The position numbers and the translations under genes are program-made. Positions 1-32,000 of a DNA stretch of 32,000 nt are shown here, one piece after another. Source of the DNA: Megasphaera elsdenii DSM 20460. Its GTDB lineage: Bacteria > Bacillota > Negativicutes > Veillonellales > Megasphaeraceae. The notes below the pieces were generated by a model. That model saw nothing but the letters and a program-made list of their open reading frames with translations. It was not told the origin of the DNA and searched no databases. Position 1 is the stretch's first letter; each line of letters opens with the position of its first letter. Location of the stretch: assembly GCF_003010495.1 (NCBI RefSeq), contig NZ_CP027570.1:1680001-1712000 (forward strand). The letters are read 5' to 3'.

Positions 1-618
1 CAGCCGGAAGAATATCGGTGCCCTCATGGATATCCGTCCTGATTATGCGAATATAGAACGGGATGGTAAACTGGAAAAAGTCGACCCGGATGATGTAGCT
101 TTAGGTACGACGATAGTCGTCCAGCCCGGTGAACGGGTGCCCTTGGATGGCGTGGTCCTTCGTGGGACATCGAGCCTTAATACGAGTGCCCTGACAGGAG
201 AAAGCCTGCCCAGAGATGTGCAGCAAGGGGATGAAGTCATTAGTGGCTGTATCAATATGACTGGCGTCCTTTACGTGAAGACCACGAAGGAATCCGAAGA
301 GCCATGGGCTCTGATGCAGCTATTGAAGCAGCCGACGTCGTACTCATGGATGATGATCCCTTGCAGATTGCCAATGCTATCCTTTTATCGCGGAAATGTC
401 TGCGTATTGTTTATGAAAATATCGTTTTTGCACTGGGGATAAAATTCCTTTGCCTGGGATTAGGGGCTGTCGGCATTGCTAATATGTGGTTTGCCATTTT
501 TGCTGACGTTGGCGTCATGATCCTGGCTATTCTCAATGCTATCCGGGCCCTTTATGCCCCATCAGTATCCATTAAAAAGGATAGCAGGAAAATGGTTTTG
601 CAACCACAAAGTGAATAA
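1..618 (+). pseudogene. Heavy-metal (Cd/Zn/Co-type) P1B-type ATPase relic with a large internal out-of-frame deletion; 5' end outside window
   Basis: ORF 26..442 encodes the actuator-domain stretch (GERVPLDG, TSALTGES, VISGCINMTGVLYVKTTKESEE) up to about nt 300. ORF 304..618, in another frame, encodes only the extreme C-terminus (MGSDAAIEAADVVLMDDD plus the last TM helices). The CPC membrane motif, DKTGT phosphorylation site and nucleotide-binding domain are absent between them. Confidence 0.7.
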
Positions 619-665
619 AATAATGTATAATAGATTATATAATATGTTTTCAAGGAGGTCTTACG

Positions 666-1082
666 ATGGAAAAGGTAAAAGAACTGGCGGCACAATACCA
701 GCAGGCTGGGAATAATTGTGCTGAAACGGTGGTCAAGGTCTGCAATGATTGTCTGGATTTGAAGCTGCCGCCGGAAACGCTGCGCATGGTATCCGTCCTC
801 GGCGGCGGGGTGGCTGGTTCGGGCTGTATTTGCGGGGCCTTGAATGGGGCCTGCCTGGTCCTGGGCTGTCTTGCCGGCCGGACGACGCCAGAAGAAAAGA
901 CGAAAGCCGAAATCAATCAGCCTGTACGGGAATTTCAGAAAATCTGGCTCGACCGCTTTAAAGCGACGTGCTGCCGCGTCCTCAAGAGTCCGGCCAATGG
1001 CGGTCCCGTATCGTGCGGTGACCTCATGGCCGACACGTCGGTTATGCTCCTCGATTTCATTCGGGAAAAGAAACTGGCTTGA
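666..1082 (+). CDS. C_GCAxxG_C_C family (putative redox-active) protein
   Basis: 138-aa ORF with NCAE near the N-terminus and a GGG..GSGCICGALNGA core typical of the C_GCAxxG_C_C family. AGGAGG RBS lies 6 nt upstream of the ATG. Confidence 0.75.
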   Translation: MEKVKELAAQYQQAGNNCAETVVKVCNDCLDLKLPPETLRMVSVLGGGVAGSGCICGALNGACLVLGCLAGRTTPEEKTKAEINQPVREFQKIWLDRFKATCCRVLKSPANGGPVSCGDLMADTSVMLLDFIREKKLA

Positions 1083-1098
1083 TTTTACGCTTTTTCTC

Positions 1099-1126
1099 TT
1101 GACTTTTTTCGTGGATATGGTATTAT
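1099..1126 (+). promoter_or_regulatory. Sigma-70-like promoter of the tRNA-Pro/tRNA-Ser operon
   Basis: TTGACT (1099-1104), 16-nt spacer, extended -10 TGgTATTAT (1118-1126). tRNA-Pro starts 17 nt downstream. Confidence 0.5.
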
Positions 1127-1142
1127 GTATAAGTCAGGTCTA

Positions 1143-1219
1143 CGGGGCGTAGCGCAGTTTGGTAGCGCGCTTGGTTCGGGACTAAGAGGTCGCAGGTTCA
1201 AATCCTGTCGCCCCGACCA
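1143..1219 (+). tRNA. tRNA-Pro (anticodon CGG)
   Basis: Cloverleaf read by eye: acceptor CGGGGCG/CGCCCCG, anticodon stem CTTGG/CTAAG with loop TTCGGGA, T-arm GCAGG-TTCAAAT-CCTGT, discriminator A and encoded CCA. Confidence 0.9.
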
Positions 1220-1273
1220 TACTTTACATATCGGCATTTATCCCGAAGATGTCAGCAAAGATATGTAAGACGC

Positions 1274-1365
1274 GGAGAGCTGTCCGAGCGGCTGAAGGAG
1301 CATGATTGGAAATCATGTATAGGGCGAACGCTCTATCGTGGGTTCAAATCCCACGCTCTCCGCCA
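1274..1365 (+). tRNA. tRNA-Ser (anticodon GGA)
   Basis: Acceptor GGAGAGC/GCTCTCC, anticodon stem CATGA/TCATG with loop TTGGAAA, long variable arm, T-arm GTGGG-TTCAAAT-CCCAC, encoded CCA. Confidence 0.9.
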
Positions 1366-1380
1366 CACAGGACTTTCAAA

Positions 1381-1426
1381 GGGACTGTCCCATGAAGGGT
1401 TTACCTTCATGGGCAGTCCCTTTTTT
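1381..1426 (+). terminator. Intrinsic terminator after the tRNA operon
   Basis: 17-18 bp stem GGGACTGTCCCATGAAGG / CCTTCATGGGCAGTCCC followed by TTTTTT. Confidence 0.85.
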
Positions 1427-1502
1427 GTATTTCTCCTATTCATCTGGAGTATTTTGTGCTACAATTAAAAACTATAATAAGAAGGGGAAAGAGGGGTTTA
1501 CG

Positions 1503-2423
1503 ATGAGTGCGATTAAAGAAGAACTGGCAGCTTTTATTGCTGCCCATACGAGTGATGATTTTGTCATGACACCGATTACCATGCGCGAGGCGTCGCTGCA
1601 TACGGCGTGGGACCAGGAACTGCCTAAAGTAGCGATGGCGGACGTCGTCGATACGGTGCTGGAAGGCTGCGATGTCTATGATGTGCCGGTCCGGATTTAT
1701 ATTCCTGACACGAGTCGGCCCCTGCCGGTCTTGATTTACTATCATGGCGGCGGGTTTGCCATCGACACGGTCGCTGTCTACGACCCGGTCTGCCGCCGCA
1801 TTGCTCAGGCGACGCAGCATATCGTCATTTCGCCGGAATACCGACTGGCTCCGGAAAATCCCTATCCTGCAGCCTATGAAGATGCCCTGGCCGTGGCCCG
1901 GAAGGCGCTGCCCAAGCTGGATGAACTGCAGATTCCCTATGAAGCCGATTTGACCTTGTGCGGTGACAGCGCCGGCGGCTGTATGGCAGCTTATACGAGC
2001 CAGGCCCTGCAGCACGACACATCTATTCCGCTGACTCATCAGGTCCTGGTCTATCCCTGCCTGGATATGACCCATTCCTTCCCGTCGGTCCGGGAAAACT
2101 GCAATGTCAAAACGGGCTTCACGCCGGCTAAGATGGTCTGGTATTTCAACCAATTCTTCCGCAACGGTGACGACCGCCGGGCCGCTTCACCCCTCTTTGG
2201 GGAATTGTCGGCAGCTATGCCGGCAACGCTGGTCTTGACGACGCAGTTCTGCCCCTTCCGCGACGAAGGCCGCGAGTATGTCCGTCGGCTGACTGCAAAA
2301 GGCGTCCGGGCCGAAACGTATAATTACGACAATATGGTCCATTCATACCTCAATTTTGAAAAAATATGCTACGATGAAATCTGCGATACCTACCGGCGCA
2401 TGGCTGATTTTTTGCAACTGTAA
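1503..2423 (+). CDS. Alpha/beta hydrolase fold-3 esterase/lipase (hormone-sensitive-lipase family)
   Basis: HGGGF oxyanion motif (YYHGGGFA) and GDSAGG nucleophile elbow. Start refined from track ORF 1338 to ATG 1503 (GAGGGG RBS) because upstream codons overlap tRNA-Ser and its terminator. Confidence 0.8.
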   Translation: MSAIKEELAAFIAAHTSDDFVMTPITMREASLHTAWDQELPKVAMADVVDTVLEGCDVYDVPVRIYIPDTSRPLPVLIYYHGGGFAIDTVAVYDPVCRRIAQATQHIVISPEYRLAPENPYPAAYEDALAVARKALPKLDELQIPYEADLTLCGDSAGGCMAAYTSQALQHDTSIPLTHQVLVYPCLDMTHSFPSVRENCNVKTGFTPAKMVWYFNQFFRNGDDRRAASPLFGELSAAMPATLVLTTQFCPFRDEGREYVRRLTAKGVRAETYNYDNMVHSYLNFEKICYDEICDTYRRMADFLQL

Positions 2424-2479
2424 GGAAAATAGCGTATACTAAAGACAGGTATTATGCTGGGTAAAGGATGTGCTTTTTT

Positions 2480-3793
2480 ATGAAGAAATGCCAACATTGC
2501 GGGGCACCTTTACAGGATGGCGACCGATTCTGCCAGGCCTGTGGCGCTGAACAACTACCTGAAGAGGAGTCGAAGAAACGGATTTGTCCGGAATGTGGAA
2601 AGTGGATTCAGGCAGATGGGAAATTCTGCCCCTTCTGTGGATCCGAATTGCCGGAAATGGATGACGATGAACCGGTCATCGATGAAGCGACGGGGACGGA
2701 AACCTTTGTCCATAAGCATCGGGAACCCGTCCGCGACGAAGAACCGCCTCGTTCACCGCAGCCGATGGAACGGCCGGTCATGACGGGCCGGCCAACGCCG
2801 CCGCCTTTTCAGGAACCGCCTTTTTACGTGCGCTATCGGAAAGGTATCATCACTGCCGTCGTCGTCCTCATCTTGGCTGTAGCTGCCGCTGTGGCTTTCC
2901 ACTTCTATGGCAGCCGCAGCAGCGGGGATTACGTCAAGGATGCCGTTTCCTTATCACAGCAGTTGTCTTCGGAAAATGAGTCCGTCACCGATACGGCTAA
3001 GCGCCTGAGCCAGAAGAGCAAAGGCGACGACGTCGATTCCCTGGTCAAGGATCTGGGCAAGAGCCGCAAGAACGTGGAAAAGATGGCCAAGAATTACCAG
3101 CCCAAGAACATTCCCGACCAGTATGCATCCGATGACCAGGCCATCCGCGAAGTCATGCGCGACCAGATGGCCATGTACGATACGGCCATAGCCATTGCTG
3201 AAAATCCCAAAGACGATGCCATCAGCGAAAAGCTCGATGACCTGCGCGATGAAGTCCAGAAAGCCAAGAAGACGGCGCGGACCATTAAGGTGCCTGGTGC
3301 TGATTTTACGGGAGCCGTCGATGGCGATAACCTGGTCAGCTATCTGGAAAAATACGTCAGCGTCCAGACCAAGCCCGACGAAACGCCTCAGCCCGAGGTG
3401 AAGGCCGACCCGGATAAGCAGGTCCTGTCATCCTATGCCAGCAGCAAAGATTTGTTCAACGACGATATCGGCAAACTGGCCGGCGACATCAACGCCTACT
3501 TGAGCAATCACCCCGATTTCAAAGGGACCCGCGAATTTACGAGCCGGGCCAATACGCTCTACATCCAGATGTCCAAGACCCGCAATCAGCTGGAAAACGA
3601 TACGTCCATCGACAATACGGCCATGAAATACAAACTCGATGCCCTGTTCCAGGCCGAACAAGACCGCATCCGCGGCCTCTATGACGGCGTCAGCGCCAGC
3701 CAGCGCGGCCAGGACTACCGCCCCGGCTTCCAGCGTGGCCAGGCCGCCTCGAACCGCTACGATAAATTGAATGATGAATGGAATAGGTTATAA
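2480..3793 (+). CDS. Double zinc-ribbon membrane-anchored protein of unknown function
   Basis: N-terminus has two CxxC..CxxC zinc ribbons (CQHCG..CQACG; CPECG..CPFCG), a Pro-rich linker, one TM helix (IITAVVVLILAVAAAVAF) and about 290 aa of charged extracytoplasmic domain. ATG 2480 is preferred over 2468 because AAAGGA lies 11 nt upstream. Confidence 0.6.
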   Translation: MKKCQHCGAPLQDGDRFCQACGAEQLPEEESKKRICPECGKWIQADGKFCPFCGSELPEMDDDEPVIDEATGTETFVHKHREPVRDEEPPRSPQPMERPVMTGRPTPPPFQEPPFYVRYRKGIITAVVVLILAVAAAVAFHFYGSRSSGDYVKDAVSLSQQLSSENESVTDTAKRLSQKSKGDDVDSLVKDLGKSRKNVEKMAKNYQPKNIPDQYASDDQAIREVMRDQMAMYDTAIAIAENPKDDAISEKLDDLRDEVQKAKKTARTIKVPGADFTGAVDGDNLVSYLEKYVSVQTKPDETPQPEVKADPDKQVLSSYASSKDLFNDDIGKLAGDINAYLSNHPDFKGTREFTSRANTLYIQMSKTRNQLENDTSIDNTAMKYKLDALFQAEQDRIRGLYDGVSASQRGQDYRPGFQRGQAASNRYDKLNDEWNRL

Positions 3794-4047
<254 letters not shown>

Positions 4048-4086
4048 AGAAAAAATTTTAATTTAAAACCATCCACTAACAACTTT

Positions 4087-4120
4087 AAAGGGCTTGTCGT
4101 CGTGCGACAAGCCCTTTTTC
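4087..4120. terminator. Bidirectional intrinsic terminator between convergent zinc-ribbon gene and tex
   Basis: 13-bp stem AAAGGGCTTGTCG / CGACAAGCCCTTT with flanking A and T runs. It lies 5 nt from the tex stop codon. Confidence 0.7.
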
Positions 4121-4124
4121 ACAC

Positions 4125-6290
4125 TCATTTCTTCACTTTTTTCATGGACAGGCCGATGCGGCCGCGGGCGGCATCGACGCTGATGATTTCGGCTTCTACG
4201 ATGTCGCCGGCGTGGACGACGTCTGTCGGATGGCGGAAGGGGTGACGGCTCAGCTGGGAGCGGTGCACCAGGCCCGGTGTCTTTAGGCCAAAGTCGACGA
4301 AGGCGCCGAAGTCGACGACGTTCTGGACGGTGCCGCGGACGACGGTGCCAATCTGCAGGTCGTCCAGGCTCATGACGTGGCGGCGCGTCAGCGGTTTCGG
4401 AAATTCGCTGCGGACGTCGCGCCCCGGTTTTCGCAGTTCTTCCAAGATGTCCTTGATCGTCGGTTCGCCGGCATCGAGGACGGCGGCCAGTTTCGGTGCC
4501 GCGTTCATCTGTATCTTATCGCGCAGGCCGGCCAGCTTGTCCGGGTCCTTCAGGTCTTCATGGGACAGGCCGTAATGGCTGGCGATTTTTTCGGCCAGTC
4601 CGTACGATTCGGGATGGACCGACGTATTATCCAGGGGCTCGATGCCGTCTTTGATGCGCAGGAAACCGGCGCACTGCGTGAAGGTCGCCGGGCCCAGGCG
4701 GGGGACGTTGAGCAGGTCCTGCCGGTTCTGGAAGGGACCGTTTTCATCGCGGTAGGCGACGATGTTCGCAGCCGTTGCCGCCGTCAGGCCGGAAATGTGC
4801 TGCAATAAGGCGGCCGATGCCGTATTGAGGTCGACACCGACATAGTTGACGACCGACGTGACGACCTGGTCCAGGGCGGCCGACAAGGCTTTCTGGTTGA
4901 CGTCGTGCTGATACTGGCCGACGCCGATGGCCCGCGGGTCGATCTTGACCGATTCGGCCAGGGGGTCCTGGATGCGGCGGGCAATGGAGACGGCGCCGCG
5001 GATGGTGACGTCCAGGTCCGGCAGTTCTTCCCGGGCCAGGTCCGAGGCGGAATAGACGGATGCGCCGGCTTCGTTGGCGATGACGTAGCGGCAGGATAAC
5101 TGGTAATCGGCGATGAGGGACGAGACGAATTGTTCCGTTTCATACGAAGCCGTCCCGTTGCCGATGGAAATGAGGGTGACGCCGTATTTCTGGATCATCC
5201 GGGCCAGGGTCTTGGCGCTCTGTTCCTTCTGGTAGGCCGATTTCGTCAGGTAATAGGTCCCATAGGCGAGGACGCGCCCCGTGGCGTCGATGATGGCTGC
5301 TTTGCAGCCCGTGCGGAAGCCCGGGTCGAGGCCCAGGATGGTCTGGCCGGCGAAGGGCGGCTGCAGCAGGACGTGGCGGAGATTTTCCGCAAAGACGTCG
5401 ATGGCCTGCTTTTCGGCCTGCGCCGTCAGTTCGTTGCGGATTTCCCGTTCCATCTGCGGCGAAATGAGGCGCTTGTAGCTGTCGGCGGCGGCGTCGCAGA
5501 GAATCACTTCATACGGCGAGTGACGCTGGATGACTAAGCGGCAGAGCCTGTCGATGTGTTCATCGGCCGGCTCTTTTAGGGTCACTTTCAGTTTTTTCTC
5601 ATTTTCGCCGCGGTTGATGGCCAGGATGCGGTAGCTCGGGATGCGGGCGATGCGTTCGCTGAAATCGGCGTAGGTCAGCATGGGGCCGGCTTCGCTCTCT
5701 TCGACTTGCAGGCTGCAGGTCAGGCGGGCCTGGTGCCACAGGTCGCGGCGCAGGATGCGGCGGAAATCGGCCCGTTCGGAAAAGCGTTCGGCCAGGATAT
5801 TGGCAGCGCCCTGGATGGCGTCTTCGACGGAAGGCACTTCGTCGGTGAGGTAGGCCTGAGCGGCTTTTTCCGGCGCCGGGCCATTGGCTTTTTGCGACAG
5901 GAACAGGTCGGCCAGGGGTTCCAGGCCGGCTTCGCGGGCCATGGAGGCTTTCGTCCGTTTTTTCGGCTTATACGGCAAATAGAGGTCTTCTACGTCCTGG
6001 AGCTGCCGGGCCGCTTCCAGTTCCTCGGCCAGTTCGTTGTTCCAGCAGCCCTGGTCGATGATGGACTGGCGGACCGTTTCCTTGCGGCTGGCCAGGGCCT
6101 GTTCATAGTCATATTGCTCCTGGATGCAGCGGAGTTGGACTTCATCGAGGCTCCCCGTCGCTTCTTTCCGGTATCGGGCGATAAAGGGAAGTGTATTGCC
6201 CTGTGCAAAGAGGGAAAGGGCAGATTGGACTTGGGATGGCTGTATACCCAGGGTCCTGGCGATTTCAGCGATCATCGTTTCCTCTGTCAT
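4125..6290 (-). CDS. tex: Tex-like transcription accessory protein (YqgF/HHH/S1 RNA-binding domains)
   Basis: 721-aa ORF with the canonical Tex N-terminus (IAEIARTLGIQPSQVQSALSLFAQGNTLPFIARYRKE), central YqgF-like region and C-terminal S1 domain (GTVQNVVDFGAFVDFG). Confidence 0.9.
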   Translation of the reverse strand: MTEETMIAEIARTLGIQPSQVQSALSLFAQGNTLPFIARYRKEATGSLDEVQLRCIQEQYDYEQALASRKETVRQSIIDQGCWNNELAEELEAARQLQDVEDLYLPYKPKKRTKASMAREAGLEPLADLFLSQKANGPAPEKAAQAYLTDEVPSVEDAIQGAANILAERFSERADFRRILRRDLWHQARLTCSLQVEESEAGPMLTYADFSERIARIPSYRILAINRGENEKKLKVTLKEPADEHIDRLCRLVIQRHSPYEVILCDAAADSYKRLISPQMEREIRNELTAQAEKQAIDVFAENLRHVLLQPPFAGQTILGLDPGFRTGCKAAIIDATGRVLAYGTYYLTKSAYQKEQSAKTLARMIQKYGVTLISIGNGTASYETEQFVSSLIADYQLSCRYVIANEAGASVYSASDLAREELPDLDVTIRGAVSIARRIQDPLAESVKIDPRAIGVGQYQHDVNQKALSAALDQVVTSVVNYVGVDLNTASAALLQHISGLTAATAANIVAYRDENGPFQNRQDLLNVPRLGPATFTQCAGFLRIKDGIEPLDNTSVHPESYGLAEKIASHYGLSHEDLKDPDKLAGLRDKIQMNAAPKLAAVLDAGEPTIKDILEELRKPGRDVRSEFPKPLTRRHVMSLDDLQIGTVVRGTVQNVVDFGAFVDFGLKTPGLVHRSQLSRHPFRHPTDVVHAGDIVEAEIISVDAARGRIGLSMKKVKK

Positions 6291-6311
6291 GATTACCTTC
6301 CTTCCTAACTG

Positions 6312-6331
6312 AATAATTAATATTACTTATT
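6312..6331. promoter_or_regulatory. 20-bp near-perfect AT-rich palindrome, candidate operator in the tex/fur divergent region
   Basis: AATAATTAATATTACTTATT matches its own reverse complement at 18 of 20 positions and lies 22 nt upstream of the tex start codon. Confidence 0.3.
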
Positions 6332-6357
6332 GTGTAAGAAAAATTTCCCATAAAGCG

Positions 6358-6386
6358 TTGAAATTTTTCTTGATAACCGTTACAAT
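6358..6386 (+). promoter_or_regulatory. Sigma-70-like promoter of the fur-family gene
   Basis: TTGAAA (6358-6363), 17-nt spacer, TACAAT (6381-6386). Confidence 0.5.
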
Positions 6387-6484
6387 ATAATACAGGATAC
6401 TCCCCAGTATTCTGTACGATTCCAAGCTGAAATAAAGCTAGAATATCTTATTATACCATAGTTTTCCAAGAAAGGGGGATAAAA

Positions 6485-6895
6485 ATGGAAATTGCTGAAG
6501 TTTTGCGAAAAAACGGCTATAAAGTAACTCCGCAGCGCCTGGCTGTGTACGAAGCCATCAATCACAATCCGACGCATCCCAATGCCGAGGCGATTTACAA
6601 GATATTACAGCCCAATTATCCGTCTATGAGTCTGGCTACGGTCTACAAGACGATGGAAATCTTTGCCAAAATTGGCGTTGTCCAGGTCTTGCAGTGCGCA
6701 GAAGATGCCCATCGCTATGATTATAATACAACTCCCCATGCCCATATTCGTTGCGAAAAATGCAACCGCGTCATCGATATCGACATGGACCAGGAGGGAT
6801 TGCGTCAGCAGGCGGCTGAACAGAGCGGCTTCGTCGTCAACGGCGTCAGTATTTCGTTTGTCGGGATTTGCCCGGAATGTCGGGAAAAATCGTAA
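6485..6895 (+). CDS. Fur-family metalloregulator (Fur/PerR/Zur type not resolvable)
   Basis: 136 aa with an N-terminal winged helix (KVTPQRLAVYEAI), HAHIRCEKCNRV and C-terminal CPEC, forming the two CxxC pairs of Fur-family proteins. Confidence 0.85.
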   Translation: MEIAEVLRKNGYKVTPQRLAVYEAINHNPTHPNAEAIYKILQPNYPSMSLATVYKTMEIFAKIGVVQVLQCAEDAHRYDYNTTPHAHIRCEKCNRVIDIDMDQEGLRQQAAEQSGFVVNGVSISFVGICPECREKS

Positions 6896-6926
6896 GTATT
6901 TGATTTTCATATAGTCTAGGGATAGG

Positions 6927-6971
6927 GGCTGCTGCATGAGGCCGGACGGGCTTTGTGCGGCAGCCTTTTTT
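6927..6971 (+). terminator. Intrinsic terminator after the fur-family gene
   Basis: Stem GGCTGCTGCA / TGCGGCAGCC (one G-U pair) followed by TTTTTT. Confidence 0.65.
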
Positions 6972-6998
6972 GTTATCCGTCGCGCAGGAGGAAAAAAT

Positions 6999-7829
6999 AT
7001 GTTGCATATTGGATGTCATTTATCGGTTTCACAAGGATTTTTGCACATGGGTGGCGAAGCTTTATCTATAGGGGCAGATACGTTCCAGTTTTTCTCCCGC
7101 AATCCCCGAGGCAGCGGCGTCCGCAAACTGGACGTCGACGACATACAGGCCCTGAACCAGCTCATGGCGGACCATCATTTCGCGCCTATCCTGGCCCATG
7201 CGCCGTATACGTTGAACGGCTGTTCAAAGACGGCCAAGACGCGGGATTTCGCCCGCCAGGCCATGGCCGATGACCTGCGCCGTCTGGAATACGTCGACAA
7301 CTGCCGGTATAACTTCCATCCCGGCAGCCACGTCGGCCAGGGCGCTGAAACGGGGATCGCCCTCATTGCCGACCTGCTCAACACCTGCATGTTCCCGGGC
7401 CAGAAGACGACGGTCCTCTTAGAAACCATGGCCGGCAAGGGGACGGAAGTGGGCCGGACCTTTGAGGAACTGGCAGCCATCATCGACAAAGTCGCCATGA
7501 ACGAGAAGCTCGGCGTCTGCCTCGATACGTGCCACGGCTTCGATGGCGGCTACGACATCGTCCACCACCTGGACGACGTATTGACGGCTTTCGACAAGGT
7601 CATCGGCCTGGAACGACTGAAAGCCGTCCATATCAACGACAGCAAGAACGAGCTGGCCAGCCATAAGGACCGCCACGAAAAAATCGGCGACGGCCATATC
7701 GGCCTCGAAGCCTTCCAGGCCATCGTCAACCATCCGGCCCTGCGGAACCTGCCTTTTTACTTGGAAACACCGAACGACCTCGACGGGTATGCCCGGGAAA
7801 TCGCCTTGTTGCGGTCTTTGCAGCAGTAA
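6999..7829 (+). CDS. nfo: Deoxyribonuclease IV (endonuclease IV, AP endonuclease family 2)
   Basis: [44 protein letters not shown] motifs. Start refined to ATG 6999 with AGGAGG 8 nt upstream, because track ORF 6936 begins inside the upstream terminator. Confidence 0.9.
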
Positions 7830-7849
7830 TTGTCCGAAGGAGGGATTCC

Positions 7850-8995
7850 ATGCGTATTTTACATACAGCGGACTGGCATTTAGGGAAATTATTCTATGGG
7901 AACTACTTGACCGAAGACCAGGCCTATGTCCTGGAACAGCAGTTCCTGCCCCTGCTCCGGGACGAAGGCATCGACGCCGTCGTCCTGGCCGGCGATGTCT
8001 ACGACCGCAGCCTGCCGCCGGCAGAGGCTGTCGAACTCTTTGATGATATCGCGACGAAGATAACAGCTGATTTGAAGATCCCCTTCCTGGTCATCAGCGG
8101 CAACCACGACAGCCCGGCCCGCCTGTCCTTTGCCAGCCGCCTCCTGGCGCCGCAGGGGCTCTATATCGCCGGCGAATTGGATCGACTCACCGGGCCTGTG
8201 GTCTTAGAAGATGAAGCGGGTCCCGTCGCCTTCCTGACGATTCCCTATGCCGAACCGGCCGTAGTCCGGCAGGTCCTTGGCCAGGAAACGGTCCGCAGCC
8301 ACCAGCAGGCTATGGAAGCCCTGCTGGCCTGGCAGGCCCAGGCCGTTCCCAAAGGGGCGCGCACGGTCTGCATCGCCCATGCCTTTGTCGCCGGCGGCGT
8401 AGCCGGCGATTCCGAGCGGCCCTTGTCCATCGGCGGGACGGACCAGGTGGCAGGCAGCCTCTTCGCGCCTTTTACGTATACGGCCCTGGGCCATCTCCAC
8501 GGCCCGCAGAAAGTCACGAGCGATACCATCCGCTATGCCGGCAGCCTGCTCAAATATTCTTTTGGCGAAGCCCGACAGCATAAAGGGGCAGTCATCGCCG
8601 ATATCGGAGCAGACGGGCAGGTAGATCTTACCTTCCGGGACTTCGCACCGCGCCACGACGTGCGCATCGTCAGCGGTTCTTTCGAGGCCATCATGGCCGC
8701 CGATGACGACCGGCCGGACGATTTCATCCTGGCCCGACTGGACGATACGCAGCCCATCCTCGACGGCATGGCCAAACTGCGGCGCAAGTATCCCAACGCC
8801 ATGGCCCTGGAAATGCCCAACCGCAACACCCAGGCCGCCGGCCAGCGCGACTTTGATCTGCAGCAGGTGACGGAACGCGAATTGTTCACCGGTTTTGCCC
8901 AGGCCATGCGGCCGGACCAGCCCTTGACCGAGGCCGAACGGGCCTGTGTCCGCGCCTTGTGGGACGAATTGGAAAAAGGGGGCAGCTTATTATGA
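7850..8995 (+). CDS. sbcD: Exonuclease SbcCD, nuclease subunit D (Mre11-like)
   Basis: MRILHTADWHLGK start, GDVYD, GNHD and GHLH phosphoesterase motifs. The stop TGA overlaps the sbcC ATG (ATGA). Confidence 0.9.
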   Translation: MRILHTADWHLGKLFYGNYLTEDQAYVLEQQFLPLLRDEGIDAVVLAGDVYDRSLPPAEAVELFDDIATKITADLKIPFLVISGNHDSPARLSFASRLLAPQGLYIAGELDRLTGPVVLEDEAGPVAFLTIPYAEPAVVRQVLGQETVRSHQQAMEALLAWQAQAVPKGARTVCIAHAFVAGGVAGDSERPLSIGGTDQVAGSLFAPFTYTALGHLHGPQKVTSDTIRYAGSLLKYSFGEARQHKGAVIADIGADGQVDLTFRDFAPRHDVRIVSGSFEAIMAADDDRPDDFILARLDDTQPILDGMAKLRRKYPNAMALEMPNRNTQAAGQRDFDLQQVTERELFTGFAQAMRPDQPLTEAERACVRALWDELEKGGSLL

Positions 8996-11900
8996 TTCCC
9001 ATTTACTTAGACATGAAGGCTTTTGGTCCCTATGCTGGCCGGGAAATCGTCGATTTCCGCCAATTAGGGGACCACAAACTGTTCCTCATCTACGGGCCGA
9101 CAGGCTCGGGCAAGACGACCATCCTCGACGCCATGTGCTACGCCCTCTACGGCAGCACCAGCGGCGACAGCCGTACCGGCGCCCACATGCGCAGCGAGTA
9201 CGCTTCGCCGCAGGAAGCGACGTCCGTATCGTTCCGCTTTGCCATCGGCCAGAAATATTACCGCATCGACCGCAGCCCGGAACAGGAAATCGCCAAGAAA
9301 CGCGGCACGGGCTTGAAAAAGGCTTCGGCCCAGGCCGCTTTATACGAAACGGATGAAGCCGGGGACCAGGAAAAGCTCATCGCCGCCAAGAATGTGACGG
9401 CTGCCGTCGAAGGGCTGCTGGGCTTTAAAGCCGACCAGTTCCGCCAGGTCGTCCTTTTACCGCAGGGGGACTTCCGCAAGCTCCTCCTGGCCGGGTCCGG
9501 CGAACGCCAGCAGATCATGCAGACCCTCTTCCATACCCAGCGCTATGCCCGGCTCCAGGAACTGGCCAAAGCCCGCCACGATGCCTTGGCCAGCCAGTAC
9601 GAACAGGTGCGGCAGCGGCGGGAGCAGTGCCTGGCGGCGCTGGACATTGCCGACGAAAAGGAACTGCCTGCAAAGGAACGGCAATGGCAGGACCAGGCAG
9701 TGGCCGTAGACAAACAGTGGCAGGAAGCCGAAGGGACGCGCAAGACCTGTCAGGCCGCTTTCCAGGCCGCCCAGGCCCTGGACGCCCACTGGCTGCTGCG
9801 GGACCAGAAACGCCGGGAAGCGGCGCAGCTCCAGGCGCAGGCCCGGCAGTTCCAGGAAAAGAGGGATACCATCGCTACCCTGCGCCAGGCCGAAATCCTG
9901 GCCGAACCCTGCCGCCACCTGGACGACCTGGAAAGAGAGGGCAGGGAGGCCCATAAAGCCGCTGAAAAAGCAGGAAAACTGGCCGAAAAGGCCCGGCAGG
10001 ACCTAACTGCGGCCAAGCAGCAGCTGGAAGGTCTTTCGGCCCGGGAAAAGGGCTATAAGGCGGCCTGTGAAGAACAGGTGCAGCTGGCAGGCCTGCAGGA
10101 CAAGGCCGGAGCCTATCGGACCTGCTGCCTCGAAGAAGGGCAGTGCCAGAAAAACGTGACTGACGCCGAAAAGCGCTGGAACCAGGCCCGAAAGAAAAAA
10201 GAAAAGGAAAAGCAGGCCCTGGACAAGGCCCGGGAAGCCGTCGCCGGTCTGGCCGAACAAGCCGTCGCGGCGGAACAGGCCAAAGCCCGCTGGCAGGCCC
10301 TGAACGACCGGATCCAGCGCGAAGGCGAAGCGGCTGAGCTGGAAGCTAAGGCTAAAGAAGCGCAGAAACAGTGGCAGCACAGCCGGACCTTTCTGGAAAA
10401 AGCGGCGGCCAAAGCCCGGGACGAACGCATTGCCTATGAAAGCGTCCGGGCCCTGTTCCTGCAGGCCCAGGCAGCTGTCCTGGCGTCGGAACTGGAAGAG
10501 GGCCAGCCCTGCCCGGTCTGCGGTTCGAAAGCCCATCCCCTGCCGGCTGTGCGCCCGGAATCCCTGCCGGAACGGCACGACGTCGAACAGCATCAGAAAC
10601 GGGCCGAAGCCAGTGAAGGCAAGCGCCAGCAGTGGGAAGTGACAGCCAAAGCCGATGAAACCCGCTGCCAGGCCCTGCAGGCCCAGTACGAGGCCCTGCG
10701 CCGCCAGTATCCCCAGGACGGGACCCTGGCGGACTGGCAGGCCAAGGCCGGACAGGCTCAAGTGGCTATGGAAGGCTTGCAGCAGCAGGTCCGGGACGGT
10801 GAAAAGCTGAAACAAGCCGTCGCCGCCGGCGAGGCCAGACTGGCCCGCTGGGAAAAGGACGAAGAAACGGCCCGGACGGCCGTGGAACAGGCGAGGACCG
10901 CTGCGGCTAAAGCCGCTGAGACGAAGGCCCGCCTGGAAGCGGACCTGCCGGCAGCCTATCGAGACCCGCTGGCGTTGCAGCAGCGACTGGATGCCTTGAA
11001 CCGCGCTATCAGGATCTATGAAAAGGACTTGCAGCACTGCCGCGACGCCGTCGTCGCCGGCGAACGGCAGGCGGCCAAGCAGCAGCAGGAAGCGCGGAAC
11101 TGGCAGCATCAGGTCGAAGTGCTGCGGGACCGCTTCAGCCAGGGCGTCCAGGCCCTGCGGGACCGCGTCCTGGCCGCCGGCTTTGAAAGCGTCAAGGCCT
11201 GCCGGGCCATGCAGGCCGCCGTGCCGCAGATACCGGGACTGGAAGAATCCGTCCGGCACTATGACCAGCAGGTCCAGCAGGTCCAGGGCCAGCTGGCCCA
11301 GGAAGAGGCCGCCATCGGCACACAGGAACGGCCCGACGTGGCCGCCGCCCGGACGGCCCTGGACGGCGCTGAAAAGGCCAGCCAGGCCCTGGTCGAAGCC
11401 AAGGGCAGCCTGACGGCACGGTACCAGCGCTGGCAGCAGGAAAAGGAAGCCCTGGCCGCTTTGCAGCAGGAAGGCCAGGACCTGACCGAAGCCTATAAGA
11501 CCGTCGGCGCCGTCTATGAACTCATTGCCGGCAAGCAGACGGGCATCAACTTTGAACGCTACGTCCTCGGGGCCCTCCTCGATGAAGTCCTGGCCGCCGC
11601 CAACGGGCGCCTCCAGGGCATGAGCCGCCAGCGGTACAGCCTGCAGCGCTCCCAGTCCTGGGACGACAAGCGGGTCAAGCAGATCGGCCTGGATATCGAA
11701 GTCTATGACAATTATACGGGCTATGCCCGTCCGGCCAACACCTTGTCCGGCGGCGAGACCTTCCTGGCCTCCCTGTCCCTGGCCCTGGGCCTGGCCGACG
11801 TCGTTCAGGCCTATTCTGGCGGCATTCACTTGGATACGATGTTCATCGATGAAGGCTTCGGTACCCTCGACGGCGAAACCTTGGATTACGCCTTGAAGAC

Positions 11901-12036
11901 GTTGGCGTCCCTGCGCAACGGCGGCCGCCTGGTCGGCATCATTTCTCACGTCCCCGAACTGAAGGAACGTATCGATGCCCGCCTGGCCGTTCACAAGACC
12001 GACCGGGGTAGTACGTCGTCCTTTGAGTTTGCTTGA
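8992..12036 (+). CDS. sbcC: Exonuclease SbcCD, ATPase subunit C (Rad50-like SMC ATPase)
   Basis: Walker A (GPTGSGKTT), long Q/A/E-rich coiled coil with a CPVCGS zinc hook, signature LSGGE and Walker B (MFIDEGFG). Start refined to ATG 8992 (MIPIYLDMKAFGPY). Confidence 0.9.
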   Translation: MIPIYLDMKAFGPYAGREIVDFRQLGDHKLFLIYGPTGSGKTTILDAMCYALYGSTSGDSRTGAHMRSEYASPQEATSVSFRFAIGQKYYRIDRSPEQEIAKKRGTGLKKASAQAALYETDEAGDQEKLIAAKNVTAAVEGLLGFKADQFRQVVLLPQGDFRKLLLAGSGERQQIMQTLFHTQRYARLQELAKARHDALASQYEQVRQRREQCLAALDIADEKELPAKERQWQDQAVAVDKQWQEAEGTRKTCQAAFQAAQALDAHWLLRDQKRREAAQLQAQARQFQEKRDTIATLRQAEILAEPCRHLDDLEREGREAHKAAEKAGKLAEKARQDLTAAKQQLEGLSAREKGYKAACEEQVQLAGLQDKAGAYRTCCLEEGQCQKNVTDAEKRWNQARKKKEKEKQALDKAREAVAGLAEQAVAAEQAKARWQALNDRIQREGEAAELEAKAKEAQKQWQHSRTFLEKAAAKARDERIAYESVRALFLQAQAAVLASELEEGQPCPVCGSKAHPLPAVRPESLPERHDVEQHQKRAEASEGKRQQWEVTAKADETRCQALQAQYEALRRQYPQDGTLADWQAKAGQAQVAMEGLQQQVRDGEKLKQAVAAGEARLARWEKDEETARTAVEQARTAAAKAAETKARLEADLPAAYRDPLALQQRLDALNRAIRIYEKDLQHCRDAVVAGERQAAKQQQEARNWQHQVEVLRDRFSQGVQALRDRVLAAGFESVKACRAMQAAVPQIPGLEESVRHYDQQVQQVQGQLAQEEAAIGTQERPDVAAARTALDGAEKASQALVEAKGSLTARYQRWQQEKEALAALQQEGQDLTEAYKTVGAVYELIAGKQTGINFERYVLGALLDEVLAAANGRLQGMSRQRYSLQRSQSWDDKRVKQIGLDIEVYDNYTGYARPANTLSGGETFLASLSLALGLADVVQAYSGGIHLDTMFIDEGFGTLDGETLDYALKTLASLRNGGRLVGIISHVPELKERIDARLAVHKTDRGSTSSFEFA

Positions 12037-12088
12037 CCGTCGCGATTAGTATATAATAAAGTCATGACGAATAGAGAGGGGGAGAATT

Positions 12089-12571
12089 TTGTCTATTCAA
12101 AAAGTACGCGATTATTTTTCCAAGTGGGGAATGGAAGACCGGGTCATGGAACTCAGTCAGTCCAGTGCGACTGTCGAAGAAGCGGCAGCCGCCCTTCATA
12201 CGGAAGGCCGGCGCATTGCCAAGTCCATGTCTTTCCTCGTCGGCGACCATCCGATTTTGGTCCTCTTTGCCGGCGATGCCCGCGTAGATAACCATAAGTT
12301 CAAAGAACGGTTCCACAAGAAGGCGACGATGATCAAGGCAAGCGATGTAGAACGGCTCATAGGCCATCCCGTCGGCGGTGTCTGTCCTTTTGCCGTCAAT
12401 GACGACGTCGAAGTCTTCCTCGATGAATCGCTTAAACGCTTCCAGACCGTCTTTCCTGCCTGTGGTACGGCCAACAGTGCCATCGAACTGACCCTGCCCG
12501 AACTGGAAACTTATTCCCATGCCAGGGAATGGGTCGACGTATCGAAAGGCTGGCAGGAAGCAAACCAATAA
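12089..12571 (+). CDS. YbaK/EbsC-family aminoacyl-tRNA editing (deacylase) domain protein
   Basis: 160 aa with a TTG start and GAGGGGGAG RBS. The KSMSFLV..ILVLFAGDARVD..HPVGGVCPF pattern is typical of the YbaK/ProX family. Confidence 0.75.
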   Translation: MSIQKVRDYFSKWGMEDRVMELSQSSATVEEAAAALHTEGRRIAKSMSFLVGDHPILVLFAGDARVDNHKFKERFHKKATMIKASDVERLIGHPVGGVCPFAVNDDVEVFLDESLKRFQTVFPACGTANSAIELTLPELETYSHAREWVDVSKGWQEANQ

Positions 12572-12586
12572 AAAGGGGGTAGTACT

Positions 12587-12949
12587 ATGCAATTCACCTT
12601 TAAACACACTAATTTCAACGTGCTGGATCTCCAGCGCAGCATGGACTTCTACAAAGAAGCCCTGGGACTGACCGAAGTCAGCCGCATTGAAAATCCCGAT
12701 TTCACCATCGTCTATCTCGGAGACGGCGTGTCCGATTTCCAGTTGGAACTGACCTGGCTCAAAGACCGCAAGGAACCGTATAACCTGGGGGAAAACGAAT
12801 TCCACACGGCCTTTGCCGTCAAGGATATGAAGGCAGCCTTGGCCAAACATAAGGATATGGGCTGTGTCGTCTATCAGAATCCGGCCATGGGTATCTATTT
12901 CATCGTCGACCCTGACGGCTACTGGCTGGAAATCATTCCGGAGCGCTAA
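12587..12949 (+). CDS. VOC-family protein, glyoxalase I (lactoylglutathione lyase)-like
   Basis: 120 aa: HTNFNVLDLQRSMDFYKEALGL..LELTW..FHTAF..DPDGYWLEII, a typical single-domain glyoxalase/bleomycin-resistance fold signature. Confidence 0.7.
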   Translation: MQFTFKHTNFNVLDLQRSMDFYKEALGLTEVSRIENPDFTIVYLGDGVSDFQLELTWLKDRKEPYNLGENEFHTAFAVKDMKAALAKHKDMGCVVYQNPAMGIYFIVDPDGYWLEIIPER

Positions 12950-12951
12950 CG

Positions 12952-13662
12952 ATGAAGAAAGAGTATACGCAACGGACAGCCCGCCTCATCGGCCAGGATA
13001 AGGTGGACGAATTAGATACGAAAAAAGTACTCATCTTTGGCGTCGGCGGCGTCGGTTCGGCTGTCGTCGAAGCCTTGGGGCGGGCTGGCGTGGGCCATCT
13101 CATCTTGGTCGATGCCGACGTCTTCGACCCGTCCAACGTCAACCGTCAGCTCGGCGCGACGGTCCAGACCATTGACCGGCCGAAAGTCGAAGTCATGAAG
13201 GAACGCCTCTTGTCCATCAATCCCGACATCGACGTCGAAACCCATGCGACCTTCTATCTGCCCGATAGCCATAAGGGCTTCATCGCCAATTCCGGTGCCG
13301 ACTATGTCGTCGACGCCGTCGATACGATGAGCGCCAAGATCGCCATCATCGACGAAGCCTATCACAGCGGCATCCCGGTCGTCTCGTCCATGGGGGCCGG
13401 CAACAAGCTCCATCCGGAATACTTCCAGCTCGACTACATCGAAAAGACCAGCGTCGATCCCCTGGCCAAGATCATGCGCCGGGAATTGAAGAAGCGCCGG
13501 ATCCGCCGCATCAAAGTGGCTTATTCGACGGAAGTCCCGCATAAGCCGTTCTCGGACAGCGATGAAGTGCGCCCCAGTCCGGGCAGCATTTCCTTCGTCC
13601 CGTCGACAGCCGGCATGATTCTGGCCGGTGCCGTCGTGCGCGACCTCCTGGGTCTGGAGTAA
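12952..13662 (+). CDS. tcdA: tRNA threonylcarbamoyladenosine dehydratase (ThiF/HesA-family E1-like)
   Basis: FGVGGVGS glycine loop, LVDADVFDPSNVNRQ, about 236 aa, C-terminal SFVPSTAGMILA, matching TcdA/CsdL-type proteins. Confidence 0.75.
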   Translation: MKKEYTQRTARLIGQDKVDELDTKKVLIFGVGGVGSAVVEALGRAGVGHLILVDADVFDPSNVNRQLGATVQTIDRPKVEVMKERLLSINPDIDVETHATFYLPDSHKGFIANSGADYVVDAVDTMSAKIAIIDEAYHSGIPVVSSMGAGNKLHPEYFQLDYIEKTSVDPLAKIMRRELKKRRIRRIKVAYSTEVPHKPFSDSDEVRPSPGSISFVPSTAGMILAGAVVRDLLGLE

Positions 13663-13690
13663 AAGAAAATTTTTGCCAGTTATACACAAG

Positions 13691-13720
13691 GGCTGTGCCT
13701 GAAAAGGCGCAGCTCTTTTG
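13691..13720 (+). terminator. Intrinsic terminator after tcdA
   Basis: GGCTGTGCC-tgaaaa-GGCGCAGCT stem followed by CTTTTG. Confidence 0.55.
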
Positions 13721-13798
13721 TGGTCCTTTCAAGGCTTGCCAGCCATTTTGATAAAAATTAGCCTTAACTTGTCCACAACACGATGGAGTATATACACA

Positions 13799-13827
13799 TT
13801 GACAGCTGCTACTATATATAGTATCAT
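13799..13827 (+). promoter_or_regulatory. nrdDG promoter with an embedded NrdR-box-like palindrome
   Basis: TTGACA (13799-13804), 17-nt spacer, TATCAT (13822-13827). The spacer contains the perfect palindrome TACTATATATAGTA (13810-13823), matching the core of the NrdR box consensus acaCwAtATaTwGtgt. Confidence 0.6.
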
Positions 13828-13920
13828 AGGGCATGTGAAAAACGGTCCCTGCATCGTATATCTTGTGGGGGACACGGAAAAAGGTACATCTTGTATACTA
13901 TATACTGTGGAGGTAGACAT

Positions 13921-16071
13921 ATGTTAGAAGTAATCAAGCGCAACGGAGAACGGGTGCCCTTCAATCGCGACAAGATCACGAACGCCATTGAAAAGGCCAT
14001 GAACAGCAGCAGCGGTATTTATGAAGAAGGGCAGGCTGCCAAGATTGCTGGTGAAATCGAAGCGTATGCGGCTTCTATCCAGAAGGACCTGACCATTTAT
14101 GCCATCGAAGACCAGGTCTACTACCGCCTGTTGAAATACAATAATCCGGCCACGGCCCGGGCTTATGAAAACTACAAGACCATCCAGGCCTTCAAGCGCC
14201 AGACCAACACGACGGACGATGACGTCTTCGGCCTGCTGAACAACACCAACCTGGAAGTTCTCGATGAAAACTCCAATAAGAACGGCCACGTCGTGTCGAC
14301 ACAGCGCGACCTCATTGCCGGCGAAGTCTCCAAGGACATTGCCCGCCGCAAGCTCATCCCGGCCGATATCGTCCAGGCCCATGACAGCGGGGCCATCCAT
14401 TTCCACGATATGGATTACATCATCCAGCCTATGTTCAACTGCTGTCTCATCAACTTGGAAGACATGCTGGCCAACGGCACGGTCATCAACGGCAAGAAAA
14501 TCGATACGCCGAAATCCTTCCAGGTCGCCTGCACGGTGACGACGCAGATCATCGCCCAAGTCGCCAGCGGCCAGTACGGCGGTCAGTCCATCAACGGCAT
14601 CGACCGCATCCTGGCGCCCTATGTCCGCAAATCCTTCAAGAAGTACATGAAAGCTGTCGTCGAAGAACAGCGCGAAGTCTACGGTATCGAACCGGACATG
14701 GAAAAGGCCGAAGAAATCGCCTGGAAGCGGACAAAGAAGGAAATCAAGGACGGCATCCAGACCATCCAGTATCAGATCAACACCCTCATGACGACCAACG
14801 GCCAGGCGCCGTTCGTCACGCTGTTCATGTATTTTAAACCGGACTACGAATACGCTAAGGAAGCGGCCCTCATCGACGAAGAACTGCTGCGCCAGCGTAT
14901 CCAGGGCATCAAGAACGAAGCCAATGTCTACGTCACGCCGGCTTTCCCGAAACTCATCTACGTCCTGGACGAACACAACGTCCGCGAAGGCAGCCCCTAC
15001 TTCTATCTGACCAAACTGGCGGCTGAATGTACGGCAAAACGCATGTATCCCGACTATATTTCGGCCAAGAAGATGCGCGAATCCTACGAAGGCAACGTCT
15101 TCAGCCCCATGGGCTGCCGGTCCTTCCTCAGCCCCTGGAAAGATGAACAGGGCAACTATAAATTCGACGGCCGTTTCAACATGGGCGTCGTCTCCCTCAA
15201 CCTGCCGCAGATTGGCATCCTCGCCGATGGCGACGAAGAAAAATTCTTCCAGATCCTCGACAAACGCTTGGAACTTTGCAAGAAGGCCTTGCTCTTGCGC
15301 GTCGACCTCCTCAAACGCATCACGTCGGACGTATCGCCTATTCACTGGCAGTACGGCGCCATTGCCCGCCTGAAGCCCGGCGAAACGATTGAAAAGTTTA
15401 TTTACGGCGGTTATGCGACCTTGTCCCTGGGCTATATCGGTATCTATGAAGCGACGATGCTGACCAAGCACTGCTCGCACACGACGGCGGAAGGCCGGAA
15501 ATTCGCCATGCGCATCATGGACGACCTCAACGCCCACATCAAGAAGTGGAGAAAAGAAACGAATATCGGCTTCGCCCTCTACGGCACGCCGGCAGAAAAC
15601 CTGACCAACCTCTTCTGCAAGATCGACAAGGCCCGCTTCGGCTCCATTCCCGACGTCACCGACAAGGGCTATTACACCAACAGCTACCACGTCGATGTCC
15701 GCGAACCGATCAACGTCTTCGATAAGTTCTCCTTTGAAGCCGATTTTGAAGATAAATCGACAGGCGGCTGCATCAGCTACGCCGAAATCCCCAACATGAC
15801 CCATAATATCCCGGCTGTCCTGACCATGGTCCAGTACATCTACGACCACATCGCGTACGGCGAATTTAATACCAAGCTCGATTACTGCCATGAATGTGGC
15901 TTCGACGGCGAAATCATCCTCAACGACGATAATGAATGGGAATGTCCGCGCTGCCATAATAAAGACCGCAACAAACTGACCGTTATCCGCCGTACCTGCG
16001 GCTATTTGGGTGAAAATTTCTGGAACGAAGGGCGGACGCAGGAAATCAAGAACCGCGTCCTCCATATCTAA
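13921..16071 (+). CDS. nrdD: Anaerobic ribonucleoside-triphosphate reductase (class III RNR)
   Basis: N-terminal ATP-cone (VIKRNGERVPFNRDKI), C-terminal Zn site (CHECGFDGE..CPRCHN) and glycyl-radical motif (RRTCGYLG). Start refined to ATG 13921 with GGAGG 8 nt upstream. Confidence 0.95.
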   Translation: MLEVIKRNGERVPFNRDKITNAIEKAMNSSSGIYEEGQAAKIAGEIEAYAASIQKDLTIYAIEDQVYYRLLKYNNPATARAYENYKTIQAFKRQTNTTDDDVFGLLNNTNLEVLDENSNKNGHVVSTQRDLIAGEVSKDIARRKLIPADIVQAHDSGAIHFHDMDYIIQPMFNCCLINLEDMLANGTVINGKKIDTPKSFQVACTVTTQIIAQVASGQYGGQSINGIDRILAPYVRKSFKKYMKAVVEEQREVYGIEPDMEKAEEIAWKRTKKEIKDGIQTIQYQINTLMTTNGQAPFVTLFMYFKPDYEYAKEAALIDEELLRQRIQGIKNEANVYVTPAFPKLIYVLDEHNVREGSPYFYLTKLAAECTAKRMYPDYISAKKMRESYEGNVFSPMGCRSFLSPWKDEQGNYKFDGRFNMGVVSLNLPQIGILADGDEEKFFQILDKRLELCKKALLLRVDLLKRITSDVSPIHWQYGAIARLKPGETIEKFIYGGYATLSLGYIGIYEATMLTKHCSHTTAEGRKFAMRIMDDLNAHIKKWRKETNIGFALYGTPAENLTNLFCKIDKARFGSIPDVTDKGYYTNSYHVDVREPINVFDKFSFEADFEDKSTGGCISYAEIPNMTHNIPAVLTMVQYIYDHIAYGEFNTKLDYCHECGFDGEIILNDDNEWECPRCHNKDRNKLTVIRRTCGYLGENFWNEGRTQEIKNRVLHI

Positions 16072-16084
16072 GAGGTGACTTGTT

Positions 16085-16591
16085 TTGCATTATGCACAGA
16101 TGCGGCAATTCGATATTGCCAATGGCCCGGGCATCCGCTCGACGATTTTCGTCACTGGCTGTTCGCGGCACTGCTTCAACTGTTTCAACCCGGAATATCA
16201 GGACCCGCAGGCCGGACAGGAATGGACCGATAAAGAAATGGACCAGCTCCTGTCCTGGCTCAGCGCTCCCACTAACGGCGGCCTGACCCTCCTGGGCGGC
16301 GAACCCATGGAAAATACAGCCGGCCTGACGCAGATCGTCCAAAAAGTCAAACAGGCACTGCCCGATAAATCAGTGTGGGTCTACTCGGGCTTTACGTATG
16401 ACGAAATCATGGCGGACCCGCAGAAAAAAGCCCTCTTAGACGTCTGTGACGTCCTCGTCGACGGCCCCTTCGTCGACGACCTGAAAGACCCGGGCCTCTA
16501 TTTCCGCGGCTCCTCGAACCAGCGCGTCATCGACCTCAACGCCACCAGAGAAAAGGGAGAAGTAACCCTCCTCTGGCCGGACGGAAGATAA
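16085..16591 (+). CDS. nrdG: Anaerobic ribonucleotide reductase activating protein (radical SAM)
   Basis: MHYAQMRQFDIANGPGIRSTIFVTGCSRHCFNCFN, the NrdG N-terminus with its radical SAM Cys cluster. TTG start with GAGGTG RBS. Confidence 0.9.
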   Translation: MHYAQMRQFDIANGPGIRSTIFVTGCSRHCFNCFNPEYQDPQAGQEWTDKEMDQLLSWLSAPTNGGLTLLGGEPMENTAGLTQIVQKVKQALPDKSVWVYSGFTYDEIMADPQKKALLDVCDVLVDGPFVDDLKDPGLYFRGSSNQRVIDLNATREKGEVTLLWPDGR

Positions 16592-16625
16592 AAGTTTGTA
16601 GTTTGCAGCAACTTCTCTGTTGAAA

Positions 16626-16672
16626 GCCTCCCATAATAGGGGAGGTGCCGAAGGCGGAGGGGTTGCTTTTTT
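16626..16672 (+). repeat. Double-hairpin element copy 1 (CCTCCC..GGGAGG, GCCgaaGGC, GGAGGGG) plus T-run; probable nrdDG terminator
   Basis: GCCTCCCATAATAGGGGAGGTGCCGAAGGCGGAGGGGTT followed by GCTTTTTT. It is homologous in architecture and sequence to 18001-18043. Confidence 0.6.
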
Positions 16673-16709
16673 CTTAAAAATAATTAATAGAAATTATCAA
16701 ATAATACTA

Positions 16710-16738
16710 TTTACAAAATTAGATAATTTTGCTATACT
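16710..16738 (+). promoter_or_regulatory. Sigma-70-like promoter upstream of the 54-aa ORF
   Basis: TTTACA (16710-16715), 17-nt spacer, TATACT (16733-16738), in an AT-rich tract. Confidence 0.45.
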
Positions 16739-16773
16739 TTAGTTAGAAGAACACTGGGTACAGCACTATTCAG

Positions 16774-16855
16774 ACGGGCGCCCCACATGGGCGCCCCTAC
16801 AGTCGATGCGGGAATCCCAAAATCAGCGTAGGGGTCGCCATGTGGGCGACCCGCC
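16774..16855. repeat. REPIN-like inverted pair of GTAG-headed REP elements
   Basis: 16774-16800 (rc GTAGGGGCGCCCATGTGGGGCGCCCGTC) and 16828-16855 (GTAGGGGTCGCCATGTGGGCGACCCGCC) face each other across 27 bp. The flanks GGTACAGC (16757-16764) and GCTGTACC (16862-16869) extend the inverted repeat. Confidence 0.6.
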
Positions 16856-16922
16856 GCGAACGCTGTACCATATCCTATACTGAATGCTGTGTAAATAATG
16901 TGCGCAAAAGGGGGGGCTTCTC

Positions 16923-17087
16923 ATGGTTGTTGAATCGGTAAAAAAAGTTAAGAATATCGTCTCGGAAGTGTTTAAAGGCTACGCCAGCAACTCTACAGGC
17001 GGCTGCTGCGGCGTATCTCTTCCGCCAGAAGAACAACGCCAGCTCAAACGCTTGAAGGAAGGGGCCCAGGCCGAAAAGAAAGATTGA
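16923..17087 (+). CDS. Small hypothetical protein (54 aa) with central GGCCG motif; not in the ORF track
   Basis: ATG preceded by AAGGGGGGG 6 nt upstream. Translation: MVVESVKKVKNIVSEVFKGYASNSTGGCCGVSLPPEEQRQLKRLKEGAQAEKKD. It is followed by a strong intrinsic terminator. I recognise no homology. Confidence 0.45.
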   Translation: MVVESVKKVKNIVSEVFKGYASNSTGGCCGVSLPPEEQRQLKRLKEGAQAEKKD

Positions 17088-17112
17088 CAGGGCCCATAAA
17101 AACGGCTACACT
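17084..17112 (+). promoter_or_regulatory. Candidate promoter for the thiF-like gene, overlapping the stop codon of the small ORF
   Basis: TTGACA (17084-17089), 17-nt spacer, TACACT (17107-17112). Confidence 0.4.
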
Positions 17113-17129
17113 AAAGATATAAGAACAAG

Positions 17130-17180
17130 ACGCACGACGGGGACACCACCTAAGGTGTCAGACGTCGTGCGTTTTTATTT
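17130..17180 (+). terminator. Strong intrinsic terminator/attenuator hairpin between the small ORF and the thiF-like gene
   Basis: ACGCACGACG / CGTCGTGCGT outer stem (10 bp) with inner GACACC / GGTGTC stem, followed by TTTTTATTTT. It ends 7 nt before the thiF-like RBS. Confidence 0.8.
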
Positions 17181-17200
17181 TGCTACGAGGGGTGTATACC

Positions 17201-17998
17201 ATGCAGTTACTATTGAACGGAAAGAAAATGACTTGTCCCTGTGACCACCTGGAAGACTTGAAAGCCGCCTATGGCAGTGGACAGGAAATCACCGTCGTCA
17301 ACGGCTTTGCCACGACAGAGAACTTAGCCCTGAAAGAGGGCGATGAAATCTATTTCATCCCGAAAGACCGGCTGCCGCCGAAAGAAGCGCTGGAAGGCAT
17401 GATGTGTTCCCGCCATACGCCGAAAGTCCACCAGAAAGTCAGCGCCGGCCGCGTCGCCATCTGCGGTCTTGGCGGTCTGGGCTCTAACGCCGCCGTCTAC
17501 CTGGCCCGGACCGGCGTCGGCCATCTGCACCTCATTGACTTCGATACGGTCGATGCCAGCAACTTGAACCGTCAGTCCTACATGGTCCGCGACCTGGGCC
17601 AGCGCAAGACCGATGCCCTGGCCCGGCAGATTGCGGACATCAATCCCTTCATCGATGTCCGCACGGACTTCGTCCGCCTTACGGAAGACAACGTACCGAC
17701 TATCCTGAAAGACGACCAGGTCATCTGTGAAGCCTTCGACAATCCCGATGCCAAGACCATGCTCGTCCACACCGTCTTGGAACAATGTCCCGATAAATAC
17801 ATCGTCTCCGCTTCCGGCATGGCCGGCTACGGCGACAGCAACGCCATCGAAACAAAAAAAATCACTAGCCATTTCTATATCTGCGGCGACCAGACGCGGA
17901 ACGCCAAGCCTGGCCGCGGCCTCATGGCCCCGCGCGTCGCCATCTGTGCCGGCCACGAAGCCAACCTGATCCTGAAGCTCCTGGTCGACGTCTTGTAA
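17201..17998 (+). CDS. ThiS-like beta-grasp domain fused to ThiF/MoeB-family E1-like adenylyltransferase
   Basis: The N-terminal ~65 aa resemble ThiS (MQLLLNGKKM..VVNGF..LKEGDEIYFI) but have no terminal GG. The C-terminal domain has GLGGLGSN and IDFDTVDASNLNRQ E1 motifs. Start refined to ATG 17201 (GAGGGG RBS). Confidence 0.75.
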   Translation: MQLLLNGKKMTCPCDHLEDLKAAYGSGQEITVVNGFATTENLALKEGDEIYFIPKDRLPPKEALEGMMCSRHTPKVHQKVSAGRVAICGLGGLGSNAAVYLARTGVGHLHLIDFDTVDASNLNRQSYMVRDLGQRKTDALARQIADINPFIDVRTDFVRLTEDNVPTILKDDQVICEAFDNPDAKTMLVHTVLEQCPDKYIVSASGMAGYGDSNAIETKKITSHFYICGDQTRNAKPGRGLMAPRVAICAGHEANLILKLLVDVL

Positions 17999-18000
17999 AT

Positions 18001-18043
18001 GCCTCTCCTCATAGGAGAGGTGGCCCGCAGGGCCGGAGAGGTT
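18001..18043 (+). repeat. Double-hairpin element copy 2
   Basis: GCCTCTCCTCATAGGAGAGGTGGCCCGCAGGGCCGGAGAGGTT begins 3 nt after the thiF-like stop codon. It has the same architecture as 16626-16664. Confidence 0.6.
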
Positions 18044-18146
18044 TATTGGTAGTACGGAGCTAGAATAAACAATAGAATAGGGAGGGCTACTCTTTTTGTT
18101 TCTCGCAATTCTTGTTATAATGAAATGAAAGAAAGCGGGTGAGGCT

Positions 18147-19511
18147 ATGAAGTGGCAGATGCCGATTGGTGTCGATAATTTTTGGGATATACGGAGCAAG
18201 CATTATTATTTCATCGATAAGACGGACTTTATCCGCCAGCTCATCGACGGGCACAGTGCGGTGACGCTGATTACGCGGCCCCGGCGGTTCGGCAAGACCT
18301 TGACGCTGAGTATGCTGGAGTATTTTTTTTCCATTGAAAAAGAAGTACAGAGCCGCCATCTCTTTGACGGCCTGGCTATCGACCGGGCCGGGGCGGATTA
18401 CATGGCCCAGCGCGGCCAGTATCCGGTTATTTTCATGTCTTTTAAAGGGATGCAGCAGAATACTTGGCCTGGCATGTTCCAATCTTTCCGGCTTTGGATT
18501 CAGCGGGAGTTTAACAAATATGAATTTTTATTGCAAGGTAATCTCTTAAATGAGGTGGAGAAAAATGCCTTTCACCGTATTGTCTGGCAGCAGGCAACGC
18601 CTGAAGAGTATCAGCTCAGCTTGTTGAATTTATCAGAATATTTATTCCGTTATTATCGGGTGAAACCGATTATATTGATTGATGAATACGATACGCCTTT
18701 GCAGACGGCCTATAGCCATGGGTTTTATGATCAGGCCATCGCTTATTTCCGGACGTTTTTTAATAATACCCTGAAGGGCAATGAGTTTTTGAATTTTGCT
18801 ATCTTAACGGGGGTCTTGCGTATTGCTAAGGAGAGCATCTTTAGTGGTCTGAACAATCTCGATGTGTATTCCGTTATGGATGAGGAATACAGTTCTGTCA
18901 TGGGTTTCACAACGGCAGAAGTAGAAAAAATGGCCGGTGATTTACAGGCTGATGCCTTATTGCCTCGATTAAAGGCTTGGTATGATGGCTATCGTTTCGG
19001 ACATCATGAAATTTATAATCCCTGGTCGGTCATTTCCTGTTTTGCTAAAAGGCGTATTGGAGATTACTGGGTCAATACGTCGGCCAATGAAATCATTGCG
19101 ACCCTGCTGCAGGGCCCCTCTAAAAGACAGGAAGAACGATTATTAGCTTTGTTGCAAGGAAAAACTGTGTCGGCTGTTATTCGCGAAGGGCTGATTTATC
19201 AGGATATACGCATGGATAAAGATGCCCTATATACGTTGTTGTTGACAACCGGTTATTTGACGGCTGTCTGGCGGCAGGATATTCCCAATGGGATGCTTTG
19301 CCAATTAAAGATCCCTAATGAAGAAGTGCGCCATGTGTTTCAGAGTGAAATCCTTGACCGCTTTTGTGCGGATGGAGATGTTTCTCGCTTCGGAATTCCG
19401 CCAGCGGGGGATACATCAGGTATGGAAGTACGGTATCGCCTTTTGCGGGAAAAAAATCCTTGCATTTCAAGGGCCAATGTGCTAAACTATTCTAGCATAG
19501 GTTTTGAATGA
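18147..19511 (+). CDS. AAA-ATPase-like (PF09820-type) protein, apparently lacking the usual C-terminal PD-(D/E)XK nuclease domain
   Basis: N-terminus MPIGVDNFWDIRSKHYYFIDKTDFIRQLID..ITRPRRFGKT and later TGYLT..LKIPNEEVRHVF are typical of this family. The last ~45 aa look unrelated to the family and run into the rpmE promoter. The gene is visibly more AT-rich than its neighbours. Confidence 0.6.
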   Translation: MKWQMPIGVDNFWDIRSKHYYFIDKTDFIRQLIDGHSAVTLITRPRRFGKTLTLSMLEYFFSIEKEVQSRHLFDGLAIDRAGADYMAQRGQYPVIFMSFKGMQQNTWPGMFQSFRLWIQREFNKYEFLLQGNLLNEVEKNAFHRIVWQQATPEEYQLSLLNLSEYLFRYYRVKPIILIDEYDTPLQTAYSHGFYDQAIAYFRTFFNNTLKGNEFLNFAILTGVLRIAKESIFSGLNNLDVYSVMDEEYSSVMGFTTAEVEKMAGDLQADALLPRLKAWYDGYRFGHHEIYNPWSVISCFAKRRIGDYWVNTSANEIIATLLQGPSKRQEERLLALLQGKTVSAVIREGLIYQDIRMDKDALYTLLLTTGYLTAVWRQDIPNGMLCQLKIPNEEVRHVFQSEILDRFCADGDVSRFGIPPAGDTSGMEVRYRLLREKNPCISRANVLNYSSIGFE

Positions 19512-19535
19512 TTGATACAGAAAGAGGTGTAAGTG

Positions 19536-19745
19536 GTGAAAGAAGGTATTCATCCGAAGTACTACCCGAATGCGAAAGTTACTTGCGCATGCGGCAATAC
19601 GTTTGAAACAGGTTCTACGAAACCGGAACTGCGTGTTGAAATTTGCTCCAAATGCCATCCGTTCTTTACGGGTCAGCAGCGTGCTCAGCAGGCTCGTGGC
19701 CGTATCGAACAGTTCAATAAACGTTATGGTAAAACAGCTAAATAA
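19536..19745 (+). CDS. rpmE: 50S ribosomal protein L31 (Zn-ribbon type A)
   Basis: [30 protein letters not shown] 19536 is preferred over GTG 19533 because L31 normally starts MK.GIHP. AAGAGGTG RBS. Confidence 0.9.
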
Positions 19746-19763
19746 GCAGCAGTACAAGTGGGC

Positions 19764-19793
19764 AGCAGAGCAGAAATGCTCTGCTCTATTTGT
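19764..19793 (+). terminator. Hairpin after rpmE (weak terminator/attenuator)
   Basis: 9-bp stem AGCAGAGCA-gaaa-TGCTCTGCT followed by CTATTTGT. The T-run is imperfect. Confidence 0.45.
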
Positions 19794-19817
19794 ATGTACA
19801 GAAATGGAGGCAACTCT

Positions 19818-20711
19818 TTGAAGAAACCGAAGACGTACGTCGGCGGCCAGGCCGTCATCGAAGGGGTTATGATGCGCGGTCCTGTCAGCATTGCTACGGC
19901 AGTGCGGACGCCGTCCGGTGAGATTACTGTAAAAAAAGACGCCGTTCATTCCATTACCGAACGGTATCCGATTTTGAAGAAGCCTTTTTTGCGGGGCAGC
20001 GTCGCCTTGTGTGAGTCCCTGGTATACGGCATGAAGAGCCTGTCCTATTCGGCCCAGGCTGCCGGAGAGGAAGATGAACAGCTGACGAATACGCAGATGG
20101 CCCTGACCATGGCCGTTTCCGTCGTCCTGGCTATCGTCTTTTTCCTGGCCATCCCGACGTATGCGGCGAAATTCATTCCCGGTGTCGCCGACAGTGCCGT
20201 TCGCCTGAACGTCGTCGAAGGGGTCCTGCGCCTCGCTATATTTCTATTATATATATGGGGGATTTCCCTGACGTCGGACATCCGCCGCGTTTTTGAATAC
20301 CATGGGGCCGAACACAAGACCATCTGGACGTATGAATCGGGAGAGGAACTGACCGTCGAGAACGTCAAACGACATAGCCGCCTCCATCCGCGGTGCGGTA
20401 CGAATTTCCTGCTCATCGTCATGGTCGTGTCGATTTTTGTCTTTGCCTTCCTGGGCTGGCCGAATCTCATCGAGCGCATTGCTTCCCGCGTGCTGCTCAT
20501 GCCTGTCGTCGCCGGCATCAGTTATGAAATGATACGCCTCGCCGGCCGCACCCAGAATCCGGTCATTCAAGCCTTATTCCGTCCGGGCCTGTGGCTCCAG
20601 TATCTGACGACGCGGGAACCCTATGCCGACCAGATCGAAGTGGCTATCGAAGCCCTCAACGCCGCCAAGCCGGCTGATGAAGAAAGTGATGAATCTAGCG
20701 AATTGAAATGA
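19818..20711 (+). CDS. DUF1385 (YqhQ-like) integral membrane protein
   Basis: [15 protein letters not shown] near the N-terminus, EYHGAEHK and HPRCGT motifs, several TM helices. Start refined to TTG 19818 (GGAGG 7 nt upstream), downstream of the rpmE hairpin. Confidence 0.7.
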
Positions 20712-20721
20712 GGAGGACCTT

Positions 20722-21810
20722 ATGAGCTCTTTTATGGATAAAGTCCAGGCCGTAGAAAATAAATTCATGGACCTGGAACAGCAGATCAGCGACCCGTCTG
20801 TCATTGCCCGTCAGGACGAATGGCAGAAACTGACGAAGGAACACGCTTCGCTGATGCCAATCGTAGAAACGTTCCGCAAGTACGAAGACATTACCAGCAC
20901 TATCGACGGCGACAAGGAAATCATCGACGATCCCGACAGCGACAACGACCTCATCGCCATGGCCAAGGAAGAAATGAACGGCCTCACCAAGGAACAGGCC
21001 GACCTGGAAGACCAGTTGCACGTCCTCATGCTGCCCAAGGACCCGCGGGATGACAAGAACGTCATCATGGAAATCCGCGCCGGTGCCGGTGGCGACGAAG
21101 CGGCCCTCTTTGCAGGTGACTTGTTCCGCATGTACATGAAATATATTGAAAAACAGCCGGGCTGGAAGACCAGCATCATCAGTTCTAATGCACCGGAACT
21201 GGGCGGCTTCAAGGAAGTTGTCTTCTCCGTCGAAGGTTCCGGCGTCTATGGCAAATTGAAATATGAATCAGGTGTTCATCGCGTCCAGCGCGTGCCTGTC
21301 ACCGAAGCCGGCGGCCGTATCCACACGTCGACGGCAACCGTCGCCGTCCTGCCGGAAGCAGAAGACGTCGAAATCGACCTCAATATGGACGACGTCCGCG
21401 TCGACTATTTCCGCGCCTCCGGGGCCGGCGGCCAGCACGTCAACAAGACGAGTTCTGCCGTACGCATGACCCATATCCCGACGGGGATGGTCGTCGAATG
21501 TCAGGACGAACGGTCCCAGCTGGAAAACCGTGCCAAAGCCTTGCGCGTCTTGAAAGCCCGTCTCCTTGACCAGGCCCAGCAGAAGGCCGATGCCGAATTG
21601 ACAGAAGAACGGCGCAGCCAGGTCGGTACCGGCGACCGCAGCGAACGCATCCGCACGTATAACTTCCCTCAGGGCCGCGTGACGGACCATCGCATCAACC
21701 TGACGTTGTACAAACTGGATAACATCCTCAACGGCGATATTGACGAATTTATCCAAGCTTTGGCTGAAGCCCGCCGGGCCGAATTGATGAAAGAAGCCGA
21801 AGATGAATAA
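20722..21810 (+). CDS. prfA: Peptide chain release factor 1
   Basis: 362 aa with the GGQ motif ([11 protein letters not shown]) and a PxT-type codon-recognition tripeptide (RVPVTE). Confidence 0.95.
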
Positions 21811-22660
21811 GATTTGGACTATCGGTGCCTTGCTGCAATGGACGCAACAGTATTTTGCCGGCAAAGGCATCGATTCGCCGCGCCTCGATGCGGAAATTCT
21901 CTTGGCCCATGTCCTGCATAAAGAGCGCATCTATCTGTACGCCCATTATGACGAACCCCTGAACGGCGAAGAACTGGCAGCCTACCGGGCAATGGTCAAA
22001 AAGCGGGCCGACCGATTATCGGTGGCCCATATCCTAGGCACCAAAGCTTTCATGGGCCTCGATTTCAAGGTCAGTGAAGACGTCCTCATCCCCAGGCCGG
22101 AAACGGAAATGCTCGTCGAGACCGTCGTCACCGCTGCCGAAGGGACGGCGCCGGTCATCATCGACATCGGTACGGGCAGCGGGGCCATCGTCCTCAGCCT
22201 GCTCCATTACCTGCCGCAGGCGACGGGGACTGGCGTCGACATCTCGACCAAGGCCCTGGCTATAGCTACTGGAAATGGCCGTTCCCTGGGACTCGACGAC
22301 CGCGTGACCTGGATTGAAAGCGATTTATTCACACAGGTTCCGCCTGGCACCTGTGACTGGCTGGTATCCAATCCGCCTTATCTGACGCAGGGCGATATGG
22401 AACAGCTCCAGCCGGAAGTACGCCACGATCCGGCGCTGGCCCTGTACGGCGGCGACGACGGCTTGGACTTCTATCGCCGCATTGCCGCAGACAGCCCGGC
22501 TTATGTCAAGGTTGGCGGCCACTGCGCTGTCGAAATCGGCGCCGGCCAGGCAGACGACGTGACAGCGATTTTCTGTACAGGTGGTGCCTATGAGCATGAC
22601 CAGACCGTCAAGGATTACGGCGGCATAGACAGGGTCCTCGTATTTTCCAGAAAAGGGTAG
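21803..22660 (+). CDS. prmC: Release-factor glutamine N5-methyltransferase
   Basis: [12 protein letters not shown]-binding motif and NPPY catalytic motif. Overlaps prfA by 8 nt, the classical prfA-prmC pairing. Confidence 0.9.
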
Positions 22661-22665
22661 ATACT

Positions 22666-23718
22666 ATGAAACAGACGAAGCTTGTAGAAATTACGGATAT
22701 AGAGAAACAGAAAGCCATCCTCGAAGAAGCGGGCCGTATCATCCGCGACGGCGGCCTGGTCGTCTTTCCGACGGAAACGGTTTACGGTATCGGTGCCAAC
22801 GGCCTCGATGCCGACGCCTGCCGCAGCATTTACGTCGCCAAAGGCCGTCCCAGCGATAATCCGCTCATCCTGACGGTGCCCGATGAAGAAGGGGCCCGCC
22901 AGGCAGCAGCTGTCATCCCGCCGACGGCACAGAAGCTCATGGACCGCTTTTGGCCGGGACCGCTGACTATCGTCTTGCCGCGAAAGCCCATCGTACCCGA
23001 TGCGGCGACTGGCGGCCTCGATACGGTGGCCCTGCGCTGCCCAGATCATGATATCTGCCGGGCTTTCCTGCGCTGTGCCGGTGTCCCCGTTGCCGGTCCC
23101 AGTGCCAACTTGTCGACCCGGCCCAGTCCGACGACGGCAGAAGAAGTCATGCACGACATGGATGGCCGCGTCGATATGGTCATCGATGGCGGTCCTTGTC
23201 ATATCGGCGTCGAATCGACCATCGTCGAATGTAACGGCGATGACGGTGTCACCATCCTGCGTCCCGGCGGTGTTACCATCGAGATGCTGCAGGAAGTCGT
23301 ACCTCATGTCCGGCTTGACACGACACTGGTCACGGGGAAGGGCGTCCCCAAGGCGCCGGGCATGAAATATCGCCACTATGCGCCGTCGGCACCGATGACG
23401 GTTGTCGTCGGCCCTGTCGATAAGGTAACGGAAAAACTGCAAGCCTTATACGACCAGGCCAAGGGCGAAGGCAAGACCGTCGGTTTTTTGGTCAGCGAAG
23501 AAGTAGGAGCTTCGTTCCCTCATAAGGATATGTATATCTGGGGCCGTCATGGCGACAAGGAAGCCTTGGCCAATCAGCTCTATACGGGCCTCTTGTCCTT
23601 TGACAGTGACAAAGTCGACGTCATCCTGGCCGAAGGCATTGATGATGAAGGCCTGGGCCTGGCTATCATGAACCGCATGAAGAAAGCCGCCGGTGGTCAC
23701 GTAGTCATTGTCGGTTAA
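22666..23718 (+). CDS. tsaC: L-threonylcarbamoyladenylate synthase (long YwlC/Sua5 type)
   Basis: FPTETVYGIGAN, KGRPSDNPLI and SANLS motifs plus a C-terminal Sua5-type domain. Confidence 0.9.
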   Translation: MKQTKLVEITDIEKQKAILEEAGRIIRDGGLVVFPTETVYGIGANGLDADACRSIYVAKGRPSDNPLILTVPDEEGARQAAAVIPPTAQKLMDRFWPGPLTIVLPRKPIVPDAATGGLDTVALRCPDHDICRAFLRCAGVPVAGPSANLSTRPSPTTAEEVMHDMDGRVDMVIDGGPCHIGVESTIVECNGDDGVTILRPGGVTIEMLQEVVPHVRLDTTLVTGKGVPKAPGMKYRHYAPSAPMTVVVGPVDKVTEKLQALYDQAKGEGKTVGFLVSEEVGASFPHKDMYIWGRHGDKEALANQLYTGLLSFDSDKVDVILAEGIDDEGLGLAIMNRMKKAAGGHVVIVG

Positions 23719-23788
23719 ACCTTTTCACACGACTCCGAAAGGGGTATAATAAAACTGAATTTATCAGCATACATGGGAGGAATTGATT

Positions 23789-24226
23789 ATGAAATTAGTA
23801 CTCGGCGCCGATCACGGCGGATTTGACCTGAAGGAAAACATCAAAGAATATTTGAAGGAACAAGGCATTGAATTCACCGATTACGGCACTTTGACGGGCG
23901 AACGCTGCGATTATCCGGACATTGCCAAGAAAGTCGCTGAAGCCGTCGCTGACGGTACCTTCGACCGGGGCATCCTCGTCTGCGGCACGGGCATCGGCAT
24001 CGGCATTGCTGCCAACAAAGTCCACGGCATCCGGGCAGCTCTCTGCCACGACTGCTTCTCAGCAGAATATTGCCGCCGCCATAATGACGCTAACATCCTG
24101 ACCATGGGCGGCCGCGTCATCGGTCCGGGCCTGGCCAGAGAAATCGTCCGCATCTTCCTCTCCACTGGTTTTGATGGCGGCCGCCACGCAGTCCGCGTCG
24201 CCAAAATTGCAGAAATGGATAAATAG
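23789..24226 (+). CDS. rpiB: Ribose-5-phosphate isomerase B
   Basis: [44 protein letters not shown] 23789 with GGGAGG 8 nt upstream. Confidence 0.9.
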
Positions 24227-24243
24227 GAAAGGAGATTTCACAC

Positions 24244-24867
24244 ATGCACGTACAAGTAATGGACCATCCGCTCATTCAGCACAAAGTCACGCTCATGCGG
24301 AAAAAGGAAACAGGTTCGAAAGATTTCCGCAACCTCTTGGAAGAAATCACCATGCTCATGGGTTACGAAATTACACGGGACCTGCCTTTAGAAGATGTTG
24401 AAATCGAAACGCCTGTCGCCAAAATGATGGGTAAACAGATCAGCGGCAAGAAATTGGGCATCGTCCCGGTTCTGCGCGCTGGCTTGGGTATGGTACAGGG
24501 CATGCTCAACCTCATCCCGACGGCTAAAGTCGGCCATATCGGTCTCTACCGCGACCCGCAGACGCTGGAACCGGTCGAATATTACTGCAAGCTGCCTGAT
24601 GTCGAAGACCGCGATTTCATCATCGTCGACCCCATGCTGGCTACGGGCGGCAGTGCTTCCGCTGCCATTACGCTGCTGAAAGAAAAGGGCATCAAGAACA
24701 TCAAGCTCATGTGCCTCGTCGCAGCTCCCCAGGGCGTCCAGAAAGTCAATGCCGACCATCCCGACGTCCGCATCTACGTCGCTGCTCTCGATGACAAACT
24801 CAACGACCAAGGCTATATCGTCCCCGGCTTAGGCGATGCCGGCGACCGCATTTTCGGCACGAAATAA
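24244..24867 (+). CDS. upp: Uracil phosphoribosyltransferase
   Basis: [48 protein letters not shown]. Confidence 0.95.
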
Positions 24868-24943
24868 TCGTTCATCGACGTAGAGGCCGCCATAATCGGC
24901 GGCCTGCTCGGCTTCGCCAAACGAATCACGCCAAACGACCCAC

Positions 24944-24975
24944 AAAAAAAGCCTGCCGCAAGGCAGGCTTTTTTT
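24944..24975. terminator. Bidirectional intrinsic terminator between convergent upp and metA
   Basis: AAAAAAA-GCCTGCC-gcaa-GGCAGGC-TTTTTTT. The T-run overlaps the metA stop codon. Confidence 0.85.
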
Positions 24976-25909
24976 AATGCGCACAAGGATGAACCTTGGC
25001 GATAGCTTGTAAATCATAAGGTGTTTCTTGATAGACGATATTCAGCCAGTTATGATAGAACAGGTGGGCGTAGCTGCACCACGTGAAATATGGCCTCTTC
25101 GTATCGTTGTCATTCGGATAGTAGTTCTTGGGCACTGCAATGGGCAGGCCCTTTTTCTTATCCCGCAGGTATTCCTCTTCCAGGGTCCGCCGGTCGTACT
25201 CGAAGTGACCGAGGACGAAGAAACGGCGGTGATCCGGCGTACCGATGATGTTGATACCGTTTTCGACGGACCGTGAGAGGATGTCGAGCTGCGGCGTATT
25301 ATAGACTTGGATGTCGTTAATCGCCGTATGCCGCGACTGGGGGATGAAGTAACGGTCATCGAAGCCCCGCAAGAGGGGGTGGTGCTTCTGGGTCAGCTGG
25401 TATTCAAAGATACCGAAGAGCTTGGCCGGCAGGAGCCGCTTTTCGATGCCATAGTAGTAATACAGGGCTGCCTGGGCGCCCCAGCAGAAGTGGAGCGTCG
25501 AGAAGGCATGTGTCTTGGCCCATTCAAAGTATGTCTTCATTTCCGGCCAGTAGTCGACAGACTCGAAAGGAATCTGTTCGACTGGGGCGCCGGTAATGAT
25601 GAAACCGTCATAGTAATTATCCTTGATTTCATCGAAGACGTAGTAGTTTTCTTCTAAATAAGACGGATCGGTGTGGGTGCTCTCATGAGTTTCTGTGTGG
25701 CAGAAGTCCACTTCGACCTGGAGCGGCGAATCACCGAGGAGGCGGAGAAGCTGCAGCTCTGTCGGTTTCTTCAAAGGCATCAAGTTGAGGATAAGGATAC
25801 GCAAAGGCCGTATATCCTGATGGAGGGCCATTCCCTTATCGATGGTGAAGATACCTTCTTCGTGAAGTTTTTCCTTGGCGGAAAGACCGTCAGCAATTTT
25901 AATAGGCAT
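24974..25909 (-). CDS. metA: Homoserine O-acyltransferase MetA (acetyl/succinyl specificity not resolvable)
   Basis: MPIKI..QDIRPLRILILNLMP..TELQLLRLL and the overall 311-aa MetA/HTS architecture. AAGGAG RBS. Confidence 0.9.
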   Translation of the reverse strand: MPIKIADGLSAKEKLHEEGIFTIDKGMALHQDIRPLRILILNLMPLKKPTELQLLRLLGDSPLQVEVDFCHTETHESTHTDPSYLEENYYVFDEIKDNYYDGFIITGAPVEQIPFESVDYWPEMKTYFEWAKTHAFSTLHFCWGAQAALYYYYGIEKRLLPAKLFGIFEYQLTQKHHPLLRGFDDRYFIPQSRHTAINDIQVYNTPQLDILSRSVENGINIIGTPDHRRFFVLGHFEYDRRTLEEEYLRDKKKGLPIAVPKNYYPNDNDTKRPYFTWCSYAHLFYHNWLNIVYQETPYDLQAIAKVHPCAH

Positions 25910-25934
25910 AGTGCATTTCTCCTTATCTTAGTTC

Positions 25935-27221
25935 TTAGATGGTTGCCAGTGCTTTTTCAACAGCAGCGAGGAGGTCTTCGATGTTTTCCAGGCCTACAGA
26001 GATACGGATCGTGCCCGGTGTGATACCGCAGGCGCGCTGTGCTTCTTCCGAAAGCTGCTGATGTGTCGTCGAAGCCGGATGAACGAGGAGGGACTTGGAG
26101 TCGCCGACGTTAGCCAGGTCGGAGAAGATGTCCGCATTGTCAATGAATTTACGGGCAGCTGCATAGCCGTCTTTCAATTCAAAGGAGAAAATCGAACCGG
26201 TTCCCTTGGGGAAGTATTTCTGAGCCAGTTTGTAGTACGGCGAAGACGGAAGGGACGGATAGTTGACCTTAGCGACTTTCGGATGATTTTCAAGGAAGTC
26301 TGCAATCTTCTGAGCGTTAGCGACGTGGCGTTCGATGCGAAGGGACAAGGATTCGAGGCCCTGGATGAGGAGCCATGCATTGAACGGGCTGATGCAAGCA
26401 CCGAGGTCGCGGAGGGCTTTGGCGCGGATACGAGTTACGAAGCCAGCACCGGGGATATCCTTGGCGAAGTTAACGCCGTTGTAGGATTCGTCAGGCGAAG
26501 CAAATTCTTTGAAGCGGCCGGAACCAGCCCAGTCGAATTTGCCGTTTTCAACGATGAGGCCGCCCAGGGTCGTGCCGTGGCCGCCGATGAATTTCGTAGC
26601 CGAATGGACGACGATGTCAGCACCGTGTTCGAGCGGACGGAAGAGAAACGGCGTAGCGAAGGTGTTGTCAACGATGACCGGAAGGCCGTTCTTGTGGGCG
26701 ATTTCAGCGATGGCTTCGAAGTCCGGAATGTTGATAGCCGGGTTGCCGAGGCTTTCCAGGTAAATGGCTTTCGTCTTGTCGTTGATGTATTTGGCAAAGG
26801 ACTGCGGGTCATCGGGATCGGCGAAGTGCGTCGTAATGCCGAGGTGTTTGAATGTTTCACTGAACAGTTCGACTGTGCCGCCGTACAGCGTCGGAGCAGC
26901 GATGATTTCGTCACCGGCACCGGCAAGGTTGATAATGGAGTACGCAATGGCCGATGCGCCGCTGGCCGTAGCCAAGCCAGCTGTGCCGCCTTCCAGGGCT
27001 GCAATACGTTTTTCCAAGACGTCTTGCGTCGGGTTGGTCAAACGGCTGTAGATGTAGCCAGCGTCTTTCAAAGCAAAGCGGTCTTCAGCCTGCTGGGTAT
27101 CTTTGAAAACATAAGATGTCGTCTGATAAATAGGAACGGCGCGGGCACCCGTTGCCGGATCCGGTACCTGACCTGCATGCTGCTGTAATGTTTCAAATTT
27201 GTAGTTAGTGTTTTCGCTCAT
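25935..27221 (-). CDS. metY: O-acetylhomoserine sulfhydrylase / aminocarboxypropyltransferase (PLP-dependent)
   Basis: Starts [18 protein letters not shown]. Shows the pattern [19 protein letters not shown] (PLP lysine). Start refined from track ORF 27347 to ATG 27221 (AGGGGGA RBS), because upstream codons fall inside the T-box leader and its terminator. Confidence 0.9.
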
Positions 27222-27285
27222 AATACATTTCCCCCTAATATTGTAAAATATATATAATGTAATATAAACTTGAAAGCCTTGTAAC

Positions 27286-27560
27286 AAAAAAAGCTTCCGT
27301 CCCAAGTAAGGGACGGAAGCACCGTGATACCACCCAATTTCACCCATCCTTCACAAGATGAGCCTCTTCAGGTACGCAGGCAGATGAGCCTTCAATACCA
27401 TAGTGCTGTAACGGGCACGCCCGGATGGCCTAACTGTTCGACCAATCTGCTCGGAGTCCATCTTCCACGATGACCCTTGCATTCCCTTTCACCAAATGGG
27501 AACTCTCTGTGCCAATTCCTATCGTGTACTCTTCTCTTCATTGCAACACTATCAAGTTGT
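27286..27560 (-). promoter_or_regulatory. T-box riboswitch leader, probable Met (AUG) specifier, controlling metY-metA
   Basis: On the minus strand: stem I with AGAGAAGAGTA, ACAGAGAG and GGTGAAAG. The helix CACGAT/ATCGTG is followed by GAAG-AUG-G (AUG at 27459-27461). T-box motif AAATTGGGTGGTATCACGG lies at 27322-27340. Terminator is GCTTCCGTCCC-ttactt-GGGACGGAAGC plus TTTTTTT (27286-27320). Confidence 0.8.
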
Positions 27561-27567
27561 TGACGTA

Positions 27568-27596
27568 AGTCTACCATCAAAAATGCACTTTGTCAA
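27568..27596 (-). promoter_or_regulatory. Promoter of the T-box-metY-metA transcript
   Basis: Minus strand TTGACA (27591-27596), 17-nt spacer, TAGACT (27568-27573). Confidence 0.55.
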
Positions 27597-27720
27597 ATGA
27601 TTTTCGCAAAAAAGTATAGAAAAAAATACGTTAAACGTTATATCATTCAGCGAAACATAACGGATGATGGAACTGCGTATAATAAGCCTATGCTTTCATG
27701 CACAGTCTCTTTTTTGGAGT

Positions 27721-27749
27721 TTGAAAAAACAAATTGACAATGTTATACT
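27721..27749 (+). promoter_or_regulatory. Candidate promoter upstream of the cas3 relic
   Basis: TTGAAA (27721-27726), 17-nt spacer, TATACT (27744-27749). Confidence 0.4.
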
Positions 27750-27794
27750 CTAATTATGAGTTAACGGAATTTGATTATAGATAGGAAACGCAGC

Positions 27795-28417
27795 ATGAAT
27801 CAGACTGAAAAATGTTTATCCTTTCTTTGGGCGAAAAAAAGGAACAAAGTGGTCAGTTTTTTTGGTTGCCTCTCACACTGCATTTGAAAGATACTATGGG
27901 GGTCATGAAGTTCTTGTGGCATCATTGGGTGAGTGAGGGACAAAGGGAAATCATTAGTCGTACATTGTCGGATACCGGAGAGGTGGCAATGGATATAGCT
28001 CGTCGTTTGGCATGTTTTTTGGCAGGAATTCATGATTTTGGCAAATGTACCCCTGCCTTTCAGACACAGAAGGGGTATCAAAATTCACCAGATTTGGATA
28101 TAGCACTTCTGAATCGCTTGGAACAGGCCGGACTCACAGGCATTTCGTCATTGAACTTGGACATGGCTGCAAGAAAACGTTCACATCATACTGTGACGGG
28201 CGAATATCTGTTGCAATATTTCGGTGTGCAACAAGATATCGCTTCTGTCATAGGGGCACATCACGGTAAGCCTGTAGATAAAGAAGAGATCGTAACTAAG
28301 ATGAAACGTTATCCTCGGTATTGCTTTCAGGATGAAACAAAAGGCCCTTGTCAAAGATTGTGGTTAGCAATGCAGAAGAAACTCCTAGAGGGGAGCTTGG
28401 AAAATTTTCCGATAAGT
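27795..28417 (+). pseudogene. cas3: Type I-E cas3 relic: HD nuclease domain only, N-terminal frameshift in an A7 run, 3' end replaced by a CRISPR repeat
   Basis: Frame 0 from ATG 27795 gives MNQTEKCLSFLWAKK. After the A7 run (27834-27840), frame 2 continues KEQSGQFFWLPLTLHLKDT..GIHDFGKCTPAFQ..SHHTVTGEY..GAHHGKP, the Cas3 HD motifs seen in E. coli YgcB. The sequence becomes a CRISPR repeat at 28418, and no helicase domain follows. Confidence 0.75.
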
Positions 28418-28801
28418 GTCTTTCCCGCACGAGCGGGGGTGATCCCCGATGTACATGACACCGCCAGTTTTGTTATCTCCAAAATAGATACCATAATTGG
28501 GAGTGCCATCGGAATTGATATAGGGTTTACCCAGGTTATCGTTTACATTTTGCAGGAAGTCACGTATACTTATATTAGAGCCAATTGTTGGTACTGGCCA
28601 CGGAGGCGTCACCTCATTAGAGTGTGAATCCGTGGAGGTACTGCCAATGATTGGTTCTTTTTCATTTGATATATCATAAGCTCTAAATTGGGTATATTCT
28701 CCATCTTCAACACTAAAGCGTCTTTCCCGCACGAGCGGGGGTGATCCTGACTATCCAGATGCGACATTGTGTACGTGCTGGTCTTTCCCGCACGAGCGGG
28801 G
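28418..28801 (+). CRISPR. Residual type I-E-like CRISPR array: 3 repeats, one 274-bp and one 33-bp inter-repeat segment
   Basis: GTCTTTCCCGCACGAGCGGGGGTGATCC occurs at 28418-28445 and 28720-28747, identical in both. A third copy at 28781-28801 is conserved for 21 nt and then diverges, like a terminal degenerate repeat. The repeat has the CCCGC-acga-GCGGG Cas6e-type hairpin. Confidence 0.8.
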
Positions 28802-28920
28802 CAACAATTCACAGAAGCTGCCGCATTATGCAGTTGTTTGCTTAATGCGACAGTCTGTTTTTGCCGCGTAGAGAAATACGGAATTATTTTTGAAAGAGCA
28901 AAGTGGAAGCCGTCCGAATA

Positions 28921-29970
28921 TTACAAGTCATGCGGCTGCAGGCAGGCGATGAGGCTGTCTGTGTCTTTTTTTGTCGTAGCCCAGCTAGTGGCCAGGCGGA
29001 TAATGGTATGGTCGGCATCGTAGGGTTCCCAGCGGCTGAAGGCGACGGTATGGCTTAACGCCTCGATTTTTTGGTTGTCCATGATGACGAAAATTTGATT
29101 GGTCACGGTGGGGATATAGAAAGTATATCCGGCTGCTTTCAAAGCCTGGCGGATGACATTGGCGCTTTCAATGGCTGGACGCCCGATTCGTTCGTAGAGG
29201 CCGTCGCTGAACAAGACATCGAATTGTGTACCCAACAGCCAGCCCTTAGCCAGCAAGGCGCCGTGTTGTTTGATGGTTGTAAAGAAGTGAGGAATCCGTC
29301 CCTTTTGAGGGATGACGACAGCTTCTCCGATGAGGGCACCACATTTTGTTCCGCCAATATAGAAGACTGTACAGGATGCGGCTAAATCGGCCAGGGTGAT
29401 ATCGTTTTCCGGGGCCGCTAGGGCATAGGCCAGGCGGGCTCCGTCCACGTAGAGCGGCAGGTCGTATTGGCGACAGGTTTCGGCTAAAGCCAACAATTCT
29501 TGTTTTGTGTACAGCGTGCCATATTCTGTCGGATGGGAAATATAGACCATGCCGGGTTGTACCATGTGTTCGTTGTTAGCATCAGCCCTAAAGGTTTCCA
29601 TGAACTGTCGGACTGTGGAGGCTAGCAATTTTCCTTGTGTCTGCGGCAGCTGAATGACTTTGTGCCCCGTGTATTCGATGGCACCGGCTTCATGGATGCT
29701 GACATGTCCCGTCGTGGCGGCGAGAACACCTTCGTAGCGGTGTAACAGGGCATCGATGACGATGGCATTGGTCTGGGTACCACCGTTGAGAAAATAGATT
29801 TCTCCGTCGGGGCAGTGGCAGGCTTGTCGTATTTTGTCCTTGGCGCTGGTACTGATTTTATCGGTGCCGTACCCGCTTTGGGCTGTAAAATTCATGGCTG
29901 TCAATTTTTCTAAGATAGCCGGATATGTGCCTTCCATATAGTCTGAGGCGAATGGTAATAAAGTAGTCAT
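28921..29970 (-). CDS. Threonine aldolase-family PLP-dependent lyase (beta-eliminating lyase fold)
   Basis: 349 aa: FASDYMEGTYPAILEKL..LNGGTQTN..GHVSIHEAGAIE..MVYISHPTEYGT..YVDGARL..FYIGGTKCGA (PLP lysine), the pattern of low-specificity L-threonine aldolases of Firmicutes. Confidence 0.7.
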   Translation of the reverse strand: MTTLLPFASDYMEGTYPAILEKLTAMNFTAQSGYGTDKISTSAKDKIRQACHCPDGEIYFLNGGTQTNAIVIDALLHRYEGVLAATTGHVSIHEAGAIEYTGHKVIQLPQTQGKLLASTVRQFMETFRADANNEHMVQPGMVYISHPTEYGTLYTKQELLALAETCRQYDLPLYVDGARLAYALAAPENDITLADLAASCTVFYIGGTKCGALIGEAVVIPQKGRIPHFFTTIKQHGALLAKGWLLGTQFDVLFSDGLYERIGRPAIESANVIRQALKAAGYTFYIPTVTNQIFVIMDNQKIEALSHTVAFSRWEPYDADHTIIRLATSWATTKKDTDSLIACLQPHDL

Positions 29971-30087
29971 AATGGGTCCTCCTTTTTGTCGAGTCCTTTA
30001 CGGATGACCTCATTATAAGCTACAATAGGATAATGACACAAACGGTGATTTAGCATGTATGTCATGACGAAATGGGTGAATGAGTAT

Positions 30088-30972
30088 ATGGATAGTGTGA
30101 AATGCCAGGCTTTGCTCTTGGCGATTCAATATGGCAGTTTGACAGCGGCTGGCAAGGAACTGGGCTATACGCAGTCGGGGATGACCCGCATGATCCGCTC
30201 GCTGGAGAAGGAAATCGGCTTCCCGCTGCTCGTGCGCAATAAGCAGGGCGTCCGGCCGTCGGCCAATGGCCTGCAGATGGTGCCGGTTTTTCAGGAAGTC
30301 GTCCGGGCTTCGCAAAAGGCCGCCGACTTGGGGGCGGCCATCCAGGGGGTCCTGGCCGGCGTCCTCAATATTGGCAGTTATTATAGTGTCGCTGCGGCGT
30401 GGCTGCCGGCGATTTTGCGCCATTTCCAGACCCAGTATCCTAAGGTGGAGATTCATTTGTTGGAAGGGACGAATCAGGAGCTGGCCCAGTGGATTAATGA
30501 AAAGGCCGTCGACTGCTGTCTGGCCGCCAAGCCCGGAGGGGATGTGGCCTATGATTGGATTCCTTTGAAAGACGATGAGCTCGTCGTCTGGCTGCCGCCG
30601 GATCATCCTTGGACGGCAGAAAAGGAGATTCCCGTAGAATGGTTGAACGGCGCGCCTTTCGTCATCCCTCTGCCAGATCACGATACGGATATCGACCGTT
30701 TCCTGGCAGCTAAGCAGGTGCAGCCCGATATCCGTTTCACGACGACCGATCCGTACACGGCGTACTGCATGGTCGAAGAAGGCCTGGGAATCAGCATCAA
30801 TAACCGCTTGACGACGGAGAAGTGGACTGGCCGCGTCGAACTCCGGCCTTTGGCCCCGGCTCAGTCGATTTCGCTGGGCCTGGCCGTCCCGGATATTCAG
30901 GAAATGTCACCGGCGGCGAGCAAGTTCGTTGCCCAGGTCTGGCAGATTGTCAACGGCAAGACGGAAAAATAG
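30088..30972 (+). CDS. LysR-family transcriptional regulator
   Basis: N-terminal HTH (MDSVKCQALLLAIQYGSLTAAGKELGYTQSGMTRMIRSLEKEIGFPLLVR) plus a LysR substrate-binding domain. Divergent from the aldolase-like gene. Start refined to ATG 30088. Confidence 0.85.
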   Translation: MDSVKCQALLLAIQYGSLTAAGKELGYTQSGMTRMIRSLEKEIGFPLLVRNKQGVRPSANGLQMVPVFQEVVRASQKAADLGAAIQGVLAGVLNIGSYYSVAAAWLPAILRHFQTQYPKVEIHLLEGTNQELAQWINEKAVDCCLAAKPGGDVAYDWIPLKDDELVVWLPPDHPWTAEKEIPVEWLNGAPFVIPLPDHDTDIDRFLAAKQVQPDIRFTTTDPYTAYCMVEEGLGISINNRLTTEKWTGRVELRPLAPAQSISLGLAVPDIQEMSPAASKFVAQVWQIVNGKTEK

Positions 30973-31001
30973 GAGTTTCCTCTCTATAGCAGAAAAAAAG
31001 C

Positions 31002-31030
31002 TTGACAAGGTATGCCTAAATCTGTAAAAT
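31002..31030 (+). promoter_or_regulatory. Strong sigma-70-like promoter of rplM-rpsI
   Basis: TTGACA (31002-31007), 17-nt spacer, TAAAAT (31025-31030). Confidence 0.6.
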
Positions 31031-31036
31031 AAATAG

Positions 31037-31126
31037 GTAAGCTTTTCACTTGGACTCCACTTAGCCCCGGAGAAAGAGCACCAAAAGCTTGGTCAGTTAG
31101 TTAAATTCAGGGAGGAATTACACAGC
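31037..31126 (+). promoter_or_regulatory. Structured 5' UTR of rplM (candidate L13 autoregulatory leader)
   Basis: An 8-bp long-range helix AAGCTTTT (31039-31046) / AAAAGCTT (31083-31090) encloses 36 nt upstream of the GGGAGG RBS. Confidence 0.3.
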
Positions 31127-31567
31127 ATGAAAACTACATTTATGGCTAATGCAGGCAACATCGAACGTAAATGGTTTGTTGTTGATGCTGAAGGCCAGAC
31201 ATTAGGCCGTCTTGCTGCCGAAGTAGCTAAAATTCTTCGGGGAAAACATAAACCTACTTTTACCCCGCATGTTGATACAGGCGATTATGTAATCGTAGTA
31301 AACGCAGCAAAGGTTAAATTAACAGGTAAGAAATTAATCCAGAAAACCTATTTCCATCATTCCGGTTATCCCGGTGGAGCTAAATTCACTCAGGCCGGTC
31401 ATATGCTCGAAGCACGTCCGGAACGCGTTGTTGAAATGGCAGTTCGCGGCATGCTCCCGAAAAATAAATTGGGTGAACAGATGTATCGTAAACTGAACGT
31501 TTATGCAGGTGCCGAACATCCGCATCAGGCTCAGAAACCTGAAGTTTTGAAGTTAAACATTCGCTAA
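31127..31567 (+). CDS. rplM: 50S ribosomal protein L13
   Basis: [38 protein letters not shown], the canonical L13 sequence. Confidence 0.95.
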
Positions 31568-31589
31568 TTAATACCGGGAGGAAGATTTC

Positions 31590-31982
31590 ATGGCAGTAGC
31601 ACAGTACTACGGCACTGGCCGTAGAAAGACATCCGTTGCTAGAGTTCGTCTGGTTCCGGGTCAGGGTAACATCACAGTCAACAAAAAAGAATTGAATGAA
31701 TATTTCGGTCGTAAGACACTGGAATTGGTTATTAGACAGCCGCTCGTACTTACTGGCGTAAACGAACAGTATGACGTCATTGCTGACGTTAAAGGCGGTG
31801 GCCCGTCCGGCCAGGCCGGCGCAATCCGTCACGGCATCAGCCGTGCCCTTTTGGAAGTCGACGGCGATTTCCGTCAGGCTCTCAAAAAAGCTGGTTTCCT
31901 CACACGCGACCCGCGTGAAAAAGAACGCCGTAAATACGGTCTCAAGAAAGCTCGTAAGGCTTCCCAGTTCTCGAAACGTTAA
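31590..31982 (+). CDS. rpsI: 30S ribosomal protein S9
   Basis: [58 protein letters not shown], the canonical S9 sequence. Confidence 0.95.
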
Positions 31983-32000
31983 TCTTTTTTCAAGAGATTT

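Follow-up and report, generated by a model that had tools for sequence, protein, structure and literature searches.

Two identical type I-E CRISPR repeats in the chromosome of Megasphaera elsdenii enclose 274 bp in the place where a spacer of 33 bp is expected. We analysed this locus within a stretch of 32,000 nucleotides, which we call the window, and compared it with related arrays and with phage genomes. The 274-bp segment, referred to as unit A, is a colinear fragment of a polyvalent-protein gene from podovirus-like Megasphaera phages. Taken as a whole, the evidence makes it probable that unit A is an oversized CRISPR spacer, which was captured from a phage at a PAM, was later duplicated and altered by recombination, and persists in this strain as a relic. 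The unit departs from a spacer in one defining feature, the length set by the ruler, and agrees with a spacer in the other features that could be tested. Importantly, it is a conserved, multi-copy and mosaic feature of the species and not a one-off accident of this genome.

A long repeat-flanked segment in the window

The initial annotation had described two identical 28-mers lying 274 bp apart and followed by a 33-bp spacer, and this layout was confirmed (Table 1). The 21-nt core of the repeat occurs three times in the window and not once in 100 shuffles. Direct copies of the array repeat flank the long segment on both sides, and the same holds for all sister arrays. The terminal repeat has diverged, which is the usual fate of terminal CRISPR repeats. 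Within the 274 bp no remnant of the repeat was found, in line with the earlier claim; the best ungapped match covers 13 of 28 positions, compared with a mean of 13.7 in shuffled sequence. Two further properties noted at the outset also held. The segment is AT-rich, with a GC content of 40.5% vs 54.3% for the window, and its minus strand is open through the whole 274 bp, as part of an ORF of 115 aa (28385-28732) that also crosses both repeats. The canonical spacer s1 is common to the window, L002, L006 and L009, and a search for its target found none.

Table 1. Features of the window, and composition of the arrays, unit types and inserts compared with it. Arrays are written in cas orientation; R, repeat; Rterm, terminal repeat; numbers between repeats are lengths in bp.
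Feature	Position in window	Strand	Description
Promoter-like site	27721-27749	+	TTGAAA-17-TATACT with upstream TG, ahead of the cas3 remnant; consensus match only
cas3 remnant	27812-28417	+	HD domain at the N terminus only, about 200 codons; cut off exactly at the start of R1
Type I-E CRISPR repeat R1	28418-28445	+	GTCTTTCCCGCACGAGCGGGGGTGATCC
Unit A, putative oversized spacer	28446-28719	+	Array-sense strand antisense to the phage polyvalent-protein gene; PAM at 5' end
Type I-E CRISPR repeat R2	28720-28747	+	Same sequence as R1
Canonical 33-bp trailer spacer s1	28748-28780	+	TGACTATCCAGATGCGACATTGTGTACGTGCTG
Degenerate terminal repeat	28781-28808	+	First 21 nt (28781-28801) intact; last 7 nt diverged, ...GGGGCAACAAT
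Window array			cas3'-R-274-R-33-Rterm
L002 array			cas3'-R-274-R-274-R-33-R-33-Rterm
L023 array			cas3'-R-33-R-33-R-34-R-274-R-33-Rterm
L025 array			leader-(R-33)x6-R-274-R-33-Rterm
L009 array			(R-33)x7-R-274-R-274-R-33-R-277-R-33-Rterm
L004/L005 array			(R-33)x10-11-R-277-degenerate repeat
Unit type A (274 bp)			Window, L002, L009
Unit type B			L009, L023, L025, L026
Unit type C (277 bp)			L006, L009, L022, L024
Unit type D (277 bp)			L004/L005
L031/L036 insert content			47-aa membrane protein and Zn-ribbon protein
L031/L036 insert content			56-aa RHH/RelB-like protein
L031/L036 insert content			65-aa XRE-like protein, opposite strand

The 4 kb around the feature are 100% identical in HE576794.1, a complete chromosome of 2.47 Mb (assembly GCA_000283495.2) which we take to be that of M. 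elsdenii DSM 20460. The identical 4 kb were also found in at least 10 independent metagenome assemblies. Because the same sequence recurs in a complete chromosome and in many independent assemblies, the misassembly considered in the initial annotation is excluded. An Rfam scan in and around the unit returned no RNA family, only an unrelated T-box. The RNA fold calculated for repeat-unit-repeat has a z-score of -3.9; since most of this structure comes from the two palindromic repeats pairing with each other, the fold is uninformative on the unit itself.

The segment is a fragment of a phage polyvalent-protein gene

The origin of the segment was approached by homology searches. A blastn search with the 274 bp found no match in GenBank phages or PLSDB plasmids, tblastn against phages gave chance-level matches only, and Pfam and PHROGs returned nothing for the minus-strand ORF and the short L001 homologs. 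Homologs of the 90-aa translation without flanking repeats do exist. Scans of GTDB genomes and IMG/VR yielded 11 non-array homologs, all of them in Megasphaera genomes and viral contigs, and each has its match at about residue 1,085 of one ORF of 2,587-3,799 aa. A donor ORF of 2,871 aa carries LPD3 at residues 986-1084 (1.6e-14) and a weaker ART-PolyVal match at residues 1185-1283 (2.3e-5, under the Pfam cut-off). As the unit corresponds to residues ~1085-1175 of the donor protein, and LPD3 ends at 1084 and ART-PolyVal begins at 1185, it covers the stretch between the two domains. The neighbours of the donor gene are tail-tubular, tail, internal-virion and tail-fibre genes, which make up a podovirus-like virion module. 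The large polyvalent-protein gene is found in the donor and not in the window, which holds only an internal fragment of 91 codons.

Viral contig L014 matches unit A at 96-100% in four of the five alignment bins (bins 2-5, ~215 bp), as far as the last base before R1, with ~99% identity up to this repeat, and it agrees with the first 33 nt of the unit at 33 of 33 positions. Similarly, unit C is 98-100% identical to L013, L017, L018 and L020 in the three middle bins. Colinearity with a phage gene agrees with the mobile-element origin of spacers. The minus strand is open because the frame is inherited from the donor phage gene.

The R1-side end resembles a PAM-selected spacer end

The PAM of the Megasphaera Cas1-Cas2/DEDDh integrase is 5'-TT, i.e. 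AA on the spacer-sense strand (Wang et al. 2023, PMC10284694). The initial annotation had proposed a search for a PAM-like motif at the protospacer source, and AA indeed adjoins the R1-side end of the unit in L014 and L013. In both contigs the protospacer of the long unit reads cagAA immediately before CCGATG, so that the motif gAA before C lies at the end facing the leader-proximal repeat. The base rate on the donor strand is 4-5.5% of positions for AA and 2-3% for AAY, which puts chance agreement at 2-5%. The same AA is found for a canonical spacer, sp1, that adjoins long units in L002, L009 and L023. This spacer matches L014 at 33 of 33 positions, in the same polyvalent gene and on the same strand, ~1 kb from the unit, and its protospacer reads ttAA before C. 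Among the normal spacers, 30 of 31 begin with C or T. Judged from these alignments, the unit resembles at its R1 side a regular spacer, selected at a PAM and oriented in the usual way. With an intact operon, as in L004, the first 33 nt of the unit together with the PAM would be a valid target in phages of the L014 type. In many phage variants the PAM position is occupied by GGG rather than GAA, and protospacer position 3 is mismatched as well. These variants could represent escape, or merely variation.

Long units are conserved at the old end of sister arrays

We compared the architecture of about 35 loci and in addition scanned metagenomes for 'repeat + unit start' (Table 1). The other strains belong to the same species, with flanking proteins 97-100% identical. 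The long unit always lies at the old (trailer) end and is present in one to three copies per array. In L009, L023, L025 and L004, three to ten normal spacers lie upstream of it. L004 and L005 represent a different locus with an intact I-E operon, in which the array precedes cas3. The two tandem copies in L002 are 99.6% identical. The normal spacers are 33-34 nt long in 30 of 31 cases, and the 274 bp of the unit and 277 bp of its paralogs do not conform to the ruler length of ~33 nt. In the sister-strain comparison suggested in the initial annotation, related arrays were found to carry one to three long units; L043 is without any. In L027, a C-type unit continues beyond the usual boundary, which is either a phage-array cointegrate or a k=141 assembly chimera.

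Mutual identity among the array units is 94-100% over the outer ~55 alignment columns at either end and drops to 52-81% in the three bins between. Particular phages, on the other hand, match the middles of A and C at 96-100%. In addition, polymorphisms (FRV, SDV, FRDN) are common to different units in different strains. This combination of shared ends and variant-specific middles indicates that the units, as their sequences read today, probably arose by duplication and patchy recombination. One capture is the simplest history, but several independent captures, with their ends homogenised afterwards, could have given much the same pattern. The R2-side end of ~55 bp, common to all array units, is carried by no sampled phage, where identity reaches only 60-70%, and the exact 33-mer of this end is absent from IMG/VR. 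Neither the original donor nor the junction at the far end is thus among the sampled sequences, which is a gap in the case for capture.

Oversized inserts of different origin

At the same chromosomal site, L031/L036 carry 5,549 bp that replace positions 27679-28780 of the window, and identity resumes exactly at the terminal repeat. This stretch consists of a phage-like block (Phage_rep_org_N, Amidase_3, DUF1659, DUF2922, sigma-70) followed by R-455-R-449-R-430-Rterm. Small genes lie complete within the inserts, together with promoter-like, RBS and terminator elements (Table 1). An independent sample, L051, is 96% identical and reads R-449-R-430-R-33-Rterm. The 449-bp insert aligns colinearly from end to end with L052, a repeat-free MGE contig (83%), and partly with the viral contig L048 (84%); in both contigs AA precedes the base aligned to the first base (T) of the insert. 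All three inserts (c1, c2 and c3) begin with a pyrimidine. There are, by the evidence of these alignments, two independent oversized inserts with identifiable donors, and both are PAM-bounded at the 5' end. Oversized capture would thus recur, because another strain has repeat-flanked inserts of 430-455 bp, one of which is PAM-bounded.

Decay of the I-E locus in the window strain

R1 does not open an intact I-E array. It is fused directly to a truncated cas3 of ~200 codons, with no other cas gene following. The remnant matches Pfam PF18019 (Cas3_HD) with E=6.6e-31 over model positions 6-167 of 207. No other cas genes were found at the window locus, and a lyase/aminotransferase gene lies downstream of the array. 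The junction between cas3' and the repeat is base-for-base the same in the window, L002, L022, L023 and L024. The junction stretch is 99% identical to nt 505-611 of the intact L004 cas3, which places the break at ~nt 611-624. Since many strains have the same junction, it goes back to one ancestral deletion, which probably removed everything from cas3' to cas2 together with the leader and some of the array. Other strains show other states of decay: L006 and L026 retain cas3', cas1', cas2/DEDDh, 37 bp and a repeat, and in L009 part of DnaQ is fused to the repeat.

Because no I-E cas genes accompany it, the array in the window strain is most probably a fossil that no longer functions. Other CRISPR-Cas types have been reported from this strain. 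Transcripts from the promoter-like site ahead of the cas3 remnant could run on into the array and would then be antisense to the phage gene. Like other orphan or degenerate arrays that follow the loss of a cas operon, the window array has no adjacent functional cas, and inter-repeat deletions, which vary among strains, have reshaped it. It differs from them in that an oversized unit is retained, and in that the endpoint of the deletion lies within cas3 and is precisely joined to the repeat.

Alternative explanations

Spacer-mediated recombination between phages and CRISPR loci has reportedly been described in staphylococci by Varble and colleagues, and it offers another route to a long unit, which we regard as unlikely. 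Here, two adjacent ordinary 33-nt spacers would derive from one strand of the phage gene, and recombination with a phage would replace the repeat between them with the intervening phage sequence, either in a double crossover with both spacers or when the phage integrated at one spacer and was excised at the other. The precursors would be the ordinary spacers CCGATGTACATGACACCGCCAGTTTTGTTATCT and ATTGGGTATATTCTCCATCTTCAACACTAAAGC, side by side in the array. Such a history fits the 5' end of the unit, which is a canonical PAM-bounded protospacer, and the normal spacer of the same gene and strand that adjoins the units, as primed adaptation would give. The mosaic middles show that the units do recombine with phages. 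Moreover, a second AA stands directly before the last 33 nt of unit A, with a chance of 5.5%, or 13% if 32-34 nt are allowed; this fits bridging between two spacers and counts against capture by the integrase. We nevertheless downgraded the bridging of two spacers, because the second AA that it predicts fails in all three of the other inserts, c1, c2 and c3, where no AA precedes the last 32-34 nt. In unit A, the 3' spacer that bridging assumes would have A as its first base, as opposed to the C or T of nearly all real spacers, and no 33-nt spacer starting with the unit sequence was found among the ~35 loci or in the metagenome scan. Delivery of the repeat-flanked segment by a mobile element that bears I-E repeats, as a phage mini-array or as solitary repeat units, was among the origins proposed in the initial annotation. 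Virus-borne mini-arrays exist in other systems, and the 5.5-kb phage-like block in L036 lies directly upstream of three repeat-flanked cassettes, in place of the cas3 remnant. We consider this origin improbable all the same, given that the donor loci are repeat-free: no repeat (up to 7 mismatches allowed) occurs within 10 kb of the donor gene at any of the 11 loci, and none in L045-L049 or L052. The exact 21-nt repeat core was found only once in the 2.9 million viral contigs of IMG/VR, and that match is host flank, a chromosomal cas2-leader-R-33-Rterm remnant by rplM.

The remaining possibilities concern the segment itself. That the minus-strand ORF of 115 codons is a real host gene for a small protein is very improbable. 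Its frame is open across the unit in 14 of 14 array copies examined and its amino-acid sequence is protein-like, yet the ORF starts and ends within CRISPR repeats and has no Pfam match, and its sequence is an internal linker piece of a phage protein of 2,600-3,800 aa. In addition, unit plus repeat amount to 302 or 305 bp, so that tandem copies are out of frame, as seen in P0002. The frame is open because it descends recently from a phage gene and not because it is a host gene. Scarcely credible, finally, is a former leader of a second mini-array, which had also been proposed, or a decayed run of repeats and spacers. From L006 alone a leader appeared plausible, since there, as in L026, no more than one repeat and 37 bp separate the unit from cas2 upstream of it; the leader was rejected on the longer arrays and on the colinearity with the phage ORF. 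In those arrays the unit lies at the trailer end, downstream of normal spacers and in up to three copies, and the genuine leader end (...AAAGGGATCCATTACT, directly before the repeat) is a different sequence. As for a decayed run, 274 bp do not fit the 61-bp period, as had been pointed out, although the sister units of 277 bp would accommodate five spacers and four repeats (5x33+4x28). We take this agreement as coincidence, because the 277-bp units are also continuous phage sequence; the best internal match to the repeat is, moreover, no better than in shuffled sequence. The initial interpretation therefore stands as far as a foreign, coding-derived segment in spacer position is concerned, and finds no support for the mobile-element and leader origins. 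Of the proposed origins, aberrant integration of a long gene fragment has the best support, with a colinear phage gene and an AA PAM at the R1 end.

Discussion

In the history that we favour, capture of an oversized spacer, a continuous fragment of the phage polyvalent-protein gene (LPD3 / ART-PolyVal) would have entered the I-E array of an M. elsdenii ancestor. Its R1-side end would have been chosen as in a normal spacer, with a pyrimidine right after the AA PAM and in normal orientation. The far end, however, would have been joined at 274-277 bp and not at 33 bp, so that the length ruler was bypassed; we infer that Cas1-Cas2 carried out the integration. Unequal crossing-over between identical repeats would then have duplicated the unit, giving up to three copies (A, B and C) at the old end. 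The copies may afterwards have swapped sequence among themselves, and their middles would have been overwritten by homologous recombination with different incoming phage variants. In the window strain, one deletion would have fused the cas3 HD remnant to the repeat, with loss of cas3' through cas2 and of the leader, and later repeat-mediated deletions would have left only unit A and one normal spacer.

The characterised Megasphaera integrase inserts at any repeat of an array in vitro and shows a strict 23-bp-duplex ruler (PMC10284694). Because of this strict ruler, a product of 274-455 bp is unexpected from the enzyme, which is a point against capture. Compared with a canonical spacer of the Cas1-Cas2/DEDDh system (PMC10284694), the unit is similar in being flanked by two intact repeats, in its phage origin, in its AA (TT) PAM and in its orientation, and it shares the array with a normal spacer from the same phage gene. 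It differs from a canonical I-E spacer in its length, 274-277 bp, or 430-455 bp in another strain, vs 33 bp, which goes against the strict ruler, and in having paralogous copies whose middles track different phage variants. Engineered long spacers have been studied in E. coli and S. thermophilus Cascade, where one Cas7 is added per 6 nt and activity is kept (Luo et al. 2016, PMC5009729; Songailiene et al. 2019, PMC6859484). The extensions tried with E. coli Cascade reach only +24 nt (PMC5009729). As in those experiments, the unit would be an I-E spacer longer than wild type, but here it is natural and is extended by +241 nt. The mosaic units also resemble Varble-type spacer-mediated recombination, in that they imply homologous exchange between array sequence and phage genomes. 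There, the homology is that of a ~30-bp spacer and the CRISPR locus is transduced, whereas here a tract of ~275 bp is overwritten in patches.

A broader possibility, which we think quite unlikely, is a second, ruler-independent mode of adaptation that takes up PAM-flanked phage fragments of ~270-450 bp, up to whole small genes with their promoters. Long units would then, by virtue of their length, act as efficient substrates for homologous recombination with incoming phage variants and so update the memory in place, maybe as long antisense or guide RNAs, or by expressing captured phage regulators (RHH, XRE-like) against the phage. In-place updating by phage recombination would explain the shared ends and the variant-specific middles.

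We found no description of natural oversized or abnormally long type I-E spacers in the searchable literature. If the unit is only a frozen accident, it calls for caution in annotation, as spacer-length filters would split or discard such arrays. It can also be used as a strain marker in M. elsdenii. The length of I-E spacers is regarded as fixed by the Cas1-Cas2 ruler, for which Megasphaera Cas1-Cas2/DEDDh is the structural model. The mosaic paralogs are a clear natural record of repeated recombination between array and phage. Natural inserts in the same genus that are PAM-bounded, correctly oriented and 8-14 times the normal length suggest that the ruler can be bypassed in vivo, and such a bypass is directly testable with the published in-vitro system.

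Gene-sized inserts between type I-E repeats

Features detected around the array and in related loci are listed in the table. At the chromosomal site of the array, another M. elsdenii strain (L036/L031) carries inserts that contain whole small genes with their own promoter-like, ribosome-binding site and terminator elements. They encode a membrane peptide and a Zn-ribbon protein, an RHH/RelB-like protein and an XRE-like protein. Two of the three inserts, followed by a normal 33-bp spacer, were also found in an independent sample (L051:1-1023). The 449-bp insert is colinear with a mobile-element contig (L052), and its 5′ end is bounded by AA. The phage-like block of the same strain stands in place of window positions 27679-28780 and ends where the cassette array begins; one portion is similar to contig L028, which likewise contains fragments of the polyvalent-protein gene.

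Coordinates of features at the array and at related loci
Feature	Location	Strand	Details
5.5-kb phage-like block	L036:12640-16750		Phage_rep_org_N, Amidase_3, DUF1659, DUF2922, sigma-70 r4
455-, 449- and 430-bp inserts between I-E repeats	L036:11160-12640 (= L031)		Another M. elsdenii strain, at the window's chromosomal site
Second array	L004:7853-10930		Array upstream of cas3, same orientation, with two genes in between; locus with intact I-E operon
Minimal I-E remnant	L050:1560-1700		cas2 tail, leader, repeat, 33-bp spacer, terminal repeat; beside rplM
Type II Cas9-Cas1-Cas2 locus, HipA_C gene, fragmented polyvalent-protein region	L001:998-11340		Contig of a different host
T-box leader	Window 27306-27550	(-)	Rfam RF00230, 103 bits, E=3e-23

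The T-box leader lies upstream of a gene for a Cys/Met-metabolism PLP enzyme. This gene occupies 25935-27347 on the minus strand, and the next one encodes a homoserine O-succinyltransferase.

Unit length, unit boundaries and the protospacer

The oversized spacers of type C (sister-strain arrays L006, L009, L022 and L024) and type D (the L004/L005 locus) are 277 bp long, which is exactly the length of five spacers and four repeats (5 × 33 + 4 × 28). Both consist of uninterrupted phage sequence in which no repeat remnants occur, and the match in length is probably a coincidence, with a chance of about 2-5%. A 914-bp contig (L027:1-914) contains, in this order, a repeat, the canonical spacer sp1, another repeat and one unit of type C, and its sequence then continues for more than 450 bp beyond the normal unit boundary without another repeat. 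Two readings fit this contig: a cointegrate of phage and array, or a chimera that assembly at k=141 formed via the shared sequence.

The first base was C or T in 30 of the 31 distinct normal spacers from the window, L002, L004, L005, L009, L023 and L025. From this preference, the effective PAM may be AAY, with Y kept as the first base of the spacer; published work on Megasphaera gives the PAM as TT/AA only (PMC10284694). At the PAM position of the unit protospacer, most phage variants (L013-L020, around 10250-10290) have GGG and not GAA, and the same variants also show mismatches at protospacer positions 3, 18 and 21. Together, these changes are consistent with escape from targeting at this position, although they could be ordinary variation.

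Other CRISPR loci and the cas3-repeat junction

Between the second array and cas3 of the intact locus lie two genes that may be an embedded defence gene pair; their products are a 433-aa ATPase (AAA_15/AAA_21) and an unannotated 208-aa protein. On the type II contig, the stretch homologous to the unit is present as two tandem paralogous copies within the polyvalent-protein region.

The point where the cas3 remnant meets the first repeat (…TTTTCCGATAAGT joined to GTCTTTCCC, window 28414-28418) is the same in many sister strains (L002, L022, L023 and L024), while their arrays are otherwise unlike. The shared junction in differing arrays indicates a single ancestral deletion and subsequent repeat-mediated reshuffling. 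The final ~107 nt of the cas3 remnant are 99% identical to cas3 of L004, whereas the whole proteins are only ~80-82% identical, which suggests that the cas3 alleles are mosaic. The minimal remnant in L050, an IMG/VR 'viral' contig, lies in host flank, and the contig is a prophage prediction that includes host DNA. This remnant shows the same locus in decay in another Megasphaera lineage.
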